Positions 1-64,000 of a DNA stretch of 64,000 nt are shown in pieces (positions within the stretch are counted from its first letter, which is position 1; each line of letters opens with the position of its first letter). Below the pieces are notes generated by a model. It made no database searches and had not been told where the DNA came from. It saw nothing but the letters and a program-made list of their open reading frames with translations. The position numbers were made by a program, and so were the translations under genes. Location of the stretch: contig CP065018.1 of NCBI GenBank assembly GCA_016700415.1, positions 3,765,284-3,829,283 on the forward strand. Reading direction: 5' to 3'. This DNA is from Flavobacteriales bacterium. Lineage in GTDB: Bacteria; Bacteroidota; Bacteroidia; Flavobacteriales_F; PHOS-HE28.

Positions 1-1300
1 CGCAGTTCAGGCGGATGGTGTAAGGGTTGTCCGTGCCGGTGGGGATCATCGGCTTCAGGGCGCGGAGGGCGAGGTTGCCGTGGCCGATCTCGCGGCGTCC
101 GGGGCCACGGATGGGGCGCACTTCACCAACGGAGAAGCTGGGGAAGTTGTAGTGCAGCATGAAGGTATCGCTGCGCTTCACCAATGCTGTGTCCACGGTC
201 TGCTGGTCCATTTTGGAACCTAAGGTCACCATGTTGATGGCCTGGGTCTCACCACGGGTGAAGATTGCGCTGCCGTGCGTTCCGGGCAGTACGTCCACTT
301 CGCTCCAGATGGGGCGGATCTCATCCATTTTGCGACCATCCAAGCGGATGCCCTTCTCCAGCATCGCACGGCGCACACCGGATTTCTGGGCTTTTTTGAA
401 GTAGCGGGCCAGCATGGCCTTCTTCGCCTTTTGCTCATCGGTGAGCGTGGCAACGAAGTCTTCCTTCACCTTGGCGAAGGCTTCGCCGCGCACTTCCTTG
501 GCGCTGGCTTGCAGGGTGATGTCGTAGTATTTCTGGAACGTGCCATCCACGATGGCCTTCTCCAGCTCGGCATCATTCTCCTCGTGGTTGTAGGTGCGCT
601 TGGTCAGGCTCTTGGGCACTGCGGCGGCAAGTTCATTGATCACGCGGCACTGGTCTTGGATAGCCTTGTGGGCGGTCTTGATGCCTTCGATCATTTCAGC
701 TTCGCTCACTTCGAGCATCTCGCCCTCCACCATCATCACGTCGCTGGCGTTGCCGGCCACGATCAGGTCGATGTCAGCGCCCTCCATCTCTTGGAAGGTA
801 GGGTTCACCGTCCACTTGCCTTCGTTGCGGATCACGCGGACCTCGCTTACGGGGCCATTGAAAGGGATGTTGCTAACGGCGATGGCGGCGGAAGCGGCCA
901 AGCAGGCCAGCGCATCGCTGGGGTTCTGCTTGTCGGTGCTCATCAGGCTGATCTGCACTTGGGTGTCGCCGTGGAAGTCGTCGTTGAAGAGCGGGCGCAG
1001 GGCACGGTCCACAAGGCGGCTTACGAGGACCTCCCCGTCGCTGGGGCGGTTCTCACGTTTGAAGAAGCCGCCGGGAAAACGTCCGGCAGCGCTGTACTTT
1101 TCGCGGTATTCCACCTGCAGAGGCAGGAAATCGATGCCCTCGCGGGCTTCCTTGGTGGCCACTACGGTGGCGAGGATGATGGTGTCGCCGCAACGGACGG
1201 TCACGCTGCCGTCGGCCTGCTTGGCGAGGATGCCCGTCTCTAAGCTGATGGTCCTGCCACCGCCGAGGTCGATGGTCTTTTTTACTCCTGTTGGTTTCAT
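1..1300 (-). CDS. pnp: polynucleotide phosphorylase/polyadenylase, N-terminal portion (gene runs off window start)
   Basis: Minus-strand ATG at 1298-1300 translates MKPTGVKKTIDLGGGRTISLETGILAKQADGSVTV..., typical PNPase RNase-PH domain 1; no stop before window edge; plus-strand ORF 275..1243 is antisense artefact. Confidence 0.85.
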   Translation of the reverse strand, partial: MKPTGVKKTIDLGGGRTISLETGILAKQADGSVTVRCGDTIILATVVATKEAREGIDFLPLQVEYREKYSAAGRFPGGFFKRENRPSDGEVLVSRLVDRALRPLFNDDFHGDTQVQISLMSTDKQNPSDALACLAASAAIAVSNIPFNGPVSEVRVIRNEGKWTVNPTFQEMEGADIDLIVAGNASDVMMVEGEMLEVSEAEMIEGIKTAHKAIQDQCRVINELAAAVPKSLTKRTYNHEENDAELEKAIVDGTFQKYYDITLQASAKEVRGEAFAKVKEDFVATLTDEQKAKKAMLARYFKKAQKSGVRRAMLEKGIRLDGRKMDEIRPIWSEVDVLPGTHGSAIFTRGETQAINMVTLGSKMDQQTVDTALVKRSDTFMLHYNFPSFSVGEVRPIRGPGRREIGHGNLALRALKPMIPTGTDNPYTIRLNC

Positions 1301-1468
1301 CTGTTTTTCGTGGCGCGCCTTTCGCGCCTTTTGTTGGTTGATTGTTTTCAGTTGGGGGACCTTCGACAACCTAGCGAATGGCTGTAAAAGGGAAAAGGGC
1401 GACCGTTGCACACGGGTCGCCCTTTTGCCGGTAAGTAGTGCAAGGTGTGTGCTCCACCGGCGTGGAAC

Positions 1469-1738
1469 TCACTTGCGCAGGCCGAGCTTGCCGATGATCG
1501 CGCGGTAACGCTCGATCTCGTGGCTCTTCAAGTAGCCCAAAAGCTGCTTGCGCTTGCCCACCAAGCTCAGTAAAGCCGTCTCGGTGCGGTGGTCTTTTTT
1601 GTTGGACTTCAAGTGCTCGGTAAGGTGCTCGATGCGCTGCGTGAACAGGGCGATCTGCCCTTCCGCACTGCCCGTGTTGGTAGCGGTGCCACCGTGGGTC
1701 TTGAAGATCTCCTGCTTTACCTCTTTCGTTGCGATCAT
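1469..1738 (-). CDS. rpsO: 30S ribosomal protein S15
   Basis: MIATKEVKQEIFKTHGGTATNTGSAEGQIALFTQRIEHLTEHLKSNKKDHRTETALLSLVGKRKQLLGYLK...; 89 aa from internal ATG of track ORF 1469..1879; pnp-rpsO synteny. Confidence 0.9.
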   Translation of the reverse strand: MIATKEVKQEIFKTHGGTATNTGSAEGQIALFTQRIEHLTEHLKSNKKDHRTETALLSLVGKRKQLLGYLKSHEIERYRAIIGKLGLRK

Positions 1739-1901
1739 GGTCGTAGTGTCTGCCTCTTTGGGCCGCCCGTTTGGCGGTTTTAGGGCGCGAATGTACGGTT
1801 TTTTTGAATCTGTCTTGTGTCTGCACTTCAGGGCCCTATTTCTATGAAACCGTGCGCGGCCATGTCTGACACCGACCAACCGACAACTATTCAGTTCCGG
1901 C

Positions 1902-2747
1902 TCATGACCTGAACATCAAGATCAACTGCGCCAGCTTGGCCTTCAGGTCCTTGCGCTCCACGATCAGGTCCAAGAACCCATGCTCCAGCACGAATTCGCT
2001 GGTCTGGAAGCCGGGCGGCAGGTCGTGGCCGATGGTCTCGCGCACTATGCGCGGGCCGGCGAAAGCGACCAAGGCTTTTGGCTCTGCAATGTTGAGGTCG
2101 CCCAGCATGGCGAAGCTGGCGGTGACGCCTCCTGTGGTGGGGTCGGTAAGGATGCTGATGAAGGGCAGTCCCTTCTTGGCCATCATGCTGAGCTTGGCGC
2201 TGGTCTTGGCCATCTGCATCAGGCTGAAGCCGGCCTCCATCATGCGGGCACCGCCGCTTTTGCTGATGATGATCAACGGGCACTTGCGGCGCATCGCGGT
2301 GTCGGCGGCCATGGCGATCTTCTCGCCCACCACGCTGCCCATGCTGCCACCAATGAATTTGAAATCCATGCAGGCGATCACCACGGGCTGCTTTTCCAAT
2401 TTCCCCTCGGCGGCGCGAAGGGCGTCGTTCAAGCCGGTGGCTTTTCGCGTTTTGGCCAAGCGGTCCACATACTTCTTGGTATCAACGAAGCCCAATGGGT
2501 CCCCGGCGATCAGCTTGGCCCCGATCTCCTTGAACATGTTGTCGTCGAAGAGGATGCTGAAATACTCCGCGCTTCCGACCTTCTCATGGTGCTGGCACTT
2601 GGCGCAGACCCAGAGGTTCTTGGCGTGGTCGTCGGAGGTCATGATCTCCGAGCATTCCGGGCACTTGTACCAGAGTCCCTCGGGGGTCTCCTTCTTCTCC
2701 TCGGTGGCGGTGGTGATGCCTTCCTTGACGCGATTGAACCAACCCAT
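1902..2747 (-). CDS. accD: acetyl-CoA carboxylase carboxyltransferase subunit beta
   Basis: MGWFNRVKEGITT...CPECSEIMTSDD...CAKCQHH zinc ribbon then carboxyltransferase domain GGSMGSVVGEKI; start chosen at MGWFNR (2745-2747) inside track ORF 1902..2837. Confidence 0.85.
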   Translation of the reverse strand: MGWFNRVKEGITTATEEKKETPEGLWYKCPECSEIMTSDDHAKNLWVCAKCQHHEKVGSAEYFSILFDDNMFKEIGAKLIAGDPLGFVDTKKYVDRLAKTRKATGLNDALRAAEGKLEKQPVVIACMDFKFIGGSMGSVVGEKIAMAADTAMRRKCPLIIISKSGGARMMEAGFSLMQMAKTSAKLSMMAKKGLPFISILTDPTTGGVTASFAMLGDLNIAEPKALVAFAGPRIVRETIGHDLPPGFQTSEFVLEHGFLDLIVERKDLKAKLAQLILMFRS

Positions 2748-2904
2748 GCGTGATGTTTGATCAAGCGAAGTTAAGTGCTCCGAGTTCAGTGGATGACCGC
2801 CCTTGCTTCGCTTACCTTCCTTGCCTCCCTTCCCCACTTCGCCAAGTGATGGAAGCTATGGAGGTAAAGGAAGTACAGGAGGTGGTGGGGGAGTGGAACT
2901 CCAC

Positions 2905-3978
2905 TTACGCGATCGTCACCTTCTTGTCCAAGTACACGTCCTGGATGGCGTTCAGCAGTTGCACGCCTTCTTTCATGGGGCGCTGGAAGGCTTTGCGGCC
3001 ACTGATCAGACCCTGTCCACCGGCGCGCTTGTTGATCACTGCGGTGCGCACGGCTTCGGCCAGGTCGCTGGCACCGCTGCTGGCTCCGCCGCTGTTGATC
3101 AAGCCGATGCGGCCCATGTAGCAGTTGGCCACTTGGTAACGGCAGAGGTCGATCGGATGGTCGGTGGTGAGGTCGCTGTATACTTTCTTGTGCGTCTTTC
3201 CGTATCCGCTGCCCATGGCGGTGTAGCCACCGTTGGACTCGGGCAATTTCTGCTTGATGATGTCCGCTTGGATGGTGACGCCGAGGTGGTTGGCTTGTGC
3301 GGTGAGGTCTGCGGCGGTGTGGTAGTCTTTGCCGTCCTTTTTGAAGCCCGGGTTGCGCAGATAGCACCAGAGAATGGTGGCCATGCCCAGCTCGTGCGCG
3401 TACTGGAATGCCTCGGCCACTTCAGTGATCTGGCGGGTGCTCTCGTCGCTGCCGAAGTAGATGGTGGCGCCCACGGCCACGGCGCCCATGTCCCATGCGC
3501 TTTCCACCGTGCCGAACATCACCTGGTCGAACTTGTTCGGCAGGGTCATCAGCTCGTTGTGGTTGAGCTTCACGATGAAGGGGATCTTGTGAGCATACTT
3601 CCGCGCCACGCTGCCCAGCACGCCGTAGGTGGAGGCCACGGCATTGCAGCCGCCTTCCATGGCCAGTTCAACGATCTTGTCCCCGTCGAAATAGATGGGG
3701 TTCGGTGCGAAACTGGCGCCACCGCTGTGCTCGATGCCTTGGTCCACGGGCAGGATGCTCATGTAGCCGCTGTTGGCCAGTCGGCCATTGCCGTAGAGCG
3801 CCTGGATGCTGCGCATCACCTGCGGATTGCGGTTGCTCAGCGCGAAGGAGCGGTCCACGAAATCAGGGCCGGGCAGGTTCAATTGGGCTTTTTCAATGGT
3901 CTTGCAGGTGTGCCCCAGAAGGCTTTCCGCATCGGCGCCCAACAGTTCGTTCAAATTCCCGGTTTTCATAGTGCTCAT
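2905..3978 (-). CDS. fbaB: class I fructose-bisphosphate aldolase (FbaB/DhnA family)
   Basis: 357 aa; near-colinear similarity to E. coli FbaB ([73 protein letters not shown]). Confidence 0.85.
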
Positions 3979-4214
3979 GTGGCTACGCTAAAAATTTGGC
4001 CGCAAAGGTAGGGTTTGGTGGAGGCTATTGAGAACCGATCTCACCATAGAGGTACTGAGGGCCCGAGGAACAGGTGACAGTATGCAGTATGTAGTCTCCA
4101 GTGGCAGTCGGCCGTAGCAGTTCGTAGCAGCCCGATCACTATCCACGGATAACCAACTGCATTTCTTCGCGCCTCCGCGTCTCTGCGACCATACTCTCTG
4201 TGGATCACGGTAGA

Positions 4215-6758
4215 TCAGAACGGATATCCGATCCCCAGATTGAAATTCAACTTGTTGCCCAAGGTGGTGGTCAACTCCGGTGACTTGGGCTGGAAGAGCC
4301 AGCGCTGTCCCATGGGCAGGCCGGGATCCTTGGTCTGCAGCCCGAGGTCAAAGCGTACGAGGAAGAAATCGAAGTTGAGCCGCGCGCCCACACCGGTGCC
4401 GAAGGCCAGTTCACCGGCCGCCTTGCCGATCTGGAAACCACTGCCGGGCTTGGCGGGGTTTTCCTGGAGGTCCCAGATATTCCCGATGTCCACGAAGAAG
4501 GCACCTTCGAGGTAGCCGATCAGCTTGAACCGGTATTCCGCGTTGCCTTCGATGCGGATCTCGCCCACGCGGTCGAACGCGTCCAATGGGGCGCTGTAGG
4601 AGCCGGGGCCCAGGGAGCGCGCGCGCCAGGCCCGTATGCCGTTCGCCCCACCGCTGAAGAAACTGCTTTCGAAGGGCAGTACCCCCAAGTTTCCGAAGGG
4701 CACGCCCACGCCGGCATCCACGCGGAAGGCCAGACTGCTTTTGGAGTGGATGGTGTGGTAATAGCGCATGTCGTTCTCCACCTTCACGAACTGGGCGAAA
4801 CGCACCCCGGCCAGCGTATAGAAGCTGTTGCCCGCCGTGTCGGTCTGCTGGTCCGTCCGAAAGGCCTCGTTCGTCAACCGCAGCAGGTTTCCCGCGGTCT
4901 GGAGCGTGGGGCGCCATAAAAAGACGTTCCGCTTGTGGTCCCCTTCCTGTGTGTTCAAGGTGAGGGTGGCCCGGGCACCGGCGATCACGTGGTCGGTATA
5001 GCTGTCGCGCAGCACCGCATCGTTGGAGGTCCGGATGAAATCCTGGAAGCCTGTGCTGATCAACGGGATCCGGATGATGTTCACCTCCGCCGGGTACAGG
5101 GCCATGGACAGGGTGCGGCTCTTGTTCCATTCATAGCCGTAGCTCATCTTGGCCAAGGTGCGCGTATAGTCAGGCCGGCGCTGATAGTTGTACAGCAGAT
5201 TTACGGCGGTACGCCTGCCCCAGGTGTTCGGCCAGCGGTCATCGGTGTTCCAGAAGGGGATGATGAAGCGGGGAAAGCGGATGGTGACCTCCGGGCCGAT
5301 CTCCACGGTGTTGAAGAGCACGTCGTGGCCCACGTCGGAACTGGCATCACCGGCGGAGCCGCGGCCGTCCAGGCTCTGTTGCGCCTCTAAGCCGAGCGCC
5401 ATCCGGGCCTGTATGGAGCCCATGCTCCGGAAGAGGTTTTTATGGCGGTAGTTCAGGCTGACGGAGGTGCCCAAGAAGCCGCCGCGGTTGGTGCCGAAGC
5501 CTTCGAGCGAGAGGCTCTGCCGCTTGCTGGGGATGACGTCGATCAAGCAATCGGCCTGGTTGTGGGACCGGGTCTGTGTGGTGTCGAAGGTGATGTCAAC
5601 GCGGTTGAACACGTTCAGGTTGAGCAGGCGGCGGTACGTGCGGTCGTTGGTGGTCTCGCTGAACTTGGACCCTCCCTTCAGGAGGAGGCTGCTGCTCAAT
5701 GCCTTCGGGCGGTAGGCCGGTCTCTTCCCGGTGAAAAGGAAGGTGTAGTTCTTGTATTCCACGGTGTCCGACGGCAAGGGTTTCTTGCCGAAGCCGGGGC
5801 GTTGCGTCATGTCCACCGTGATGTCCTCCAGGAAGTACACGGTCCCTTCCGGGGTGCCCGCCAAGCCGCGCCTCCCGCGGGCCAAGGGACGCTCGAAGCG
5901 GAGCTGCAGGTCCACCTCCTGGTCCCCGGCGCTGGTGTCCGCCACATATTGCAGCAGGTCCCGCGTGAAATAGAGGTAGCCCTGCTTCCGGAGCATTTCG
6001 GTGATGCGGTTGCGTTCCTTATCGAGCACGTCGGCGTCGAAGCGGATGCCGGGGACCAGCAGGGTGGAAGCCCGGGAGGCGCGCACCAGGCTGTCGATGG
6101 CGGGATCGTCCACGGACCATTCCGCCGAACAGATCGTGTAAGGTCGGCCCGCCGTGATGCGGTATTCCACCTCCGCCTTGGGTTGGCGGAAGGCACTGCC
6201 CCGCTTGTTCGAAAAAAGCCTGGAGCGCTCGAAGAAGATGGTGTCGGAAACGGTGGCATTGAAGAAACCCTCTTTGCCGAGGTAGAGCTTCAGTTGGTCC
6301 ACGCTGCGGTCCACCAAGGAACTGTCCAGGATCACCGGAGCCTCGCCCACATCTTCGCGCAGCCACACACGGAGCGTCCGCCGGCACTCTTTGTCCTTCA
6401 CTTGCTTCGGTTCCTTGCCGCGCGCGATGCGCTTGGCGTTTTTCGCTACGGCCTTTTCCGCTCGCCGGACGTTCTTCACGGCACAGATCGAATCCACCTC
6501 TGCCTTGCGACTTGCCGTTTTTTCCGGGCTGCTCCAGTTGTAGAAGTGGAGGTAAAGGCGTTGGCCCAGCACTTTGTTGTTGGGCTTCTGCTTGAGGATG
6601 CCCTTCAGCTCATCCGTGGTAAGGTCCTTGGCATCTGACTTCACGATGTTCCGCACCAAGAGATGCTCGCCCTTGGGCACGCGTTTGGTCGGGTTGCACG
6701 CCGCCAGCAGGGCCGTGACGGCGACCAAGAGGGGGATATGGAACTTGCTGTAGCGCAC
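4215..6758 (-). CDS. Omp85/BamA-TamA family outer-membrane protein with POTRA region and C-terminal beta-barrel
   Basis: 847 aa, N-terminal lipoprotein-like signal (LLAACN), repeated POTRA-like segments, C-terminal aromatic-rich beta-strands ending ...LGIGYPF. Confidence 0.7.
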   Translation of the reverse strand: MRYSKFHIPLLVAVTALLAACNPTKRVPKGEHLLVRNIVKSDAKDLTTDELKGILKQKPNNKVLGQRLYLHFYNWSSPEKTASRKAEVDSICAVKNVRRAEKAVAKNAKRIARGKEPKQVKDKECRRTLRVWLREDVGEAPVILDSSLVDRSVDQLKLYLGKEGFFNATVSDTIFFERSRLFSNKRGSAFRQPKAEVEYRITAGRPYTICSAEWSVDDPAIDSLVRASRASTLLVPGIRFDADVLDKERNRITEMLRKQGYLYFTRDLLQYVADTSAGDQEVDLQLRFERPLARGRRGLAGTPEGTVYFLEDITVDMTQRPGFGKKPLPSDTVEYKNYTFLFTGKRPAYRPKALSSSLLLKGGSKFSETTNDRTYRRLLNLNVFNRVDITFDTTQTRSHNQADCLIDVIPSKRQSLSLEGFGTNRGGFLGTSVSLNYRHKNLFRSMGSIQARMALGLEAQQSLDGRGSAGDASSDVGHDVLFNTVEIGPEVTIRFPRFIIPFWNTDDRWPNTWGRRTAVNLLYNYQRRPDYTRTLAKMSYGYEWNKSRTLSMALYPAEVNIIRIPLISTGFQDFIRTSNDAVLRDSYTDHVIAGARATLTLNTQEGDHKRNVFLWRPTLQTAGNLLRLTNEAFRTDQQTDTAGNSFYTLAGVRFAQFVKVENDMRYYHTIHSKSSLAFRVDAGVGVPFGNLGVLPFESSFFSGGANGIRAWRARSLGPGSYSAPLDAFDRVGEIRIEGNAEYRFKLIGYLEGAFFVDIGNIWDLQENPAKPGSGFQIGKAAGELAFGTGVGARLNFDFFLVRFDLGLQTKDPGLPMGQRWLFQPKSPELTTTLGNKLNFNLGIGYPF

Positions 6759-6835
6759 GGATAGGCGGAAGGACGGCTAATTTGCGCGGCGATGTACGGA
6801 AAGACCATGCCACGGCGGGCGAAGATATTCGGCAA

Positions 6836-7573
6836 ATGAGCGGGGGCCATGTGAAGCGCATGCGTGCGCTGCATCAGCGCAAGTTCCGGGAGGCCGAAGG
6901 GCTGTTCCTGGTGCAGGGGCGGAAGATGCTGCGCGAACTGCTGGCCACCCGGTTCGAGGTGGTGGAGCTGCATGCCACGGAAGAAGCGGCCCGTGAAATG
7001 GGCCTTGCCGACGCGGTCATTTCCCCTGCGCATGATCTGGAGCGCATGGGCACTTTTACTCAGGGCAACGAGATGGTAGCGGTGGTGCGGAAACCGGCCC
7101 CGGCCTCGCTGATCTTGCCAGCGGCCGACCGTTTCGTGCTGGCCGTGGACGACGTTTCCGACCCCGGCAACCTCGGCACATTGCTGCGCATCGCGGACTG
7201 GTTCGGAGCGGAACAGTTGTGGTGCTCCACCGAAAGCGTGGAGGTCTGGAATCCGAAATGCGTGCAGGCGAGCATGGGTTCGATCTTCCGCGTACCGGTG
7301 GTGCCGACCGAACTGCCCGCTGCATTGCGGCAGGCTGCTGAAGGAGGCGTTCATATCTACAAGGCCGAAGCCTCGGGCGCGGATGTTTTCACCGTGAAGT
7401 TGGCCCGACCCGCCGTGCTGGTGCTGGGCAGTGAATCACACGGACTGTCGAAATGCGTGTTGGATGCGCCCGGAAGTTCCATCGCTATTCCGTCCTTCGG
7501 CGGGGCGGAATCGTTGAACGTTTCAGCGGCGGCGGCTGCGCTTTGTATGGAGCTGGTGCGGCATGGGCGGTGA
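6836..7573 (+). CDS. TrmH/SpoU-family RNA 2'-O-methyltransferase
   Basis: MSGGHVKRMRALHQRKFREAEGLFLVQG (substrate-binding N-domain) then SPOUT motifs DDVSDPGNLGTLLRIADWFG, LVLGSESHGLS, IPSFGGAESLNVSAAAA; start at 6836 preferred over track 6782. Confidence 0.8.
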   Translation: MSGGHVKRMRALHQRKFREAEGLFLVQGRKMLRELLATRFEVVELHATEEAAREMGLADAVISPAHDLERMGTFTQGNEMVAVVRKPAPASLILPAADRFVLAVDDVSDPGNLGTLLRIADWFGAEQLWCSTESVEVWNPKCVQASMGSIFRVPVVPTELPAALRQAAEGGVHIYKAEASGADVFTVKLARPAVLVLGSESHGLSKCVLDAPGSSIAIPSFGGAESLNVSAAAAALCMELVRHGR

Positions 7574-7627
7574 TCGTTCCTGTTCCCTCAGATTATGCAC
7601 AAAGGATTAAAAGTAGGCAAAACATAG

Positions 7628-9014
7628 GGGAGTATTCCGAAATGTGTGTCAATCTGCACTGAGGCACGGTGACATTCTCCTGGCCCCAAGCCAAAGGAGA
7701 ATGTCTCCGTGCCGGATCCTCAGACCAGCACATGGGCCAATCTTTCGGGGTACATGTTGCTCAACGACTGAAGGATCTGCGGCCAGCTGCGGACCTTTCT
7801 CTTCCAGCTTTTCTCGTTGTGCTTAAGTGTCAAATATAATTGCTTCTCCAAGGCACTTTCGCTGATGAACGCACCCTTGGTCTTGGTGGCCTTGCGAAGA
7901 ATGCGGTGCAGGGCCTCCACCGGGTTCGTGGTGTAGATCACCCTGCGTATGGCATCGGGATGATCAAAGAACGGGCTTAGCTCGCACCAGTCTTTCTCCC
8001 ACTTGGCCGCGATCTCCGGATATCTCCCTACCCATTCCCGCTTGAACTCCTGGAGCTTTTCCCAGGCCGCTTCGGGACTATCCTGCTGGTAGATCGAACG
8101 CAGTCCTTGGCAAACTGTCTTGTAGTCCTTCCAAGAGACGAACTTCAAGCTGGTGCGCACCATATGGACGATGCAGCGCTGTACGACCGCTCGCGTGAAT
8201 ACGCCTTGGATCGCCTCGCTGAAGCCGTTCAGGCCGTCCACGCTGAAGAACAGCACGTCCTTTACCCCGCGGTCCTTGATGTTCTCCAGAACGCGCGCCC
8301 AATGGCGTGCTCCTTCCGCATCGCCGATGAACAAGCCGAGAACATCACGTTCCCCGTCCATCCTCACCCCGTATACCGAGTAAACGGCTTTGGTCAACAC
8401 CTTTCTATTCTCCCGGACCTTGTAGTGGACCGCATCGAGATAAATGACCACGTACACCTCTTCCAGCGGGCGGTTGCGCCATGTCTCGATCTCCTCGAAC
8501 ACCCGGTCGGTGATCGAGCTGATGAACGATGGGGAGTAGCTCACCCCGTACATCTTCTTTAGATGGTCCCCAATGTCCTCGTAGCTGGTGCCCTTGCCGT
8601 ACAGATGCAGGATCTGGTTCTCCAGTTCGGGGGCCAGCGACCGGTCCCACTTCTTGATGATCGTCGGCTCAAAACTGCCGTTGCGGTCTCGCGGAGGCCT
8701 GACCGAAACGGGACCCAGTGCCGTTCTCACGGTCTTGTCGGTGTAGCCGTTGCGCCTATTGCTCCGCTTCTTCTCCTGGTCCAAATGCGCGTCCATCTCC
8801 CCTTCGAAGGCGGCGGAAAGCAGGCGGCCGATCATGCCCGTGAGCACACCGTGTTCTCCGATCAGGCCCTTGCCTTCTGTCAATCCTTGGATGGCTTCTT
8901 GCTCGAACTTGGCGTAGTCGAACGCCTTCTCTTTTTCAACTTTTCTCTTTTTCATGGGGCAAGTTTCTGAATGGTTTGTCAAACTATCCTTGACACACTT
9001 TTCAGAATACTCTC
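7628..9014. mobile_element. IS256-family insertion sequence (about 1387 bp) with 8-bp target-site duplication AAACATAG
   Basis: Imperfect terminal IRs GGGAGTATTCCGAAATGTGTGTCAA (7628-) and reverse complement of ...TTGACACACTTTTCAGAATACTCTC (-9014); identical direct repeats AAACATAG at 7620-7627 and 9015-9022; encodes mutator-type transposase. Confidence 0.85.
7720..8955 (-). CDS. IS256-family (mutator-type) transposase
   Basis: MKKRKVEKEKAFDYAKFEQEAIQGL...YLDAVHYKVRENRKV...FFSVDGLNGF...CIVHMVRTS; DDE transposase of IS256 family; track ORF extends to 8982 (MTNHSETCP...) which would run into the right IR. Confidence 0.85.
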   Translation of the reverse strand: MKKRKVEKEKAFDYAKFEQEAIQGLTEGKGLIGEHGVLTGMIGRLLSAAFEGEMDAHLDQEKKRSNRRNGYTDKTVRTALGPVSVRPPRDRNGSFEPTIIKKWDRSLAPELENQILHLYGKGTSYEDIGDHLKKMYGVSYSPSFISSITDRVFEEIETWRNRPLEEVYVVIYLDAVHYKVRENRKVLTKAVYSVYGVRMDGERDVLGLFIGDAEGARHWARVLENIKDRGVKDVLFFSVDGLNGFSEAIQGVFTRAVVQRCIVHMVRTSLKFVSWKDYKTVCQGLRSIYQQDSPEAAWEKLQEFKREWVGRYPEIAAKWEKDWCELSPFFDHPDAIRRVIYTTNPVEALHRILRKATKTKGAFISESALEKQLYLTLKHNEKSWKRKVRSWPQILQSLSNMYPERLAHVLV

Positions 9015-9171
9015 AAACATAGTGACTCCCGTAAACTACATTTTACTAAGCTTCACTCCCGAAATGGAACGATCCGCCACACATTCGCCCGCAGGGATGT
9101 CCGCTTCGGGGCCGATACGTATCGGACCGAACAGTTCATCAGCGTGGGTGCCGAGCGAAGTCGAGGTGCAT

Positions 9172-9404
9172 CAACCCGTCAACCCGTCAACCCGTCAACC
9201 CGTCAACCCGTCAACCCGTCAACCCGTCAACCCGTCAACCCGTCAACCCGTCAACCCGTCAACCCGTCAACCCGTCAACCCGTCAACCCGTCAACCCGTC
9301 AACCCGTCAACCCGTCAACCCGTCAACCCGTCAACCCGTCAACCCGTCAACCCGTCAACCCGTCAACCCGTCAACCCGTCAACCCGTCAACCCGTCAACC
9401 CGTC
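9172..9404. repeat. perfect tandem microsatellite, 8-bp unit CAACCCGT (CCGTCAAC) x about 29
   Basis: Uninterrupted cgtcaacc repeats from 9172 to 9404; unit length not a multiple of 3; plus strand open in all frames, minus strand has a stop in each unit. Confidence 0.95.
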
Positions 9405-9487
9405 TTCTAAAGTTACCTTCAGTACTTCCTCCTCCACGCTCCCGGCTTGGGTGTTTCCACACGCGGCATAGTGCAAAACCCCTTGCC

Positions 9488-9997
9488 ATGTTGCGCGGTG
9501 GCCTCTTAGCCTTGTTCCTGGCCTGCCCGCTTTGGGCTTACCTTCGGGTTCCCATGGAAACCGTGCAGTCCCGGTCCGCATGGGCCTGCGTGCGATCCGC
9601 TGCGGGCATGGGCATGGACAAGCACAGCCATAGTTGGAACGCTGATGCAAGAACCAACCTGCGTTGCGAACAGGGACCCGATACCACGAAAACATCCCGT
9701 GCGGAACAGGTGGGCAGCTACCAACACCCGGACCCGGAAGTGTATAGGGAAATACTGTGGCAGATGAAGATGGATCGCCAGCGCCAAGCGACAACGCTGG
9801 AAGGATGCGCAAGCCAACTGCATGAACTTCAACAGCGTGTGGATTTCCTGGAATTGTACGTGGACGAGCTGCGGAAGCACATTGCTTACGAACTTCCCAT
9901 CTCACATGAGGCTCCTACACTCACACCTGCACAAGCGCAATACCTGCGGGAATTGATCCAGAGACCAGTGCCGACCCCATCAACAGAAGAAAAATAA
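9488..9997 (+). CDS. hypothetical protein (weak call)
   Basis: 169-aa ORF downstream of microsatellite; N-terminus hydrophobic (LLALFLACPLWAYL); no recognisable domain; could be non-coding. Confidence 0.25.
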   Translation: MLRGGLLALFLACPLWAYLRVPMETVQSRSAWACVRSAAGMGMDKHSHSWNADARTNLRCEQGPDTTKTSRAEQVGSYQHPDPEVYREILWQMKMDRQRQATTLEGCASQLHELQQRVDFLELYVDELRKHIAYELPISHEAPTLTPAQAQYLRELIQRPVPTPSTEEK

Positions 9998-10239
9998 AAA
10001 AAGCCCCCGGTGCTATGAACACCGAGGGCCGTAACTCCAGTCCCACGAACACGCGAATGAACATGAAACAGAGATAGCAAAGATACGATCCTCCCTGGAG
10101 CAAGCCGCATGCCGGGTGGGACGGTGAGCACCCGGTATCCACGATCACGTGGCCGGAAGCGGAAAGCATCTTTGGGAAAACCTAGCGTGTCTTCCAAGTG
10201 CCGAAGAAGCGGTGAACAAGAAAGGAGAAAAACAAAAAC

Positions 10240-10258
10240 ATGCTCAAAGCACTCCTTC
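10240..10258 (+). other. orphaned start codon and first six codons (MLKALL) of the T9SS cargo gene, separated from the rest of the gene by the IS3 insertion
   Basis: ATG at 10240 preceded by AGGAGA; deleting 10259..11527 (IS plus one TSD copy) joins in-frame to 11528 giving MLKALLPSLTNLATRAIPLALVAALAVKATAQ, a canonical signal peptide. Confidence 0.7.
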
Positions 10259-10313
10259 TGTAGTACTCCCCAAAAACTGGACAGGTAGCTAAGGTGGCTA
10301 AACTTGTCCAAGG

Positions 10314-10751
10314 ATGACCCGCAAAAGCAGAAGGAAGTTCACTCCCGCATTCAAGGCGCAAGTTGCGCTTGAGGCCGTGAAGGAGAACCATACGATGGCA
10401 GAGCTGGCGATGCGCTTTGAGATCGCACCAGCACAGATCGGCCAATGGAAGAAGCAGTTGGCGGAGAACGCCGCTGGGGTCTTTGAAGGGACCCCGACGG
10501 CGTCCTCCGCCATGCCAGGTGGTCACGACCCCGAAAAATTGTTCGCCGAGATCGGCAGGTTGAAAATGGAGAACGACTTGCTAAAAAAACGGTCCGATGA
10601 GCGTGGCACAAAAGCGGCATGCCATTGCCACCGTTCAGGAAGGCAGCATCATGGAGCGCTGCCGGGCGCTGGACCTTGCACGCAGCAGCTTCTACTATCA
10701 GCCCAAAGGAGAAAGCGCGTTGAACTTGGAATTGATGCGTTTGATGGATGA
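10314..10751 (+). CDS. IS3-family transposase OrfA (HTH); the track ORF reads through the frameshift site into non-native C-terminus
   Basis: MTRKSRRKFTPAFKAQVALEAVKENHTMAELAMRFEIAPAQIGQWKKQLAENAAGVFEG...LFAEIGRLKMENDLLKK; canonical OrfA ends near the A7 run (about 10590). Confidence 0.8.
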   Translation: MTRKSRRKFTPAFKAQVALEAVKENHTMAELAMRFEIAPAQIGQWKKQLAENAAGVFEGTPTASSAMPGGHDPEKLFAEIGRLKMENDLLKKRSDERGTKAACHCHRSGRQHHGALPGAGPCTQQLLLSAQRRKRVELGIDAFDG

Positions 10752-11495
10752 AGAGGACACCAAGCATTGCTTCCATGGGTGATCGGCATGCGCGACTTTC
10801 TGAGGCTTGAAAAGGGCTATTGGGTGAACGAAAAGCGGGTGCGCAGGCTCCTTCGGCTAATGGGCTTGGAGGCCGTTGCGCCCAAGCCTGACCTGAGCAA
10901 ACCCGCCAACGGGCATAGGGTCTATCCCTACTTGTTGAGAGGTGTGCAGATTGAAGCTCCGGGGCATGTTTGGAGCACCGACATCACCTACATCGCCATG
11001 GGCAAAGGGTTCCTGTATCTCACCGCCGTGATGGACTGGCACAGCCGCTACGTGCTCTCTTGGCAGATCAGCAACACCTTGGACACCTCCTTCTGTCTGG
11101 AAGCTTTGCATGGTGCGCTGTTGCAATATCCTGCACCAATGATCTTCAATACCGACCAAGGCAGCCAATACACCAGCGACCTCTTTACCGGGGCGTTGAT
11201 CCAGGAAGGCATCAAGGTGAGCATGGATGGCAAGGGCCGGGCTACGGACAATGCGTTCATCGAACGACTTTGGAGAAGCGTGAAGCAGCAATGCGTCTAT
11301 CGCCATAGCCCCGCCGATGGGAATGAGCTGCGCAGCCTTCTGGCCGAGTACTTCGCCTATTACAACCACCAACGACCACACCAGCACCTGGATGGACTGA
11401 CCCCGGCACACCTTTACTTTGGTCTGCCCGATACCCGGAACCGTACCCTGACACCAAACCTTGTTGAACCCCAATTCACACTAACAACCGCCTGA
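10585..11495 (+). pseudogene. IS3-family transposase OrfB (DDE integrase core), frame-disrupted
   Basis: OrfB N-terminal segment (ERCRALDLARSSFYYQPKGESALNLELMRLMDEEDTKHCFHG) lies in the +1 frame relative to OrfA and terminates at 10782; the catalytic core (WVIGMRDFLRLEKGYWVNEKRVRRLLRLMGL...DQGSQYTS...RPHQHLDGLTP) resumes in the OrfA frame from 10767, implying an extra indel near ttccatgggtgatcgg. Confidence 0.55.
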
Positions 11496-11532
11496 AACCT
11501 GTCCAGTAAATCGGGAGTACCTCATTCCTTCC

Positions 11533-12522
11533 TTGACAAACCTCGCCACTCGTGCAATCCCCTTGGCGCTTGTGGCTGCTCTCGCTGTGAAAGCGACGGC
11601 ACAAAACCTCGTTCCGAACCCGAGCTTCGAGGATACGGCCCGATGTAATGCGGAATACGACCCGGTGCTTTTATCTGCACCACCATGGTTCAAACCGACC
11701 ACCGCCTCTTCGGATATTTACGATAATGATCTTGAACAACTCTGCGGTATCGCATGGGATCCCGCGAATCCGGACGTTCAGGCCAGTGGTTTCCAATTTG
11801 CGCGAACAGGAACTCGCTTTGCAGGTGCCTTCCATTGGTTTGGTGCAAATAGTTCTGACTCGAAAGACTATTTTACCGTTAAGCTAACTGAGGCTCTGAT
11901 TGAGCAAACGGCCTACGACGTTTCGCTATACTACAGCCGAGCTGACGGATATGCCTTTGCCACAGACCGCATCAGTGTCTTTTTCGGGCCGGACAGTTTC
12001 TATGTGCATGATTACCGCACTTTGCATGTGCAGCCGCAAGTTGACTTGATGGACCCGAATAACGAGTACCTAACTAACGCAGAGGATTGGGTCCTGCTAA
12101 CGGGTTCATTTGTCGCAACGGGAGGCGAACGGTACATGACCATCGGTTCTTTCTTGGACAGTTCCCAAGTGAACGGCACGACCGCACCCACAGGAAATCT
12201 GCCATACGCCTATTACTACTATGATGACATTGCGGTGTCGCCAGTACATCAATCAGGTATCGATGAATTGGAATTTTCCGGAGCAGTAACGGGTGACGGC
12301 AACCTGCGGTTGATAGGATTGTCGGATGGCACCTATGTAGCGCGATTGATCGATCGAATTGGTCGGGTCATTCAAGAATTCAAACAAGTCCGCTCCATGG
12401 CAGGGCATGCGGACATCGCAATAGGGGACCAAGGCATGGCTCACGGGCTATACTTGGTATCGGTTGAGTCAAGCGAAGGGAGGGGGGCCACCCGGTTCGT
12501 TTATACCGGTAGGCGGCAATGA
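11533..12522 (+). pseudogene. T9SS-secreted protein gene (signal peptide, beta-rich body, C-terminal T9SS sorting domain) interrupted in codon 7 by the IS3 element
   Basis: Track ORF begins at TTG 11533 with partial signal peptide TNLATRAIPLALVAALAVKATAQ; C-terminus LRLIGLSDGTYVARLIDRIGRVIQEF...GLYLVSVESSEGRGATRFVYTG resembles T9SS type-A CTD; authentic start is upstream of the IS at 10240. Confidence 0.65.
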
Positions 12523-12540
12523 GCGTAACACCTCACAACA

Positions 12541-14854
12541 ATGAAGATCGCAATACTTTTGGCTGCTTTGGCCATTCTGGCGAGCACCTCAACTAAGGCA
12601 CAAGGGCCTCCGGACTGGAACACGATCGGTAACAATACTTTGAATCCGGTGACAAGTTTTTTGGGAAACACGGATGGCATTCCCATCAACTTTCGCACGA
12701 ACAACGTACTGCGGATGCGTCTCAACGAAAGCCTGCCCGGCCAGCCGGTGAACAACTTCCCGAACGTGGACCTGAGCGGTCACCTTGGGATCGGGGCGCC
12801 GGTGCCACCGCAAGCGCTGAGCTTTCTGCACATCAACAACAATGGCAGCTTTTTCGCGGGCTTCCGGCCGTGGATGCGCAGGGGTGAGCATGTCCGAGAA
12901 CACGGACTGGATGTACGTGGGTGCGAAGAACCAGGGCGAGGACCTCGTTGATGCCGTGATCAACTGGGGTGACAATAAGGAAGCCGACCCTACCTATGGT
13001 CCGGATGCGTTGCGTTTCATTTTCACGCGAACGATGAGCAACATCAATATCGCCTCCCAGATGGACGGATTGGAGTTGGCCCGTATCATTCCGGACCCCT
13101 CTGGGAATCAGGGTTACTTCGGCATTGGGGATTACTTCACCGCTGCGACGAACCCTTCGGAGCGGTTGGATGTGCTGAATGGCCGTGTGGCGATCCGGCA
13201 ATTGCCCACGGACCCGGTAAGCGCCAGCATGGAGGCCGTTGTCCTGAACACCACCACCGGCGTGCTGGAACACCGTCCGTTCCCCACCACCACCGGTGGC
13301 CCGGATTGTGATTGGACCCCGATCGCTGGTGCGATCAATGAACTCCGCACAGCGAATGCACCGGCAGGGACCGTGGGTGCTTGCCCTGATCAACGCTGGA
13401 AGGTACAGATCGGGACGCCATCGACCGCAGGGCCATACAGGCTAACAGTCGGGGTGAACCAGGTCACCTGTGCGAATTGTGGGATAACCGGAGGGACCAA
13501 TGTGGATGTTAAAGGTGATGGGGGCGGCAGTGTGAATGGTTCAAACATACTTGTAGAGTCCGCAACTTCCGGGTCCGCCAATCAGATCAAGGGGCTTAAA
13601 ATCGTGACCCGCAATGCGGGGTCGATCAACTACGGCATAGAGGTGGATGCGACGAACAATGTTGCGAATATAAGCAGCTCTGTTTATGGGGCATGGATCA
13701 AAGCAGTGAACCAAGCGGGAGGGAAAACCGCACAATTGTATGGCCTGCGTGGCAGTGCTGAGGCAACGGATGTTAATTCGGCTACACTTGCGAAGGGGGT
13801 GTGGGGTAGGGCGGTCAATGGGATTACAAACGATGGCTTACGTGGGGAAGCCACTGGAGGGAGCAGCTCCACAAACTATGGAGTTTACTCGGATGCCTCA
13901 AGTGGTGTGATGAACTATGGGTTGCATGCTAAAGGGTCCGGTGCCACGGGTTCCACCAACTATGGGGTCTGGACCTTAGGGCAAAACGGGACCACGAACT
14001 ATGGGGTCCTCGCAAATGCGATCGGTGGTGGGGGAAGCACCAACTATGGGGTCTGGGCCACCGCGTCGGGTGGGGCCACCAACTGGGCCGGGTACTTCAA
14101 AGGTCGAGTGATGATCACGGACTCGGCTTGGGTGCTGGGCAACCAGATCGTGACTTCGGACGCGAACCTGAAAACGAACGTGGAGGACCTTACCGGGGCA
14201 TTGGACAAGGTGTTGCAGATGCAGCCGAAAACGTATGAGTTCATTCAGGATGCTCTGCCACAGGCGCACCTGACCGAAGGGCCGCAAGTCGGCCTTATCG
14301 CTCAAGAACTGGAGCCCATCTTGCCGGAGGCCGTGGGGCATACCACAGTGCCTGCGGAACTGGACAGTCTGGGAGCGGAGATTTTTCCGGCCGTAGCGAT
14401 CGCGGGGATCGACTATAACAAAGTGACCCCGGTGTTGATCGGTGCGATCAAAGAGCAGCAAGCGATGATCGATCAGCAACAAGCCACCATTGCCCAACTC
14501 CAAGACCAGATCAACCATTGTTGCGCAACACAAGGTGATGCGGCCCAAAGAGGAAGTGCGGAACAAGGGTCCATGCCCCAGGAGAACGAACTCCAAGAGC
14601 AGCGCCTGTTGATCATCCCCAACCCGGTGGCGGACCTCACCACGTTGGAATACTACGTGCCCAAAGCGGGCAAGGTGAGCTTGCAGGTGAGCACCAGCGA
14701 TGGGAAGCCTTTGGCCACCTTGCGTGAGGAACTGGCCGAAACCGGTGCATACAACTACAGTTGGAACACCACCAAGTTGGCGGCGGGCACCTACTTCTGC
14801 ACCTTCATGCTGGACGGTGCCGTGGTGGTGAAGCGTGCGGTGAAGGTGAAGTGA
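12541..14854 (+). CDS. tail-fiber-like T9SS cargo protein with NYGV repeats, peptidase-S74-type intramolecular chaperone domain and T9SS C-terminal domain; apparent frameshift near 12850
   Basis: 12541 ORF gives signal peptide MKIAILLAALAILASTSTKAQ plus N-terminal region; switches frame (+1) to the 12842..14854 ORF; repeated STNYGV motifs; TSDANLKTNVEDL...GLIAQELEPILPEAV...IDYNKVTPVLIGAIKEQQAMIDQQQATIAQLQDQI (endosialidase-chaperone-like); C-terminal LLIIPNPVADLTTLEYYVP...GTYFCTFMLDGAVVVKRAVKV = T9SS CTD. Confidence 0.6.
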
Positions 14855-14948
14855 GAAGAACAGGATGCAAGTGACCGCAGGGTCCGCTGATCATCGGAGA
14901 TGATGGTTGGCGAGACCCTGCGGCTGCATGGGTTGCTTTTGCCAGCGT

Positions 14949-16505
14949 CTATGTCGTTTCCGCGATCGCCCGCGCCACTCGCAAACCGTCCATCGCAGCG
15001 CTGACGATACCTCCGGCATAGCCTGCACCTTCAGCACACGGGTACAACCCACGCACTTGCGGATGCTCCAGTGTTTCCAGATCGCGGGGAATGCGGACCG
15101 GCGAGCTGGTGCGCGATTCCACGGCCACCAGCACGGCCTCGTTGGTGCGGTAGCCGTGCATTTTTTCGCCGAAGGCTTTCAACCCTTCACGCAGACGGGA
15201 TGCGATCGCTTGGGGCAGCACCTCGTCCATTGTTGCGGGGACGATCCCCGGCGGGTAGCTGCACGCGGGAAGGTCAATGCTGAGGCGACGTCCGATAAAA
15301 TCCTCCATGCGTTGCGCGGGCGCGGACTGCCGCTCGCCGCCGAATTTCCAGGCGTTGCGTTCCAGGCTCTGCTGCCAGCGCAGGCCCGCCAAGGCGGCGT
15401 CCGGCCCTTTGCTTTCCGGGAGGTCCGCCGGGTCCACGGCCACCACGATGCCGCTGTTGGCGAAGGGATTGTTGCGCTTGCTGGGGCTCCAGCCGTTGGT
15501 GACCACCTCGCCGGGCGCGGTGGCGCAGGGCGCGATGATGCCGCCGGGGCACATGCAGAAGCTGTACACGCCGCGCCCTTCCACCTGCTGCACCACGCTG
15601 TAGCTGGCGGGCGGCAGGAAGGGGTCGCGGACGGTGCTGTGGTAGCGGATCCGGTCGATCACCGATTGCGGATGCTCGATGCGCACGCCCATGGCGAATG
15701 ACTTCGCCTCGATCGCGATGCCTTTGGCGTGAAGCAGCTCGAAGATGTCGCGGGCGGAATGGCCCGTGGCCAGCACCACCGAAGTGGCGAGGACCTCATC
15801 GCCCTGTGCCGTACGCACGCCGTGTATGCGACCGTCGGTGATCAGGAAGTCGTTCACGCGTGTGCCGAATCGCACTTCGCCGCCCGCCGCTTCAATGGCC
15901 TCGCGCATAGCGGTGACGATCTCGGGGAGCTTGTTGGTGCCGATGTGCGGATGGGCGTCCACGAGGATGTCCGGCGAGGCACCGAACGCGGTGAAGGTCT
16001 TCAGCACCGCCGCCACATCGCCGCGCTTGTCGCTGCGGGTATAGAGCTTACCGTCGCTGTAGGTGCCCGCGCCGCCTTCACCGAAGCAGTAATTGCTGTC
16101 GGGGTCCACCACGTGATCGCGGTTGATGGCGGCGAGGTCGCGGCGCCGTGCGCGGACGTCCTTGCCGCGCTCCAGAATGATGGGCCGTAGCCCGTGTTCG
16201 ATGCAGCCCAACGCCGCGAATAGGCCGGCAGGTCCGCAGCCCACGATGATCACGGGTTCCGCCTTGCTGACATCGGGCAGTTCCGGCGGTGCTTCCGGCA
16301 GTTCCGGGAATTCTTCTTCCGTGGAAACTTCCACACGCAAGCGCACCAAGGGAAGTTTGCTGCGCGCATCGATGGAGCGTTTCACCACGCGTGCGCCCTT
16401 TACTTGTTCAAGCTTCACCGAACAGGCTTCAGCGGCTGCTTCGCGCACCAGTGCCGGGTCGGCGGCCTCTTGCGGAGGAAGGGCGATGTCCACGGTGCGG
16501 TTCAT
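14949..16505 (-). CDS. FAD-dependent oxidoreductase (uncharacterized FAD-dependent dehydrogenase family)
   Basis: 518 aa; Rossmann dinucleotide motif VIIVGCGPAGLFAAL, ...VLATGHSARD..., C-terminal GLYPCAEGAGYAGGIVSAAMDG. Confidence 0.75.
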   Translation of the reverse strand: MNRTVDIALPPQEAADPALVREAAAEACSVKLEQVKGARVVKRSIDARSKLPLVRLRVEVSTEEEFPELPEAPPELPDVSKAEPVIIVGCGPAGLFAALGCIEHGLRPIILERGKDVRARRRDLAAINRDHVVDPDSNYCFGEGGAGTYSDGKLYTRSDKRGDVAAVLKTFTAFGASPDILVDAHPHIGTNKLPEIVTAMREAIEAAGGEVRFGTRVNDFLITDGRIHGVRTAQGDEVLATSVVLATGHSARDIFELLHAKGIAIEAKSFAMGVRIEHPQSVIDRIRYHSTVRDPFLPPASYSVVQQVEGRGVYSFCMCPGGIIAPCATAPGEVVTNGWSPSKRNNPFANSGIVVAVDPADLPESKGPDAALAGLRWQQSLERNAWKFGGERQSAPAQRMEDFIGRRLSIDLPACSYPPGIVPATMDEVLPQAIASRLREGLKAFGEKMHGYRTNEAVLVAVESRTSSPVRIPRDLETLEHPQVRGLYPCAEGAGYAGGIVSAAMDGLRVARAIAETT

Positions 16506-16608
16506 GGGGAAGACATGAGTCGGGAGTCTGGAGTCGTAAGTCCGACCGTCCGATCACCACTCCGCATTATCAGCGATCATCCGCTCTTTCAGCGTCATCT
16601 GCGTTCCA

Positions 16609-17340
16609 CTACCCTTCGAACGTGAACGTCAGCACATAGGTCTTGGTGCGGAGGCTCTGTATCGGTCTGCTGAATCGCGTGTCATCGTCCACCACTAAGT
16701 TTGGGATGCCGATGCCGGTCTTCAGCTCGATGCCGAACTTGAAGTAGGGGAGGAACATGTCGATACCGGCACCGGCCTCCGCGCTGTAGTCGTATTTTTT
16801 CAGTTTCACCACGATGTCCTCGTCGATGTCGTTATTCACGTCCTTCTTGCTGGCCATGTCGATGCCGAACTTGCCGCCACCGATCACATAGACCGCGAAG
16901 TTGTTGATGCGGTCGCTGCGGAATTTCAGCAGGAGCGGGAATTCGAGATAAGTGCTCTCGATGGGTTTCTGGAAGCTGGAGGTCGTGCCGTCCGCCTTGC
17001 GGAAGGAGTACTTAAGGATGCGGTCCTGGAAGGAGAGTGTGGGCAGGAAGCGCAGGCTGAGGTTGTTGGTCATGTTCAGCGAGGCCACGATGCCGAGGTT
17101 GAAACCGGGCTGCTTCACGTGGTCGATCACCAGCACGGAATCCGCGAAGGGCGCGGTGGGCTTCAGCGTCATGAAGAAGTCACTGGTGTTGTAGCTGAGC
17201 AGGAAGCCGAAGTGGAAGCGGTGCAGGTCGAAGTTGGGCAGGTTCTGGACCTTCACACCGGTGCGTTGGGCGGAAGCCGGGGCCGCGATGCAGAGGAGCA
17301 GGAGCGGAGCGAGGAGGTAGGAGAGCTTGAGGAAACGCAT
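16609..17340 (-). CDS. PorT-family outer-membrane beta-barrel protein
   Basis: MRFLKLSYLLAPLLLLCIAAPASAQ signal peptide then alternating-hydrophobic beta-strand pattern, C-terminal ...TYVLTFTFEG; start at 17338-17340 rather than track 17385. Confidence 0.6.
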   Translation of the reverse strand: MRFLKLSYLLAPLLLLCIAAPASAQRTGVKVQNLPNFDLHRFHFGFLLSYNTSDFFMTLKPTAPFADSVLVIDHVKQPGFNLGIVASLNMTNNLSLRFLPTLSFQDRILKYSFRKADGTTSSFQKPIESTYLEFPLLLKFRSDRINNFAVYVIGGGKFGIDMASKKDVNNDIDEDIVVKLKKYDYSAEAGAGIDMFLPYFKFGIELKTGIGIPNLVVDDDTRFSRPIQSLRTKTYVLTFTFEG

Positions 17341-17391
17341 CGGGTAAAGCAACGAAAGTAGCGGGCAATTCGTGCGTGGGCTCATTTGCGG

Positions 17392-17618
17392 CAGGGCTAT
17401 CGGGTCTTGAGCGCCCTGCGGGCGCCTAAGACCGCGTGTTCTTTACCACGGATGGACACGGATCAACACGGATCCAAGCCCCAAGGTCGATGAGCCTATG
17501 CTTAGGGATCCATTGCTCTGTGCTGTCCCTCATCCGTGTACATCCGTGTCCATCCGTGGTTCCTTGCATGCTGTGCGAAGCGCCGATAGGCGCGAGAAAT
17601 TAAGACCCGATAGCCCTG
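17392..17618. mobile_element. MITE-like non-autonomous element (227 bp) with perfect 17-bp terminal inverted repeats and 10-bp target-site duplication
   Basis: TIRs CAGGGCTATCGGGTCTT (17392-17408) and AAGACCCGATAGCCCTG (17602-17618); direct repeats TCATTTGCGG at 17382-17391 and 17619-17628; interior has inverted triple heptads (cacggat x3 / atccgtg x3); no ORF. Confidence 0.7.
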
Positions 17619-18335
17619 TCATTTGCGGGCCATGTACAGCGTGGCCACGCCGAAGGTGAGCAGGCGCGAATTGATCTCTTTTAGTCCACAGGTGTTCAGC
17701 ACTTCTTCAAAGGCTTTTCCCTGCGGGAACGCGTCCACACTTTCGGGCAGGTAGGTGTAGGCGGCGTTGTCCTTGCTTACCAAGCGGCCGATCAGCGGCA
17801 TCACCCGGTGGAAGTAGAAGCGGAACAATTGCTTAAAGGGCGTGCGTTGCGGCCTGCTGAACTCCAGCACGAAGAGCCTTCCACCGGGGCGTAATACGCG
17901 CACCATCCCGGCAATGCCCCGGGCGAGGTCCTCGAAGTTCCTAACGCCGAAGGCCACGGTGATCGCATCGAAGGAAGCGTCCGGAAAGGGAAGCTCCGCC
18001 GCATCGGCCTGTATGAGTTCGATACGGTCCGACAGGCCGGCTTTCTCCACCTTGGTGCGGCCATGGGCCAGCATGCCCGCCGAGATGTCCGCGCCGGTGA
18101 CGTGCTTGGCCACCGTGCTGCCCATGATGGCGAGGTCAGCGGTGCCGGTGGCCACATCCAGCAGGCGGTCCACGGGTTCCTTGCCCACGCCACGGATCAC
18201 TTTCCGGCGCCAGCCTTGGTCGGTACCCAATGAGCAGAGCCGGTTCAACAGATCGTACTTCGGAGAGATGCGGTCGAACATCAGTTCCACCTGCTCCCGC
18301 TTGGACCCTTCGGCCGCGTACGGTTTTACGGTCAT
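17619..18335 (-). CDS. menG: demethylmenaquinone/ubiquinone C-methyltransferase
   Basis: MTVKPYAAEGSKREQVELMFDRISPKYDLLNRLCSLGTDQGWRRK...LLDVATGTADLA... UbiE/MenG class I SAM MTase; start at 18333-18335 inside track ORF 17619..18491. Confidence 0.85.
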   Translation of the reverse strand: MTVKPYAAEGSKREQVELMFDRISPKYDLLNRLCSLGTDQGWRRKVIRGVGKEPVDRLLDVATGTADLAIMGSTVAKHVTGADISAGMLAHGRTKVEKAGLSDRIELIQADAAELPFPDASFDAITVAFGVRNFEDLARGIAGMVRVLRPGGRLFVLEFSRPQRTPFKQLFRFYFHRVMPLIGRLVSKDNAAYTYLPESVDAFPQGKAFEEVLNTCGLKEINSRLLTFGVATLYMARK

Positions 18336-19339
18336 GGCTTGCGGGCGGGTGTGCCCGGTCCTATGCGTTCGGCCTCCGCCGTCAACCGGGCGAGGTCCAC
18401 GGGTACCACGCCCACATGCTCGCAGACCAGCCCGCCGGCGAGGTTCGCCCATGCGGCGATCTCCGCGAGCGGCATTCCCATGGCCAAGCACAGGCCGGCC
18501 ACCGCGATCACGGTATCGCCGGCGCCACTGACATCGATGATGTTCCGCTTGTGCGCGGGCAGCAAGATCTCTTCACCCGGACCATGCGCGAACACGCCGT
18601 GCTCACTGAGGGTGATCAAGGAGGCCTTGTTCGCCAAGCGCGCTTCCAGCATGCGGACGGCTGCGCCCACCGCGGCCTTGTCACCGGCCGGGATGTCCAC
18701 CTTCAGGCCATCGCGCAATTCCTTCAGGTTGGGTTTGAAGAGGTCCACCTCGCGGTAATCGAAGAAGTGCCTGCGTTTGGGGTCCACGGCCACGGGGATG
18801 CCGATGCGGTGCGCCTCGGTGATGAGGCCTGCGATCACGCCCGGGGAAAGCACGCCTTTGTCGTAATCCTCGAGGATCAGCACGCCCGGCTTCTCCTTCC
18901 GCATCAGTTCGAAGACGTGGTGCAGGAAGCGGCGTTCCTCTTCCGCGGAAAGGTCGCTCAGGGTCTCCTCATCCACACGTACCACATGCTGGTCGCCGCT
19001 GATGATGCGCGTCTTCACGGTGGTGCGTCGATCGGAAGAGCGCAGGATCCCATCGCTGGAAAGACCTTCCTCGGCAAAGATCCGGGCCAGATCTTCGGCA
19101 TGGGCATCCTCTCCGATAACGCTGGCCACGATGGCTTTGGCACCGAGAGCGCGGATGTTCAGGGCCACGTTGGCGGCGCCGCCGAGGCGGGCACTGCGGC
19201 GGCCCACCTGCACCACGGGCACGGGCGCTTCGGGGCTGATGCGGTCCACGCGCCCCCAGAGGTAGGCGTCCAGCATCACATCGCCCACCACCAGTGCGGT
19301 GATGCTTTTGAAGCCGTTTGTGATCTCTTTTGGGGTCAT
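18332..19339 (-). CDS. stand-alone D-glycero-beta-D-manno-heptose-7-phosphate kinase (HldE/RfaE domain I, PfkB family)
   Basis: ALVVGDVMLDAYLWGRVDRISPEAPVPVVQVGRRSARLGGAANVALNIRALGA... colinear with E. coli HldE kinase domain; DVSGAGDTVIAVAG PfkB motif. Confidence 0.8.
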   Translation of the reverse strand: MTPKEITNGFKSITALVVGDVMLDAYLWGRVDRISPEAPVPVVQVGRRSARLGGAANVALNIRALGAKAIVASVIGEDAHAEDLARIFAEEGLSSDGILRSSDRRTTVKTRIISGDQHVVRVDEETLSDLSAEEERRFLHHVFELMRKEKPGVLILEDYDKGVLSPGVIAGLITEAHRIGIPVAVDPKRRHFFDYREVDLFKPNLKELRDGLKVDIPAGDKAAVGAAVRMLEARLANKASLITLSEHGVFAHGPGEEILLPAHKRNIIDVSGAGDTVIAVAGLCLAMGMPLAEIAAWANLAGGLVCEHVGVVPVDLARLTAEAERIGPGTPARKP

Positions 19340-19350
19340 GGGCTAATGGT

Positions 19351-20526
19351 TCAACCCAGCGCGGCAACGGCCTTTGCGATGCGGTCCAGGGCCTCGGTGA
19401 GCATTTGGTCGCTGGTGGCATAGCTGATCCGAACGGTGCCGGGCGCACCGAAGGAATCCCCTTCCACCAAGCTGACACCGTGGTCCAGCAGGTACATGGA
19501 CAGCTCGGTGCTGTTGGTGATCTTTCCCTTGAAATTGCTGGAGACATCGGGCAGCACATAGAACGCGCCGTCCGGTGTGGTGCATTTCCAGCCGGGCACT
19601 TTTTCCAGGCCCTTCAGCACCAGATCGCGGCGGCGTTTGAAGACGCTTCGAAGGCCGCCGATCACAGCCGGGTCCGCTTCCACGCACGCCTTGGCCACGC
19701 GCTGTGCGATCCCGTTGGCGGCGCTGGTGAACTGCCCTTGCACTTTGTTGGCCGCTTCCACGATGGCCAGCGGCGCGCCGATATAACCGATGCGCCAGCC
19801 CGTGAGCGCGAAGGCTTTCGAAAGGCCGTTCACCGTGATGGTCCGTTCCAACATGCCGGGCACGGTGCCGATGGAACGGTGCGTGCCGCTGAAGTCGATG
19901 TGCTCGTAGATCTCATCGCTCAGTACGAAAAGTTCGGGCCATTTCAGCACCACGGCCGCGAGCTCCTCGAGTTCGGCCATGGAAAGCACCGAGCCGCTGG
20001 GGTTGCAGGGCGAGCTGAAGATGAGCAGACGGGTGCGCGGGGTGATCGCGGCAGCGATGCGCGCGATCGGCGGCTTGTAGTTTTCTTCCAACGTGCTGGG
20101 CACCAGTACGGGCGTGGCACCGGCAAAACGGACCTGTGCCTCATAGCTGACCCAGAACGGGGCGGGGATCACCACCTCGTCGCCGGGGCCGGCCAAGGCG
20201 AGGATCACGTTCATGATGCTCTGCTTGGCCCCGGTGCTCACCATCACCTGTTCCGGTGCATAGTCCAGCCCGTTGTCGCGCTTGAACTTGTGTGCGATGG
20301 CCGCGCGGACGTCCATGTAACCCATCACCGGCGGGTACTTGTTCCACTTGTTTTCCGTGATGGCCTGCTTGGCCGCTTCGATGGCGAATGCGGGCGGGTC
20401 CTGGTCCGGTTCGCCGAGGCTGAGGTCGATGATGTCCTTGCCTTGGGCACGCAACTCACGGGCGCGGCGGGCCATCAACAGGGTGGCGGACTCGGTCATA
20501 GAGCGGACAACGGGGGACAATTGCAT
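19351..20526 (-). CDS. aspC: aspartate/aromatic aminotransferase (class I PLP-dependent)
   Basis: MQLSPVVRSMTESATLLMARRARELRAQGKDIIDLSLGEPD..., SKAFALTGWRIGY (PLP lysine); start at 20524-20526 inside track ORF. Confidence 0.8.
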   Translation of the reverse strand: MQLSPVVRSMTESATLLMARRARELRAQGKDIIDLSLGEPDQDPPAFAIEAAKQAITENKWNKYPPVMGYMDVRAAIAHKFKRDNGLDYAPEQVMVSTGAKQSIMNVILALAGPGDEVVIPAPFWVSYEAQVRFAGATPVLVPSTLEENYKPPIARIAAAITPRTRLLIFSSPCNPSGSVLSMAELEELAAVVLKWPELFVLSDEIYEHIDFSGTHRSIGTVPGMLERTITVNGLSKAFALTGWRIGYIGAPLAIVEAANKVQGQFTSAANGIAQRVAKACVEADPAVIGGLRSVFKRRRDLVLKGLEKVPGWKCTTPDGAFYVLPDVSSNFKGKITNSTELSMYLLDHGVSLVEGDSFGAPGTVRISYATSDQMLTEALDRIAKAVAALG

Positions 20527-20619
20527 GCGCGGAAATGGATTCGGGGCCGGAACGGCTGGATCATACGAGGCCGCGAAATTAGCCGTTAGGCTGGAAGAAG
20601 GTCCGGGCCATGGTTGTAA

Positions 20620-20780
20620 TACCATTTAGACATAGAGAACGATCCAACCTGCTTGTTCTTTTCCCGCATTACTTCTCCGAATGGATCGTCCCGTAGCTAC
20701 GGCTATGCAACAATCCATTCGGATCGTACTGCGAAAAAATAACGGCGCATCTTCGGACTGTTCTCTATGTCCAAATGGTA
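20620..20780. mobile_element. MITE-like element (161 bp) with 21-bp TIRs (1 mismatch), nested internal palindromes and TAA flanking duplication
   Basis: TACCATTTAGACATAGAGAAC (20620-20640) vs GTTCTCTATGTCCAAATGGTA (20760-20780); flanking TAA at 20617-19 and 20781-83; inner 10-bp stem CCGAATGGAT/ATCCATTCGG (20677-20722) enclosing perfect palindrome CCGTAGCTACGG (20691-20702). Confidence 0.55.
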
Positions 20781-20844
20781 TAAGTACCGACCGTTATTCG
20801 TTGGATCAGGTCTTCCGCCCGAACTTCGCCGCAAACATTTCCGC

Positions 20845-21384
20845 ATGACCGGTGATCAATTGTACCAAGTGCTGCTGACCCTGCTGCCCTCCATCGTGGT
20901 CTTCCTCACGGCCTACTACCTGCTGCGGCAGCTGCTGGGGTCGCGCAACAGCGCGGAGAACAACCAGATCATGGCGGAGGCGAAACGCGAGGACCGCAAG
21001 CAAACCCTTCCTCTGCGCTTGCAAGCGTACGAGCGGCTGACCTTATTCCTCGAACGGATCGCACCGGGGGCCTTGGTCTTCCGAGTCCACAAGAACAACA
21101 TGACCGCACGGATGCTGCATGCGGAGCTTTTGGCCACGGTTCGCGAGGAATTTGAGCACAACGTGACGCAGCAGGTCTACGTGAGCGACCGGGCGTGGCA
21201 GCAGGTGAAGATGGCCAAGGAGGAGACCCTGCGCATCATCAACATCGCGGCGGAAGGCTTGGGCGATACGGCCAACGGAACAGCGCTCAGCCAGCGGGTG
21301 TTCGAAACGGCAGGCAAGCTCTCCCACCTGCCCACGCAACAGGCGATCGCGGCGCTGAAGGAAGAGGTGCGGAAGTTGTTTTAA
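20845..21384 (+). CDS. hypothetical membrane-anchored protein
   Basis: MTGDQLYQVLLTLLPSIVVFLTAYYLLRQLLG (single TM) then charged/coiled region; track start 20767 lies inside the right TIR of the MITE-like element, so 20845 preferred. Confidence 0.45.
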   Translation: MTGDQLYQVLLTLLPSIVVFLTAYYLLRQLLGSRNSAENNQIMAEAKREDRKQTLPLRLQAYERLTLFLERIAPGALVFRVHKNNMTARMLHAELLATVREEFEHNVTQQVYVSDRAWQQVKMAKEETLRIINIAAEGLGDTANGTALSQRVFETAGKLSHLPTQQAIAALKEEVRKLF

Positions 21385-21448
21385 GAAACCGGTGAATGGT
21401 GATCGGACGGCTGCCGACTGCTACTGCCGACTGCCAACTCATCAAGAC

Positions 21449-22444
21449 TCACGACTTCCCCCGGTATCTCTTCAGCAATTCCTCCGCGGCATCAAAAGGT
21501 CCGATCGCACCTGAGCGCACCCGGCCCTCCATGTCAGGCAGAAGTTGCGCTATCGTTGGGTCGTTGTAGAAACCATCGATAAGATCCTCCTCGATCGCGG
21601 CACGCATCCACCATTGGTCCTGTTCGCGGCGGCGCAGTTGTTGGTGCCCGCTTTGGAGGTCACGGACTGCGGCTACTTCCAGCGCCTGGGCCAGTTCGGG
21701 GATTCCTTTTTCGGTGGTTGCGGAACAGAGCAGCACGGGCGGGCGCACGCCATTGTCGCGCGGCGGAAGCAATGCGATGGCCTGCCGGAGATCCATGGCG
21801 GCGCGGTGGTTGCGTTGGTCGTTGTCGCCGTCGGTCTTGGTAATGGCGATGAGGTCCGCCGCCTCCATGATCCCGCGTTTGATGCCTTGTAGGCCATCCC
21901 CGGCCCCGCCGATCATCAGCAGCAGGTTGAGGTCGGTGAGGTGGTCCACGGCCGCCTCGCTCTGGCCCACGCCCACTGTTTCGATCAGGATGCGGTCATA
22001 GCCTGCGGCCTCGCACAGGATCACTGCCTCCCGCGTACGGCGCGCCACGCCGCCGAGGGTGCCGCTGGTGGGACTGGGGCGGATGAAGGCGTTCGGATCC
22101 GCAGCCAATCGTTCCATGCGCGTCTTGTCACCGAGGATGCTGCCACCACCGCGGGTGCTGCTGGGGTCGATGGCGAGCACGGCCACGTGATGTCCCTGCG
22201 TCACCAAGTGGCTTCCCAGCACATCGATCAGTGTGCTTTTTCCCACGCCGGGGATCCCGGTGATGCCGATCCGCACCGCAAGCGTCCCGACTTTCAGTGC
22301 TGCCGCGATCAGTTCCCGGGCCGCAGGGCGATCGGCGGGACGCGTGCTTTCCACAAGCGTGATCGCACGTCCCAAGGCAACACGGTCGCGGTCGCGCAAC
22401 CGGTTCAGCAGATCTTGCGGAGAGCCGTCGAACACGTCGCTCAT
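21449..22444 (-). CDS. meaB: methylmalonyl-CoA mutase-associated GTPase MeaB (ArgK-like)
   Basis: GITGIPGVGKSTLID (P-loop), ...ILIETVGVGQSE..., ITKTDGDN; SIMIBI-class G3E GTPase. Confidence 0.8.
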   Translation of the reverse strand: MSDVFDGSPQDLLNRLRDRDRVALGRAITLVESTRPADRPAARELIAAALKVGTLAVRIGITGIPGVGKSTLIDVLGSHLVTQGHHVAVLAIDPSSTRGGGSILGDKTRMERLAADPNAFIRPSPTSGTLGGVARRTREAVILCEAAGYDRILIETVGVGQSEAAVDHLTDLNLLLMIGGAGDGLQGIKRGIMEAADLIAITKTDGDNDQRNHRAAMDLRQAIALLPPRDNGVRPPVLLCSATTEKGIPELAQALEVAAVRDLQSGHQQLRRREQDQWWMRAAIEEDLIDGFYNDPTIAQLLPDMEGRVRSGAIGPFDAAEELLKRYRGKS

Positions 22445-22998
22445 CCTCCGTTCCGGTATTTGACCACCCATTCCCGGATACCCATGTCATGCAACAAGCG
22501 GAACATCTGGGGGCCGATCACCAGGTCGGTGGTGTAGCGCATGCCATATCCGTTCAGGATCTCCATTTGGCGTTCACTGGGGGAGAGCGGTTTTTCGCTC
22601 CATCCTTTTGCCATCTGCCGGCCATTGTCCACCTTCAGCGGAAATTCCCAGTAGCGCAGTTTCCACAGGTCGCTGAGCGTGCTGCAATCGGTGAGGAAAC
22701 CCATCGCGGCGCTGTCCGGCGGGAGCGTGCATTGCTTCACGTCGTATTTGCGGAAGAGGTCGTCCGCGTCGGGGTTGGCGGTGCAGAAGGCGCGGCCCTG
22801 TGCTTGGCGGATGAAGTTCTCCCGTGTCAGGGGGCGGCTCTCCACTACTTCCCCGTCCTTCACTTTCACGAGGAAAAGACAGAAAAGCTGCCCGTCGGTG
22901 GAAGGGGAGAGGCTCAGTGCGAATTGATGGTCCACAGTGGATTGCGCACCCGCGATGAAAGGGAAGCAGCAGGCGAGGGCGAGGAGAAGTGTGCGCAT
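22441..22998 (-). CDS. hypothetical secreted protein
   Basis: MRTLLLALACCFPFIAGAQS signal peptide; no recognised domain. Confidence 0.45.
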   Translation of the reverse strand: MRTLLLALACCFPFIAGAQSTVDHQFALSLSPSTDGQLFCLFLVKVKDGEVVESRPLTRENFIRQAQGRAFCTANPDADDLFRKYDVKQCTLPPDSAAMGFLTDCSTLSDLWKLRYWEFPLKVDNGRQMAKGWSEKPLSPSERQMEILNGYGMRYTTDLVIGPQMFRLLHDMGIREWVVKYRNGG

Positions 22999-23217
22999 CG
23001 TGTTGGCGAAAGTACCGATGCGCGGTGTTGCGTCCAGATCGCCTTTGTGCATCCGATCAATTCGCAGGCTTTCGTTCGGCCTCCTCCTTCACCGCACCTG
23101 TGCATTCTTCCGGATATCCGGCAGCACGGTCACTACCATGTGTTGCTGCCCCCTCTATAGGTGTGAGCCGGCCATGGGCGTGGTCCGGGGATCTGTTCCT
23201 AAGGGAGATAGCCGGGT

Positions 23218-23781
23218 TCAGAGCACATCCTTCAACGGGGTGAGCAGCGAATAGACCATGGAGTCGACGAAGACGCCATTGGAGTAATAATTCTGCTTGA
23301 AATGGGCTTCCTTGACGAAGCCGTTGCGCTCCAGCACCTGGATGGAAGCTGTATTGTCCGGTTTCACACCGGCCTCCACGCTGTGCAGCCCCATCTTGTG
23401 GAAGCCGTAGTCCAAGGTGGCCGTTACCGCTTCGGTCATCAGGCCCTGCCCCCAGAGGTCGGGGTGGAGGGCGTAACCGATCTCGGCCCGGTAGTGTTCT
23501 TTCAGGATCCGCCAAAAGCCGATGTAGCCCATGACTTTTTCGGATCCCTTCACGGTGATGCCCCACAGGATGGAGTCGCCCTGCAAGGCCGCGTAATGGA
23601 GATCACGGATCATCTTCAGGGCCTCATCCTTGTGTGTGGCCAGCGGTTTGGGGATGAAGCGCATCACGGCCGGGTTTGCCCGCAGCTGGAAGATGGCGGG
23701 GGCATCCGATCCCACGAGCGCGCGCAAAAGCAGCCTAGGCGTGGTCAGTTCAGGGATCTGCGTGAAGTCCGGGCGCAGCAT
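23218..23781 (-). CDS. GNAT-family N-acetyltransferase (RimJ/RimL-like)
   Basis: TTPRLLLRALVGSDAPAIFQLRANPAVMRF...AEIGYALHPDLWGQGLMTEAVTATLDYGF...LHSVEAGVKPDNTASIQVLERNGF. Confidence 0.8.
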   Translation of the reverse strand: MLRPDFTQIPELTTPRLLLRALVGSDAPAIFQLRANPAVMRFIPKPLATHKDEALKMIRDLHYAALQGDSILWGITVKGSEKVMGYIGFWRILKEHYRAEIGYALHPDLWGQGLMTEAVTATLDYGFHKMGLHSVEAGVKPDNTASIQVLERNGFVKEAHFKQNYYSNGVFVDSMVYSLLTPLKDVL

Positions 23782-23849
23782 GTGCACAAGGTAGATCATC
23801 GCTTGCTCCGCTGTTCGCCGGAAAACTCAGGCTACCGTAGTTTGGCACC

Positions 23850-24974
23850 ATGAACGGATGGAAAGCAAAGGTCTGCAAAGCCGCATTGGCGGTGTTGGCC
23901 ACCGGGGCGTTCGCAAGTTCCTTGACGGCGAAGGAATACGTTGTACCTAAAGGTGATGTGGGGAAATGGTTCGCAACGCTTCCGGATGATGCGACATCGG
24001 TGGTCTTTTCCGCGGAAGCGAAATACCATAGCAGCGGGGATATCGTGCTGCCGCTAAGACTGCTCTTGGTGATCGACGGCAAGGGATGTGAACTGACGTT
24101 GGGCGCGGCGTCCAATGGTTTCACGTACGACATTAAGAACATGAAGGAGGCGATGCGCCGCACGGGCTGCCGCTATGTGATCAAGGATTTCGGTCGGATC
24201 ACCGGCGGACGGAAGGCGATCGACCTCAAGGCCACCTTGGGGAGCGTTGTGGAGAACTGTGAGCTGGTCTCCCAGACGGAGGCCGCGATCGATCTGCGGT
24301 TTTGCCTGATGGCGACCCTGCGGAACATCCTGGTGACCCACCCCAAGTACACGGGGATCGTGCTCCGGCAGGGGGATTGGCCGGGTGCCACGGGCACCAA
24401 CAGCCAATGCAATAGCAGCGTGCTGGAGCAATGCCGCGTGTACTGCGCCAAGACCACTTCAGCGGCCTTCACCATCCTCAACAGCGGCGGTGTGCGCATG
24501 ACCGATTGCGTCTCCGAGGGCGGCCCTTCGGATTATGACATCTTCCTCAGCTCAACGCTGGGCGGGAATGAGGACAAGCCGGCGAACAATCCGGTGGTGA
24601 AATCCTTCATGCTGTCGAACTTCCATGTGGAGCATCACGTCCGTAAAGCGTCGATCTATGTGAACATGCCGGCGCAGAGCGTCGTGGACCTGAAGAACGT
24701 GTACTGGAACGGGGTCCAGAAAGTGCCGGTCATCCTGTACACGATGGGCCAGTTGAATATTTCAGACATCGGATGGTGGGCACAGGGGAATTGGATCGGG
24801 ACGCGGATAAGCACACCGAGGATGAACATCTCAGGGGCGCACAGCGGTTTGATCGTAGGTGACGGAAAGACCGTGAAGGAGAACCAGGCCGGGGTGCTTC
24901 GCTTGACCGATCCGCTACCCGGCAATACGGAACTCAACCTGAAGTACGTGCGGGTGAGAATGAAGTCGATGTGA
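23850..24974 (+). CDS. hypothetical secreted protein, cysteine-rich
   Basis: 374 aa; signal peptide MNGWKAKVCKAALAVLATGAFASSLTA; no recognisable domain. Confidence 0.5.
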   Translation: MNGWKAKVCKAALAVLATGAFASSLTAKEYVVPKGDVGKWFATLPDDATSVVFSAEAKYHSSGDIVLPLRLLLVIDGKGCELTLGAASNGFTYDIKNMKEAMRRTGCRYVIKDFGRITGGRKAIDLKATLGSVVENCELVSQTEAAIDLRFCLMATLRNILVTHPKYTGIVLRQGDWPGATGTNSQCNSSVLEQCRVYCAKTTSAAFTILNSGGVRMTDCVSEGGPSDYDIFLSSTLGGNEDKPANNPVVKSFMLSNFHVEHHVRKASIYVNMPAQSVVDLKNVYWNGVQKVPVILYTMGQLNISDIGWWAQGNWIGTRISTPRMNISGAHSGLIVGDGKTVKENQAGVLRLTDPLPGNTELNLKYVRVRMKSM

Positions 24975-24984
24975 GCGGCATTGA

Positions 24985-25930
24985 TCACCCATGGTACACC
25001 CGTGAGGCTATGATCAACCCGTCGCGCACCTCCAGTAATTCGCCCACGATCATATCATCCTCGCCCTCCACGTGCCGGATGTATTCCATGAACACGGCCT
25101 CCTCGTCGGCCAGCCAGTAGGTGCGTTCATAGCGCAGTGAGGGCAGGCGGTCGAAGGCATCCCGCCACCAATGGCGCAAGGCCTCCTTCCCGACGATGTA
25201 ACCCTTGGTCTCCGGTCGGCGCACTTTCAGCTTCGGGCTATAGTGGCGGGCATCATCGGCGTAAAGCGCGAGCAGCTTATCGAGGTCGTGCGCGTTGAAG
25301 GCGGCAAACCACTGATCAGCGATCAGCGAATTCTTCTTGCACTCCTCCTTCACGACCTCCGTCCGTCCCTGGTCCACCCGTGACGTGCTATCGGTCCGCC
25401 CGAACAGCAGTGTGTCCGTGAATGCTCCGTTCTGGTACGTGTCTTCCTTCAGATGTCCCTCCTGAATAAATCCGTTCCGCTCCAGTACCCGGATCGATCC
25501 CATGTTTTCCGGGCCTACGCCAGCTTCGATGCTATGGAACCCGAGGGTGTCGAACGCATGCCGTACCACAACGTCGACCGCTTCGCTCATGATGCCTTGA
25601 CCCCAATATGGACGGACGAGCGCATAACCCAGCTCGGTCCTGAAATGCTCCTTCTTCATCCGCAATAGGCAAATGATGCCAATGAGGTCCGTGGAAGGGC
25701 GCAAGGTGATCGCCCAGGCCAACATCTTCCCGTCACGCTGGTCGGCATGGATCTTCGCGATGTGCTCCTCCGCGTCCCCCAGCGAGGTAGCCAGCGGCGT
25801 CGGTATATGTGCCATGGTCCGCCTGTCAGATCGAATGGCCATGACGGCGGCCCGATCGGTGTCAAGAATGGGCCGTAAGCGGAGACGTTCCGTTTCCAGG
25901 GTGGGGATCGACTTAAAGTCAAGGTTCAGC
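24985..25930 (-). CDS. GNAT N-acetyltransferase fused to C-terminal SnoaL/NTF2-like domain
   Basis: ETERLRLRPILDTDRAAVMAIRSD...TELGYALVRPYWGQGIMSEAVDVVVRHAFDTLGFHSIEAGVGPENMGSIRVLERNGF then ...ADQWFAAFNAHDLDKLLALYADDARHYSP...VGELLEVRDGLIIASRVYHG; start at MLNLDFK (25928-25930). Confidence 0.7.
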
Positions 25931-26154
25931 ATGGCGCAGCGCGAAGTTACCGGCGTACCGATCATGGACCGGATCTTCGAGGCCGCTTCGCGGATCACTG
26001 GCGTTGGGAATAACCACGGTCGCCCTCTATCCCAATTGCCTACAGATCGAAATAAACCTTCCAAGAATCCCCGAAAAGGGGTATTCAATCCATTTTACCC
26101 ACTGAACACGGCCATCACTTATCTTCACCGAATAACCAATCAGAACCCACCAAC

Positions 26155-26526
26155 ATGGCAACCAAGACCGTAGTGAAAGCTGTTGCAGTGAACGCTCGCT
26201 GCCATTCCCCGCTTCACCAACCGAGAAATGGCGTGAGTTCCGGCGGTTCGTCGGAGATCTCGTGGACTTTCAAGGGCACATTTTTCAATGGAACAAGTTG
26301 CGTGGTCGTGATCGAAGCCGGGAAGGATCGAAGCGCCACGGCCTGCAAGGTGAACGAAGCCGGCTCCGGTGGCATCTTTCCCGCAAGGACCGACGGTGCA
26401 TTCTGCGAGCTCACCCTGGACCACAGTGATCTGGACAACTGGACCGTATCCGTGGCCACCGACAAGGATGTTGCAGCGACAAAGGAGGTGATATTCAAAG
26501 GCGGGACCGGAGGAGGAGGTCTTTAA
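26155..26526 (+). CDS. hypothetical small protein
   Basis: 123 aa, Gly-rich C-terminus (KGGTGGGGL); 6 bp upstream of cyclase gene, possibly co-transcribed. Confidence 0.35.
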   Translation: MATKTVVKAVAVNARCHSPLHQPRNGVSSGGSSEISWTFKGTFFNGTSCVVVIEAGKDRSATACKVNEAGSGGIFPARTDGAFCELTLDHSDLDNWTVSVATDKDVAATKEVIFKGGTGGGGL

Positions 26527-26532
26527 CACCTG

Positions 26533-28338
26533 ATGTGTTCGTTGCCACGCGGGAGCCTTGTTTCGGTCGCGGTATGCGGGTTGCTCGCGTGCCATGGGCA
26601 ATCCGTGAACGGACCTCACACAAAGATCTGGGCGGACAGTTCCTTGACCGCGCTCAAGAACGATAAGGACCGGGACCCGGAGGCCGCGATCGCCACGACC
26701 GGACAATTGATCAGTATCTACTCGGCAAGCAAGGATCCGTGCGCGTTGGCGGAAGTCAATGGGTTGCGTAGCACGAGCTTCGCGGATATTGGCAAGTTGG
26801 ATTCGGCCATGGCCTGTGCGCACCGGGCCTTGGAAGGCTTCCGGTCTGGATGCGACAGCTTAGTGCTGATGCGCGGTCTGGTGGCCCTGAGCTACCTCAA
26901 TTTGAAATTGGACGAATACCATCGTGTGGACTCCATTTGCGATATCGGGCTGGCGCTTTGGGACCCGACTTGGCGGCCGACGGTCCTGCGCCATGCATTT
27001 CTCACGAACAAAGCCATCGCTGCCGCACGAAAGGGAGACCTTCCGGTCGCGGAGACCGCCTTCCGGACCATTCTGCAATTGGCTACGGCAGAGGGAGAAC
27101 AACAGGACATGTATGACGCCATCGCGAACTTCGGGGCGGTCAAATCCTTGCAGGGCCAAATTGACAGCGCGGAATTCTACTACCGCATCGGATTGTCCCG
27201 TGCCCTGGCCCATGGGCAGAAAGGCCGGATCGCGCAGGGCTATAACAACCTCGCCATTTTGTCCAAGCGCAAGAAGGACCATCGGCGGGCGATCATGCTT
27301 CTGGACTCTGCCCTGATCTATGCGGATGCCGCAAAGGATCTTTCCTCGCGATCGATGATCCATTACCAGTTGGCGGAGAATTATGAGGCACTGGGGAATT
27401 ATCGGAACGCATACGAGCAAGCCAATCTACGCTATGATCTGAACGACAGCTTGCTGAGCGAGGAGAAGGTGAAGACCCTGGCGGAGATGCAGGCGAAGTA
27501 CCAGAACGCCAAGCAGGACAAGGAGATCAGCTCGTTGCGGGCGGAAGCACTTCAGGCGGAGCTGGACAAGGGCAAGGTGAAACGCACACGGAACATCTTC
27601 CTCTTCATCGGCTTAGGTGTCTTAGGCCTTGTGGTCGCGCTTTTGAGCCGGTTGCGCTACATCAACCGGACGAGCAAGGCCATGCAAAAGGAAAAGGTCA
27701 TCTCCGAGTCGCTCCTGCACAACATCCTGCCGGAAGAGGTGGCGGACGAGATCAAAGCCAAGGGCTACGCGGACGTACATGAGTTCGAGAAGGCCACCAT
27801 CCTCTTCACCGATTTCAAGGGCTTCACCGAGATGACCGAGCGCATGCGTGCCCCGGAATTGGTGGCGGAGATCGACCATTGCTTCAAGGCCTTCGACGGC
27901 ATCGTGGAGGCGCACAACATCGAGAAGATCAAGACCATCGGCGACGCGTACATGGCGGCAGGCGGCCTGCCGGACGCCCAAAAAGGCGGCCCGGTGCAGG
28001 CTGTGTATGCGGCACTGGAGATGACGGAGTTCATGCGGGCCTACCAAGCACAACGCATCGCCGAAGGCCGCCTCTACTTCGTGATGCGCACGGGGCTCCA
28101 CACCGGCCCGGTGATCGCCGGCATCGTGGGGGTGAAGAAATATGCCTACGACATCTGGGGCGACACGGTGAACGTGGCCAACCGCATGGAGACCACCGGC
28201 GAGATCGGCAAGGTGAACATCAGCCAGACCACCTATGACATGATCAAGGACGAGCAGGGTCTGCGCTTCACCCCGCGCGGGGCGTTGGATGCCAAGGGCA
28301 AGGGCAAGCTGAACATGTACTTCGTGGAACGGGCGTGA
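26533..28338 (+). CDS. class III adenylate/guanylate cyclase with N-terminal TPR repeats and a transmembrane helix
   Basis: TPR-like repeats (AQGYNNLAILSKRKKDHRRAIMLLDSALIYADAAKD...YQLAENYEALGNYRNAYEQ), coiled coil, TM IFLFIGLGVLGLVVALLS, cyclase core ATILFTDFKGFTEMTERM...IKTIGDAYMAAGGLP...GLHTGPVIAGIVGVKKYAYDIWGDTVNVANRMET. Confidence 0.8.
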   Translation: MCSLPRGSLVSVAVCGLLACHGQSVNGPHTKIWADSSLTALKNDKDRDPEAAIATTGQLISIYSASKDPCALAEVNGLRSTSFADIGKLDSAMACAHRALEGFRSGCDSLVLMRGLVALSYLNLKLDEYHRVDSICDIGLALWDPTWRPTVLRHAFLTNKAIAAARKGDLPVAETAFRTILQLATAEGEQQDMYDAIANFGAVKSLQGQIDSAEFYYRIGLSRALAHGQKGRIAQGYNNLAILSKRKKDHRRAIMLLDSALIYADAAKDLSSRSMIHYQLAENYEALGNYRNAYEQANLRYDLNDSLLSEEKVKTLAEMQAKYQNAKQDKEISSLRAEALQAELDKGKVKRTRNIFLFIGLGVLGLVVALLSRLRYINRTSKAMQKEKVISESLLHNILPEEVADEIKAKGYADVHEFEKATILFTDFKGFTEMTERMRAPELVAEIDHCFKAFDGIVEAHNIEKIKTIGDAYMAAGGLPDAQKGGPVQAVYAALEMTEFMRAYQAQRIAEGRLYFVMRTGLHTGPVIAGIVGVKKYAYDIWGDTVNVANRMETTGEIGKVNISQTTYDMIKDEQGLRFTPRGALDAKGKGKLNMYFVERA

Positions 28339-28404
28339 ACGTCGGAACTCCCTGTGTTTCCCCCCGTTTCTGGCGCGAGCATCCGCGTCCGTGCCCCCAA
28401 TACC

Positions 28405-29679
28405 TCAACGAAGTCCTTCGTGCAACTTCCGCAGCAAGGCATCCCTCCGGACCAGATAGGCGTCCATGGCGGCGTCCGTGGTGGTCACGGTCAATCGCAC
28501 GGGCCGCTTGAACCACCGTCCAAGGAATGACGCCCGTCGATAGGCGTAATCGGTGCGTTTACCGTTGTCGTATACAGTGTAAGCCTGGGCCGGCCGCATA
28601 TGGAAGGTGTGCAACAAGTTCTTGTTCCCGAGTTCGAACGATCGAACCACCGCGCTCCGCTGTGAGCGGCCCAGCCCCGCAAGCCGGACCAAGGTGTGGC
28701 CTACCGGCAGCGCCTGCCCGGGCTTGAGACGCGCATGCACCACCTGCCCGCTCGACGCTTGCTGTTCCGAATGCTCAGGCGGCAAGAGTTCCAAGGTACC
28801 GGATGTGTCGTTCATCAGTACATGGGCATCCGTACAGCGTCTGATCAACATGTCCCAAGTGGCTGTGAAGTAACCATGGCCTCCCCAGTGCGTGCCGTAG
28901 GAGTTGATGAAGGTGAAGAGACTGTCGCCGGAATAGCCGGTGCAGACCACGGCATGCCCATATAGAAGGTTCTCATCGCCCGTGTAGTGCCAATGCAGCA
29001 TGCTGTCGCCATTGGTGGCATAGCCGCCGTAGAAGAACGTGGAGTCGGTGACGATCTCCGCGATGATGGGCCGCCCCAGGTCGAGATGGTACTTCCACTG
29101 GTGCAGATCGGTCTTTTCGATGTCCATCAGTTCCGGCCGAAAGCTGATAGCGGCACTGCCCCGGGCCCTCAGCGTAACGGGTTCCTGGCAGGCGTTCAAC
29201 GCGGTGTCGTACGGCATTTGCTCCCATGTGCAGATCCCGTGGGCCGTGGCGAGGCGGACGATGTCCTTGAAATTCACACCGGTGGAGCAGGGGTCGCCGG
29301 CTTCTTGCTTCAGAAGGTTGAAGAGATAGGCCGGGCTGTACGTGGTGCTGGCGTCCGCAGTGTCCAAGGGCGAATAGGTGCGGCCATCGGCGCGGTTCCA
29401 CCAGTAGCTCATGGCGGCATAGCACAAGGACCATGTGGTGCAGGAAGCCTGCCGATGTTGGTTTCCCGGTGGGGGGAACCAACGTGAATTGTCGACACTG
29501 TCCTTCAATTCATAGTGGCTGGGCAATTGGAAATCCGTCTCCAGCGGGAATTCCGGTACGGATCCAGGTTCAGGGATGAGGTTGCCCGAGGTGAAGATCT
29601 GGGCCATGGTGGCCAGCGGTATCGATGCCAGGAGCAGGCATCCCCACCGGAGCGACCTTCCCGGTCGGGAACACGCCAT
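28405..29679 (-). CDS. papain-like cysteine peptidase (C1 family), secreted
   Basis: Signal peptide MACSRPGRSLRWGCLLLASIPLATMAQ; catalytic Cys context PPPGNQHRQASCTTWSLCYAAMSYWW (Q...C..W), downstream His/Asn region GHAVVCTGY...NSYGTHWGGHGY. Confidence 0.7.
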   Translation of the reverse strand: MACSRPGRSLRWGCLLLASIPLATMAQIFTSGNLIPEPGSVPEFPLETDFQLPSHYELKDSVDNSRWFPPPGNQHRQASCTTWSLCYAAMSYWWNRADGRTYSPLDTADASTTYSPAYLFNLLKQEAGDPCSTGVNFKDIVRLATAHGICTWEQMPYDTALNACQEPVTLRARGSAAISFRPELMDIEKTDLHQWKYHLDLGRPIIAEIVTDSTFFYGGYATNGDSMLHWHYTGDENLLYGHAVVCTGYSGDSLFTFINSYGTHWGGHGYFTATWDMLIRRCTDAHVLMNDTSGTLELLPPEHSEQQASSGQVVHARLKPGQALPVGHTLVRLAGLGRSQRSAVVRSFELGNKNLLHTFHMRPAQAYTVYDNGKRTDYAYRRASFLGRWFKRPVRLTVTTTDAAMDAYLVRRDALLRKLHEGLR

Positions 29680-29824
29680 CAGGCCATTAGGGATCTTGGG
29701 CGGCATGAATACGAAGCTATGCCATTCCCGGCATGTCCGATCTCCCCATCAGATGGTATCGAGCGGTGGCTCCGAAGGCGTGCTCGGCGCGATGGCCGTT
29801 CTTTGCGCCCCGAAAAGCAACCGC

Positions 29825-30196
29825 ATGGCCATCAGCTGGATCTATCTCCTTATTGCCTCGCTCAGTGAATCCGTCTGGCTTTACGCCGTGAAGGCCATGG
29901 ACGTCAAGGCGGTGAAGGAGATGGGCTGGGCCGGGTTCTTCAGCGACCCGCTGCATGCCAAGCCCTTGCTCCCGTTCCTGGGGTATGCCGTCTTCGGCGC
30001 GGGCAATGTGATCTTCCTGTCCATGAGCATGCGCACCATTCCCGCCAGCACGGCCTTCGCGGTTTGGATGGCGGTGGCCTTGATCAGCTCGAAGATGATC
30101 GACACCTTGTGGTTCAAGCAACCCACGAACGGACTGCAGCTGCTGTGGTTCGCGTTCATCATCATCGGGGTGGTCGGGCTGAAGCGCAGCATGTAG
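29825..30196 (+). CDS. SMR-family (DMT superfamily) small multidrug/quaternary-ammonium efflux protein
   Basis: 124 aa, four TM helices, MAISWIYLLIASLSESVWLYAVKAMD...; upstream part of track ORF 29576 is antisense to the peptidase gene. Confidence 0.6.
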   Translation: MAISWIYLLIASLSESVWLYAVKAMDVKAVKEMGWAGFFSDPLHAKPLLPFLGYAVFGAGNVIFLSMSMRTIPASTAFAVWMAVALISSKMIDTLWFKQPTNGLQLLWFAFIIIGVVGLKRSM

Positions 30197-30261
30197 GCCA
30201 CGGAAGCTGGTGCTCGCGAGACCTGCCTCCCGAAGGGATGGCCGCGAGTACCAGCTTCCGG

Positions 30262-30786
30262 CTACAGTCCCACCCGGAATACCATCGCCGGCACGCCGCG
30301 ATGCACGGTATCCTTCTCGTAGTGCATGCCGTTCCGCTTGGCCACCGCCTGGCTCTTCGTGTTGTCGTGGTCGATGAGCGAGATCACTGAAGGTGCCAGC
30401 GTATGTTCTTGTGCGAACACCTTGCAGGCCATCGACGCTTCCGTGGCATAGCCATGGCCCCAGGCCGAAGGCAGCACGTGATAGCCGATCTCCAGTTCCG
30501 CGATGCCGTCCACTTCCTGCGTCAAGAGGCCGATCATGCCTACGGGCGTATTGCTGGTGCGTTCGCTCACCACGTTCAGGCAGGAGCCGTCGCGGGCGAT
30601 CCGGTCCAACGAACGCTGGATGAACAACGTACAGTCGGCCTCACTTCCTATGGTGAACGGCATGAAGCGGATAGCCTCGGCGCTGTTCAAGTATTCCATC
30701 CACCAGCTATGATCGACTAGCGATGGGCGGCGGAAAATGAGGCGCTCGGTGATGAGGCCTTCGAGGGATGGGATGGGAAGAAGCAT
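30262..30786 (-). CDS. GNAT-family N-acetyltransferase
   Basis: LITERLIFRRPSLVDHSWWMEYLNS...ELEIGYHVLPSAWGHGYATEASMACKVFAQEH. Confidence 0.75.
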   Translation of the reverse strand: MLLPIPSLEGLITERLIFRRPSLVDHSWWMEYLNSAEAIRFMPFTIGSEADCTLFIQRSLDRIARDGSCLNVVSERTSNTPVGMIGLLTQEVDGIAELEIGYHVLPSAWGHGYATEASMACKVFAQEHTLAPSVISLIDHDNTKSQAVAKRNGMHYEKDTVHRGVPAMVFRVGL

Positions 30787-30883
30787 TGCACAAAGGTGTT
30801 GACGAGGATCGCTTCAGTGGTGACAGGCCGGAGGCCTTAAGATCTCACGCACTCGCGAAAAACGCGAGCGCAAGCATGGGTGG

Positions 30884-31435
30884 TCACTTCGGAGCCAACC
30901 GGCCGAACACCACCGAATCAGAGAATGCGCCTTCCCAGAAGATGTTCTCCTTGAAGTAGGCCTCGCGTGTAAAGCCGTTCTTCTCCAACACGCGCATCGA
31001 AGCAACGTTTCCCGCTTGGGTCCAAGCCTCCAAGCTGTGCAGGCCGAGAACGCCGAAGGCATGGTCCGCCACGGTAGCGATGGCCTCGCTCATCAGACCT
31101 TGGCCCCAGTGATCGCGGGCGAGCATATAGCCTATCTCGCCGCGATGGTGCTCCGGGTCAATGCGCCACGGACCGATCACGCCGATGCAGGCATCGTTCT
31201 CTTTCAACGTAATGGCCCACTGTGCGCAGGTGTTGGCGCGCTGGCCGTCCTGAACGCGTGTGACGAAAGCCTTCGCATCATCGATGGTAACGGCCCGTGG
31301 CCGATGGACGAAGCGCATCACCTCGGGGTCGCTGCGCATCGCGAAGAACTCGGGCGCATCGCTCATGCGGACCTCGCGAAGTACAAGTCGCGCGGTGGTG
31401 AGGGTGGGAAGGGGAGTGAGGTCGAGGGCGAGCAT
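30884..31435 (-). CDS. GNAT-family N-acetyltransferase (RimJ/RimL-like), paralog of 23218..23781
   Basis: TTARLVLREVRMSDAPEFFAMRSDPEVMRF...GEIGYMLARDHWGQGLMSEAIATVADHAF...LHSLEAWTQAGNVASMRVLEKNGF. Confidence 0.8.
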   Translation of the reverse strand: MLALDLTPLPTLTTARLVLREVRMSDAPEFFAMRSDPEVMRFVHRPRAVTIDDAKAFVTRVQDGQRANTCAQWAITLKENDACIGVIGPWRIDPEHHRGEIGYMLARDHWGQGLMSEAIATVADHAFGVLGLHSLEAWTQAGNVASMRVLEKNGFTREAYFKENIFWEGAFSDSVVFGRLAPK

Positions 31436-31495
31436 GAACAGACTTCGCAAAGGTGGGACTGCTTCGTAGTCAGATCACAGATCCGCGCCAGCCGC

Positions 31496-31867
31496 TCATC
31501 GCGCCGTGATCTTCTTCTTCCGAGGCTTAGCGGAAAGCCGACGCAATGCTTCCTGTTGCGCTGCATCGCGAATGAAACCACGAAGTGAAAGGTCTTCATC
31601 CACTGCTTCCCAATGGATGCCGATGCCGCCGCCGATCAAGCGCCATTTCTTCAACTGCGTATCGGTCGCCTTCTTCAATCGCTCAAAATCCGAGATGTGC
31701 GCTTGGAGCACATCACCGCTGTTGAGCACTAGCACGAGTAGATCAAGTTCCTTATAGGGATGCACGTCTTCAATGCGCAGTCCTTCCCGCAAGATCATCG
31801 CTTCGATCGGGTCGATCCCGATGCCTTGCTTAACCGAAGTGGCGTTCCCACGCTTGGAGGAGCTCAT
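31496..31867 (-). CDS. DUF2442-family protein
   Basis: ...LREGLRIEDVHPYKELDLLVLVLNSGDVLQAHISDFERLKKATDTQLKKWRLIGGGIGIHWEAVDEDLSLRGF; start uncertain (31867 or 31792). Confidence 0.55.
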   Translation of the reverse strand: MSSSKRGNATSVKQGIGIDPIEAMILREGLRIEDVHPYKELDLLVLVLNSGDVLQAHISDFERLKKATDTQLKKWRLIGGGIGIHWEAVDEDLSLRGFIRDAAQQEALRRLSAKPRKKKITAR

Positions 31868-32081
31868 GCTGATGCTTTTTGACAAGACGTTCGATCTTCC
31901 GTTCCTCACCGGCCTTGTAGCCGTTCGAATATACCATGCGTGGCTCAGGTGTCAGCCACCACTTTGCCGTTCCGTTGCCTTTCTCCACGTGGATGTGCGG
32001 CGGTTCCCCATTCTCCTTGCTGAAGAAGAAGAAACGAAAACCGTCAATGTTTCGGATGGCGCGAGGACTCATTGTGATCAC
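31830..32081 (-). CDS. DUF4160-family protein (commonly paired with DUF2442)
   Basis: MITMSPRAIRNIDGFRFFFFSKENGEPPHIHVEKGNGTAKWWLTPEP...; lower local GC; start overlaps stop of upstream dehydrogenase gene. Confidence 0.55.
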   Translation of the reverse strand: MITMSPRAIRNIDGFRFFFFSKENGEPPHIHVEKGNGTAKWWLTPEPRMVYSNGYKAGEERKIERLVKKHQHELLQAWERHFG

Positions 32082-34483
32082 GCCATCCTTCCCGGTTCCG
32101 CCTCCCGCACCATCTCCACAACCTTCTCCACCACATCCTCCAAGCTCGGCTTGCTGAAGTAATCCCCATCCGTTCCATAGGCGGGACGATGGGCCTTAGC
32201 AGTGAGCGTCGTAGGAGCGCAGTCCAACCAGCGGTAGCCGTTCTGCACTTGCAGCACTTGTTGCAGGATGTACGCACTGGCACCACCGGGCACGTCCTCG
32301 TCCACCACCAAGAGGCGGCTGGTCTTCTTCAGGCTTTCCACGACGCGGTGCTCGCGGTCGAAGGGGAGGAGGGTGCGCACGTCGATCATCTCCACGCTGA
32401 TGCCGAGTTCCGCCAAGCGGTCGGCGGCGTGCATGCAGATGTTGAAGGTGCTGCCGTAACTCACCAAGGTCACGTCGCTGCCTTCGCGCACCACTTCGGG
32501 GATGCCGATGGGCACGGTGAATTCACCCAGGTTCGCGGGCATCTTCTCCTTGCTGCGGTAGCCGTTGAGGCATTCGATCACCAGCGCGGGATCATCGCTT
32601 TGGATGAGCGTATTGTACATGCCGGCGGCCTGCTGCATGTTGCGCGGTACGCAGACCACGATGCCGCGGAGGCTGTTGACGATCATGCCCATGGGGCTGC
32701 CGCTGTGCCACACGCCTTCCAGCCGGTGTCCCCGGGTGCGTACGATCAACGGGGCTTTCTGGCCGCCTTTGGTGCGCCATTGCACGGTGGCGAGGTCGTC
32801 GCTCATCACTTGCAGGCAGTAGAGCAGGTAGTCCAGGTATTGGATCTCCGCCACGGGGCGCAGGCCGCGCAGCGCCATGCCGATGCCTTGCCCGAGGATG
32901 CTGTTCTCGCGGATGCCGACGTCGCTGACGCGCAGTTCGCCGAAGCGGGCCTGCATGCCTTCCATCCCTTGGTTCACGTCGCCGATCTTGCCGGTGTCCT
33001 CGCCGAAGGTGAGCAGCAGCGGCTCCTTCTCGAAGAGCGCCGCGAAGTTGTCGCGGATGATGATGCGGCCGTCCACCTCCTCTTCCTCGCCGTATTCCAC
33101 AGGTACTTCGGGGATGTTCAGGCAGCTCTTCGCGCTTTGGCTGTACAAGTAGCTGCTGTAGCGGTCGGCGTTGGCGGCGTTGGCGTTCCCGATCCACGCA
33201 CGCAGTTCTTCGGCATCGGTCCCTGCGGTTTCCGCGGCCACCAAGGCGCGGCGCGCGGTGCTCATGATGTCCTTGCGGCCGGGGTCCAGCGCGGTGCGCA
33301 GTTCCTCCGCGAGGGCTTCGGCACCGTCCATGCGCAATGCGCCCACCAGTGCGATCACCTCTTTTCCTTCAGCCTGGATCGGCGAGAGGTAGGCCGCCCA
33401 TGCGGATTTCTGCGCGGCTTTCACCTCGGCCTTGGCCCCGGTCTGGATGGCATCGAGCTCTTCCACCGTGGCGATGGGCATTCCACCGGGCTTGAAGGCA
33501 AGGATCCATTCGCGGAAGCGCACATTGCAATCGGCGCTCTTGTACCACTCCAGCAGTTCCTTGCTCTTGTAGCGTTCGTGGCTGCCGCTGGTGCTGTGGC
33601 CTTGGGGCTGTGTCACCTCTTCCACATGGATCAGGCAGGGCACATGCTCGTTGCGGCAAAGGGCGATGGCCTGCTCGTAGGTTTTGTTCAGTGCGGCGTA
33701 GTCCCAGCCTTTCACCTTGTGAATGCGGATGCCGTTGGTGTTCTCCTGCTTCTCAAAACCTTGGAACAGCTTGCTGATGCTGCCTTTGGTGGTCTGGTGG
33801 TCCTTGCTCACGCTGATGCCCCATCCATCGTCCCAAACGTTCATCGCCATGGGCACCTGGAGCACGCCGGCGGCGTTCATGCTTTCCCAGAAGGGGCCTT
33901 CGCTGGTGCTGGCGTCGCCGATGGTGCCGAAGGCCACTTCGTTCCCTTTGTCACTGAAGTGCGTGTAGCCGTGGAGGGCCTTGTTCTGGCGGAACATCTT
34001 ACTGGCCAGTGCAAGGCCGAGCAGGCGCGGCATCTGCCCGCCGGTGGGGGAGATGTCCGGGCTTGAGTTGTATTGCTCGGCGAGGTTCTTCCACTCGCCG
34101 TTGGCATCAAGGCTGCGCGTGGCGAAATGGCCGTTCATCTGGCGTCCGGCGCTGGCAGGTTCCGCGTTGACGTCGGCATGTGCGTAGAGCTGCGCGAACC
34201 ATTGTTGCACGGTCAGCTCGCCGATGGCGAACATGAAGGTCTGGTCGCGGTAATATCCGCTGCGCCAATCGCCGGGGCGGAATTGCTTGGCCATGCACAC
34301 CTGCGCCAGTTCCTTTCCGTCGCCGAAGATGCCGAACTTGGCTTTCCCTGTGAGCACTTCCTTGCGGCCGAGCAGGCTGACCTCTCGGCTGAGCGAGACA
34401 AGTTTGAAGTCGCGGAGGATCTCTTCCCTCAGTTCGTTCAAGGTGATCGATCCTTCCGCTGTGGATGTATCGGTAGTGGGCAT
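32078..34483 (-). CDS. fused alpha/beta E1 component of a 2-oxoacid (branched-chain alpha-keto acid) dehydrogenase
   Basis: About 801 aa from MPTTDTSTAEGSITLNELREEIL; N-terminal TPP-binding alpha-like region (GIFGDGKELAQVCMA...YYRDQTF), C-terminal transketolase-like beta region (...RVSDVGIRENSILGQGIGMALRGLRP..., VVCVPRNMQQAAGMYNTLI); track ORF 34705 start is upstream of the likely start. Confidence 0.75.
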   Translation of the reverse strand: MPTTDTSTAEGSITLNELREEILRDFKLVSLSREVSLLGRKEVLTGKAKFGIFGDGKELAQVCMAKQFRPGDWRSGYYRDQTFMFAIGELTVQQWFAQLYAHADVNAEPASAGRQMNGHFATRSLDANGEWKNLAEQYNSSPDISPTGGQMPRLLGLALASKMFRQNKALHGYTHFSDKGNEVAFGTIGDASTSEGPFWESMNAAGVLQVPMAMNVWDDGWGISVSKDHQTTKGSISKLFQGFEKQENTNGIRIHKVKGWDYAALNKTYEQAIALCRNEHVPCLIHVEEVTQPQGHSTSGSHERYKSKELLEWYKSADCNVRFREWILAFKPGGMPIATVEELDAIQTGAKAEVKAAQKSAWAAYLSPIQAEGKEVIALVGALRMDGAEALAEELRTALDPGRKDIMSTARRALVAAETAGTDAEELRAWIGNANAANADRYSSYLYSQSAKSCLNIPEVPVEYGEEEEVDGRIIIRDNFAALFEKEPLLLTFGEDTGKIGDVNQGMEGMQARFGELRVSDVGIRENSILGQGIGMALRGLRPVAEIQYLDYLLYCLQVMSDDLATVQWRTKGGQKAPLIVRTRGHRLEGVWHSGSPMGMIVNSLRGIVVCVPRNMQQAAGMYNTLIQSDDPALVIECLNGYRSKEKMPANLGEFTVPIGIPEVVREGSDVTLVSYGSTFNICMHAADRLAELGISVEMIDVRTLLPFDREHRVVESLKKTSRLLVVDEDVPGGASAYILQQVLQVQNGYRWLDCAPTTLTAKAHRPAYGTDGDYFSKPSLEDVVEKVVEMVREAEPGRMA

Positions 34484-34670
34484 GGTGATAAAAATACGTT
34501 CGTTGCGAAGGTAGCGCGTGGGCAGGATCATAGCCGGTACGCCCACGCATTTCCGTATGGTGCAGGCATGCCCAAGACGTATAAAGGGCCATGACCTGTG
34601 CGGTCCGAGCTCCTTGAATGAGAAAGGGGGGCCGTTGCTGGCCCCCTTTCCGGTGTCGTTGTCAAAATGC

Positions 34671-35030
34671 TCAGTCTGCCCGCACCAATGGCTTTTGTGC
34701 CACATGGTCCGCAGTGGTCACTCGAAGGATATACAGGCTGGCGGGCAGCTCGGCCCCCAGCTCAAGCCGGACCGTATTGCCGCCCTCAAGCATCAGGTCG
34801 CGCTGCACGAGGATGCGTCCGTCCACGGAGAGCACTTCCACGCGGGCCTTCCCGGAGATGCCTTTCAAGGCGACGTTCACCGCGTCGCGGAACGGATCGG
34901 GGTAGACCTCCAGCAGGTCGTTCGCAGCGGTCAGTTCATCGATGCCGACAGGGCTGGCCTCACCTTTCGTTGCGTTCACGCAGTAGCGGTCCGTATCGGA
35001 GTTGGCCTGTTCGAGCACGCCGTTCATCTG
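34671..35030 (-). pseudogene. orphan T9SS C-terminal sorting domain ORF (likely remnant of a larger cargo gene)
   Basis: MNGVLEQANSDTDRYCVNATKGEASPVGIDELTAANDLLEVYPDPFRDAVNVALKGISGKARVEVLSVDGRILVQRDLMLEGGNTVRLELGAELPASLYILRVTTADHVAQKPLVR: classic type-A T9SS CTD with no signal peptide and no mature domain. Confidence 0.45.
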
Positions 35031-35107
35031 TTTCTTTGCCGGGCGGGGAATTTCAGAGAACTTCGCCCCGTGGGAATAACCCCGGAACTTTAGATCCAAC
35101 ATCAGCC

Positions 35108-35593
35108 ATGCACACCTCGTTTTCACTCCGTCGATCCTTCCTGCCGTTGAGCATTGCCTTGCTGGTAGCCGCTTGCAGCAGCGATACGCCCAAAGCGGCG
35201 GCCCCGTCCGATACGCCCGGAGCAGCGGCACCAGTGGAGGAAAAAGCACCTGAAGCATCATCCTTTCCGGCAGGCTTCATTACTGCACAGGACATCACCT
35301 TGGACAAGGACATTGACCAAGGCATGGTCGCCGAGGCTAAGAAGATCTTCGATGCCAAGTGCCATGTGTGCCACGGCCTTACGGAGGAGAAGGTGGTGGG
35401 GCCCGGTTGGAAGGGCGTGATCAACGAGCGCAAGCCCGAGTGGATCATGAACATGATGCTTCACACGCAGTGGATGGTGGAGAATGATCCCGATGCACAG
35501 GCATTGGTGGAAGAGACCAAGACCGTGATGCCGGACCAAGAGCTCACGAAGGACCAAGCCCGCGCCATGCTGGAGCTGATCCGCTCCCTCTGA
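35108..35593 (+). CDS. c-type cytochrome lipoprotein (CxxCH), paralog of 37066..37560
   Basis: MHTSFSLRRSFLPLSIALLVAACSS lipobox; CHVCH heme site; ...VVGPGWKGVINERKPEWIMNMMLHTQWMVENDPDAQALVEE...; upstream 147 aa of track ORF 34667 rejected. Confidence 0.8.
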   Translation: MHTSFSLRRSFLPLSIALLVAACSSDTPKAAAPSDTPGAAAPVEEKAPEASSFPAGFITAQDITLDKDIDQGMVAEAKKIFDAKCHVCHGLTEEKVVGPGWKGVINERKPEWIMNMMLHTQWMVENDPDAQALVEETKTVMPDQELTKDQARAMLELIRSL

Positions 35594-35695
35594 GCACAGC
35601 GTTGCCAACATCTTGAAAGGCCGGCCTGAAGGGGTCGGCCTTTCTCGTGCTCTTTCAGGGCCTCCGCTACGGGACGCCGAGGGAGCGATCTGCCG

Positions 35696-36940
35696 CTAGG
35701 CCGCTGAAGGAGCAATTCGCTGCCCCACGCGGACGACCTCCTTCCGGCGTTCGTAGATCGCATGCACCAGCAGCGTGATGATCCCGGTGGGGAGGAACAT
35801 GGATACGCCGAAGAGGATCCAGTAGTAGCCGGGGATCATGCCCCAGCCCGCCCAGAAGAGAAGGCCTTGGAGAAAGAGAACGCCTTCCGTCAGGATCATG
35901 CCCGTGGTAAAGAGGGAGAGGCCGGAGCGAGCCACCCAAGAGGTGCTTACGAACCAGCCGCGCACCAAGGCCATGGCAAAGAGCATCATGCTGATGGCGC
36001 CCAGGGTGTTTAGGTGGATGAAACCCATTGTGAAATTGCGCACGGTGAAGGCCATGATGGCCACATGCGGGATGGCCACGGCCGCCTGCATCACCACCTT
36101 CAGGCCCATGCCTATGAGCGAGTAGGTGACGCAGCGCCATGCCCACAGCGGCGCCTTGTCATGGAGCATCCTTTGGACCTTGAGAATGGCCTTCATCGTG
36201 CGCCAACCGGCCCAGAGCTGCAGCACCACGCCAATGGAGTTGACCGCATATACAGTCCAGTGGTGTTCGCTCCATGCGATGGCCAATGCGAAGGTGAGCA
36301 CAACGGAGATCAGCCAGAGGCGGATCGTGAAGCGGTCCAGCACATGTCTTGCGCCGTGCGTCTCGGCCCAACGGCTCCACAGCGCCAAGGCACCGAACCA
36401 GAACCAGCCGTTGAGCTGGAAGTGCAGGTAGAACTGGATGGACCAGTAGTACAATTCCGTGCCGAACCCGCCGCCGGAGACGATCGGCCCCATGGCCCAG
36501 ATCCCAATGGTGGAGATGAACATCAAGATCACCGCCATGCGCGTGAGGAGGCGGCTGCCGTTCGCCCGCCAGGTGCGCGTGGCCTTCCATACCTGTACGC
36601 TGAGCCAATAACCGGCCAACATATGCAATACGGACACGGTGATGGTGAATGCGCCGTAGCTCTGCACCGGGAAGCCCAAGAGCATGCCCACCACGGCGAT
36701 CTGGGCCGCGGCAAGCAGGATGTTGCTGCGCCTCGACGGACCATGTTCCGTTTCATCCTGCAACAAGAACACGACCATGGCGATAAAGGCCCAGCCCAGC
36801 ATGGCCACGTGGGAGTGCGCGTTCAGCAGGGGCTTGAAGCGGATGAAGGGGATCTCCCAGATATAGATGGCCCGTAGCACGCAGCCGATGAGGGCGGCGA
36901 TGCCGAAGTTGAGCAGGGCGATGTTGAACCAGCGGCGCAT
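35696..36940 (-). CDS. polytopic membrane protein, putative NnrS family
   Basis: 414 aa, about 12 TM helices, conserved His residues; size, topology and location inside a nos cluster fit NnrS; assignment by inference. Confidence 0.5.
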   Translation of the reverse strand: MRRWFNIALLNFGIAALIGCVLRAIYIWEIPFIRFKPLLNAHSHVAMLGWAFIAMVVFLLQDETEHGPSRRSNILLAAAQIAVVGMLLGFPVQSYGAFTITVSVLHMLAGYWLSVQVWKATRTWRANGSRLLTRMAVILMFISTIGIWAMGPIVSGGGFGTELYYWSIQFYLHFQLNGWFWFGALALWSRWAETHGARHVLDRFTIRLWLISVVLTFALAIAWSEHHWTVYAVNSIGVVLQLWAGWRTMKAILKVQRMLHDKAPLWAWRCVTYSLIGMGLKVVMQAAVAIPHVAIMAFTVRNFTMGFIHLNTLGAISMMLFAMALVRGWFVSTSWVARSGLSLFTTGMILTEGVLFLQGLLFWAGWGMIPGYYWILFGVSMFLPTGIITLLVHAIYERRKEVVRVGQRIAPSAA

Positions 36941-37000
36941 GGGGCGCGAAGATCCGCATAAACAGGGAATAGTTGGGCATGATGAAACTCATTCAAGGGC

Positions 37001-37014
37001 TTGACAAGCATCAG
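37001..37014. promoter_or_regulatory. candidate FNR/CRP-family (Dnr/NnrR-type) binding site TTGAC-N4-ATCAG upstream of cyt c-nosZ
   Basis: ttgacaagcatcag about 55 bp upstream of cyt c start codon in the divergent nnrS/cytC-nosZ intergenic region. Confidence 0.35.
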
Positions 37015-37065
37015 CTCTATCTTCGCCGCGCTAACGACCTTTGAACCCGAAAACACCTCGACCTA

Positions 37066-37560
37066 ATGGTAACTGACAAGAAGCTCACACTGAACACCCT
37101 CAAAGCGCTGACCTTGGTCGGTTTGACCACATTCGCGATGGCCTGTGGCGGTGGGGAAAGTACCCCTGCCACCACGACCGTGTCTTCTGCAGCGGCAGAA
37201 AATTCTGAAGCCGCAGCAGCGGTTGCGGGTCTCATCACCGCCGATGATGTGAACCTCGGTCCCATTGACCAAGGCATGGTGGCGAAGGGTAAGGAGCTGT
37301 ATGACCTGAAATGTCAGGCCTGCCACAGCTTGGGCACCAACCGCGTGGTCGGTCCCGGGTGGCAGGGCGTGGCGGACCAGCGCAAGCCGGAGTGGATCAT
37401 GAACATGATCGTCCACACCGATGCCATGCTGGAGAACGATGCTGAAGCACAGGCCATGCTGGAGGAATGCCTGGTGCGCATGCCGAACCAGAACCTGAGC
37501 AAGGATGATGCCCGCAATGTGCTTGAGTTCATGCGTTCCTTGGAAAAAAAACCGGCCTAA
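37066..37560 (+). CDS. c-type cytochrome lipoprotein (CxxCH) immediately upstream of nosZ
   Basis: Lipobox LTTFAMACGG; CQACH; VVGPGWQGVADQRKPEWIMNMIVHTDAMLENDAEAQAML... about 60% identical in core to 35108..35593 product. Confidence 0.8.
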   Translation: MVTDKKLTLNTLKALTLVGLTTFAMACGGGESTPATTTVSSAAAENSEAAAAVAGLITADDVNLGPIDQGMVAKGKELYDLKCQACHSLGTNRVVGPGWQGVADQRKPEWIMNMIVHTDAMLENDAEAQAMLEECLVRMPNQNLSKDDARNVLEFMRSLEKKPA

Positions 37561-37592
37561 GTGCCATCTTTTGAACAACCAACCAACCTGAA

Positions 37593-39581
37593 ATGAGAAG
37601 GACCTCGTTGATCACCTCGATACCCTTGGTATTGGCCGCCGCGATCGCCCTGCCACTGGCCCAAGGCTGTAAACCGGCGAACACCAAGAGCGCCGTGACC
37701 GGCGATGCCGCATCGAAAGTTTTCGTACCACCGGGACAGTACGATGAATTCTACAACTTCGTCAGCGGGGGCTTCAGCGGGCAGATGTCCGTTTACGGCC
37801 TTCCCTCGGGCCGGTTGTTCCGTGTGATCCCCGTTTTCTCGGTCGATCCCCAGACGGGCTGGGGTTACAGCGAGGAGACCAAGCCCATGCTGATGACCAC
37901 GCACGGTTTCATCCCATGGGACGACAGCCACCACGTAGAGTCGTCCATGAGCGACGGCGTGCAGAACGGTAAGTTCATGTTCATCAACGGCAACAACACG
38001 CCGCGTATCGCGATGGTCGACCTGAGGACCTTCAGGACCTCCAGCATCATCGAGATCCCCAACAGCGCAGGCAACCACAGCTCGCCGTTCAGCACACCGA
38101 ACAGCGAATACATCGTGGCCGGAACCCGCTTCAGTATTCCCATGGGAACCGATGAGCAGCGCGACGTTCCCATCGAAACGTACAAGGAGAACTTCAAGAG
38201 CACGGTCTCTTTCATCAAGCCTGACACTTCCAACGGCAGCATGGAGATCGCCTTCCAGATCAAGACCCCCGCGATCGACTTCGACCTGAGCCACTCCGGT
38301 AAGGGCCCCAGCGACGGCTGGTTCTTCTTCAGCTGCTACAACACCGAGAAGGCCCACGAGCTTTTGGAGGTGAACGCCAGCCAGAACGACAAGGACTTCA
38401 TCATGGCCGTGAACTGGAAGAAAGCCGAGCAATACGTGAAGGAGGGCAAAGGCAAGAAGGTGCCCGGCAAGTATTACAACAACCACTACGACGAGAGCAC
38501 CCACATGGGGACCTCGAAGATCGGCACCGAAGTGCTGCAACTGGACCCGAAAGAGCTCACGGACCTGATCTACTTCATGCCCTGCCCCAAGAGCCCGCAC
38601 GGTTGCGATGTGGACCCCACCGGCGAATTCATCGTGGGCAGTGGCAAGCTCGCCGCAACGCTCCCGGTATTCTCCTTCGCGAAGATGCAGAAAGCCATCG
38701 CCGACAAGGACTACGAGGGTGAGTACGACGGCGTGCCCGTGCTGAAGTATGAAAGCGTGCTGCAGGGCGAAGTGAAGAAGCCCGGTCTGGGCCCCTTGCA
38801 CACGGAGTTCGACGACAAGGGCTTCGCCTACAGCTCCATGTTCGTGAGCAGCGAGATCGTAAAGTGGAACGTGAAGACCTTGGAAGTGGTGGACCGCGTG
38901 CCCACGTACTACTCCATCGGCCACCTTTGCGTCCCGGGCGGCGACAGCAAAAAGCCTTGGGGCAAATACGTGATCGCCTACAACAAGATCACCAAGGACC
39001 GCTACCTGCCCACCGGCCCCGAACTCGCGCAATCCGCCCAGTTATACAGCATCGACGGACCCAAGATGGAACTGCTGTTGGACTACCCCTCCATCGGTGA
39101 GCCGCACTACGCACAGGCCATCCCGGCCGACCTGGTGAGGCCCAACTCCCTGAAGTTCTTCAAGATCGAGGAGAACAAGCACCCGTACGTGACCAAGGGT
39201 GAAAAGGAAGCCCGCGTGGTGCGCGACGGCAACAAGGTGCACGTGTACATGACCTGCATCCGATCGCACTTCGCACCGGACAACATCGAAGGGGTGAAGA
39301 TGGGAGACGAGGTGTACTTCCACGTCACCAACCTGGAGCAGGACTGGGACGTACCGCACGGCTTCGCGGTGAAGGGCGCACAGACGGCCGAGTTGTTGAT
39401 CATGCCGGGTGAGACGCAGACCTTGAAGTGGACACCCACGAGCGTTGGCGTGCAACCCTTCTACTGCACGGACTTCTGCAGTGCGCTCCACCAGGAGATG
39501 CAAGGTTACATCCGGATCTCCCCAGCAGGAAGCACCGTACCGTTGAGCGCCAACACCAAGAGCGTGGACGCGGGCCTTTGA
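37593..39581 (+). CDS. nosZ: nitrous-oxide reductase, Sec-dependent clade II type
   Basis: 662 aa; lipoprotein-type signal (AAAIALPLAQGC); seven-bladed propeller His ligands; C-terminal CuA cupredoxin motif FYCTDFCSALHQEMQGYIRI. Confidence 0.9.
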   Translation: MRRTSLITSIPLVLAAAIALPLAQGCKPANTKSAVTGDAASKVFVPPGQYDEFYNFVSGGFSGQMSVYGLPSGRLFRVIPVFSVDPQTGWGYSEETKPMLMTTHGFIPWDDSHHVESSMSDGVQNGKFMFINGNNTPRIAMVDLRTFRTSSIIEIPNSAGNHSSPFSTPNSEYIVAGTRFSIPMGTDEQRDVPIETYKENFKSTVSFIKPDTSNGSMEIAFQIKTPAIDFDLSHSGKGPSDGWFFFSCYNTEKAHELLEVNASQNDKDFIMAVNWKKAEQYVKEGKGKKVPGKYYNNHYDESTHMGTSKIGTEVLQLDPKELTDLIYFMPCPKSPHGCDVDPTGEFIVGSGKLAATLPVFSFAKMQKAIADKDYEGEYDGVPVLKYESVLQGEVKKPGLGPLHTEFDDKGFAYSSMFVSSEIVKWNVKTLEVVDRVPTYYSIGHLCVPGGDSKKPWGKYVIAYNKITKDRYLPTGPELAQSAQLYSIDGPKMELLLDYPSIGEPHYAQAIPADLVRPNSLKFFKIEENKHPYVTKGEKEARVVRDGNKVHVYMTCIRSHFAPDNIEGVKMGDEVYFHVTNLEQDWDVPHGFAVKGAQTAELLIMPGETQTLKWTPTSVGVQPFYCTDFCSALHQEMQGYIRISPAGSTVPLSANTKSVDAGL

Positions 39582-39604
39582 GCCGGGACAAGAATGAACG
39601 CAAT

Positions 39605-39646
39605 GCGCCCGGCCCCGCGATCCAAAGGATGCGGAAGGCCGGGCGC
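39605..39646 (+). terminator. GC-rich hairpin (10-bp perfect stem GCGCCCGGCC/GGCCGGGCGC) downstream of nosZ; candidate intra-operon attenuator/terminator
   Basis: Perfect inverted repeat with 22-nt loop that itself contains a sub-stem; followed by TGTTTCG. Confidence 0.4.
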
Positions 39647-39840
39647 GCTGTTTCGATGCGGCCTGAACAGACGAAAATGTCTTTCCCGCAAAGACACCTT
39701 GGGCCGTAAACCGCTGTAGCGATATCACCAGTTCACGAACCGCCAGCCGGGGATCACCATCCCAAGCGCATTCAGGACAAGAGGGCAATAACCTGCCCGC
39801 CCACACATTTCAAGGATCTCATCCCCAACCACCACCCATC

Positions 39841-40449
39841 ATGTCCCACAGCCCCAGCCACCCGATCCAGAACATGCGCCCGTTTTCCCGCATCCTGATC
39901 GCCCTCGCCGCCATCGCCATGACCTTGTTGCTGACGCAGCCTATCTGGGTCATCTACTTGATGGCACCGCAGTACCCCGAAGGGCTGCAACTCCAGATCT
40001 TTCACGACAGCTTCGTCGGCAACGTGGACCAGATCAACGGCCTTAACCACTACATCGGCATGGCCACCATCCATAACGAGATGTTCCCCGAATTCGAGGT
40101 GATGCGCTACTTCATCGGCGGGCTGGTGATCTGGGGGCTGCTCGCGGCGCTGATCGGCAGGCGCTGGTCCTTGGGGAGCTGGCTCTTCGGCCTGTTGGCC
40201 TATGTGATCTGGGCCATGTGGGACATGTACTCCTGGGGCTGGAACTACGGCCACAACCTCGACCCGCATGCGGCCATCAAGATCGAAGGGATGGTGTACC
40301 AACCGCCACTTTTCGGCCATAAGACATTGCTGAACTTCGATGCCTGGTCCTATCCCGATGTGGGCGGCTGGGTGCTGTTCGGATCAATTACCTTGGCGGT
40401 ACTTGTCTTCCTCTATGAGTGGAGATCCCCACGTAAGCCGGCCGCCTGA
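39841..40449 (+). CDS. membrane protein, putative NosB (clade II nos cluster-specific)
   Basis: 202 aa, several TM helices, Trp/Tyr-rich periplasmic loops; position directly downstream of nosZ as in other clade II clusters. Confidence 0.5.
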   Translation: MSHSPSHPIQNMRPFSRILIALAAIAMTLLLTQPIWVIYLMAPQYPEGLQLQIFHDSFVGNVDQINGLNHYIGMATIHNEMFPEFEVMRYFIGGLVIWGLLAALIGRRWSLGSWLFGLLAYVIWAMWDMYSWGWNYGHNLDPHAAIKIEGMVYQPPLFGHKTLLNFDAWSYPDVGGWVLFGSITLAVLVFLYEWRSPRKPAA

Positions 40450-40462
40450 AACTCGTGAACCC

Positions 40463-40909
40463 ATGAAGAATTTTCTGATCAGTGCGTCTTTGGTGATCAT
40501 GGCGTCCGGCTGTAGCGTCGGCCAGCCCAAGATCAACTACGGGCACGATGAATGCGCCCATTGCCGGATGAACGTGATGGATGCCAAGTTCGGTGCCGCG
40601 CTCATGACCGTGAAAGGCCGCAGCTACGTATTCGACGCACCGGAATGCATGGTCCCCTTCGTGAGCCATACTGGTCATTTGGTGGAGCAGGAAGTGGAAG
40701 GGTGGTACGTCTCGGACTTTGCCCATCCGGGAATGTTGATCGATGCGACCAAAGCATTCTACCTGCATGCCCCGAAACTCAACAGCCCCATGCGGGGGAA
40801 CGTTGCCGCCTTCAGCAGTGATGCCGACCGAAAAGCTGCAGAGGCCTTTTTCCCGGGTGATGAAATGGATTGGCCAGGAGTGAAAGACCTGTTCAAGAAA
40901 GACGAATGA
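40463..40909 (+). CDS. nosL: NosL copper-chaperone lipoprotein
   Basis: MKNFLISASLVIMASGCS lipobox; HDECAHCRMNVMD...YVFDAPECM Cu-binding region. Confidence 0.8.
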   Translation: MKNFLISASLVIMASGCSVGQPKINYGHDECAHCRMNVMDAKFGAALMTVKGRSYVFDAPECMVPFVSHTGHLVEQEVEGWYVSDFAHPGMLIDATKAFYLHAPKLNSPMRGNVAAFSSDADRKAAEAFFPGDEMDWPGVKDLFKKDE

Positions 40910-42174
40910 CCTGCTGGATCCCGGGCCGCTTTTCGGCATTGCTTGCTGTGCTTGCGACATCAGCTTCGTTGATGGCCGCGGTCTGGACGGTAGGCTCAGG
41001 AAATACCCGTGCAAAGCTGGCCCCGGTCTTAGCCGCCGCCGCGCCGCACGATACCGTTCGGGTAATGCAAGGCACTTACGCGGAAGGCACGCTGACCATA
41101 GACAAGCCGCTCACGCTCATTGGCATCGGACGTCCCGTTATTGACGGCACTGGCGGCGATGGCAATGTGCTCACGATCACCGCACCGGATGTCACCGTGC
41201 AGGGTTTCTTGATCACGGGCACCAAGGTGAGCAACATGAACGATAACGCCGGCATCGAGGTGGAACGGGCCGACAACGTGAAACTGCTCGACAACGTGAT
41301 GGAGCACTGCTTTTTCGCTTTCCACTTTGCGAATGCACGCAACCCGACCGTCATAGGGAACACCATCAACGGTGACCCGGAACTATCCGAGACCAGCAGG
41401 GCCAATGGCATTCATCTGTGGCATTGCTCGGGCGCCATGGTGGAGGATAATGTGATACGGAACCACCGCGACGGCATCTACTTCGAGTTCGTCACCGACA
41501 GCCACGTGCGCCGCAACAAGAGCCTGCACAACTCGCGCTACGGGCTGCACTTCATGTTCAGCCACCGCGACACCTATTCGGACAACCTCTTTCAGGACAA
41601 CGGGGCCGGCGTGGCGGTGATGTTCAGCAAGAACGTTGATATGGTCCGGAACCGCTTCATCCGCAACCGCGGCGCCAGTTCCTATGGCATCTTGCTGAAG
41701 GAGATAAACGACGTGAAGATCGACAGCAACATCTTCATCGACAACACCACCGCACTGTTGGTGGACGGCTGCAACCGGGGCGACATCCGCGGGAACATTT
41801 TCCAAGGCAACGGTTGGGCGCTTCGGCTCTTTGCCAATGCCACCGATTGCCACTTCACCGCGAACACCTTCACAGGGAACACCTTCGACATGAGCACCAA
41901 CGGGAACCCGGTGTACAACAGCTTCAGCGGCAACTACTGGGACCGCTACCAAGGCTATGACCTGGACCACGACGGCACCGGTGACGTGCCCTTCCGGCCG
42001 TTGAGCCTCTTCGCCATGGTGAACGAGCGGATGCCTTATGCCGTGGTACTTTCACGCAGCTTGCTCACCCAATTGCTCGACCAGGCGGAGCGTTTGGTGC
42101 CCTCGATGACGCCGGAAGGCCTGGAAGACGATAAACCCTTGATGAAAACTCCGCATGGCCCGCGTAACCTTTGA
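40906..42174 (+). CDS. nosD: NosD periplasmic right-handed beta-helix copper-binding protein
   Basis: Signal peptide; repeated beta-helix rungs (NGIHLWHCSGAMVEDN, YGLHFMFSHRDTYSDN, YGILLKEINDVKIDSN ...); ATGA overlap with nosL stop. Confidence 0.85.
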   Translation: MTCWIPGRFSALLAVLATSASLMAAVWTVGSGNTRAKLAPVLAAAAPHDTVRVMQGTYAEGTLTIDKPLTLIGIGRPVIDGTGGDGNVLTITAPDVTVQGFLITGTKVSNMNDNAGIEVERADNVKLLDNVMEHCFFAFHFANARNPTVIGNTINGDPELSETSRANGIHLWHCSGAMVEDNVIRNHRDGIYFEFVTDSHVRRNKSLHNSRYGLHFMFSHRDTYSDNLFQDNGAGVAVMFSKNVDMVRNRFIRNRGASSYGILLKEINDVKIDSNIFIDNTTALLVDGCNRGDIRGNIFQGNGWALRLFANATDCHFTANTFTGNTFDMSTNGNPVYNSFSGNYWDRYQGYDLDHDGTGDVPFRPLSLFAMVNERMPYAVVLSRSLLTQLLDQAERLVPSMTPEGLEDDKPLMKTPHGPRNL

Positions 42175-42892
42175 GAACGTCGGCAAGAAGTACGGCAAGC
42201 TTTGGGCGTTGCGCGAATTCAATGCGCGCTTCGAGCCCGGCGAGACCGTATCGGTGATCGGCCCCAACGGATCGGGGAAGACCACCATGATAAAATGCTT
42301 GCTGGGCCTGGTGCAGGCCACGACCGGCACCATCATCGTGAACGGCGAGCGCGTCGGACCCGATCCGGAATATCGGCACAACGTGGGGCACATGCCGCAG
42401 ATCTCACGCTTCCCCAACGAGTTGAAGATCGGTCAGCTGATCGATCTGATGGACGACATCCGCGGCAGCAACAAAGGCCGCAGCGAGGGCCCGCTGGTGA
42501 AAGCGTTGGGCGTGGATGCCATGATGGACAAACGCCTCGGTACGCTCTCCGGCGGCCAACGGCAGAAGGTGAGCGCCGTGCTGGCCTTCCGCTATTCACC
42601 CAGCGTGCTGGTGCTGGACGAGCCTACTGCCGGCCTTGACCCCCTGAGCTCTGAGATCGTGCTGAAAGCGGTGCGTGATATCAAACGTGAAGGTTGCACG
42701 GTGCTCATCACCAGCCACCTCATGGAGGAAGTGGAAGCCCTTGCCGACCGGGTGGCCTACTTGCAGGACGGCACGTTGCGTTTCCTGCTCCCACCGGAGG
42801 ACCTGCTCGCAGTTACAGGGGAAAAGCGGCTGTCCAAGGCAATTCCCGCGATGCTCACCGCCAAGACCGAGGCCCATGTGGAAAGTCTATAA
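42155..42892 (+). CDS. nosF: NosF ABC transporter ATP-binding protein
   Basis: Walker A GPNGSGKTT, signature LSGGQRQK, Walker B VLVLDEPTAGLD. Confidence 0.85.
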   Translation: MARVTFENVGKKYGKLWALREFNARFEPGETVSVIGPNGSGKTTMIKCLLGLVQATTGTIIVNGERVGPDPEYRHNVGHMPQISRFPNELKIGQLIDLMDDIRGSNKGRSEGPLVKALGVDAMMDKRLGTLSGGQRQKVSAVLAFRYSPSVLVLDEPTAGLDPLSSEIVLKAVRDIKREGCTVLITSHLMEEVEALADRVAYLQDGTLRFLLPPEDLLAVTGEKRLSKAIPAMLTAKTEAHVESL

Positions 42893-43643
42893 GTACACCC
42901 TGATCGATCTGGCGCGCAACAAGTTCGTGCTGGGCTGGACGCTGCTGTTGTTGGCCATCAGCCTAGGCTTGTTCCAGTTGGAAGACCAACCGGTAAAGTC
43001 CATGCTCAGTCTCTCGCAAGTGCTGTTGGCATTGGTGCCCTTGGTGGCTTCGGTGTTCACCATCGTCTACCTCTATGATGCGATGGAGTTCACGGAGCTG
43101 TTGGCTGTGCAACCCTTGCGTCGATCTAAGATCTTGGGTGGCCAGATGGGGGCCTTGGGCACGGCCTTGGTGCTGGGTGCCTTGGTGGGCGCGGGCATCC
43201 CGTTGATGCTTTTTCTGCCGGGCGGTGCATCGCTCACGCTCCTGCTCGCGTGCGTGATGCTCACGTTGGTTTTCGTAGCGATCGGCTCGCTCATCGCGAT
43301 CAAGAACCGTGAGAAGGCGCGTGGTGTCGGTCTTGGCCTGGTGGTCTGGTTCCTCTTCGTGCTGGTGTACGACGCTGTGCTGTTGTGGGTGATGTTCGCC
43401 TTCAGTGATTACCCGATCGAACCGTGGATCGTGCCCTTGGCCGCACTGGATCCGATCGACCTCGGCCGCATCATGGTGCTGCTGAAGGTGGACCTGGCCG
43501 CCATGATGGGGTACAGTGGCGCGGTGTACGAGAAGTTCTTCGGGAACGTCCGCGGGATCCTGGTGGCGCTTGCTGCGCTCATAGCCTGGGTGGCGCTGCC
43601 GTCATCGTTCGCGTTCAGGGCCTTTCGGAGGAAGGACCTTTGA
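42876..43643 (+). CDS. nosY: NosY ABC-2 type permease
   Basis: MWKVYKYTLIDLARNKFVLGWTLLLLAISLGLF..., six TM helices; overlaps nosF stop. Confidence 0.8.
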   Translation: MWKVYKYTLIDLARNKFVLGWTLLLLAISLGLFQLEDQPVKSMLSLSQVLLALVPLVASVFTIVYLYDAMEFTELLAVQPLRRSKILGGQMGALGTALVLGALVGAGIPLMLFLPGGASLTLLLACVMLTLVFVAIGSLIAIKNREKARGVGLGLVVWFLFVLVYDAVLLWVMFAFSDYPIEPWIVPLAALDPIDLGRIMVLLKVDLAAMMGYSGAVYEKFFGNVRGILVALAALIAWVALPSSFAFRAFRRKDL

Positions 43644-43706
43644 GGTATTGGCCGCGGACCTGCCTGCCGGCAGGCAGGGGCGCAGAGGCGTGGAGAATAC
43701 AAAGTG

Positions 43707-43752
43707 AGCTTGAGGCTTGTGGCTGAGTGCTTCAAGCCACAAGCCTCAAGCT
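43707..43752 (+). terminator. rho-independent terminator after nos operon (perfect 18-bp stem, 10-nt loop, T-rich tail)
   Basis: AGCTTGAGGCTTGTGGCT gagtgcttca AGCCACAAGCCTCAAGCT ttaatctt; preceded by a second perfect 20-bp palindrome CCTGCCTGCCGGCAGGCAGG at 43664-43683. Confidence 0.7.
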
Positions 43753-43845
43753 TTAATCTTGACAAGGATCAGTTGAAGTCCTGTCATCGGTCAAGTTGAG
43801 GTACTTTGGTCGGCGAGACTTTTGAACCACATAAAAAGCCACCCG

Positions 43846-44421
43846 ATGAAACGCCTCACCATGAAACTGAAGTATTTTACACCGTTCGCCTTGGTCGCAC
43901 TTCTTTCCGCATGCGGAGGAAGCACGGATACCGCACCGGCAGACCAAGCCGGGAGTGACCCGGCCGTAATGACCGATGGAGGCCAATCCACCGTGGTGGA
44001 TGATGAATCCGAGAAGAACGTGGTGCAGGTGGCCATTGCTTCCCCGGACCATACCACATTGGTGGCCGCGGTCAAGGCAGCCGACCTGGTGAATGCGCTG
44101 AGCAACGCGGGCCCCTTCACCGTCTTCGCCCCGACCAATGAGGCCTTCGCGGCATTGCCCGCCGGCACGGTGGACGGCCTGTTGAAGCCTGACCAGAAGG
44201 ACGCGCTGGCTGACATCCTTCAGTACCACGTGGCCCTCGGCGTCTTCAAGCCGGAGAATATCCGCGACGGACAAAAGCAAGGCATGGTGAACGGTGGCGA
44301 CGTCGTTTTCCATGTAAAGGACGGGCAAGTGATGATCAATGACGCCAAGATCATCGGCACTGTGCCCGCCTCAAATGGATTGGTCTGCGTGATCGACAAA
44401 GTGCTGCTTCCCGGGAAGTGA
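43846..44421 (+). CDS. fasciclin (FAS1) domain lipoprotein
   Basis: Signal/lipobox LVALLSACGG; FAS1 motifs TLVAAVKAADLVNALSNAGPFTVFAPTNEAF, VCVIDKVLLP. Confidence 0.75.
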   Translation: MKRLTMKLKYFTPFALVALLSACGGSTDTAPADQAGSDPAVMTDGGQSTVVDDESEKNVVQVAIASPDHTTLVAAVKAADLVNALSNAGPFTVFAPTNEAFAALPAGTVDGLLKPDQKDALADILQYHVALGVFKPENIRDGQKQGMVNGGDVVFHVKDGQVMINDAKIIGTVPASNGLVCVIDKVLLPGK

Positions 44422-44455
44422 TCGGTCTGCCATCGCCCTTATCCTGGGGCATGGT

Positions 44456-44495
44456 GAAAGTCGGTAGAGGCGTCCGCGAGGGCGCCTTTGCTGTT
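44456..44495. repeat. 40-bp gene-distal repeat element, copy 1 (GAAAGTCGGTAGAGGCGTCCGCGAGGGCGCCTTTGCTGTT)
   Basis: 39/40 identical to 46250..46289; lies about 35 bp after the fasciclin gene stop; contains short GC-rich inverted repeat AGGCG...CGCCT. Confidence 0.7.
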
Positions 44496-44890
44496 TTAGA
44501 GTGACCGGTTGGTGGTGAATTGTTAGTGGTGACCGGTGAGTGGTGATCGGTGATCGGAAGTGCGTCGGCGCATTGCGGTGCTTCAAGATCCGATGCCGGC
44601 TTCGGAGCGCAGCTTCCGCTCCGTGAACTTCCGCCCAAAGGCGGGGATACGGAATTGAACGAAGCAAGAACCGAAGTCCGATCGGAGCTGTGGAATTGGC
44701 ATTGAAGAAAACCCGACTGTCAATTTTTCATCGGCACTGAAAATTCGGCATCGTCAATCCTTGTGGATCCGTGAAAAAAGTTCAACGCCAAATACAGATC
44801 GTCAGTGTCCACTCCTTTGGCAAGGGGCTTGAAGTCTCCTGTGCGAACCTCGGCCATGGTGGTCGGGGAAAACCGAAAACACAAACCAAA

Positions 44891-45337
44891 ATGACACTCG
44901 TGAAATATAAGCAGCAGCCGGTGACGACAGCTTCGCCGGTGGACAGGTTGGCCAGTGAGATCTTTGGCCAGAACATCAGCCGCCTTTTCGGTAGCGATGG
45001 CCTGATGGACCATTCACCCCGCGTGAACATCGTGGAAAGCAACGATGACTACCGCGTGGAAATGCAAGCACCCGGCTTCGACAAGAAGGACCTGAAGGTG
45101 GAGATGTTGAATGACACGCTCACCATCCGCGGGGAGCACACGGAAGAGGAACAGGGCGAGGACAAGCGCTGGACCCGCCGCGAGTTCGCGCGCTCCGCCT
45201 TCGAGCGCAGCTTCGTGCTGCCGCAAAGCGTGCAGGCCGACGCGATCAAAGCGGAATACGTGAACGGCGTTTTGCAGCTCACCATCCCCAAGAGCGAAGA
45301 GGCCAAACCCAAGATGCGGACCATCAGCATCAAATAG
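44891..45337 (+). CDS. Hsp20/alpha-crystallin family small heat-shock protein
   Basis: NIVESNDDYRVEMQAPGFDKKDLKVEMLNDTLTIRGEH...RSFVLPQSVQADAIKAEYVNGVLQLTIPK. Confidence 0.85.
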   Translation: MTLVKYKQQPVTTASPVDRLASEIFGQNISRLFGSDGLMDHSPRVNIVESNDDYRVEMQAPGFDKKDLKVEMLNDTLTIRGEHTEEEQGEDKRWTRREFARSAFERSFVLPQSVQADAIKAEYVNGVLQLTIPKSEEAKPKMRTISIK

Positions 45338-45443
45338 GCAAGTGGCGGGCCTTTCCGCACTGGAATACCGGGAGCCGGGGGCATTCGCACACGATGTGGA
45401 TGCCCCCGCTCTGCTACAGGAACAATTAGAACGGCATTGAGCA

Positions 45444-45929
45444 ATGAAAACCAACAGCACCGTCAAGAGCATGGTCGCGTGTGCGGCCATCTTGCTCCAA
45501 CTTTCCGCCTGCATGGGTCAAGAAGGAAAGAAAAAGCCTATGGCCACCAGCACTCCGCCGGTCCTTTCCGCGGACACCCCGCAGGTGGACGTGAAGGTGA
45601 ACAAGCAGTACGATGAGAACGGCAATTTGATCGCCTTCGATTCCACCTACACCACGATCTATCCGGGCAGGGCAGACAACCCCGCTTTCCTGGACAGCGT
45701 GTTCAAGGACTTCAAAGGCAGGTCCGGGAATTGGTACCCGTTCCTGAACGATCCGGGATTTAATGACCTGTTCATGAACGACAGCATCATGCAGCCCGAT
45801 TTCTTTCACGACGATTTTTTCCGCAAGCGGTTCGACCTGAACCGGCGCTACATGGAACAGATGATGGCCCGGATGGATTCCGTGAAGAATGCTTTCCTGC
45901 AACAGGAAGCGGAGCGGAAAACGCAATGA
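45444..45929 (+). CDS. hypothetical lipoprotein
   Basis: MKTNSTVKSMVACAAILLQLSACMGQ lipobox; no known domain. Confidence 0.45.
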   Translation: MKTNSTVKSMVACAAILLQLSACMGQEGKKKPMATSTPPVLSADTPQVDVKVNKQYDENGNLIAFDSTYTTIYPGRADNPAFLDSVFKDFKGRSGNWYPFLNDPGFNDLFMNDSIMQPDFFHDDFFRKRFDLNRRYMEQMMARMDSVKNAFLQQEAERKTQ

Positions 45930-46243
45930 CCCATTCCATGGAACGCATAGAGGAAGCCATCGTGAAGGTGTATCTCCTTCAACGGGACCGTTTGCGCGAA
46001 GAAGCAAGGACCATGGTGGAACAAGCGCCGGACCCGGATGTTCCGCCAACCCGGGTGGTGCCCATGGATGTGCCAGCGATCGACAAGCTTGTTGGAGGGC
46101 AGAAGCCATACTTGTATTTCGACCGTGGCAAAGGACGCTTCACCCATATCGTGCATGCCTTCGCCGTTGTGGTCGGCGCGACGGGCGCGGGCAGCGTTTT
46201 CCCCGTTCAACGGGTGATCACCATTCCGGAAACTGCCGGTTAG
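45926..46243 (+). CDS. hypothetical protein
   Basis: 105 aa, ATGA overlap with upstream ORF; no domain recognised. Confidence 0.35.
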   Translation: MTHSMERIEEAIVKVYLLQRDRLREEARTMVEQAPDPDVPPTRVVPMDVPAIDKLVGGQKPYLYFDRGKGRFTHIVHAFAVVVGATGAGSVFPVQRVITIPETAG

Positions 46244-46249
46244 CAGCAC

Positions 46250-46289
46250 GAAAGCCGGTAGAGGCGTCCGCGAGGGCGCCTTTGCTGTT
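46250..46289. repeat. 40-bp gene-distal repeat element, copy 2
   Basis: GAAAGCCGGTAGAGGCGTCCGCGAGGGCGCCTTTGCTGTT, 7 bp after stop of 45926..46243. Confidence 0.7.
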
Positions 46290-46531
46290 GGGGATGGAAC
46301 GCTGATACATGCCTACGGTAGCCAGCGTTGTTGCACGAGCGGATCGTCGCGGACGGATGAATGTCCATGCGTTCCGGAATTGATCCGCGCCGACCATGAA
46401 GATCAGCGTTATCAACAGTGCGATCGTTGATCACTTTGATCGTTCATAACGCTGTGGATGATCGAGATCGAAAATGACCTCTATCAGCGACTTGATCTTG
46501 CAGTTTTGAGACCCGCAAAAATCCGATCCCA

Positions 46532-49108
46532 ATGCCGCAAGCCATACTCTTCGAAGAAGCAACCTCCATGACCACCGCCGCACGACCCAAGCCCAGTACC
46601 AGTTATTCAAAGGAGGAGGTCCTGGCTGCCGCTCTCGAGTATTTCCACAACGATGAGCTTGCCGCCACTACTTGGATGAACAAGTATGCCCTGCGCAATA
46701 CCAAGGGTGAACTGATCGAACTCACGCCGGCCGATACGCATGCCCGGATGGCCCGCGAGTTCGCGCGCATCGAGCGTTCCTATAAACCACTGCCGGCCGA
46801 GAAGCAGGCCCTGCTTTCCACCTATGGCCAAAAGCGCAAGCCCTTGGATGAGAAGCGCATCTTCGATCTCTTCGACGGCTTCCGGGACATCGTTCCGCAG
46901 GGCAGCGTGATGGCCTCCCTCGGCGACAGTACGCGCCTGGCCTCGCTTTCCAACTGCGTGGTGATCCCCGCGCCCGTGGACAGCTACGGGGGCATCTTCC
47001 GTAACGACCAACAACTGGCACAGCTCTTCAAGCGCCGCTGCGGGGTGGGCTTCGACCTCAGCACGCTCCGCCCCGAGGGCGCGGAAGTGAGCAATGCCGC
47101 ACGCACCAGCACCGGCGCGGTATCGTTCATGGAACGCTTCAGCAACACCACGCGTGAGGTAGCGCAGAAGGGCAGGAGGGGAGCGTTGATGCTCACCATG
47201 GACATCGCGCATCCCGACGTGGAGCAGTTCATCACGATCAAGCAGGACCTGATGAAAGTGACCGGCGCGAACATCAGCGTCCGTGTGAGCGATGAGTTCC
47301 TGCAAGCCGTGGAGGATGATGCCGAATACACGCACCGCTGGCCCATCGACAGCAAGACGCCGACAGTTACGAAGAAGGTACAGGCCCGCGAACTGTGGGA
47401 CACGTTGATCACCTGTGCGCACAAGAGCGCCGAGCCCGGCATCATCTTCTGGGACCGCCAGCACAAGTACTCCACTTCATCCGTCTATCCCGGCTTCAAG
47501 AATGAAAGCACCAATCCCTGCGGCGAGATCGCAATGCAGGGCGGGGACAGCTGCCGCTTGATCGCGATCAACCTCTATTCCTTCGTCACCGATGCCTTCA
47601 CACCGAAGGCGCGCTTCGACCACAAACGCTTGGCGAAAGTGACCTACGAGGCACAGCGCCTGATGGACGATCTCGTGGACCTCGAATTGGAGGCCGTTGA
47701 ACGCATCCTGGTGAAGATCGACAAGGACCCCGAGCCGGACGCCGTGAAGCGCGTGGAGCGCGAGACCTGGCAGTTGCTGGGTGAGACCGGTCGCAAGGGC
47801 CGTCGCACCGGACTTGGCTTCACCGGCATGGGCGATGCGCTTGCCGCATTGAACTTGGCCTACGACAGCGAGGCCGCCGTGGAGGCCGCCGAGCATATGC
47901 TGCGTACCAAGTGCGAGGCCGAGTTCAACAGCAGCATAGACATGTCCATCGAGCGCGGCAGTTTTGTCGGCTTCGACCCCGCCGTGGAACGCACGTCCGA
48001 ATTCACCGATATGCTCGCCAAGGAACTGCCCGAGTTGCACGCCCGCATGATGAAGAACGGCCGTCGCAACATCAGCATCAGCACGGTGGCTCCCACGGGC
48101 ACACTGAGCCTGCTCACCCGCACCAGCAGTGGCATCGAGCCGGTCTACATGCTCGGCTACACGCGCCGCCGCAAGCTTGGTCCGAACGCGCCGAAGGAGA
48201 GTGTGGCCTTCACCGATGACATGGGCGACCAGTGGGAGGAATTCACCGTGCACCACCCGCGACTGGTGGATTGGATGAAGGCCACCGGCAAGACCGATGT
48301 GAAGGAAAGTCCCTACGCCAACAGCACCGCGAACGACATCAACTGGCACCATCGCGTGCGCTTGCAGGCCGCCGTGCAGAAATACACCACGCACAGCATC
48401 AGCAGCACGATCAACCTGCCTGCGGACGTTTCCGCGGAACTGGTGGGCAACATCTACCGCGAAGCCTGGCACATGGGCCTGAAGGGCGTCACCGTGTACC
48501 GCGACGGATCGCGCAGCGGCGTGCTGGTCTCCAACGAGAAGAAGGACGCCGCCGCAGTGGCGCACACGAAGCGTCCGGACGTTCTGGAAGCCGATGTGAT
48601 CCGATTCAACAACGAACTGGAGCAATGGATCGCCGTGGTCGGCCTGCTTGACGGCAAGCCCTACGAGATCTTCACCGGCAAGGCCACGGGCGTGTTCCAA
48701 TTGCCGAAGTGGGTGGAGAAAGGCTGGGTGATCAAGCGCAAGGACACCAAAGCGAAGAAGAATATTTACGACCTGCAGTACGCCGACAGCGACGACTACC
48801 GCGTGACCATCCAGGGCCTCAGCCGCAGTTTCGACAAGGAATACTGGAACTACGCCATCCTCATCAGCGGCATGCTGCGCCAAGGCGTCTCCGTGCCGCA
48901 CGTGGTGGACACCGTGGTGAACCTGAACCTCTACGACGCCACGCTGAACACCTGGAAGAACGGCATAGCCCGTGCGCTGTCCCGCTACATCGCCGACGGC
49001 ACCAGCGCCAGCGGCCGTAAGTGCAACGACTGCGGCGACAGCGAAGGCGTGTACTACGAGGAAGGCTGCCTGAAGTGCCGGAGCTGCGGAAGCTCCAAGT
49101 GCGGGTAG
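46532..49108 (+). CDS. nrdJ: adenosylcobalamin-dependent (class II) ribonucleotide reductase
   Basis: 858 aa; ...TSTGAVSFMERFSNTTREVAQKGRRGALMLTMDIAHPDVEQFI..., NPCGEIAMQGGDSCRLIAINL (radical Cys loop), C-terminal Cys-rich tail CLKCRSCGSSKCG. Confidence 0.8.
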   Translation: MPQAILFEEATSMTTAARPKPSTSYSKEEVLAAALEYFHNDELAATTWMNKYALRNTKGELIELTPADTHARMAREFARIERSYKPLPAEKQALLSTYGQKRKPLDEKRIFDLFDGFRDIVPQGSVMASLGDSTRLASLSNCVVIPAPVDSYGGIFRNDQQLAQLFKRRCGVGFDLSTLRPEGAEVSNAARTSTGAVSFMERFSNTTREVAQKGRRGALMLTMDIAHPDVEQFITIKQDLMKVTGANISVRVSDEFLQAVEDDAEYTHRWPIDSKTPTVTKKVQARELWDTLITCAHKSAEPGIIFWDRQHKYSTSSVYPGFKNESTNPCGEIAMQGGDSCRLIAINLYSFVTDAFTPKARFDHKRLAKVTYEAQRLMDDLVDLELEAVERILVKIDKDPEPDAVKRVERETWQLLGETGRKGRRTGLGFTGMGDALAALNLAYDSEAAVEAAEHMLRTKCEAEFNSSIDMSIERGSFVGFDPAVERTSEFTDMLAKELPELHARMMKNGRRNISISTVAPTGTLSLLTRTSSGIEPVYMLGYTRRRKLGPNAPKESVAFTDDMGDQWEEFTVHHPRLVDWMKATGKTDVKESPYANSTANDINWHHRVRLQAAVQKYTTHSISSTINLPADVSAELVGNIYREAWHMGLKGVTVYRDGSRSGVLVSNEKKDAAAVAHTKRPDVLEADVIRFNNELEQWIAVVGLLDGKPYEIFTGKATGVFQLPKWVEKGWVIKRKDTKAKKNIYDLQYADSDDYRVTIQGLSRSFDKEYWNYAILISGMLRQGVSVPHVVDTVVNLNLYDATLNTWKNGIARALSRYIADGTSASGRKCNDCGDSEGVYYEEGCLKCRSCGSSKCG

Positions 49109-49154
49109 ACGAGGTTCGGAGATCTGATTTCTGATACAGGGTATTGGGTACTTA

Positions 49155-49190
49155 GTACAGGGTACTGTACGTCGGCAGTACCCTGTACTC
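49155..49190 (+). terminator. terminator hairpin after nrdJ (14-bp stem AGTACAGGGTACTG / CAGTACCCTGTACT, 8-nt loop)
   Basis: Perfect inverted repeat 47 bp after nrdJ stop; no strong U-tract. Confidence 0.55.
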
Positions 49191-49271
49191 GGTACCGTTC
49201 CGAACATATCGGTCCTTTAATAGTTAGGAAACCTTACTATATTTGTCCCCGAACTTCAAAACCCCAACACA

Positions 49272-49508
49272 ATGACCAAAGCAATTTTCTACCATGCAGG
49301 ATGCCCCGTTTGCGTGAATGCCGAAGAGCGCATCACCGAGATCGTGGACCGCAACAAGTACGACGTGGAGATCGTCCACCTCGGTGAGCACAAAGGCCGC
49401 ATCGCGGAGGCGGAAGCCGCAGGCGTGAAGAGCGTGCCCGCACTGGTGCTGGGGCATGATGTGCTCCACATTAATCACGGCGCCAGCATGGCCGAGGTGA
49501 AGGGCTGA
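49272..49508 (+). CDS. small thioredoxin-fold redoxin (CPVC motif), NrdH/glutaredoxin-like
   Basis: MTKAIFYHAGCPVCVNAEERITEIV... 78 aa, CxxC near N-terminus; immediately downstream of class II RNR. Confidence 0.55.
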   Translation: MTKAIFYHAGCPVCVNAEERITEIVDRNKYDVEIVHLGEHKGRIAEAEAAGVKSVPALVLGHDVLHINHGASMAEVKG

Positions 49509-49617
49509 AGAGCCTAAGCGATACAGGACGAGAGGGTGTCAGGGTGCGGGAGCGCATTCTTTCACCCTCTCGCAATTTCCGTAGGGAACATTTTTCGCCC
49601 ACACCTAATTTCGCCCC

Positions 49618-50190
49618 ATGTCCTCCACCCCTGAACTCGACGCGCACTTGGCGCAGGTGCTGGAACGGATCGGTGAAGTGGCGCGTGCCCTTCGTTGGAA
49701 GCAGGCGGTGGAAGAAGGGCTGAGCCCCTTGCAGATCCGGATCATGGGTTTTCTGGCCGACCATGCGGACGAAAGCATTGGCGTGGCCCGTCTGGCGGAG
49801 GAGCTGCTGGTGAGCAAGCCCACCATCAGCGACAGCGTGAAGCTGCTGGCCGACCGGAAATTCCTGATCCGGAAACCGGACAAGAGCGATGCGCGCAGCC
49901 ACGCCCTGCAACTCACCGCTGCCGGCAGAAGGCATGTCTCCGCTGGAACTCCGATGGACACAGCCGTTGCGGAGTTGTCACTGGAGCACAAGGAAGCCCT
50001 TCTGACGGGGCTGATGGGCGTGCTGGAATCCTTGTTCCGCAAGGAGGCCGTGCATGTGCAACGCATGTGCTTCACCTGCAAATACTACCGAGGTGATCGG
50101 AGCGTCGAGCATCGGTGCCTGCTGCTGGAGAAGTCATTACCGGTAGCGGAACTGCGGACCGATTGCGCGGAGCACGAGGTGGTGGAGTAG
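49618..50190 (+). CDS. MarR-family transcriptional regulator with Cys-rich C-terminal extension
   Basis: LSPLQIRIMGFLADHADESIGVARLAEELLVSKPTISDSVKLLADRKFLIRKPDKSDARSHALQLTAAG winged HTH; extra C-terminus with CFTCKYYRGDRSVEHRC. Confidence 0.75.
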   Translation: MSSTPELDAHLAQVLERIGEVARALRWKQAVEEGLSPLQIRIMGFLADHADESIGVARLAEELLVSKPTISDSVKLLADRKFLIRKPDKSDARSHALQLTAAGRRHVSAGTPMDTAVAELSLEHKEALLTGLMGVLESLFRKEAVHVQRMCFTCKYYRGDRSVEHRCLLLEKSLPVAELRTDCAEHEVVE

Positions 50191-50195
50191 GGTGG

Positions 50196-50945
50196 CTATC
50201 GCTTTGCGACCTGTGTTTTCACCGAGAACAGTTCCTCTACAAGTCCTTCTCCGGGAAAGCTGAGCTCCTGAAAGATCACCTGCCCCTCGGCATCCACCAG
50301 CAACACCGTGCTGCACCGCGTGCCGTAGCCGGGTGTGCGGATGAAGATCGACGAGGCCGCACGCTCCATTTCCAGTGGAAGACCCGTGTCGGGGAGCTTT
50401 TCGTCCGGCGCGATGGCATCATCGGTGAGCAAGGTGAAGAGCGCTTCAGGAAGGTCCGCGTCCGGAAGCTCCAGCAACTCCTTCATCCCGTGTTCCGCCT
50501 TCACCACCTTGGGCCAGGGCGTGTTGAGGAAATGGTTGCTCAGCCCATGGATGCCGGGTGTCAGTGCTTCATCGGCGCCTTTGATGTTGTTGTGGTACCG
50601 CAGGCTGTTCACGCTTCCGTAGATCAGGTTGAAGCCGGCGTAAGCTTTCGTGCTTTTCGGATCGATGCCGTGCTCCAAGGCTTCGCGAACCAGTACGCCG
50701 CGTGATGGCCCGGCGGGAAAGTTCATCCGCATCTCCCGGTAATTGGTGATCGCGGCGAACCTGCCGTTGCGCGTGAAGCCCAGCCAAGTGCCGCCTGCGC
50801 GTTGGTCGCGTCCAGCGAGGATGTCCGGGGCGTCTTTCCACCAGTGTGCGGGCTCCGTGGGACGGTCCAGGAACTCATCGCGGTTGGCGGCCAGGATAAG
50901 CGGAAAGCGCGGGTGGACCTTGTAGGCCAAGGCGATCAGGCACAT
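50196..50945 (-). CDS. NRDE-family protein (DUF833, TANGO2-like)
   Basis: MCLIALAYKVHPRFPLILAANRDEFLDRPT... N-terminal Cys nucleophile pattern typical of NRDE family. Confidence 0.65.
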   Translation of the reverse strand: MCLIALAYKVHPRFPLILAANRDEFLDRPTEPAHWWKDAPDILAGRDQRAGGTWLGFTRNGRFAAITNYREMRMNFPAGPSRGVLVREALEHGIDPKSTKAYAGFNLIYGSVNSLRYHNNIKGADEALTPGIHGLSNHFLNTPWPKVVKAEHGMKELLELPDADLPEALFTLLTDDAIAPDEKLPDTGLPLEMERAASSIFIRTPGYGTRCSTVLLVDAEGQVIFQELSFPGEGLVEELFSVKTQVAKR

Positions 50946-51092
50946 GCCACAAAGTTACCGTTGGCCGTGCCGGAAGGTGAGTTTCGTCAGGTTGTGGCAC
51001 GGGAGGACCATGGAACTTTGACCTTTATGATCCCCGGAGCCTTTTCGTCGCAGTCGGCCACCAATGCCAGCGGCCAAGCAGCGGCACGCTCA

Positions 51093-52025
51093 ATGTCCGA
51101 CCATGAGATTGTGGAGGACATCCATCGCCTGAAGCGTGAGAAGAACGCCATCATCCTTGCGCACTACTACCAGCAGCCCGAGATACAGGAGTTGGCCGAT
51201 TTTGTCGGTGACAGCCTAGGCTTGGCGCAGGCGGCGGACAAGACCGGTGCGGAGGTGATCCTCTTCGCGGGGGTACATTTCATGGCGGAAACGGCGAAGA
51301 TCCTCAACCCCGGGCGTACCGTGCTTTTGCCGGACCTCAATGCGGGCTGCTCGCTCGCCGATAGTGCTCCGCCCGAGAAGTTCAGGGCTTTTCTCGATCA
51401 GCATCCAGACCATGTGGTGGTGAGCTACATCAATTGCAGCGCCGAGGTGAAAGCGATGAGCGACATCATCTGCACCAGCAGCAACGCAGTGCGCGTGGTG
51501 CAGAGCATCCCGGCGGACCGGAAGGTGATCTTCGCTCCGGACAAGCATTTGGGGGCTTATGTGCAACGCATCACCGGACGGGAACTCGTGCTCTGGGACG
51601 GCGTGTGCGAGGTACATGTGGACATCAGCTTGGACAAGATGAAATTCCTGTTGGGCAAACACCCCGATGCCAAGTTGGTGGCGCACCCGGAATGCCCGCC
51701 GCACATCCTCGCGGAGGCCGATCACATAGGCAGCACCACCTCGCTTCTGGACTTCGTGCAACGCGACCCCGGCAACACCTTCATCGTCGCCACGGAAGGC
51801 GGCATCCTGCACAAGATGCGCCAGGCGGTACCGGGCAAAACCTTGATCGCGGCCCCGGCGAACGTGGAGAATTCCTGTGCCTGCAGCGAATGCCCGTACA
51901 TGAAGATGAACACCTTGGCGAAGGTCCATTCCGCCTTGCTCACCGGTTCGCCGGAGATCATCCTGGAGGAGCGCATACGTGCCGGGGCGGAGGTCGCACT
52001 GCGGCGCATGATGGACTTGGGATGA
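51093..52025 (+). CDS. nadA: quinolinate synthase
   Basis: MSDHEIVEDIHRLKREKNAIILAHYYQQPEIQELADFVGDSLGLAQ..., ...VSYINCSAEVKA..., CSCSECPYMKM; start 51093 inside track ORF 50802. Confidence 0.85.
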   Translation: MSDHEIVEDIHRLKREKNAIILAHYYQQPEIQELADFVGDSLGLAQAADKTGAEVILFAGVHFMAETAKILNPGRTVLLPDLNAGCSLADSAPPEKFRAFLDQHPDHVVVSYINCSAEVKAMSDIICTSSNAVRVVQSIPADRKVIFAPDKHLGAYVQRITGRELVLWDGVCEVHVDISLDKMKFLLGKHPDAKLVAHPECPPHILAEADHIGSTTSLLDFVQRDPGNTFIVATEGGILHKMRQAVPGKTLIAAPANVENSCACSECPYMKMNTLAKVHSALLTGSPEIILEERIRAGAEVALRRMMDLG

Positions 52026-53629
52026 GCAGGCCGCTGAAGGTGATCGTGATCGGGAGCGGCGTCGCGGGGATGGCCTTCGCACATCGCTTGTCGGCCCTGA
52101 TGGTGATCGATGAGGTGGACATCCGCATGCTCTCCAAGGCGGCGCCTGAAACAAGCAATTCGCATGCGGCACAAGGCGGTGTAGCAGCGGTGACCGACCC
52201 CTCGGATTCCTGGGAGCGGCACCGCGACGACACCTTGGAGGTGGGTGCGGGCCGCTGCGATCCGGAAGTGGTGGAACGCGTGGTGAAGGAAGGGGCCGCC
52301 TGTATCCAAGAACTACTGGAAGGCGGGGCCCGGTTCGATACCGATGCGGATGGCCGGTTGGATGCGGCTCGTGAAGGTGGTCACAGCGCCGCACGGGTGG
52401 TACACCGCGGCGATCGCACCGGTGCTGAACTGGTCCGTGTGTTGCGCGCACAAGTGAAGGGTGACCCGAAGATCACCGTGACGGAGACCTTGATGGCCTT
52501 GGACCTGTTGGTGACCGGAGGTTCTGGTGGCCGGCGGTGCCACGGGGTACGCACGATCGATATCCACACCGGTGAGGTCCGTGAACAGTTCGCCGATGTG
52601 GTGGTGCTGGCCACGGGCGGTGCCGGCCAAGTGTACCGCCATACCACCAATCCTGCGGGCGCCATCGGCAGCGGCGTGGCCATGGCGGTCCGGGCCGAAG
52701 TCCCGCTGCGCGACATGGCCTTTGTGCAGTTCCACCCTACGGCGCTGTATGCGCCTGAGCAGAAAGGGACGTTCCTGATCAGCGAAGCGGTGCGCGGTGC
52801 GGGCGCCGTCCTGCTGAAGCCGGACGGGGCGCGATTGATGGAAGGGCTGCACCCGATGGCCGACCTGGCACCGCGCAACGTGGTGGCCCGGGCGATCCAT
52901 GCCGTGATGCGCGATCAGGGCGCGACCCATGTCCGGTTGGATGCCACACGGATCGGGGAGGCACGGTTCGCCAAGGAGTTCCCCATGATCCTGGACCATT
53001 GCCGTTCGATCGGACTGGACCCGTGCAAAGAGCCGATCCCCGTGTTGCCGGCCGCGCACTACCTCTGCGGTGGTATTCGCACCGATGGCCAAGGGCGTAC
53101 GGAACTTGAAGGTCTCTATGCCCTTGGTGAATGCGCCGGCAGTGGCTTGCATGGCGCCGACCGGCTTGCCAGCAACTCGCTCTTGGAAGCCTTGGTGATC
53201 CCTCGGCATGCCGCGGCTTCGATCATGATCTCCGAATGGCAGGCACCCCTTCCGGAGGATAAAGGGACCGGCCGGTATGTTTTCACCGCGCCAACCCCGT
53301 TGACGCTTGCCACGCTCGATGAATTACGCGACCGCATGACGGACAGTGTCGGTATTGTCCGCGATGATGCCGGGCTCCGGGCTGCTTTGGATATCTTGGC
53401 GGGGTTGAGGTCGCATGCTGATGTCGCATGGTCGCAGGGCGAACGGTCCATGGAACTGTTCGAGCTGCGCGACCTGGTACTGGTGGGCATCGCCATCTGT
53501 GAGCAGGCCATGGCGGAGCCGTTCAACGCCGGTACGCATTGGAACCGGGATCGGCAGGGCCGGGCTAACACGGAAAGCGCGGTAGCGGACAAAACCGGTC
53601 CGACCGGACACCCCCAAACGTTGAAATAA
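52022..53629 (+). CDS. nadB: L-aspartate oxidase
   Basis: VIVIGSGVAGMAFA FAD motif, ...AAQGGVAAV..., HYLCGGIRTDGQGRTELEGLYALGECAGSGLHGADRLASNSLLEALV; ATGA overlap with nadA; track ORF 51434 start is inside nadA. Confidence 0.85.
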   Translation: MSRPLKVIVIGSGVAGMAFAHRLSALMVIDEVDIRMLSKAAPETSNSHAAQGGVAAVTDPSDSWERHRDDTLEVGAGRCDPEVVERVVKEGAACIQELLEGGARFDTDADGRLDAAREGGHSAARVVHRGDRTGAELVRVLRAQVKGDPKITVTETLMALDLLVTGGSGGRRCHGVRTIDIHTGEVREQFADVVVLATGGAGQVYRHTTNPAGAIGSGVAMAVRAEVPLRDMAFVQFHPTALYAPEQKGTFLISEAVRGAGAVLLKPDGARLMEGLHPMADLAPRNVVARAIHAVMRDQGATHVRLDATRIGEARFAKEFPMILDHCRSIGLDPCKEPIPVLPAAHYLCGGIRTDGQGRTELEGLYALGECAGSGLHGADRLASNSLLEALVIPRHAAASIMISEWQAPLPEDKGTGRYVFTAPTPLTLATLDELRDRMTDSVGIVRDDAGLRAALDILAGLRSHADVAWSQGERSMELFELRDLVLVGIAICEQAMAEPFNAGTHWNRDRQGRANTESAVADKTGPTGHPQTLK

Positions 53630-53973
53630 CGGTCGCGACCACTACGAACTAGGGTACGCATTTGGGCAAAGGCCCGAGGAAGCCCTGTTTTCCATCCGGA
53701 CGCCGGGCATGGTCAGACCTGTCCCCGGCCTATTTTCGCCATGGTGATGGCGACCAGCATCGTCCCTCTCGCCCAAGAGATCCTGAACAGGCTCTAAGGG
53801 AATGCGTGACGCATGGTGCACACATCACGGACCACACACCCGGCACTGGCTGAAAGGGCCGTATGGTGTAAGAGCACCAACGGTTGGCCCTCCAAGGTTC
53901 TCTGATGAAGGTCAGCGGCGTATTCGCCGTAAATCACGACCTTTGATAGCTTGAAGCATCAAGGCCGGAGCCC

Positions 53974-55827
53974 TTGGTGCTGTGCTGGCAACCCAACAAG
54001 ACCTCTTCCTGTATGCCCCATACCTCCCCCCACACCTTCCACATCCCAGTGATGGGCCTTGGCTACACCATCGATACCCCGGTGAAGGTGGCCCACTTCG
54101 GCATCTCATCGGTGATCTCCATCATCGAGGATGAATTAGTGGAACGCATGCGTGAATTCCACTGCAAACAGGCCGGGGAAACCTACACCGAGATCCCGTT
54201 GAAGGAGATCGACCACCGTGCACAGCGTATCACCGCCTACTTGGACCTGGTGCAGCGGATCGTGAAGCGGAACACGGAAACCTTGCGTGCGGAGGCCTTC
54301 ACCGAAGGCTCGGACATTGAGAAGTACTTCCTGCTGCTGCCGGACGAGCACCCCCTGCGCATGAAGTTCGAAGTGATGAGGGTCTGGCCGGAAGGCGAAA
54401 CACGCCTGCTGATGCAGGAGGAGTTGCGCGCCGCGATCGTTCCGGGCGCCATCGATGTGAACATCATGGCCAAGATCGACCGCGAGGTGCAGGCCAAGGA
54501 CGGCACCAAGCTGCCGGTGGAATATGCCGAGGGCATGGCCGCCTTCCGCGGATTCGCATTGAGCGCGCTGGATTCCTCCATCGTGATCAGCGCAGGCTAC
54601 AACCCCAGGATCTACAGCTATATCGCCACTTTCCCGGATTTCTTCCCCGATGCCGAAGGTGTGATCCGCAAGAAGGTCATCCTGAAAGTGAGCGATCTGC
54701 GTTCCGCCTTGATCCAAGGGAAGATCCTCGCCAAGAAGGGGGTCTGGGTCTCCGAATTCCGCATCGAGTCCGGTTTGAATTGCGGCGGCCATGCCTTCGC
54801 CACGGACGGTATGTTGATGGGTCCGATCTTACGGGATTTCAAAGAGCGGCGTGAGGCGTTGACGACGGAACTGTACGAGCTGTGCAGCGCTGCACTTGCG
54901 GAAGGCGGCCACCATCCGCTGCCTGCCTCACCGGAAATACGCGTCACGGTGCAAGGCGGCATCGGCACCGTGAAGGAGGACGAGTTCCTGCGCAGCCACT
55001 ACGGTGTCGACGGCACCGGTTGGGGAAGCCCCTTCCTGCTTGTCCCCGAGGCCACCAACGTGGATGACAAGACGCTGCAGCAGATCACCGTGGCGAAGAA
55101 GGAGGACTACTACATGAGCTGGGCCTCGCCGTTGGGGATCCCTTTCAACAACTTCCGGCCCAGCACCTCCGAGGCACAGCGCAAGGCGCGTATCGTCAAG
55201 GAGCGGCCCGGCAGCCCGTGCTACAAGAAGTTCCTCAGCACCGACACCGAGTTCACCGAGATCCCCATCTGCACCTCCTCACGCCAGTACCAGGACCTCA
55301 AGCTGAAGCAGTTGAAGGAGCAGGGCCTCGACCCCGTGAGCTATGCGATGGCGGCGGCGCGCATCACCGAGAAGGACTGCCTGTGCGAGGGCCTCGGGGC
55401 CAGCGTCCTGCTGAAGGACAACATGACGCCCGCTCACAAGCTGGAGGCGGTGGCCATCTGCCCCGGCCCCAACCTCGCCTACTTCTCGAAGGTCGTACCG
55501 CTGCGGACCATGGTGGACCACATCTACGGACGGATCTCGCTGCTCAATGAGAACGATCGTGCCCACATGTTCATCAACGAGATGAAGCTGTACGTGGACT
55601 ATCTCAAGCGGGAATTCGAGCAAGTGAAGCACGCGGCCACGGTCAAGCAGCGCCGCTACATCGAGGCTTTCAAGGCCAACATGCTCAGCGGTATCCACTA
55701 CTACGAGGAGCTTGCTCCGGTGCTGCACCGGCAGGCATCCTCAGCCTTGCATCGCTTCCAGGACGACCTGAGGGGCCATGCCGCCGAGGTGCGCGCCATG
55801 CTCCTGCCCGCCCCGGTGCTGGCTTGA
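53974..55827 (+). CDS. conserved hypothetical protein (617 aa; possible TIM-barrel-like segment), start uncertain
   Basis: No family recognised by eye; segment VTVQGGIGTVKEDEFLRSHYGVDGTGWGSPFLL resembles phosphate-binding end of FMN/TIM-barrel oxidoreductases; likely start MPHTSPH (54013) or MGLGYTID. Confidence 0.4.
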   Translation: MVLCWQPNKTSSCMPHTSPHTFHIPVMGLGYTIDTPVKVAHFGISSVISIIEDELVERMREFHCKQAGETYTEIPLKEIDHRAQRITAYLDLVQRIVKRNTETLRAEAFTEGSDIEKYFLLLPDEHPLRMKFEVMRVWPEGETRLLMQEELRAAIVPGAIDVNIMAKIDREVQAKDGTKLPVEYAEGMAAFRGFALSALDSSIVISAGYNPRIYSYIATFPDFFPDAEGVIRKKVILKVSDLRSALIQGKILAKKGVWVSEFRIESGLNCGGHAFATDGMLMGPILRDFKERREALTTELYELCSAALAEGGHHPLPASPEIRVTVQGGIGTVKEDEFLRSHYGVDGTGWGSPFLLVPEATNVDDKTLQQITVAKKEDYYMSWASPLGIPFNNFRPSTSEAQRKARIVKERPGSPCYKKFLSTDTEFTEIPICTSSRQYQDLKLKQLKEQGLDPVSYAMAAARITEKDCLCEGLGASVLLKDNMTPAHKLEAVAICPGPNLAYFSKVVPLRTMVDHIYGRISLLNENDRAHMFINEMKLYVDYLKREFEQVKHAATVKQRRYIEAFKANMLSGIHYYEELAPVLHRQASSALHRFQDDLRGHAAEVRAMLLPAPVLA

Positions 55828-55851
55828 GCACGTGGTGATCCGTCCCATTAG

Positions 55852-57267
<1,416 letters not shown>

Positions 57268-57336
57268 AAAAGAGCGTCTCAGAGTTTTACCACAAAAGGG
57301 ACACGTTGATGTCGTAGGCCGGGCGCCTCAACGGCA

Positions 57337-57370
57337 TTATCCGCGTCCATCCGTGTCCATCCGTGGTTCG
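57337..57370. repeat. partial copy of the inner arm of the 17392..17618 MITE-like element
   Basis: ATCCGCGTCCATCCGTGTCCATCCGTGGTTCG vs 17531..17563 CATCCGTGTACATCCGTGTCCATCCGTGGTTCC; no TIRs present here. Confidence 0.6.
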
Positions 57371-57386
57371 TTCTAAAATCGACAAC

Positions 57387-58763
57387 ATGCAACACAAGAC
57401 CATCATCGAGCCCTTCCGCATCAAGAGCGTGGAGCCCATCAGCGTGGGCACCGAAGCGGAGCGCACGCAATACCTGAAGGACGCCCACTACAATCCGTTC
57501 CTGCTGCGATCGGACAATGTGGTGATCGACTTCATGACCGATAGCGGCACCAGCGCCATGAGCGCCCGGCAATGGGCGGGCATGATGGAGGGCGATGAGG
57601 CCTATGCCGGTTCGCGGAGCTGGGAGCGCATGGAGCGGGAAGTGCGGGACCTCACCGGCATGGCGTACATCCTCCCCACGCACCAAGGCCGCGCCGCGGA
57701 ACGCATCATCTATGGCCACTTGGGCGGCCCGGGCAAGGTCTTCATCAGCAACACGCACTTCGATACCACACGCGCCAACATCGAGTTCAGCGGCGCCACC
57801 GCCATCGACATCCCCATCGCCGAAGGGAAGGACACGGCCTTGGAGCATCCGTTCAAGGGCAACATGGACGTGGGCGAGCTGGACCGCTTGCTGAAGGAGC
57901 ACAAGGGCCATGTGGGCGCGGTGATCCTCACGGTGACCAACAACAGCGGAGGCGGCCAGCCGGTGAGCATGGCCAATGCGGAGAGCATCGCCGCGATCTG
58001 CAAGCGGCACGGTGTGCTCTACTTGCTGGATTGCTGCCGCATCGCGGAGAACAGCTGGTTCATCAAGCACCGGGAGGAAGGCATGGAAGGCTTGACCTAT
58101 CGCCAGATCGCGCAACGCATGTTCGCCCTGACCGATGGCGCCGTGATGAGCGCCAAGAAGGACGCGCTGGTGAACATGGGCGGCTTTCTGGCCTTGAAGG
58201 ACGAGGTCTTGGCCGAGGCCTGCATCAACCTCTTGATCATCACGGAGGGCTTTGCGACCTATGGCGGATTGTCCGGCCGCGACATGGAGGCGATCGCGAT
58301 CGGCCTGCAGGAGATCTTCGATCCGCACTATCTGGACTACCGGATCAAGAGCACCCTTTTCCTCGGGAAGAAGATGCACGAGCTGGGCGTTCCGCTGATG
58401 ATGCCCATCGGTGGGCACGCGGTGTACGTGGACGCGAAGAAGCTGTATCCCCACATCCCGCCGCATGAATATCCCGGGCAGGCCCTGGTGGGCGAACTGT
58501 ACAAGCTGGGCGGCATCCGCACGGTGGAGATCGGCTCCGTGATGTTCGGCACCTACAACGCCGACGGCACGCTGAATCCCGCGCCCATGGAGCTGGTGCG
58601 CTTAGCCATTCCGCGCCGGGTGTACACGCAGAGCCACATCGAATACGTGGTGGAGACCTTCGAGGAGATCATGAAGCAGCGCGACCGGGTACGCGGGTTG
58701 AAGATCACCAAGGAGCCGCGTTTCCTGCGCCACTTCACCGCGCACTTCGAGCCATTGACATGA
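57387..58763 (+). CDS. tnaA: tryptophanase (beta-eliminating lyase, TnaA-like paralog)
   Basis: MQHKTIIEPFRIKSVEPI..., NTHFDTTRANIE (TnaA-type vs [11 protein letters not shown]), [13 protein letters not shown]-terminal PRFLRHFTAHFEPL like E. coli TnaA PKVLRHFTAKLKEV. Confidence 0.8.
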   Translation: MQHKTIIEPFRIKSVEPISVGTEAERTQYLKDAHYNPFLLRSDNVVIDFMTDSGTSAMSARQWAGMMEGDEAYAGSRSWERMEREVRDLTGMAYILPTHQGRAAERIIYGHLGGPGKVFISNTHFDTTRANIEFSGATAIDIPIAEGKDTALEHPFKGNMDVGELDRLLKEHKGHVGAVILTVTNNSGGGQPVSMANAESIAAICKRHGVLYLLDCCRIAENSWFIKHREEGMEGLTYRQIAQRMFALTDGAVMSAKKDALVNMGGFLALKDEVLAEACINLLIITEGFATYGGLSGRDMEAIAIGLQEIFDPHYLDYRIKSTLFLGKKMHELGVPLMMPIGGHAVYVDAKKLYPHIPPHEYPGQALVGELYKLGGIRTVEIGSVMFGTYNADGTLNPAPMELVRLAIPRRVYTQSHIEYVVETFEEIMKQRDRVRGLKITKEPRFLRHFTAHFEPLT

Positions 58764-59215
58764 GCAACGGACCGATGGACCGGCCGGTGCGTGTCACCAA
58801 GCGCTTCACCTTCGAGATGGCCCATGCGCTGCGGTGCCACGATGGCCTCTGCGCCCAGATCCATGGGCACTCGTACGTGTTGGACGTTACGTTGATCGGG
58901 AAGCCGCGCAATGAGCCGGAACACCCGAAGGACGGCATGGTGATCGACTTCGCCGAGCTGAAGAAGCTGGTGAATAAGGCCGTGGTGGAGCATTACGACC
59001 ATGCACTGGTGCTGCACGAGAAGGACCGCGACCAGGCCTCCTCCGGCCACGAACTCTTCGGCCGGACGCGCTTCACGCCATGGCAGCCCAGTTGCGAGAA
59101 TGTGCTGCTGGACATCGTGGAGCGCTTGCAGAAGGCACTGCCGGAGAAGGACGCGCTGTACGCCGTCCGCCTTCAGGAAACGGCCACGAGCTGGGCGGAG
59201 TGGGGGCGGGGTTGA
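58760..59215 (+). CDS. queD: 6-carboxy-5,6,7,8-tetrahydropterin synthase / 6-pyruvoyl-tetrahydropterin synthase family
   Basis: VTKRFTFEMAHALRCHDGLCAQIHGHSYVLDVTLIG...GMVIDFAELKKLV...HYDHALVL (Zn-binding CxxxHGH motif). Confidence 0.75.
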   Translation: MSNGPMDRPVRVTKRFTFEMAHALRCHDGLCAQIHGHSYVLDVTLIGKPRNEPEHPKDGMVIDFAELKKLVNKAVVEHYDHALVLHEKDRDQASSGHELFGRTRFTPWQPSCENVLLDIVERLQKALPEKDALYAVRLQETATSWAEWGRG

Positions 59216-59220
59216 TCAGA

Positions 59221-59607
59221 TCAAGCCTTCACGAGCGGCACATCGTATTGCGCGAAGTGCGGGTCGGCCGTGAGCAGTTGCATGCCTTCGGCCTTGGCTT
59301 GGGCGATCAACATTCGGTCGAACGGGTCGCGGTGGTGTAAGGGAAGCTTGGATAGTTCGAGTATATGTGGCATTGTAACGGGCCGGGGAACGAACCCTCC
59401 GTTGGTGAATGACTTGAAGAAATCCTCGATCGGGCTATGGAGTTCCAGCTTCCCGAGCGCATGCTTGATCCCGATCTCCCACAATGATGCAATGCTCACG
59501 AGACATTCATGCTTTGGGTTCTCGATGATCGCTCTAGTGGCAGGGGTGCATTCCCGTTGACCCAGAACGAACCAGAGGAAGACATGGGTGTCCAGCAACA
59601 CCTTCAT
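59221..59607 (-). CDS. vapC: PIN-domain toxin VapC
   Basis: MKVLLDTHVFLWFVLGQREC...IASLWEIGIKHALGKL...DPFDRMLIAQAKAEGMQLLTADPHFAQYDVPLVKA. Confidence 0.8.
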   Translation of the reverse strand: MKVLLDTHVFLWFVLGQRECTPATRAIIENPKHECLVSIASLWEIGIKHALGKLELHSPIEDFFKSFTNGGFVPRPVTMPHILELSKLPLHHRDPFDRMLIAQAKAEGMQLLTADPHFAQYDVPLVKA

Positions 59608-59837
59608 TCCATGTATTCTTTGAAGTCATCAAGCGGGTCATCGAAGTCCTTGGAAATGGTGGCCATGCCTTTGGCGATGCCGAATACACGCGGCTTCTTT
59701 GCGTCGTTATCCTGTGGAACCCCTGCCTGCTTCTTTTGCTCCCATTGTTCCATGAGTGAAGCAATGAAGTCAAGCACCTTCTTCCTCACCTCCTCCGGAA
59801 GTGAGTCGAGCTGGATGTATGGGTCGTGCGTGGCCAT
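59604..59837 (-). CDS. type II antitoxin partnered with VapC (VapB-like)
   Basis: 77 aa, ATGA overlap with vapC; 70% identical to second copy at 62013..62237. Confidence 0.65.
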   Translation of the reverse strand: MATHDPYIQLDSLPEEVRKKVLDFIASLMEQWEQKKQAGVPQDNDAKKPRVFGIAKGMATISKDFDDPLDDFKEYME

Positions 59838-59854
59838 ATTTCAAAGATAGGCGA

Positions 59855-59905
59855 TCAGGACTTCACGAGCGGCACGTTGTAATGAGCGACATTTGGGTCG
59901 ACGGC
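59855..59905 (-). pseudogene. 3' remnant of a second vapC copy
   Basis: Minus-strand ...DPNVAHYNVPLVKS* matches C-terminus of intact VapC (DPHFAQYDVPLVKA*) and is spaced from the upstream antitoxin stop as in the intact pair; upstream sequence unrelated to VapC. Confidence 0.55.
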
Positions 59906-60149
59906 CTTACCGGCGCTCGGCGTAGTGCATGCCGCTCCGAAGTAACGCTGTGCTGCAGTCTGAAGACTGCCTATGGCTCCTGTGCATCTGTCCACTCCGG
60001 GGAGCAGGCCCACCAGTGACCCCTGCCGTTCATTCAGGAACCCATATTCCGGTTGGCAGGGAACACTGGCGGGAGCGGGGGGAAAATGATTGGTAAATGA
60101 TTTACCACTAAATGCCAATGTGCTCCGTTCATATTATTTTTTTAAAAAA

Positions 60150-60851
60150 TTAAACATTTACTCCAAAAAGGTAACCAACTAACGCAGAAAGTACCATTGC
60201 AATTGTTCCCCAAATTGTAATGCGTAAGATAGCTTTTTTTATACTTGACCCACCTGTTTTTGCAGCTGTTGTTCCAAGTATTATTAAGAATATAGTAGTA
60301 AAGCCATACAACCAATATTCCATTCCTTTTACTGGTGCAAATAGAATTACTAAAAGTGGTAAAACACCACCAACAGTAAATGCAGCACCTGATGCTATTG
60401 CAGCTTGAATTGGATTAGCTTGACTTATTTCATTGATGCCTAATTCATCTCTAATGTGAGTTCCTAATGCATCTTCTTCTGTCAATTCAATTGCTACTTG
60501 CATTGCGGTTACTTTTTTAAGTCCACGCTTCTCATAGATTTGAGCCAAAATATTTAGTTCTTCTTTTGGCATTTCTTTGAGTTCTTTTATTTCTCTTTCG
60601 ATGTCTGCTTTTTCTGTATCTGTTTGCGAACTTACAGAAACATACTCGCCTGCTGCCATTGATAAAGCACCTGCTACAAGTCCAGCGACTGTTGCTAACA
60701 ATATTGGTTCTCTTGTCGAACTTGCTGCTGCAACACCAATAGCAAGACTTGAAATAGAAATAATTCCGTCATTTGCCCCCAAAACGGCTGCTCTTAACCA
60801 GTTACTTCGGTGTATGTAATGATTGTCTAAATAGTTGTCGATTGTTATCAT
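60150..60851 (-). CDS. VIT1/CCC1-family (vacuolar iron transporter-like) membrane protein
   Basis: 233 aa; WLRAAVLGANDGIISISSLAIGVAAAS...ATVAGLVAGALSMAAGEYVSVSSQ...; AT-rich codon usage unlike host. Confidence 0.7.
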   Translation of the reverse strand: MITIDNYLDNHYIHRSNWLRAAVLGANDGIISISSLAIGVAAASSTREPILLATVAGLVAGALSMAAGEYVSVSSQTDTEKADIEREIKELKEMPKEELNILAQIYEKRGLKKVTAMQVAIELTEEDALGTHIRDELGINEISQANPIQAAIASGAAFTVGGVLPLLVILFAPVKGMEYWLYGFTTIFLIILGTTAAKTGGSSIKKAILRITIWGTIAMVLSALVGYLFGVNV

Positions 60852-60884
60852 TGTCTTGTTGTTGTCGGGTTGCTTTAAAATTAC

Positions 60885-61016
60885 GCCTAACGGTTTGCAG
60901 CTACCCGAAGGGCGGGATTTTTACCAATAAACCTCATTCGGAGCACTGAACTTTCGGCTACCACAAATGTGTCTGTGGAGCACGAAACCCCGCCTTTTGG
61001 GTAGGTGCTGTTAGCA
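60885..61016 (-). other. integron attC recombination site of the OXA cassette (R''-L''...L'-R')
   Basis: Minus strand: R'' TGCTAAC (61016-61010) - AGCAC - L'' CTACCCAAAAGGCGGGGT ... L' ATCCCGCCCTTCGGGTAG - 9 nt - R' GTTAGGC (60891-60885); R'' is exact complement of cassette-start core G|TTAGCA at 61857-61851. Confidence 0.75.
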
Positions 61017-61026
61017 GCAGCAATTC

Positions 61027-61842
61027 TCATTTGTCAGTCAGTTTAAGGTCGTCAAGTATTAAATAAACAATGTCAATTCGTGCATTTGCAAAGTCCTTGT
61101 TGTTTAAGTCAGCCGATTGAATGCAATTAGCAAAATAATAAACTTTGTTTTCAGTCTCCAAATAGCCAACATACCAACCAACATCTTTGTTGTCTTGTCC
61201 GCCCCAACCAGTTTTTGCTCTTACTACATAGTCCAACGTGTCCTTTGCAATCATTATGTTTTTTACAATGTCAACTGAACGCTGTGAAAAAGGAAGTTGG
61301 TTGTCGTGAAGTCGCTTTAAAAAGTCAATTTGTTGTTTGGGTGAAATACGAAGTCCGCCAGTCAGCCAAAACTTGTCAATGCCGCCTGATGTGTCTGCGT
61401 TGCCATAGTTTGCTTTGTCAAGCCAGTATTTCATTTGCTGTCCGCCTACTCGTCTGGCAAGTTCTTGATAATACCAAACAGTCGAATTTTTGAAAGCTGT
61501 TTTTAAGTCGTGGTCGGTGTTCCAGTTTGGATTTTGTCTGGTTACGCTGTCCCACGGAATTACAAAATTCTCGTCTTTAATTACTCCCGTCTCAAGTCCG
61601 ATAAGAGAGTTACAAATTTTAAAAGTCGAAGCAGGTGAAAAAGTTTGCTCGAACTGGTTTTGGTTGTAAAAAATATAATTGTCGGTTTGAGGGTCATAAA
61701 GCACGAAAGAACCGTTAACATTAAACTGGTCGTAATACTTTTTAAAATCGTTACGAATTTCAGTCGTCTGTTTTTGCTTACAGGCTGTCAGTCCAATAAC
61801 AGCTAAAGTCAATATTAATATGGTCTGTTTCATTGTCGTCAT
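61027..61842 (-). CDS. class D (OXA-type) beta-lactamase, lipoprotein signal
   Basis: 271 aa; signal LTLAVIGLTAC; class D motifs PASTFKI (S-T-F-K), ANYGNAD (Y-G-N), RAKTGWG (K-T-G); low-GC cassette-borne. Confidence 0.85.
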   Translation of the reverse strand: MTTMKQTILILTLAVIGLTACKQKQTTEIRNDFKKYYDQFNVNGSFVLYDPQTDNYIFYNQNQFEQTFSPASTFKICNSLIGLETGVIKDENFVIPWDSVTRQNPNWNTDHDLKTAFKNSTVWYYQELARRVGGQQMKYWLDKANYGNADTSGGIDKFWLTGGLRISPKQQIDFLKRLHDNQLPFSQRSVDIVKNIMIAKDTLDYVVRAKTGWGGQDNKDVGWYVGYLETENKVYYFANCIQSADLNNKDFANARIDIVYLILDDLKLTDK

Positions 61843-62012
61843 ATTGTTGCTGCTAACTAGTCGGTTGACGCTATATGTGGTTTATTTCCGGACTTGGTTT
61901 GTGCTTGGAGTTGGGTTTATCGCACTATTTGGGCATGTAAAGCCCAATAGGCTTTCGGTCTCCGAAGGTCGTCCAATGTAGCGCAGCTTTGCTGTTACCC
62001 GATGTGAGCGTT

Positions 62013-62237
62013 TCATTCCATGTACTCCTTGAAGTCATCCAGGGGCTCGTCGAAATCATCTGGAATAGTTGCCATTCCTTTGGCCAACCCGGCGATCAGC
62101 TTTTTCTTTGGCGACACTTCTTGTGCTGGGTTATTCCGCTCCCATTCCACCATCAGTTCCGTGATGAACGCAAGCACCTTCTTCCTCACCTCCTCCGGGA
62201 GTGAGTCGAGCTGGATGTATGGGTCGTGGGCGGCCAT
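62013..62237 (-). CDS. type II antitoxin (VapB-like), orphan second copy
   Basis: MAAHDPYIQLDSLPEEVRKKVLAFITELMVEWERNN...GMATIPDDFDEPLDDFKEYME; cognate vapC start replaced by unrelated sequence. Confidence 0.6.
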   Translation of the reverse strand: MAAHDPYIQLDSLPEEVRKKVLAFITELMVEWERNNPAQEVSPKKKLIAGLAKGMATIPDDFDEPLDDFKEYME

Positions 62238-62292
62238 ATTTCAAAGATAGGCCGATCAGCTCCAAGGCTGCTTGGAGCGTGGACTTACAACC

Positions 62293-62682
62293 TCACACCC
62301 TTTCCACCACGCGCTTCAAGGCATCGCGCACTTGTGTCGCGAGGGGCTCTATGGCCGGATTGTCCACGGCGCTCATGGCGGCCGCGGGGTCGATGGCCGC
62401 CACTTGATGCTTTCCGTCGGGCAGTTGCCGGAGGATGACATTGCACGGTAGCATGGTGCTGATGAGCGGCTCCAAGGTGACCACCTGGTCCGCGAACACC
62501 GGATTGCAGGCGCCCAGGATCAGGTGCGGCAAATGGTCCTTGTTCAGCTTTTTCTTCAATGTGGCCTGCAGGTCGATCTCCGTGAGCACACCGAAGCCTT
62601 CGGTCTTCAGCGCTTCCACGGTGCGTTCCTTCAAGGTGGCCATGTCGGTGTTGGCGATGGTACGGGTGATGGCGTAGTTCAT
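62293..62682 (-). CDS. DUF302 domain protein
   Basis: MNYAITRTIANTDMATLKERTVEALKTEGFGVLTEIDLQATLKKKLNKDHLPHLILGACNP. Confidence 0.65.
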   Translation of the reverse strand: MNYAITRTIANTDMATLKERTVEALKTEGFGVLTEIDLQATLKKKLNKDHLPHLILGACNPVFADQVVTLEPLISTMLPCNVILRQLPDGKHQVAAIDPAAAMSAVDNPAIEPLATQVRDALKRVVERV

Positions 62683-62786
62683 GGTGATGTGGGTTGATCC
62701 CATACGGGGATGTGCAGGTGGTACAAAGGTCCGCCGGATACAGCGGACGGTATGTGATGAAGGTCACGGTTGCGAGGGATCCCGCT

Positions 62787-63794
62787 TCAGCCGCCGATGG
62801 CCTGCATGGCCCGGTTCCCGGTATGGTTCCCCGGATCGCTGAACTCCTCCAAGGATTCCATACCGCCGCGTGCCTTCTTCTTATGAAGGACGTTGCTGCG
62901 GATCAGCTCGGTGATGTCCTCTCCCTTGCGGTAGGCGCTCAACAGGTCGCTTTCCGTGCCGGAGAAGAGGCAGTTTTTCATGCGGCCGTCGGCGGTAAGG
63001 CGCAGCCGGTTGCACGAATCGCAGAACGGGTTGGTCACCGTGCTGATGACCGCGAACGATCCCTGGTGCCCTTTGATCCGGTAGTGTTTGGCCGTGTCGT
63101 GGGGGCCGTCGATCATCCGTTCGATGTTGTCCGCTCCGAACCGGGTCCCCACCGTGTCAAGGACCTCCTGCAAGGAGACGCCCTTGCTCCAGTCCCACTT
63201 GTTCCCGTCAAAGGGCATGAACTCGATGAAACGGACCCGGACGCCCTCGTCGGCGGTCCATTGCACAAAGTCGCCGATCTCGTCGTCGTTCGTGCCGCGG
63301 ATCAATACCGTGTTCACCTTCACGTCGAAGCCCCTGTCCATCAGCAGGCGGATGTTGCCAATCACCTCCTTGTAATGGTCGCGCCGCGTGATCCGCTGCA
63401 TGCGTTCCGGCCTCAAGGTGTCCAAGCTCACGTTGACATTGCGGACCCCGTATCGTTCGAACACGTCGATGAAGCGGTCCACCAGTACGCCGTTGGTGGT
63501 GATGGCGAGCTCTATGGGCAGCTTGGACAGGCCCTCGATGATCTCCGCCGCATCGTTCCGCACCAGCGGCTCGCCACCGGTCAGGCGGATCTTGCGCACG
63601 CCCATGGAAACGAAGGTGCCTGCGATGGCAAGCAGTTCCTCCTGCCGCATGAACTCCTCCCGGGGCCGAAGTGCGATACCCTCCTCGGGCATGCAATAGA
63701 AGCACCGCATGTTGCAGCGCTCCGTAAGGGAGATGCGCAGGTAGTCGTGCCTTCTTCCGAAAGTATCTGTCAACAGGGTGCTGCGGTCGGTCAT
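62787..63794 (-). CDS. moaA: GTP 3',8-cyclase (molybdenum cofactor biosynthesis protein A)
   Basis: LRISLTERCNMRCFYCMP (radical SAM CxxxCxxC), ...IRLTGGEPL..., C-terminal FCDSCNRLRLTADG second cluster. Confidence 0.85.
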   Translation of the reverse strand: MTDRSTLLTDTFGRRHDYLRISLTERCNMRCFYCMPEEGIALRPREEFMRQEELLAIAGTFVSMGVRKIRLTGGEPLVRNDAAEIIEGLSKLPIELAITTNGVLVDRFIDVFERYGVRNVNVSLDTLRPERMQRITRRDHYKEVIGNIRLLMDRGFDVKVNTVLIRGTNDDEIGDFVQWTADEGVRVRFIEFMPFDGNKWDWSKGVSLQEVLDTVGTRFGADNIERMIDGPHDTAKHYRIKGHQGSFAVISTVTNPFCDSCNRLRLTADGRMKNCLFSGTESDLLSAYRKGEDITELIRSNVLHKKKARGGMESLEEFSDPGNHTGNRAMQAIGG

Positions 63795-63801
63795 CGCCCG
63801 G

Positions 63802-64000
63802 TCAGTTCGCGATGCGGTCGAACTCCTCCGTGGTGATCAGCTTATGCGCCAAGGGGAAGAGGATGTTGTCCTCGCGATGGATGTGCAGGCGGAGCAGCTC
63901 GGTGAGCTCCCTGCCCGTGTTGAAGGAGGTGTCCAGCACGAACATGGCCGAGCGGGCATCGGGCAATCGGGCGGCCAGGCCGAGCATGTTGAAGCAGAGC
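63802..64000 (-). CDS. hemerythrin-like (HHE cation-binding) domain protein, partial; continues beyond window end
   Basis: ...LHIHREDNILFPLAHKLITTEEFDRIAN* C-terminal hemerythrin-like signature; ORF open to window edge. Confidence 0.4.
   Translation of the reverse strand, partial: LCFNMLGLAARLPDARSAMFVLDTSFNTGRELTELLRLHIHREDNILFPLAHKLITTEEFDRIAN

What the first reader, a model, noticed from the sequence alone, without database searches (positions are those of the whole stretch)
59221..62237. Tandem vapBC duplication in which the second toxin gene has been replaced by the foreign island
Two VapB-like antitoxin genes (59604..59837 and 62013..62237, about 70% identical, each ending ...DDFKEYME) are present. 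Only the first is followed by an intact PIN-domain vapC. The second vapC survives only as a C-terminal stub (…DPNVAHYNVPLVKS, 59855-59905) next to the first pair. Some 2.1 kb, including the low-GC cassette island, lies between the stub and its former antitoxin. TA loci are known stabilisers of integron cassette arrays. Here the array appears to have landed inside, or recombined with, a TA duplication, leaving an orphan antitoxin.
Basis: partly seen in the sequence, partly recalled or inferred. Interest (0 to 1): 0.55.

Follow-up and report, generated by a model that had tools for sequence, protein, structure and literature searches.

The report
Cassette array replacing a toxin gene
In an uncultured wastewater Flavobacteriales bacterium, one of two neighbouring toxin-antitoxin pairs lost its toxin long ago to a small integrase-less integron-type gene-cassette array, which here carries a class D beta-lactamase, and the leftover antitoxin has been kept by selection.

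Summary
There are two DUF2281/VapB-family antitoxin genes: A1 at 59604-59837 and A2 at 62013-62237, 67.5% identical in protein. There is one intact PIN toxin, T1 (59221-59607). A genuine 46-50 nt PIN 3' remnant sits at 59855-59905. The same layout occurs in more than 20 independent assemblies, including megabase contigs.

A2 did lose its toxin to integron-type cassettes, but not recently and not in this genome. The break falls right after ATGGAATGAA, followed by a conserved ~156-nt attachment site (attC0) ending in G|TTAGCA. Two other species share this junction but carry different cassettes. A fourth relative still has A2 with a PIN toxin.

A1 and A2 are old paralogues with separate positional orthologues, made partly alike by gene conversion. 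They are not a fresh tandem duplication.

The 2.1 kb between A2 and the stub consists of:
- attC0;
- an OXA-type cassette;
- a VIT1 cassette truncated inside its second gene;
- 172 nt of resident GC-rich DNA.

A near-conspecific genome lacking both antitoxins, T1 and the island keeps this resident DNA, followed by a 30-nt patch partly matching the stub. So assigning the stub to A2's toxin is plausible but unproven.

No integrase lies in the 64 kb. Orphan A2 (dN/dS 0.11-0.17) and attC0 both appear constrained.

The parts
59221..59607 (-). T1: intact PIN-domain (VapC-type) toxin, 128 aa. Acidic residues D6, E44, D94/D97 and D114 are present.
   Evidence: PF01850 at E 2.1e-14. ATGA overlap with A1. 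83% aa identity to the positional orthologue in L022/L023.
59604..59837 (-). A1: DUF2281/VapB-family antitoxin, 77 aa, the partner of T1. It is a mosaic gene: the 5' third is A2-type and the 3' part is of the queD-side type.
   Evidence: PF10047. NF050009 at 78.8 bits. First 87 nt are 95% identical to L108 A2 and 77% to the L022 antitoxin; last 60 nt are 88% identical to L022.
59842..59849 (-). TATCTTTG box 4 nt before the A1 ATG. It matches the Bacteroidetes-type -7 promoter motif TAnnTTTG, which implies a leaderless or near-leaderless transcript (inferred).
   Evidence: TAnnTTTG-N4-ATG occurs 3 times in 64 kb against 0.19 expected, and two of the three are the A1 and A2 starts. The motif lies just upstream of the start codon (4-5 nt) in all the antitoxin orthologues whose upstream sequence was read.
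59855..59905 (-). Stub: 3' remnant of a PIN toxin gene (AVDPNVAHYNVPLVKS*) ending 17 nt upstream of A1.
   Evidence: 79% identity over 48 nt to the 3' end of T1 (family D3). Alignment score 52 against T1, whereas shuffled spacer controls scored 22 +/- 3.3. L021 has only a short, partly matching 30-nt patch at this position. No such stub lies upstream of A1-type genes in L165/L170.
59906..60077 (.). Resident GC-rich segment (62% GC) with a strong hairpin. It is neither island nor recognisable toxin, and its function is unknown.
   Evidence: 95.4% identical to L021:11587-11760, where it lies directly between the DUF302 gene and queD. Not found in any other locus. No significant similarity to six PIN genes (z between -1.6 and 0.7). 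Folding of the overlapping stretch 60000-60149 gives z -2.75.
60078..60132 (-). First ~55 nt of a foreign 164-aa membrane-protein gene, truncated. This is the right-hand end of the island.
   Evidence: Homology to Chitinophagaceae loci L157/L161/L162 (VIT1 followed by the 164-aa gene) runs from 60887 to 60081 and stops inside that gene. The junction shows CC microhomology.
60150..60851 (-). VIT1/CCC1-family Fe/Mn transporter gene (36.6% GC). It is the second cassette, which starts at TTAGGC (60890).
   Evidence: PF01988 at E 4.8e-66. Homologues 90-95% identical occur in Flavobacterium, Chitinophagaceae and Bacteroidia. GC content.
60885..61016 (-). attC of the OXA cassette: R'' TGCTAAC ... R' GTTAGGC, 132 nt, an imperfect hairpin.
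   Evidence: The DNA fold pairs CTACCC/GGGTAG and GGCGGG/CCCGCC, z -2.75. The same attC architecture and inner motifs occur in the L014/L016/L020 arrays. Coordinates checked.
61027..61842 (-). Class D (OXA-type) beta-lactamase gene, 271 aa, 38% GC, with STFK, STV, YGN and KTG motifs. The cassette spans 61856..60891.
   Evidence: NF012161 bla_class_D_main at 278 bits against a cut-off of 250. 6,694 homologues, many at 85-93% identity. Homology to other arrays starts at TTAGC 14 nt before the ATG and fades within about 10-30 nt past the attC R' site.
61857..62012 (-). attC0: the proximal attachment site of the array. Its 3' 92 nt (61853-61944) are highly conserved, and it ends in G|TTAGCA. It has R''-like GGGTAAC and L''/L'-like GCGCTACAT / ATATAGCGT boxes, but folds poorly.
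   Evidence: Aligned with L107 and L108; conservation ends at GTT. The 3' 92 nt are 91-92% identical in all pairs, compared with 56-76% at 4-fold sites of the adjacent DUF302 gene. Fold z is only -1.19. No conserved ORF.
62013..62237 (-). A2: orphan DUF2281/VapB-family antitoxin, 74 aa. Its stop overlaps the vestigial ATG of the lost toxin (ATGGAATGAA).
   Evidence: PF10047. NF050009 at 70.6 bits. Orthologues next to the DUF302 gene in L101 (72%), L107 (80%) and L108 (68%). dN/dS 0.11-0.17 among the orphan copies.
62242..62249 (-). TATCTTTG box 4 nt before the A2 ATG. It is the likely promoter that also reads into the cassettes (inferred).
   Evidence: No terminator-like site on the minus strand between A2 and VIT1. 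The OXA cassette has only 14 nt between its boundary and the ATG.
62259..62278 (-). Perfect hairpin GCTCCAAG-CAGC-CTTGGAGC after the stop of the DUF302 gene, followed by TGATC. It marks the left limit of the A1/A2 homogenised tract.
   Evidence: Sequence read. Alignment.

Best explanation
The interval between the DUF302 gene and queD in this uncultured Flavobacteriales lineage is a recombination hot spot. It held two paralogous DUF2281(VapB-family)-PIN(VapC) toxin-antitoxin operons: A2-T2 next to the DUF302 gene and A1-T1 next to queD.

Shown:
- In a common ancestor of this genome and at least two other species, T2 was removed from its 5th nucleotide onward.
- In its place sits an integron-type cassette array with no integrase in the 64 kb. 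The array begins with a conserved ~156-nt attachment site (attC0).
- Downstream of the G|TT of attC0 the cassettes differ between species. Here they are an OXA-type class D beta-lactamase cassette with a canonical attC, and a VIT1 cassette that a later deletion cut inside its second gene.
- A1-T1 is intact. A1 and A2 have exchanged their 5' ends by gene conversion.

Inferred:
- An integron integrase encoded elsewhere, or supplied in trans, makes the cassette turnover.
- The array originally entered T2 in the way cassettes enter genomic secondary (attG) sites, and imprecise excision or deletion then trimmed the toxin.
- The orphan antitoxin is retained because its TAnnTTTG promoter transcribes the essentially promoterless cassettes, and/or because it buffers the paralogous toxin T1.
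- The 46-50 nt PIN stub upstream of A1 is kept because it carries A1-T1 upstream sequence.

The stub is probably the 3' end of an old toxin at this locus, possibly T2. However, it is separated from the island by resident DNA. In a near-conspecific genome that has lost both antitoxins, T1 and the island, that resident DNA remains and is followed by a 30-nt patch that only partly matches the stub.
For: A2 is the resident gene:
- The DUF302 gene, A2 and attC0 are collinear in one 79-81% identity block with L107 and L108.
- L101 has the DUF302 gene, A2 and a PIN toxin with the same ATGA overlap.
- T2-type toxins are independently damaged elsewhere: a frameshift in L101 and an IS insertion in L115.

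Shared junction: in the window, L107 and L108, identity runs through ATGGAATGA, drops, then resumes over about 95 nt and stops at GTT(A/G)GC.

The cassettes are genuine:
- Homology of the OXA cassette to three unrelated arrays begins at TTAGC 14 nt before the ATG. It fades within about 10-30 nt past the attC R' site.
- The attC folds as an imperfect hairpin.
- L108 carries two other cassettes with CGCTAAC..GTTGGCG and GCCAACA..GTTGAAC sites. L107 carries another cassette.

Right end of the island: it is a truncated foreign gene.

Resident spacer: 95.4% identical to L021, which lacks A2, the island, A1 and T1.

Selection:
- dN/dS of the orphan A2 copies is 0.11-0.17, comparable to 0.09 for A1 against its L022 orthologue.
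- The 3' 92 nt of attC0 are 91-92% identical, compared with 56-76% at neighbouring 4-fold sites.

Promoter and read-through.

No integrase: tblastn with an IntI1 probe found nothing at E<1 in the window or its flanks. The probe was validated against VchIntIA and the Xer recombinases.

Known mechanisms: integrase-less attC clusters (PMC4889954), and genomic attG insertion with expression from host promoters and imprecise excision (bioRxiv 10.1101/2022.09.11.507474).
Against: - The A2|attC0 junction (ATGAA|ACGC) is not a canonical G|TT or G|WT crossover, so at least one non-integrase event must be assumed.
- attC0 folds poorly (z -1.19), and its 5' arm is degenerate in L107 and L108. It may therefore act like an attI or be a fossil site. 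No attC covariance model was run.
- No integrase has been located. Differences between the arrays could partly reflect differential loss from a larger ancestral array rather than new captures.
- The left end of the resident spacer coincides to within about 2 nt in the window and in L021. This fits better with en-bloc insertion of A2 plus the array into an L021-like locus than with my preferred reading that L021 lost them.
- L021 and L108 share the 18-mer CTGCCGAAGATCTGATCA next to queD, which I cannot explain.
- Transcription from the A2 promoter, and neutralisation of T1 by A2, are untested.
Confidence: 0.65

Rival explanations
1. A vapBC operon duplicated in tandem in this genome, and the foreign island then replaced the body of the second vapC. 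On this view A2 and the stub are the two ends of one disrupted operon.
For: - The order and orientation fit: A2, then the island, then the stub, then A1-T1, all on one strand.
- L101 shows traces of both modules at this locus: A2-T2 plus a ~50-nt T1 stub at queD.
- An intact tandem toxin-antitoxin pair exists in L116.
- The stub is not an intrinsic part of A1-T1 modules elsewhere.
Against: - A1 and A2 have separate positional orthologues, dS of about 1 and mosaic similarity.
- The toxin-side junction is shared by three species carrying different cassettes, so the event long predates this genome.
- 172 nt of resident DNA with no PIN similarity separate the island from the stub.
- The island ends inside a foreign gene, not inside the toxin.
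- L021 keeps the spacer, followed by a patch partly matching the stub, without A2 or the island.
Confidence: 0.2
2. The stub is a by-product of how the A1-T1 module was installed or re-installed next to queD. A single-crossover (Campbell-type) recombination between the 3' end of an incoming toxin gene and an older toxin remnant duplicated that short segment. On this view the stub is independent of A2 and of the island.
For: - In L022 and L023 the same toxin-antitoxin module is flanked by ~110-nt direct repeats of the queD 3' end. This is the signature of such an insertion.
- In L109-L113 the module, together with a queD 3' fragment, sits at a different locus, so it moves as a block.
- TGATC occurs at every junction in the window.
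- Short queD-side sequences, partly matching a toxin 3' end, occur in genomes without T1: L021 and L108.
Against: - The A1-T1-queD region is collinear with L022 in one block at 79.5% identity, like the flanking genes. This favours vertical inheritance.
- The stub is only 79% identical to the 3' end of T1, so any duplication would be old.
- No circular intermediate or recombinase is known for this module.
Confidence: 0.25
3. A2 plus the whole array was imported en bloc into an L021-like locus (DUF302 gene, spacer, stub, ...). The mechanism would be homology-facilitated illegitimate recombination, anchored in the DUF302 gene and joined by CC microhomology at the left end of the spacer. On this view the present A2 never had a toxin in this genome's own lineage.
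For: - The right end of the island and the left end of the L021 spacer coincide to within about 2 nt, with CC microhomology.
- The 22 nt after the DUF302 gene stop differ completely between the window and L021, although the gene itself is 95-98% identical.
Against: - No patch of elevated divergence lies next to the junction in the DUF302 gene or moaA.
- The DUF302 gene, A2 and attC0 diverge in step with L107 and L108, as expected for vertical descent.
- The arrangement is fixed in all contigs read that carry this toxin, A2 or the DUF302 protein (about 23 per look-up).
Confidence: 0.25
4. Assembly or binning artefact: the low-GC island, or the second antitoxin, does not really belong at this position.
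For: The GC content drops sharply, to 35-42% against 60% for the rest of the window.
Against: - Identical gene order occurs on at least 23 independent contigs from NCBI, JGI and ENA, including contigs of 1.33 and 1.68 Mb.
- The junctions are cassette boundaries, also seen in L107 and L108.
Confidence: 0.01

Closest known systems
CALIN/SALIN: clusters of attC sites, or single attC sites, lacking an integron integrase (Cury et al. 2016, PMC4889954; Neron et al. 2022, PMC9024848)
   Same: Unidirectional cassettes bounded by attC sites with RYYYAAC/GTTRRRY boxes, no intI within reach, a small array of 2-3 sites, and a resistance gene as cargo.
   Different: - The proximal site replaces the toxin ORF of a resident toxin-antitoxin operon.
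- That site is conserved in sequence across at least three species.
- The host is a Flavobacteriales lineage. In RefSeq surveys Bacteroidetes had almost no complete integrons.
- One cassette is truncated by a non-integrase deletion.
Integrase-mediated cassette insertion at genomic attG sites (Loot et al., bioRxiv 10.1101/2022.09.11.507474)
   Same: Cassettes sit inside a chromosomal gene, outside any integron. They can be expressed from a nearby host promoter, and imprecise excision can delete flanking DNA.
   Different: - The left junction here is not a G|WT crossover.
- The insertion has persisted through speciation and has become a reusable landing site.
- No integrase has been identified.
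Toxin-antitoxin cassettes that stabilise sedentary chromosomal integrons (Vibrio-type super-integrons; my own knowledge plus reviews listed)
   Same: Physical association of type II toxin-antitoxin genes with cassette arrays.
   Different: The toxin-antitoxin genes here are resident chromosomal genes, not cassettes. A1-T1 has no attC and ends 5 nt from queD. The array-linked module has lost its toxin, so it cannot stabilise anything by post-segregational killing.
DUF2281/COG5559-PIN type II toxin-antitoxin pairs (VapBC-like), e.g. Synechocystis ssl0385/sll0205 and ssl2138/sll1092 (PMC4963859)
   Same: A small DUF2281 antitoxin lies upstream of, and overlaps, a PIN toxin gene. NCBIfam names this antitoxin family VapB.
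   Different: None for A1-T1. A2 is an orphan.
Orphan antitoxins and anti-addiction modules (chromosomal antitoxins kept without a cognate toxin; my own knowledge)
   Same: The antitoxin is retained under purifying selection after toxin loss, with a paralogous toxin 2.4 kb away.
   Different: In addition, the antitoxin gene here sits immediately upstream of the cassettes and may act as their promoter and regulator. That role is not part of the anti-addiction concept.

Membership tests
Type II VapBC-like toxin-antitoxin (A1-T1) | PIN-domain toxin with the conserved acidic residues | tested here: met
   PF01850 at E 2.1e-14 over residues 3-122. D6, E44, D94/D97 and D114 can be read in the translation.
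Type II VapBC-like toxin-antitoxin (A1-T1) | A small antitoxin gene immediately upstream, translationally coupled to the toxin gene | tested here: met
   4-nt ATGA overlap. PF10047 and NF050009 both score above their cut-offs.
Type II VapBC-like toxin-antitoxin (A1-T1) | Toxicity of the PIN protein and its neutralisation by the antitoxin | not testable with these tools
   This requires expression experiments.
Type II VapBC-like toxin-antitoxin (A2 module) | A cognate toxin gene downstream of the antitoxin | tested here: not met
   Only the ATG of the toxin survives. The next 156 nt are attC0, with no PIN similarity in any frame. The orthologue in L101 still has the toxin.
Integron gene cassette | attC with inverse core (RYYYAAC) and core (GTTRRRY) sites flanking an imperfect palindrome | tested here: met
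   The OXA attC has TGCTAAC...GTTAGGC, spans 132 nt and folds as a hairpin with z -2.75. The same architecture occurs in the L014, L020, L107 and L108 cassettes. No IntegronFinder covariance model was available.
Integron gene cassette | Cassette boundaries at G|TT, shown by the same cassette occurring in different arrays | tested here: met
   Homology of the OXA cassette to L014/L017 and L020 begins at TTAGC 14 nt before the ATG and fades within about 10-30 nt past the attC R' site. The flanks are unrelated.
Integron gene cassette | The second cassette (VIT1) is complete with its own attC | tested here: not met
   Homology to VIT1-plus-164-aa-gene units stops about 55 nt into the second gene. 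No R''/R' pair lies downstream.
Complete integron | An intI integrase gene adjacent to the array | tested here: not met
   tblastn with a validated IntI1 probe found no hit at E<1 in the 64-kb window or in any fetched flank. The rest of the genome was not searched.
Complete integron | attI site and Pc promoter next to intI | tested here: inconclusive
   attC0 occupies the proximal position and is conserved in sequence like an attI, but it has attC-like R''/L'' boxes in the window and has no intI beside it. The candidate promoter is the antitoxin's TAnnTTTG box.
CALIN | At least two attC sites clustered without an integrase | tested here: inconclusive
   One canonical attC plus attC0, judged by manual criteria. 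L108 has attC0 plus two canonical sites.
Recent tandem gene duplication | The two copies are each other's closest relatives, with roughly uniform divergence | tested here: not met
   A2 is closer to L107 A2 (80% aa) than to A1 (67.5%). Identity is 95.5% in the 5' tract and 68% in the rest of the gene. dS is about 1.
Cassette-borne toxin-antitoxin stabiliser of an array | The toxin-antitoxin operon is itself bounded by an attC inside the array | tested here: not met
   A1-T1 ends 5 nt from the queD stop, with no attC. A2 has positional orthologues with a normal toxin partner outside any array.

The most novel reading that the evidence does not exclude
The orphan antitoxin gene plus attC0 form a domesticated, integrase-less cassette-capture platform that selection has maintained across several Flavobacteriales species. 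The auto-regulated, leaderless toxin-antitoxin promoter would serve as the cassette promoter. The 92-nt conserved part of attC0 would be the docking site for an integrase supplied in trans. On this reading a decayed toxin-antitoxin operon has been exapted into a minimal integron-like expression site, in a phylum where complete integrons are almost unknown. It currently displays a beta-lactamase.
Probability: 0.25. Interest if true: 0.7.

Novelty: new variant of a known kind. Interest (0 to 1): 0.5.

Why it matters
- It gives a dated, comparative example of integron cassettes living outside an integron. One ancient entry into a toxin gene was followed by cassette turnover at the same site in at least three species.
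- It comes from Flavobacteriales of activated sludge. That phylum has been nearly blank in integron surveys.
- An orphan antitoxin and a non-coding attachment site both appear constrained. This makes two ideas testable: that a toxin-antitoxin promoter can stand in for the integron cassette promoter, and that toxin loss is a route to such platforms.
- Practically, the cargo is a class D beta-lactamase cassette. Close relatives (85-93% identical) are widespread in metagenomes and sit in other Bacteroidota arrays. This bears on environmental reservoirs of OXA-type genes.
- For the scan itself, the finding shows that a layout looking like a duplication with an insertion can be an old two-paralogue locus reshaped by gene conversion.

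Tried and rejected
- **Rfam search** (E-value mode) over 58500-63000 gave only a chance snoRNA hit. No RNA family explains attC0 or the spacer.
- **Plasmid database**, distant blastn with the island, gave only ~69% VIT1 gene matches and no known plasmid integron.
- **Spacer as decayed toxin:** local alignments to six PIN genes were no better than shuffles. Rejected.
- **Spacer as terminal attC:** it has a strong hairpin but no AAC/GTT boxes, and it shows no similarity to the distal end of the L108 array. Rejected.
- **attC0 as the same site as the one upstream of the OXA cassette in L014:** no significant similarity.
- **attC0 as a coding remnant:** the reading frames differ between species.
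- **Integrase nearby:** none found.
- **Import signal:** the sliding identity profile between the window and L021 shows no divergent patch beside the insertion/deletion.
- **Stub as part of the A1-T1 module:** it is absent upstream of A1-type genes in L165 and L170.
- **Assigning the stub to T1-type or T2-type toxins:** impossible, because toxin 3' ends are homogenised between paralogues.
- **Intact A2-T2-A1-T1 arrangement at this locus:** not found among the relatives reachable with the capped searches.
- **Misassembly:** rejected.

Full report
**1. What is in the sequence**

All relevant genes are on the minus strand. In the direction of transcription the order is as follows:
- moaA (63794..62787)
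- a DUF302 gene (62703..62293)
- a perfect hairpin followed by TGATC
- antitoxin A2 (62237..62013)
- a 156-nt non-coding element, here called attC0 (62012..61857)
- a class D beta-lactamase gene (61842..61027)
- a 132-nt attC (61016..60885)
- a VIT1 transporter gene (60851..60150)
- 72 nt of low-GC tail (60149..60078)
- a 172-nt GC-rich segment (60077..59906)
- a 51-nt PIN 3' remnant, the stub (59905..59855)
- antitoxin A1 (59837..59604)
- PIN toxin T1 (59607..59221)
- queD, which converges from the plus strand and ends 5 nt away

GC content is 36-38% in the two foreign genes and about 60% in the rest of the window.

**2. Check of the observation**

The two antitoxins. A1 and A2 both match Pfam DUF2281. 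Both also match NCBIfam NF050009 'VapB family antitoxin' above its cut-off, so the label 'VapB-like' is acceptable. They are 67.5% identical in protein.

The toxin. T1 is a complete PIN domain.

The stub.
- At nucleotide level it is 79% identical to the 3' end of T1 over 48 nt.
- Its alignment score against T1 is 52, whereas shuffled spacer controls against T1 scored 22 +/- 3.3.
- It is in frame with a stop codon.

The assembly. The same arrangement occurs on at least 23 independently assembled contigs, including two of 1.3 and 1.7 Mb.

**3. The island is made of integron-type cassettes**

The OXA cassette:
- Its gene is flanked by the inverted sequences GTTAGCAGCAACAAT and ATTGCTGCTGCTAAC (repeat I11).
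- Homologues 86-91% identical sit in unrelated unidirectional gene arrays (L014-L019, L020).
- Nucleotide homology to the window begins at TTAGC, 14 nt before the ATG. It fades within about 10-30 nt past the attC R' site, and the flanks are unrelated.
- The attC folds into the expected imperfect hairpin.
- It shares inner motifs with the other attCs of those arrays.
- NCBIfam places the enzyme in the main class D family but in no named OXA family.

The VIT1 cassette:
- VIT1 proteins 90-95% identical occur across Flavobacterium, Chitinophagaceae and Bacteroidia.
- In Chitinophagaceae loci, VIT1 is followed 17 nt later by a 164-aa membrane-protein gene.
- The window keeps only the first ~55 nt of that second gene. 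Homology stops at about 60078-60081, in a CC microhomology.
- The island's right end is therefore a deletion scar inside foreign DNA. It is neither an attC nor a toxin gene.

The integrase. No IntI- or Xer-like recombinase is encoded in the window or in any flank fetched. The probe used was validated.

**4. Relatives show the history**

A scan with MoaA identified the organism as an uncultured Flavobacteriales lineage and returned syntenic loci. Further loci came from look-ups with antitoxin homologues and from a scan with a T2-type toxin.

| Locus | Layout between the DUF302 gene and queD |
|---|---|
| L101 | DUF302 gene, A2 (72%), PIN toxin T2 with ATGA overlap and one frameshift, Mla operon, ~50-nt T1 stub, queD |
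| L107 | DUF302 gene, A2 (80%), attC0, a different low-GC cassette |
| L108 | DUF302 gene, A2 (68%), attC0, two other cassettes with canonical attCs, queD |
| L022/L023 | DUF302 gene, ~110-nt duplicate of the queD 3' end, A1-type antitoxin, T1 (83%), queD |
| L165-L170 | DUF302 gene, Mla operon, A1-type antitoxin, toxin, queD (queD is missing in L170); no stub upstream of the antitoxin |
| L021 (about 95.5% nucleotide identity to the window) | DUF302 gene, 22 nt, the 172-nt segment, a 30-nt patch partly matching the stub, queD; no antitoxin, toxin or island |
| L116 | An intact tandem DUF2281-PIN/DUF2281-PIN at another locus; the last ~110 nt of the two toxin genes are nearly identical |
| L115 | A T2-type toxin interrupted by an insertion sequence |

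**5. Inferences from the comparison**

(a) A2 is the resident antitoxin on the DUF302-gene side, and its toxin was lost once.
- The window, L107 and L108 share the same junction. Identity runs through ATGGAATGA, then comes a variable ~55 nt, then ~95 conserved nt ending at GTT(A/G)GC. Beyond that point the cassettes differ.
- The DUF302 gene, A2 and attC0 form a single 79-81% identity block with L107 and L108, as expected for vertical descent.

(b) A1-T1 is the resident module on the queD side. It forms one 79.5% identity block with queD and L022.

(c) A1 and A2 are old paralogues, homogenised in part.
- An 89-nt tract from CTGATCG through codon 22 is 95.5% identical. The rest of the gene is 68% identical.
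- The first 87 nt of A1 are 95% identical to the A2 of L108, but only 77% identical to A1's own positional orthologue in L022.
- The same kind of conversion is seen between the tandem toxin genes of L116.

(d) The orphan A2 is functional. dN/dS among the three orphan copies is 0.11-0.17, compared with 0.09 for A1 against its orthologue.

(e) attC0 is constrained. Its 3' 92 nt are 91-92% identical in all three pairs, whereas 4-fold degenerate sites of the adjacent DUF302 gene are 56-76% identical. No reading frame is conserved across it.
- In the window attC0 has attC-like boxes: GGGTAAC, 5 nt, GCGCTACAT ... ATATAGCGT, 9 nt, GTTAGCA.
- Its 5' arm is degenerate in L107 and L108, and it folds poorly.
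- I therefore leave open whether it acts as an attC, acts like an attI, or is a fossil site.

**6. Likely mechanism (inferred)**

Entry into the toxin gene. Cassettes can enter chromosomal genes at secondary (attG) sites. There they can be expressed from host promoters, and they can excise imprecisely, causing deletions (Loot et al.). Integrase-less attC clusters are common (Cury et al.). Entry into T2 followed by trimming would give the present junction, which is not itself a G|TT crossover.

Expression of the cassettes:
- All antitoxin genes of this family whose upstream sequence was read carry a TAnnTTTG box just upstream of the start codon (4-5 nt). From my own knowledge, this is the Bacteroidetes -7 promoter motif.
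- In the window the motif TAnnTTTG-N4-ATG occurs three times against 0.19 expected, and two of the three are the A1 and A2 starts.
- The OXA cassette has only 14 nt between its boundary and its ATG.
- No terminator-like site lies on the minus strand between A2 and VIT1.
- The A2 promoter therefore plausibly drives the cassettes.

Two possible reasons to keep A2 are this promoter role and cross-neutralisation of T1. Neither has been tested.

**7. The stub**

It is real, but its origin is unresolved.

For the reading that it is the 3' end of T2:
- Both modules evidently coexisted at this locus (window; L101).
- The stub lies exactly where the end of T2 would lie in a tandem arrangement.
- It is not part of A1-T1 modules elsewhere.

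Against that reading, or complicating it:
- 172 nt with no PIN similarity lie between the island and the stub.
- That segment persists in L021 without A2 or the island, followed by a 30-nt patch that only partly matches the stub.
- The left end of the segment coincides within about 2 nt in the window and in L021.
- L022 shows that the A1-T1 module can be flanked by recombination-generated direct repeats.

I put roughly even odds on the stub being the end of T2. Whatever its origin, about 50 nt upstream of A1 may be preserved because they carry A1-T1 upstream sequence (inference).

**8. Comparison with what is known, and verdict**

- The A1-T1 pair is an ordinary DUF2281/COG5559-PIN toxin-antitoxin system (PMC4963859).
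- The array is of the integrase-less CALIN kind.
- What is unusual is the combination. The proximal attachment site occupies a toxin ORF. The site and the orphan antitoxin are conserved across species while the cassettes turn over. The host is a Flavobacteriales lineage, and in RefSeq surveys Bacteroidetes had almost no complete integrons.
- I rate it a new variant of a known kind, of moderate interest (0.5).

The recent tandem duplication, the insertion happening in this genome, and the direct link between the stub and A2 are not supported as stated.

Noticed in passing
window 55885-57267 and 57363-58763 (+): Two adjacent beta-eliminating lyase (tryptophanase/tyrosine phenol-lyase family) paralogues, about 45% identical to each other. 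The pair is conserved in all syntenic relatives examined.
   Followed up: partly
L022:11567-11690 vs 12366-12480 (also L023): In two sister species the A1-T1 module is flanked by direct repeats of about 110 nt of the queD 3' end. This looks like the product of a single-crossover insertion of a toxin-antitoxin-plus-queD' unit.
   Followed up: partly
L109-L113 (e.g. L109:6001-6700): The same toxin-antitoxin type sits at a different locus (esterase ... metallo-beta-lactamase-fold gene). It still carries a 50-90 nt fragment of the queD 3' end after the toxin stop, so the module and its neighbour's end have moved together.
   Followed up: partly
L021:11765-11800 and L108:7590-7610: Two genomes without T1 share the 18-mer CTGCCGAAGATCTGATCA next to queD, although their queD genes are only about 79% alike. 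Shared ancestry of a T1-less allele versus convergence was not resolved.
   Followed up: partly
window 59906-60077 (= L021:11587-11760): A GC-rich 172-nt segment containing a 10+7 bp hairpin. Folding of the overlapping stretch 60000-60149 gives z -2.75. It is conserved at 95% between two close relatives and found nowhere else among 170 loci. Its function is unknown.
   Followed up: partly
L115:356-1396: An IS-type transposase gene (346 aa) has replaced the first ~21 codons of a T2-type PIN toxin. This is a third independent way in which this toxin has been inactivated.
   Followed up: no
L116:2130-3407: An intact tandem DUF2281-PIN/DUF2281-PIN pair. The last ~110 nt of the two toxin genes are nearly identical while the rest is diverged, which indicates gene conversion between neighbouring toxin-antitoxin paralogues.
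   Followed up: partly
L014:5058-6000: In this array the OXA cassette is the first cassette. It follows a 940-nt AT-rich non-coding stretch, and the junction reads TTC|TTAGC rather than G|TTAGC. This may be another non-canonical entry site.
   Followed up: no
window 60150-60851; L157-L164: VIT1 proteins are 90-95% identical across several Bacteroidota families. In Chitinophagaceae the genes downstream of VIT1 vary between strains. This suggests that the VIT1-plus-164-aa unit is itself widely mobile.
   Followed up: partly
L101 vs L165-L170: In a neighbouring clade an MlaDEF operon lies between the two toxin-antitoxin positions. Strains from the same wastewater samples carry either A2-T2 (with A1-T1 reduced to a stub) or A1-T1 (with no A2-T2), as if the two modules were alternative.
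   Followed up: no
window 62704-62800 vs L021: A 54-nt insertion/deletion in the moaA-DUF302 intergenic region is the only other structural difference between the window and L021 within several kb.
   Followed up: no

Follow-up and report, generated by a model that had tools for sequence, protein, structure and literature searches.

A probable integron-cassette fragment with a predicted class D beta-lactamase gene in a high-GC Flavobacteriales chromosome

We analysed a 64-kb window (the whole stretch of DNA under study, 64,000 nucleotides) from the chromosome of an uncultured Flavobacteriales bacterium from activated sludge, and found near its right end a low-GC island at positions 60083-62011. 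The island is 1.93 kb long and has a GC content of 38.9% in a chromosome of ~62% GC (0.389 inside 60084-62006 compared to 0.616 in the flanking host sequence). An earlier note on this DNA had reported a drop and recovery of the GC content here and had called the island foreign. Both claims hold, with the GC content falling from 0.62-0.64 to 0.26-0.39 near 60083 and rising again near 62011, and with the two genes of the island, one for a VIT-family transporter and one for an OXA-type beta-lactamase, missing from a sister strain (L013) and from sister species of the host. The features of the locus are the following, with a slash marking the cassette crossover point and L-numbers denoting loci fetched for comparison:

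59853..59909, minus strand: PIN2', the 3′-terminal 57 nt of a second toxin gene of the PIN (VapC) type, which form direct repeat D3 with the PIN1 3′ end at 79% identity
59910..60082, no strand: host segment S174, GC 0.64, found at 95% identity between PTPS and DUF302 in L013, the sister strain without the island
60080..60083, no strand: left island junction; GGG (60080-60082) is common to the host (L013) and to L107 (ATCATTTTCCC), a 3-nt microhomology
60083..60132, minus strand: opening 50 nt (MNGAHWHLVVNHLPIIF) of the gene that comes second in the VIT cassette and is full length in L107 and L093
60083..60890, minus strand: truncated VIT cassette, from the crossover G/TTAGGC (T at 60890) to the left junction, with 84% nucleotide identity to L107 2903-3723
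60150..60851, minus strand: intact gene for a predicted VIT1/CCC1-family Fe2+/Mn2+ transporter, 233 aa (Pfam PF01988)
60885..61016, minus strand: OXA attC, 132 nt, with R''=TGCTAAC (61016->61010) and R'=GTTAGGC (60891->60885), matched by a covariance model
60891..61856, minus strand: complete 966-nt gene cassette of OXA, beginning with /TTAGCAG and ending in ...AAACCG/, with homology limits at the crossover points
61027..61842, minus strand: predicted OXA-type beta-lactamase gene of class D, encoding 271 aa (268 aa if translation begins at the second ATG; NCBIfam NF012161)
61857..62011, minus strand: 155-nt spacer (X156), GC 0.49, with weakly attC-arm-like ends (GGGTAACAGCAAAG... and ...CAACCGACTAG/TT)
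62012..62016, minus strand: ATGAA, the 5′ leftover of the PIN2 toxin gene, overlapping the VapB2 stop codon; direct repeat D2 with the first toxin-antitoxin module (TA1) ends here
62013..62237, minus strand: VapB2, an orphan DUF2281/VapB antitoxin gene (Pfam PF10047; NCBIfam TA_VapB at 70.6 bits, cut-off 60)
60083..62269, no strand: excess over L013 in the alignment with the window, comprising the island, the VapB2 gene and promoter, and 18 nt similar to a PIN 3′ end

The OXA protein scores 278.3 bits against NF012161 (cut-off 250), which places it in class D, and its translation shows a signal peptide resembling that of a lipoprotein (LTAC) as well as the motifs STFK, STV, YGN and KTG. From the family score and these catalytic motifs, it is predicted to be a class D beta-lactamase enzyme; its best PDB match is 6nhs (E 2.9e-70), and it falls below the cut-off of every named OXA subfamily. 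The attC downstream of the gene was matched at 93.8 bits (E 4e-21) over all 134 positions of covariance model R1 (60884-61016, minus strand), a model trained on nine attCs from other arrays with the attC of the window left out. It is the only attC found by this model in the whole 64-kb window. The nine training sites show compensatory changes in 13 of the 14 predicted pairs, and the bottom (+) strand of the OXA attC folds at -32.3 kcal/mol (z -3.2).

Furthermore, the OXA cassette recurs in three or more unrelated contexts, with the G/TT crossover points as the limits of homology. For the OXA cassettes of L100-L105 (87%), homology starts at 61856 and continues to 60886, a few nucleotides beyond the 3′ crossover (60891), and for L106 (84%) and L117-L120 (80%) it begins at 61857/61856 and stops just past the stop codon; the 5′ boundaries of these three sets read /TTAGCAG, /TTAGCAA and /TTAGGTG, and their flanks are unrelated. 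Judged by both its attC structure and its behaviour as a discrete mobile unit, the OXA unit qualifies as a genuine integron gene cassette. Only 14 nt lie ahead of the OXA ATG, and there is therefore no room for a promoter belonging to the cassette itself. This organization, a promoterless class D reading frame and an attC between G/TT crossovers, is also that of the OXA cassettes of mobile integrons (blaOXA-10, blaOXA-2 and blaOXA-1 of class 1 integrons). In contrast to those, the OXA of the window reaches no more than 45.5% identity with the plasmid-borne OXAs in PLSDB and has no class 1 integron context, and its attC is of a 131-136-nt family from environmental, apparently Bacteroidota-type arrays.

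The neighbouring VIT gene had been recognised earlier as a VIT-family reading frame, an assignment that we confirmed with a match to PF01988 at 223.1 bits (cut-off 28.1) covering profile positions 1-214 of 214. By this match the product is assigned to the VIT1/CCC1 metal transporter family, its substrate being a prediction only, and many Bacteroidota have proteins with 89-95% identity to it. The gene is indeed placed like that of a second cassette, starting 33 nt past the R' core of the OXA attC (GTTAGGC = 60891->60885), and the 5′ leader of the VIT cassette contains a conserved TAATTTTA motif that is a possible Bacteroidota -7 promoter element. We also found, in agreement with the earlier note, no attC 3′ of VIT in a covariance-model search with filters off and E up to 10.

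A closely similar cassette is found in L107 (ENA ERZ27299002, k141_419269), an array in which VIT is followed by a gene of 164 aa and then by a 135-nt attC. The cassette start of L107, CG/TTAGGCGTAATTTTAAG, is common to the VIT cassette of the window, and the homology between the two begins at the cassette boundary. Within the L107 array, successive R''/R' pairs match, and R'' of the L107 attC (GCCTAAC) is the exact complement of the start GTTAGGC. The two VIT cassettes share the start and the gene order, have 84% nucleotide identity and are identical over the first 53 nt of the second gene, whereas L107 retains the full 164-aa gene with the 135-nt attC and the window copy ends after 50-53 nt of that gene, which when full length encodes a membrane protein weakly like DUF2231. 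The stretch at 60083 is 100% identical to L107 (53-55 nt) and to L093 (50 nt), and the window matches L107 up to 60080 and then turns into host sequence. The absence of an attC after VIT in the window is thus due to the cassette being cut 50 nt into its second gene (at 60080-60083). With its 5′ crossover present and its own 3′ attC missing, the VIT unit does not count as an integron cassette in its own right and is a truncated cassette rather than a functional one.

These comparisons settle several earlier suggestions. A truncated array end, one of the two options that had been put forward for the VIT half, is borne out by L107 with the same start (G/TTAGGCGTAATTTTAAG), VIT, the 164-aa gene and attC; the other option, a different mobilisation mechanism, is not needed, since the VIT segment starts at a cassette crossover. 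The view that the transporter is unusual cargo was overstated, as there is at least one further array, L107, in which VIT and its partner gene make up a whole cassette. The resemblance of 'AAC-GGAGCAC' to the start of an attC is accounted for by the start codon and codons 2-5 of the truncated gene (ATG AAC GGA GCA CAT).

The boundary of the island had been placed on a perfect palindrome. The 17-nt palindrome TGGTAAATGATTTACCA is present at 60091-60107, but the junction, as located by comparison with the island-free L013 and the donor-type L107, is at 60080-60083, 8-11 nt to the left of it, and the first foreign-only base is 60083. This proximity is what speaks for the palindrome being a recombination or target site at the island end, with the VIT half having moved without cassette recombination, a scenario that we consider extremely improbable. 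The palindrome sits inside the foreign DNA, where it encodes VVNHLP of the truncated 164-aa gene; it is unchanged in L093 and L107 and has one substitution in L094-L099, and no island ends at it in any of these; and palindromes of such quality occur at chance rate, with four perfect ones of 8-nt arms and 0-3 nt loops in the window, about one for each loop length, the number to be expected in 64 kb. Furthermore, the VIT segment starts exactly at the cassette crossover point. Collectively, the conservation in L093-L099 and L107, the L107 cassette start and the position of the junction refute the palindrome as a target site and leave it no role other than that of coding sequence.

The left junction would rather have arisen by illegitimate recombination or deletion at the 3-nt CCC/GGG microhomology, and not by an integrase. 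Homology-facilitated or microhomology-mediated illegitimate recombination of foreign DNA is said to have been described by de Vries and Wackernagel in 2002. The left junction of the window likewise consists of a short GC-rich microhomology (CCC/GGG) in a gene and has no site-specific signature, while no anchor of homology was seen on the other side of the island, the likeness being one of presumed history.

Next, we examined relatives of the host. The sister strain L013 is ~95% identical to the window at the nucleotide level and has PTPS, S174 and DUF302 without VIT, OXA and VapB2; L015 and L016 have TA1 only, and L036 has nothing between PTPS and DUF302. The earlier note had proposed to look for relatives that lack OXA and still hold VIT with the same low GC, and we found that L013, L015, L016 and L036, all without OXA, are also without VIT. 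These data bear on whether VIT was resident or separately acquired and only OXA was inserted beside it. In many Bacteroidota (L093-L099), VIT and the 164-aa gene are an ordinary chromosomal pair, which is in line with such a history; we nevertheless regard it as very improbable, given that VIT is found at this locus in no relative of the host, has a GC content of 0.37 in a 0.62 genome, begins at the cassette boundary G/TTAGGC in common with the L107 cassette, and has its neighbour gene broken off at the junction with host DNA.

Exact-protein look-ups with OXA, VIT, VapB2 and DUF302 led to 22-23 contigs read for each (from NCBI MAGs, ENA, JGI and Logan, some longer than 1 Mb), all with the same gene order and both genes present, and for the 12 contigs that were aligned closely, identity to the window across 9 kb is 99.5% or higher. 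Island-free variants or variants with an intact second toxin-antitoxin module were sought with VapB2, DUF302 and a VapB2 protein of 97% identity as exact-protein queries, and the same structure was returned every time. Across every contig of the lineage that was read, the VIT and OXA island appears to be fixed. The sharp GC contrast and the source of the sequence, a metagenome-assembled genome, could raise the suspicion of a chimeric assembly or a binning artefact, but identical junctions in independent assemblies from different projects and assemblers, including long-read contigs of 0.2-1.7 Mb, make this explanation close to inconceivable.

The island lies in a toxin-antitoxin locus. Of the second VapBC module, VapB2 is intact and the toxin is reduced to ATGAA and the last 57 nt, in which tblastn with PIN1 matches the last 14 aa only (DPNVAHYNVPLVKS), and the module does not constitute a type II toxin-antitoxin system. 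We interpret PIN2' as the leftover of a second tandem VapB-PIN unit, whose toxin-gene slot the fragment would now fill. S174, which separates this 3′ remnant from the island and is present in L013 too, has no PIN homology; it contains a strong hairpin (60010-60072) and a GGGGGG run at the foreign junction. We also considered whether it is a decayed copy of the 3′ end of PTPS, of which L015 has an example; in the window only its last ~40 nt are suggestively similar. VapB2 belongs to the DNA that is extra relative to L013, and may therefore have come in with the cassettes instead of having been there before.

The promoter region of this module (62238-62252) includes the Bacteroidota -7 consensus TATCTTTG (62249->62242), and a 19-nt promoter block upstream of VapB2 is identical to that upstream of VapB1. 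On the minus strand between 60000 and 62320, the full TAnnTTTG motif occurs only upstream of VapB2. From this geometry and motif match, OXA, lacking a promoter of its own, would be read through from the VapB2 antitoxin promoter, which would then play the part of Pc in an integron. VIT, in addition, may be served by a conserved TAAyTTTA element of its own.

Between VapB2 and OXA lies the 155-nt spacer, for which we found no homolog and no supported structure, the nearest promoter-like element being the VapB2 promoter. An attC at this position is not supported by the covariance model (no match with filters off and E up to 10), by the fold z-scores of -0.5 and -1.0 or by the arm score of -5.3 compared to -14.9 for the OXA attC, although a weak likeness of the two ends to attC arms remains. 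In GC-rich DNA the arm-pairing scan lacks specificity, giving 173-190 pairs of -10 kcal/mol or lower on each strand, and it serves for ranking within the island only. To our knowledge, there is no general model for attI sites. A scan of metagenome collections with one 22-mer of the spacer gave two contigs, both of the host. The idea that S174 and the spacer are together a diverged PIN2 came from their lengths, which sum to 389 nt against 387 nt for PIN1, but neither tblastn nor global alignment shows similarity to PIN except at the ends, and shuffled sequence aligns with the same score. The spacer, having neither a homolog nor a supported structure, therefore allows more than one reading of the right-hand junction and of how the fragment came in.

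Taken together, these results argue strongly that the island is a fragment of a cassette array from a low-GC Bacteroidota-type source, very probably fixed in this high-GC Flavobacteriales chromosome without a nearby integron platform. On the minus strand, the proposed order is the 155-nt spacer, the promoterless class D beta-lactamase cassette, complete with an attC of 132 nt, and the first 808 nt of a two-gene VIT cassette. With the island as query, blastn against PLSDB returned only distant VIT matches (8-9% coverage); an Rfam scan by E-value of 58700-62800 gave nothing relevant, and a first literature search nothing specific to the locus.

We searched for an integrase by tblastn with one IntI1 (class 1) sequence at E up to 1, and obtained no match in the 64-kb window or the fetched loci, which include 10 kb past the end of the window. 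Within the window and the flanks that were fetched, we thus found no complete integron with intI beside the array. Single attC sites lacking an integron-integrase have been termed SALINs (Loot et al., bioRxiv 10.1101/2022.09.11.507474), and clusters of such sites CALINs (Cury et al. 2016, PMC4889954; IntegronFinder 2.0, PMC9024848), with a default threshold of two attC sites in IntegronFinder 2. By its count of one attC the locus is a SALIN, below the CALIN threshold unless the degenerate 155-nt spacer is counted, and it belongs to the known SALIN/CALIN-type cassette remnants. Like these, it has a genuine attC in the chromosome with no intI found nearby, and is small, free of flanking transposases and beside a resident promoter; it differs in that its second cassette is physically cut inside a gene and in that the host is a member of the Flavobacteriales. 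Integron elements have been reported to be very rare in isolate genomes of this phylum.

The fragment may have arrived by a single illegitimate or one-sided-homology integration of a linear piece of an array, or alternatively by integrase-mediated insertion at a genomic GTT ('attG') followed by deletion. In the latter case, an integrase acting in trans would have put the cassette or cassettes at an 'attG' (consensus GWT) in or beside the PIN2 gene, a later deletion would have taken the 3′ part of VIT and target DNA, and the spacer would be target DNA. Genomic GWT sites are known to take cassettes, with expression possible near a resident promoter and integrase-less single attCs left behind as SALINs, so that insertion of the attG type, expression and the SALIN outcome are all documented (Loot et al., bioRxiv 10.1101/2022.09.11.507474). 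Consistent with this, the spacer/OXA junction (...GACTAG/TTAGCAG) is a precise cassette crossover at a GTT beside sequence that the model does not recognise as attC, and the insert lies directly downstream of a resident promoter. However, the spacer is missing from L013, L015 and L016 and has no PIN coding similarity, and is therefore not demonstrably host DNA; the distal junction that the attG route predicts (attC...G/TT-target) is lost, leaving this hallmark invisible; no integrase gene was found with IntI1 in the window and fetched loci; and two events are needed. Accordingly, we hold the attG route to be possible but rather unlikely.

More speculatively still, and with doubt prevailing, the locus could be a natural Bacteroidota case of cassettes caught outside integrons at an 'attG' GTT in a toxin gene, with the promoter of an orphan antitoxin as a surrogate Pc for a beta-lactamase and with a 131-136-nt attC family and its arrays in environmental Bacteroidota. 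If true, this attC family and these cassette arrays would circulate in environmental members of a phylum thought to be almost free of integrons. As regards the resistance reservoir, an unnamed lineage of predicted class D beta-lactamases moves as an integron cassette among wastewater bacteria; the predicted OXA gene now appears as a fixed chromosomal gene in a Flavobacteriales lineage from many treatment-plant samples, which is relevant to the tracking of 'latent' resistance genes.

For annotation, the locus indicates that one cassette may hold two genes, that an absent attC can simply mean truncation, and that a palindrome close to a shift in GC content is not necessarily a recombination site. 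Met in passing, the attC family and the arrays without an integrase suggest under-described cassette traffic in environmental Bacteroidota.

The window is part of a chromosome with a GC content of about 62%, which drops to 0.389 across roughly 60083-62011. Around this low-GC island only PTPS lies on the plus strand, and the remaining genes are all on the minus strand:

58760-59215, plus strand: PTPS
59221-59837, minus strand: TA1, a VapB(DUF2281)-PIN toxin-antitoxin module
59853-59909, minus strand: final 57 nt of a second PIN gene (PIN2)
59910-60082: GC-rich segment, 173 nt
60150-60851, minus strand: VIT1-family gene (VIT), in the island
61027-61842, minus strand: class D beta-lactamase gene (OXA), in the island
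62013-62237, minus strand: second VapB gene (VapB2), followed by DUF302, then MoaA

The island, its gene coordinates and the absence of an attC after VIT, as described in the earlier note, are all real. We searched for contigs carrying exact matches to the OXA, VIT, VapB2 and DUF302 proteins among NCBI MAGs, ENA, JGI and Logan assemblies from wastewater and activated sludge, and read 22-23 contigs for each protein, some of them 0.2-1.7 Mb long. Gene order was identical in all contigs read, and the 12 compared in detail showed at least 99.5% identity to the window over 9 kb. This agreement between independent contigs establishes that the island is real, and every contig of the window lineage that was read carries it.

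A scan of one genome per species places the host as an uncultured member of the Flavobacteriales. In the nearest genome (L013, about 95% nucleotide identity), PTPS and DUF302 are present along with the GC-rich segment and a degenerate PIN 3′ stub; TA1, VIT, OXA and VapB2 are all absent. Two sister species (L015 and L016) have TA1 alone at this position, and in a further relative (L036) PTPS directly adjoins DUF302. Thus VIT without OXA, the arrangement that the earlier note took as a sign of independent acquisition, was not observed in these four genomes. The extra DNA relative to L013 spans 60083-62269 and takes in VapB2 with its promoter; VapB2 may therefore have arrived together with the cassettes, or have been lost in L013. 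The PTPS-DUF302 intergenic region differs in each relative examined and behaves like a hotspot. In L015 and L016 (12459-12624), about 130 nt from the PTPS 3′ end recur after the TA1 module as a duplicate, as if the toxin-antitoxin insertion had displaced and then replaced the PTPS end.

The OXA unit proved to be a true integron cassette. Relatives of the enzyme with 75-92% identity are abundant in metagenomes, and the limits of nucleotide homology follow cassette limits. In six loci (L100-L105, 87% identity), the match spans 61856 to 60886, from |TTAGCAG to just beyond the 3′ crossover; in L106 (84%) and L117-L120 (80%), it begins at 61857/61856 and stops just past the stop codon. Outside these limits the flanking sequence differs in every context. 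The OXA attC (132 nt, 3′ of the gene; R″=TGCTAAC, R′=GTTAGGC) folds on the bottom strand with -32.3 kcal/mol (z -3.2). All catalytic motifs of class D enzymes can be read in the protein, whose signal peptide is of the lipoprotein type; no plasmid-borne OXA in PLSDB exceeds 45.5% identity to it.

For an independent assessment of the attC, we took nine attCs from other arrays, each 131-136 nt long, and aligned them, leaving out the window sequence (L100: 6827-6960, 7657-7789, 9114-9249 and 9832-9962; L106: 5851-5984, 6818-6951 and 7763-7893; L107: 4175-4309 and 6789-6921). RNAalifold gave 14 pairs, with compensatory changes in 13 of them. The resulting covariance model (R1) scored the OXA attC at 93.8 bits (E 4e-21) and found no second attC in the 64-kb window, in agreement with the noted lack of a site after VIT. 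R1 also recovered several divergent untrained attCs in L107, L100 and L115 (17.6-34.9 bits); its sensitivity is moderate, because it misses one bona fide attC in L107.

The 131-136-nt attCs form a coherent, strongly covarying family located in same-orientation arrays of small genes, and no integrase was found in the fetched flanks of these arrays. In at least one array (L117-L120), a neighbouring gene encodes a T9SS (Por_Secre_tail) domain, an indication of Bacteroidota; Bacteroidetes isolate genomes are reported to be nearly without integron elements (PMC9024848). The OXA relative in L117-L120 (e.g. L117 9978-10830) keeps the 5′ boundary A|TTAGCAG and has no attC, the next gene beginning 19 nt past the stop codon, and looks like a fused or attC-less cassette derivative. 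In L115 (164-14078), an OXA relative (85% nucleotide identity) lies within a long same-orientation series of small genes that includes an MBL-fold protein, a glyoxalase, an Arr-like rifampin ADP-ribosyltransferase, a GNAT and RibD_C proteins; at positions 1-118 the model found an attC truncated where the contig ends.

VIT proteins with 89-95% identity to that of the window occur across Bacteroidota, always with a conserved partner gene directly behind them, encoding a membrane protein of 162-164 aa weakly like DUF2231. The 66 nt 3′ of the window VIT correspond to the intergenic spacer and the initial 50 nt of this partner gene (MNGAHWHLVVNHLPIIF), with 100% identity to L107 over 55 nt and to a chromosomal VIT locus (L093) over 50 nt. 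In L107, the unit reads TTAGGCGTAATTTTAAG...VIT...164-aa gene, followed by an attC that begins GCCTAAC, exactly complementary to the G|TTAGGC with which the cassette opens; R″ and R′ correspond in this way in neighbouring cassettes too. This complete unit shows that the native VIT cassette has two genes and that the window copy is cut within the second, a truncation that accounts for the missing attC.

The palindrome TGGTAAATGATTTACCA is present at 60091-60107 as reported, and its position at the island boundary is a coincidence of coding sequence, since it encodes VVNHLP of the partner gene. Likewise, the supposed attC resemblance AAC-GGAGCAC is ATG AAC GGA GCA C of the same gene. Identity to L107 reaches 60080 and identity to the island-free L013 reaches 60082; comparison with related loci, as had been proposed, therefore places the left junction at 60080-60083, where the two matches overlap by 3 nt (GGG/CCC). 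This junction looks like the product of illegitimate recombination or deletion rather than of an integrase crossover. A strong GC-rich hairpin at 60010-60072 (arms CCACCAGTG..CCCTGCC pairing with GGCAGGG..CACTGGCGG; z -3.7 for the minus-strand fold of 60000-60152) ends 8 nt short of where the foreign DNA begins, with a G6 run after it. L013 has this hairpin as well, and the site may be prone to breakage or slippage.

On the other side, a 155-nt spacer of intermediate GC (61857-62011, 0.49) lies upstream of the OXA cassette, preceded by ATGAA, with which the lost PIN2 gene began and which shares bases with the stop codon of VapB2. None of the fetched loci contains a homolog of the spacer, and a 22-mer from it matched host contigs only in the metagenome collection. 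It folds no better than shuffled sequence, has no PIN coding similarity and gives no match to the attC model (E up to 10, filters off); its ends bear a loose likeness to attC arms. It may be target DNA, the remnant of an attI-like site, or the degenerate attC left by an upstream cassette that has been lost.

TA1 and TA2 are tandem direct repeats (VapB(DUF2281)-PIN, 59219-59852, 59853-59909 and 62012-62252) with an identical 19-nt promoter block. In TA2 the orphan antitoxin is intact and the toxin gene is reduced to ATGAA and its last 57 nt, two remnants now 2.1 kb apart. With the cassettes removed (62016-61857 joined to 60083-59855), the distance from the VapB2 stop to the PIN2 stop is 389 nt, versus 387 nt for PIN1. 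As a PIN1-like gene this remainder was rejected: its interior has no PIN1 similarity and aligns with the score of shuffled sequence, and the length match may be a coincidence.

A tblastn search of the window and the flanks of every locus, with a single class 1 sequence (IntI1) as query, gave no match. The element, with its single attC and no integron platform, is a cassette remnant without integrase and would be called a SALIN or small CALIN by published definitions (Cury et al. PMC4889954; Néron et al. PMC9024848; Loot et al.). Genomic GWT sites can serve integrases as insertion sites for cassettes, and cassettes so inserted are expressed when near a resident promoter (Loot et al., bioRxiv 10.1101/2022.09.11.507474). 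The spacer|TTAGCAG junction at GTT would fit such an insertion, being compatible with that route and no proof of it.

OXA has no promoter of its own, because the 14 nt from the cassette boundary to its ATG are too short. On the coding strand of 60000-62320, the Bacteroidota -7 consensus, TAnnTTTG, occurs in full just once, as TATCTTTG in front of VapB2. Co-transcription from this antitoxin promoter would take in VapB2, the spacer, OXA and possibly VIT; a conserved TAAyTTTA element is also retained in the VIT leader. TATCTTTG occurs on the minus strand at 62242-62249 and 59842-59849, each time 4 nt ahead of a VapB start codon, which suggests that the antitoxin mRNA may be leaderless or nearly so.

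The element type is already known, and this is a new example of an integrase-less cassette remnant, of modest general interest and of local interest for resistance-gene ecology and cassette traffic in Bacteroidota. Elsewhere in the window, two tandem beta-eliminating lyase paralogs (tryptophanase / tyrosine phenol-lyase; 55885-57267 and 57363-58763, about 45% mutual identity) are kept as a pair across related Flavobacteriales MAGs.

Follow-up and report, generated by a model that had tools for sequence, protein, structure and literature searches.

A class D beta-lactamase gene in a stranded cassette with an attC-like folded site in an activated-sludge Bacteroidota lineage, and a recombinase family that may move such cassettes

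In this study we find that a high-GC lineage of activated-sludge MAGs, labelled 'Flavobacteriales bacterium', carries a class D beta-lactamase gene which, together with a structured recombination site at its 3' end, very probably forms a mobile cassette. The analysis covers the window, by which we mean the whole stretch of 64,000 nucleotides, and fetched loci of other genomes (numbered L). Our best explanation, to which we give a probability of roughly 0.75, is that this OXA cassette comes from a large cassette pool common to Bacteroidota and Ignavibacteria, that it was moved by a recombinase other than IntI and that it was left stranded at its present locus. It is stranded in the plain sense that the window holds one site and no recombinase. 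The promoterless lipoprotein gene and its 132-nt imperfect-palindrome site constitute one complete gene cassette. An earlier note on this DNA had described the unit as an integron-style OXA cassette, and all the coordinates that it gave, such as those of GTTAGCA and GTTAGGC, as well as the 132-nt site and the 271-aa ORF, are correct. The unit and its parts are as follows.

61856..60891, minus strand, complete gene cassette; it begins with the TT of G|TTAGCA at 61856 and closes with the G of R' at 60891, limits set by blastn breakpoints
61843..61857, minus strand, cassette 5' end (G)TTAGCAGCAACAAT, an inverted repeat of 61010-61024
61842..61027, minus strand, blaOXA-like class D beta-lactamase gene, 271 aa, ATG at 61842, stop at 61029-61027
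60885..61016, minus strand, attC-like folded site, 132 nt, recognised by covariance model R1, family covariation and fold
61016-61010, minus strand, R'' box TGCTAAC
61004-60989, minus strand, L'', followed by the variable centre of the site
60916-60901, minus strand, L'
60900-60892, minus strand, unpaired CTGCAAACC
60891-60885, minus strand, R' box GTTAGGC

The assignment of the protein to the class D beta-lactamases is well founded. It carries the active-site motifs STFK at residue 72, STV at 120, YGN at 146 and KTG at 210, contains a Pfam Transpeptidase domain and passes the NCBIfam model NF012161 (bla_class_D_main) with 278.3 bits against a cutoff of 250. Among solved structures PDB 6nhs, a class D enzyme, is the closest (E = 3e-70) and the catalytic motifs align to it, and a lipobox, LTAC at residues 18-21, indicates a lipoprotein signal. 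When the protein was placed among the OXA families, no curated cutoff of a named family (OXA-48, -10, -2, -1089 and others) was reached; the best score was that of the OXA-1089-like family, 251 bits against a cutoff of 580, and the others shown were also far under their cutoffs. In a comparison with 72,556 plasmids the closest protein is at most 45.5% identical, and OXA-48 and OXA-10 are about 38-39% identical. By sequence, the gene is a new, unnamed class D lineage, with an activity, and a substrate spectrum, that are predicted. Relatives at 70-93% identity are plentiful in environmental metagenomes, and the MAGs that hold them belong to Cytophagales, Chitinophagaceae, Saprospiraceae, Flavobacteriales, Bacteroidales, Sphingobacteriales, Ignavibacteriaceae and Melioribacter. 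Such taxonomic breadth by itself indicates a mobile gene.

The composition of the unit agrees with the suggestion of the earlier note that foreign low-GC DNA was captured by a high-GC Bacteroidota chromosome. The GC content is 0.382 in the ORF, 0.402 in the cassette and 0.515 in the folded site, against about 0.60 in the host, and the low-GC block is absent from a related strain (L020) whose flanks are 93-96% identical. A sharp fall from 0.60 to 0.38, with one edge lying within an ORF, could also be produced by a metagenome assembly chimera in which a low-GC Bacteroidota contig was joined to a high-GC one. However, the same protein and junctions occur in at least 11 independent assemblies. The gene order recurs in ENA, JGI, Logan and NCBI assemblies from different samples and in six NCBI MAGs; the longest contig fetched (L026) measures 1.68 Mb, and the longest one recorded 3.85 Mb. 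The chimera is thereby refuted, and we leave it a negligible probability. In this abundant activated-sludge population the OXA lineage has become fixed in the form of a stranded cassette.

The boundaries of the cassette were located by blastn comparison with other genomes. The unit opens with GTTAGCA at 61857-61851 on the minus strand, and in at least 15 loci elsewhere DNA homology starts at 61856/61857; its end falls at 60884-60889 in at least five independent contexts, the flanks being unrelated. The extents are 61856..60886 in L007 and L009-L011 and 61857..60884 in L030, while the matches in L035-L037 and L042 end at 60889. The earlier prediction of a mobile cassette delimited at these points is thus confirmed, since homology in other genomes starts and ends at both G|TT junctions. 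The cassette start is complementary to the R'' region at 14 of 15 nt (61843-61857 against 61010-61024), so placed that the repeat brackets the ORF exactly, and this pairing would lengthen the R-box stem in a circular cassette. A longer repeat around TGCTAAC/GTTAGCA had been named in the earlier note as a possible argument against the site. Technically such a repeat is present, at 15 nt; but it does not refute the cassette, because a cassette in circular form would be expected to pair in just this way.

The same relation between start and R'' is seen in other arrays. When the first ten bases after G| were compared with the reverse complement of the R'' region, 31 two-site cassettes matched their own R'' at a mean of 7.3 of 10 positions (mostly 8-9) and the neighbouring R'' at 5.1. 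This comparison is blind to which hairpin body travels with the ORF, and for this reason all OXA loci were also compared pairwise. The downstream site body alone is common to five pairs and the upstream body alone to none. For example, L041 and L043 have ORFs that are 99% identical and downstream sites that are 98% identical, with unrelated upstream flanks. These comparisons indicate that the mobile unit is the ORF with its 3' site and that crossover falls at G|TT, as in classical cassette logic. A reverse-oriented unit, in which the upstream hairpin would travel with the ORF and crossover would take place at R'', was rejected as the main mode by the same counts (upstream-only sharing in 0 pairs, downstream-only in 5). 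That possibility had been prompted by the inverted arm asymmetry of the site, described below, and by breakpoints at about 61009.

Homology to the window ends just after R'' (about 61009) in some 12 loci and is followed there by another site body, and in L006 the OXA gene bears that array's own homogeneous site type. Sharing of the ORF up to R'' with different site bodies is not predicted by a simple cassette model. It has been reported that a VCR site without extrahelical bases shows relaxed strand choice and some crossovers at the R'' box (Bouvier et al. 2009). By analogy, sites that naturally have no extrahelical bases might also cross over at R'', which would swap site bodies between ORFs.

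The site itself is strongly structured. Its plus strand gives the best fold (-30.3 kcal/mol, z = -4.3). Covariance model R1, built from 54 related distinct sites, scores it at 121.9 bits (E = 3e-27), while the next best position in the 64 kb reaches only 11 bits; a second site in the window was found neither by nhmmer nor by R1 with filters off. The consensus of the 54 aligned sites is GCTAAC-A-nn-[16-bp stem]...[stem]-CAAACC-GTTAn, and compensatory double changes are present in 16 of the 16 stem pairs of this alignment. Paired cells amount to 87.4%, as compared with 65% in shuffles (0 of 500 shuffles reach 87.4%), and the covariation score is 0.523, as compared with at most 0.081 when the partners are slid. 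The stem of window-type sites, by which we mean the window site and its relatives, is broken by 1x1 mismatches only; these are A.C on the gene strand and consequently become G.T wobbles on the opposite strand. Conservation of the R boxes in these sites is limited to AAC and GTT. A Rfam scan of 58900-62800 gave nothing above noise.

These data bear on a different reading of the hairpin, as a terminator or a REP-like structured repeat, where generic horizontal transfer together with illegitimate recombination would have brought in the block. A hairpin behind a gene can act as a terminator, and parts of the locus considered below would suit such a reading: on its right the block ends at an illegitimate junction within an ORF, the adjoining VIT segment occurs in no array examined, and the linker upstream of the cassette is not a site. 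However, no T-run follows the stem on the gene strand, AAC/GTT boxes bracket the covarying stem, and cassette starts complement their own R''. In addition, homology breaks at G|TT in many independent genomes, and the same OXA cassette stands first beside a recombinase in one genome and internal to an array in another. We therefore consider a terminator or REP-like repeat quite improbable, and a recombination site the better description of this structure.

The earlier description of the site as a textbook attC does not stand. In a canonical attC the R''-L'' arm bears two or three bases that are extrahelical (Bouvier et al. 2009). We measured arm asymmetry by aligning the R''-side arm with the reverse complement of the R'-side arm, and did so in parallel for eight class 1 attCs, those of dfrA14, arr-2, cmlA5, aadA1, aadA2, a DUF3788 cassette, aacA4 and blaOXA-1. 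A covariance model of these eight canonical sites had been dropped, as they are too few and too variable in length, and was replaced by this measurement. The window site has no extra bases on the R'' arm and four on the R' arm, and the means of its family are 0.42 and 4.13 (45 sites); the eight canonical sites have 2.12 on the R''-L'' arm, as 2-3 single bases, and 1.00 on the R' arm. The net asymmetry is accordingly -3.7 in the 45 family sites (negative in 43 of them) versus +1.1 in the canonical set. On the R' arm of the family the extra bases form a contiguous unpaired block of about 4 nt adjoining the R box; a conserved asymmetric internal loop, about 2 nt versus 6 nt and reading CAAACC, lies beside that box. 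The R' box GTTAGGC fits GTTRRRY; the R'' box TGCTAAC departs from RYYYAAC at its first two positions. Moreover, R1 finds no match at E <= 0.001 to the canonical attCs of the class 1 integrons L027 and L028, and the recombinases beside arrays of window-type sites have no IntI-defining domain. On these direct feature tests and the model built here, the window site is not a textbook attC, and its type may differ from the one modelled by IntegronFinder-type tools.

Hairpins related to the window site follow unrelated genes in dense arrays with a single orientation. Among the fetched loci nhmmer gives 79 and R1 gives 76 matches, nearly all on the gene strand; there are 18 sites in 20 kb of a Saprospiraceae contig (L054) and at least 12 in a Ferruginibacter contig (L030). 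The sites within a single array can be nearly homogeneous, as in L054 and L006, and the cargo consists of heterogeneous small genes and toxin-antitoxin cassettes. In L041 the OXA cassette is followed by an ABC-F ribosomal-protection cassette with a site of its own. The large pool common to Bacteroidota and Ignavibacteria forms part of our best explanation and shares its probability. The cassettes of this pool, each an ORF with a 3' hairpin, are joined head to tail on the same strand and would be exchanged at the G|TT of the R' box in an integron-like manner.

In agreement with the earlier note, no integrase is visible near the cassette: tblastn with IntI1 found none in the 64-kb window. Over all loci the same search gave two matches only, in L041 and L030. 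The recombinase gene of L041 ends 135 bp before AAAC|GTTAGCA (AAAC|GTTAGCAGCAAC), which is the start of the OXA cassette, and that of L030 stands at the head of the array of at least 12 cassettes. In a complete genome of 7.86 Mb (L116), small genes on the same strand, with R1 matches of 122, 49 and 39 bits, come after a homolog that shares 53% identity with the L041 recombinase. Adjacency was observed in these three genomes; the OXA or recombinase loci whose flanks could be used number about 80, and only 3 of them show it. A fourth locus (L112) has one weak site. Metagenomic contigs with such recombinases break 90-260 bp after the gene, as is expected ahead of a repeat array.

An additional domain near patch III is given as the mark of IntI in the account of Messier & Roy (2001) that is relayed by Cury (2016). 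All 11 members of the recombinase family examined have a 44-aa gap at this IntI-specific domain, and the RKHRHY residues are intact in 11 of 11. These recombinases are about 35% identical to IntI1 over the whole core and measure about 450-570 aa with an N-terminal extension of about 200 aa; beside the arrays they are encoded upstream, in the same direction as the cassettes. The L041 protein scores 230 bits with the integron-integrase model TIGR02249, under its cutoff of 265, and passes the XerA-type model NF040815 with 233 bits (cutoff 220). At E < 1e-30 this large family comprises 6,702 relatives, cultured Cytophagales among them. From their adjacency we infer that these patchless recombinases are likely the enzymes that mobilise window-type cassettes. 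The likeliest mover would be an IntI-related tyrosine recombinase that has kept the catalytic residues and has no domain for reading extrahelical bases, and sites with an asymmetric CAAACC loop and no extrahelical bases would match such an enzyme.

These results also weigh on the more conventional possibility that the unit is an ordinary integron cassette with a divergent attC, moved by a classical IntI, whose single remaining attC in the window would result from insertion at a secondary site or from loss of the integrase. Much of the window site is compatible with it, since R' fits GTTRRRY, crossover is at G|TT, and the ORF with its 3' site, the CAAAC before R' (also present in the aacA4 and OXA-1 attCs), the variable centre and the arrays are all integron-like; canonical integrons have in fact been reported in Bacteroidota, Ignavibacteriae and Chlorobi (PMC9024848; PMC8618304). 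Yet a protein with the IntI patch is absent from the window and from about 115 fetched loci, the sole array-adjacent recombinases are patchless and under the integron-integrase cutoff, and the sites have no extrahelical bases and an asymmetry of opposite sign. For these reasons a classical integron origin appears unlikely to us, and movement by a recombinase other than IntI is preferred.

If a non-IntI recombinase does move these cassettes, a further reading presents itself, which we hold as an even chance: the arrays may represent a second integron-like platform lineage of Bacteroidota and Ignavibacteria, so far undescribed and independent of classical IntI. It would consist, jointly, of a Xer/IntI-related recombinase with a new N-terminal domain and of sites in which the asymmetric loop beside the R box encodes polarity. 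On this reading the cassette of the window would have escaped into a chromosome that has no platform. We met no account of such arrays in the literature that could be searched, which is absence of evidence and not proof of novelty.

Comparison with known systems shows both likeness and divergence. The OXA cassettes of class 1 integrons (blaOXA-10, blaOXA-1, blaOXA-732) have in common with the window cassette a promoterless ORF, a 3' palindrome with ...AAC/GTT... boxes, crossover at G|TT, a start that complements its own R'', head-to-tail arrays on one strand and the enzyme class. They differ in that the identity of the window protein to OXA-10 and OXA-48 does not exceed 38-39%, in that the window-type site has no extrahelical bases and an arm asymmetry of opposite sign, and in that its presumed recombinase has no IntI domain and is co-oriented with the cassettes; a canonical intI is divergent from its array. 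The Vibrio superintegron with its VCR sites likewise has long arrays, nearly homogeneous sites per array, toxin-antitoxin cassettes and heterogeneous small genes, but it belongs to a different phylum and differs from window-type arrays in recombinase type, site geometry and orientation of the recombinase gene. With the Xer/XerA tyrosine recombinases (NF040815) the L041 protein shares a model that it passes and the lack of an IntI patch; unlike them, the array recombinase is about 35% identical to IntI1, has the N-terminal extension of about 200 aa, and heads cassette arrays instead of acting at dif. CALIN and single-attC elements are also cassette DNA without a nearby integrase, possibly derived from secondary-site insertion (PMC4889954). 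However, a CALIN needs at least two attC sites (PMC9024848) and the window has one. The CALIN-like context proposed in the earlier note is therefore not retained: only one site is detectable, and what adjoins the cassette is a gene block cut short, not a second cassette, which makes this a lone site.

In surveys of integrons the system is defined through the IntI-specific domain and canonical attC geometry, and with IntegronFinder 2.0 complete integrons appear very rare in Bacteroidetes (PMC9024848). If our explanation is true, a large mobile gene pool is unseen or misclassified by current integron finders, and among its genes is a beta-lactamase lineage whose members, spread over several orders and two phyla, are 70-93% identical. 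Window-type sites would also offer a natural, testable counter-example to the accepted rule for the choice of strand and orientation. Such platforms would already be spreading class D beta-lactamase, ABC-F ribosomal protection and APH genes among wastewater and environmental bacteria, and resistance-risk assessments of wastewater Bacteroidota would underestimate gene mobility. The stranded cassette keeps an intact site, so that a cell with a compatible recombinase could pick up the OXA gene again.

The host locus gives some indication of how the cassette arrived. In L020 the DUF302 gene is followed by 234 bp and then by a convergent PTPS gene. Relative to this strain the window has two insertions, split by 174 bp of native intergenic DNA.

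62288..60084, minus strand, insertion A: from vapB1 through a linker of 155 nt, the OXA cassette and a gene of the VIT1 family to the first 17 codons of a 164-aa ORF
62249-62242, minus strand, Bacteroidota-type -7 box TATCTTTG before vapB1, motif TAnnTTTG
62013..62237, minus strand, vapB1 (DUF2281 antitoxin) with no accompanying toxin, 70.6 bits with NCBIfam TA_VapB against a cutoff of 60
61858..62012, minus strand, linker, 155 nt, GC 0.484, the 5' partner of the cassette junction
60890..60084, minus strand, second low-GC unit, joined at the R' crossover
60851..60150, minus strand, VIT1-family gene, Pfam VIT1 223 bits
from 60131, cut at about 60084, minus strand, first 17 codons of the truncated 164-aa membrane ORF
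60083..59910, minus strand, native intergenic DNA, 95% identical to L020 8421-8594
about 59909..59221, minus strand, insertion B: vapC remnant, vapB2 and vapC2
59900-59855, minus strand, vapC 3' remnant of 46 nt in insertion B
59837..59604, minus strand, vapB2 in insertion B
59607..59221, minus strand, vapC2 PIN toxin gene in insertion B

The two ends of the low-GC block are of different kinds. The 5' junction of the OXA unit lies at the universal cassette boundary, which argues for a junction made by a recombinase. On the other side, the VIT segment (60887..60081) has 80% DNA identity to the Chitinophagaceae loci L013-L018, in which the 164-aa ORF is complete and a bestrophin gene comes next; the right edge is therefore a truncation and not a cassette boundary. 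The junction there lies inside the ORF at TTCC/CCCC microhomology and is illegitimate, and no VIT homolog was found as a cassette in any fetched array. Because this edge is not site-specific, at least part of the arrival was not mediated by a recombinase. We suggest that the cassette and the adjacent VIT segment landed together between the convergent DUF302 and PTPS genes, a spot that has also gathered vapBC modules, with a site-specific junction at the 5' edge and an illegitimate junction, or a later deletion, at the far edge. The most economical route would be insertion, at a site other than an attC, of a multi-unit circle or array fragment holding OXA and the VIT block, with a deletion thereafter; decay of a larger array at this locus is an alternative route that seems less likely. 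A search of metagenomes for the pre-insertion allele gave 0 matches with a first pattern and, with a second, 3 chance matches to unrelated DNA.

Expression of the promoterless gene may depend on its upstream neighbour. A scan for TAnnTTTG shows that the only Bacteroidota-type -7 box on the gene strand is the one before vapB1, which makes read-through the likely mode of expression, and the OXA gene is probably transcribed in this way from the predicted vapB1 promoter. A sigma-70 promoter scan returned fewer sites than shuffles and is uninformative for Bacteroidota.

Several identities were considered for the linker between vapB1 and the cassette. As an attC of a vapB1 cassette it was rejected, as it has no R1 match, no fold (z = -1.5 and -1.2) and no homologs, and as an attI remnant it shows only a weak, non-significant resemblance to the attI-like region of L041. 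Another candidate was a degenerate vapC1 split between the linker and the region of the 174-bp stretch, 155 + 231 nt being close to 387 nt; this was also discarded, since only the last 46 nt are vapC-like and the 174 bp are native and present in L020. By eye, the linker contains an R''-like GGGTAAC and a short L''/L' match.

The OXA gene, a class D beta-lactamase ORF, is common to the window and other loci through the R'' box (TGCTAAC, 61016-61010) inclusive, and beyond approximately position 61009 the body of its folded site differs. This change of site body is seen in comparison loci L029, L031, L032, L039-L041, L043, L044, L048, L052 and L054, and the R'' box is the sharp breakpoint of the replacement. 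The cassette platforms are also common to OXA and other resistance-type genes. In the array of L041, OXA is followed, as the second cassette, by a gene for an ABC-F ribosomal-protection family protein (11112-12698; 395 bits against a cutoff of 380), while in L012 an APH-family phosphotransferase gene (6703-7725) lies immediately upstream of OXA.

All four metagenomic contigs with homologs of the array-associated tyrosine recombinase (L108-L111) stop 90-260 bp downstream of that gene. These contig ends fit assembly breakage at repeated sites, and therefore cassette platforms are probably under-reported in short-read assemblies. In the genome of Catalinimonas niigatensis (L112, 11977-13991 and 15866-16861), the array downstream of the recombinase contains two HigB/HigA modules and is interrupted by an IS91-family element carrying its own small tyrosine recombinase and by an IS110 element.

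Foreign modules seem to have landed and decayed repeatedly in the intergenic region that separates the convergent DUF302 and PTPS genes. The vapBC features in the window are as follows:

62013-62237, vapB copy 1, DUF2281/VapB antitoxin gene with no PIN toxin of its own
59855-59900, vapC tail, 46 nt left over from the 3' end of a vapC gene, preceding the second module
59604-59837, vapB copy 2, DUF2281/VapB antitoxin gene paired with a PIN toxin
59221-59607, vapC2, PIN toxin of the second vapB module

The two antitoxin genes, 2.4 kb apart, have diverged to 74-84% nucleotide identity, and only the second has a PIN toxin. In L020, a related strain without the OXA/VIT block, the vapC tail (8595-8617) is even more degenerate than the 46-nt remnant. 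Positions 59910-60083 are native intergenic DNA of 174 bp, 95% conserved relative to L020, and contain strong hairpins (CCAGTGTTCCCTGCC...GGCAGGGGTCACTGG; GCAGTCTTCAGACTGC). This hairpin-bearing stretch has no match in Rfam; the hairpins may represent bidirectional terminators or a small RNA. Adjoining a PTPS gene and kept in all strains are two tandem paralogous beta-eliminating lyase genes of the tryptophanase/tyrosine phenol-lyase family (55885-57267 and 57363-58763), which have no relation to the OXA cassette finding.

The window also carries a VIT1/CCC1-family iron/manganese transporter gene (60150-60851), which is absent from every cassette array examined. Its protein shows 90-95% identity across Flavobacterium, Chitinophagaceae, Saprospiraceae and Bacteroidia, and because such identity is unusually high for hosts so distant, the comparison suggests that this gene also spreads horizontally. 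Separately, a weak match to the covariance model of the cassette-site family (31 bits) was noted in a Chitinophagaceae chromosome (L015, 2403-2529), directly after a DUF433/PIN-like toxin-antitoxin pair and a few kb from a VIT gene, and may be another stranded cassette.
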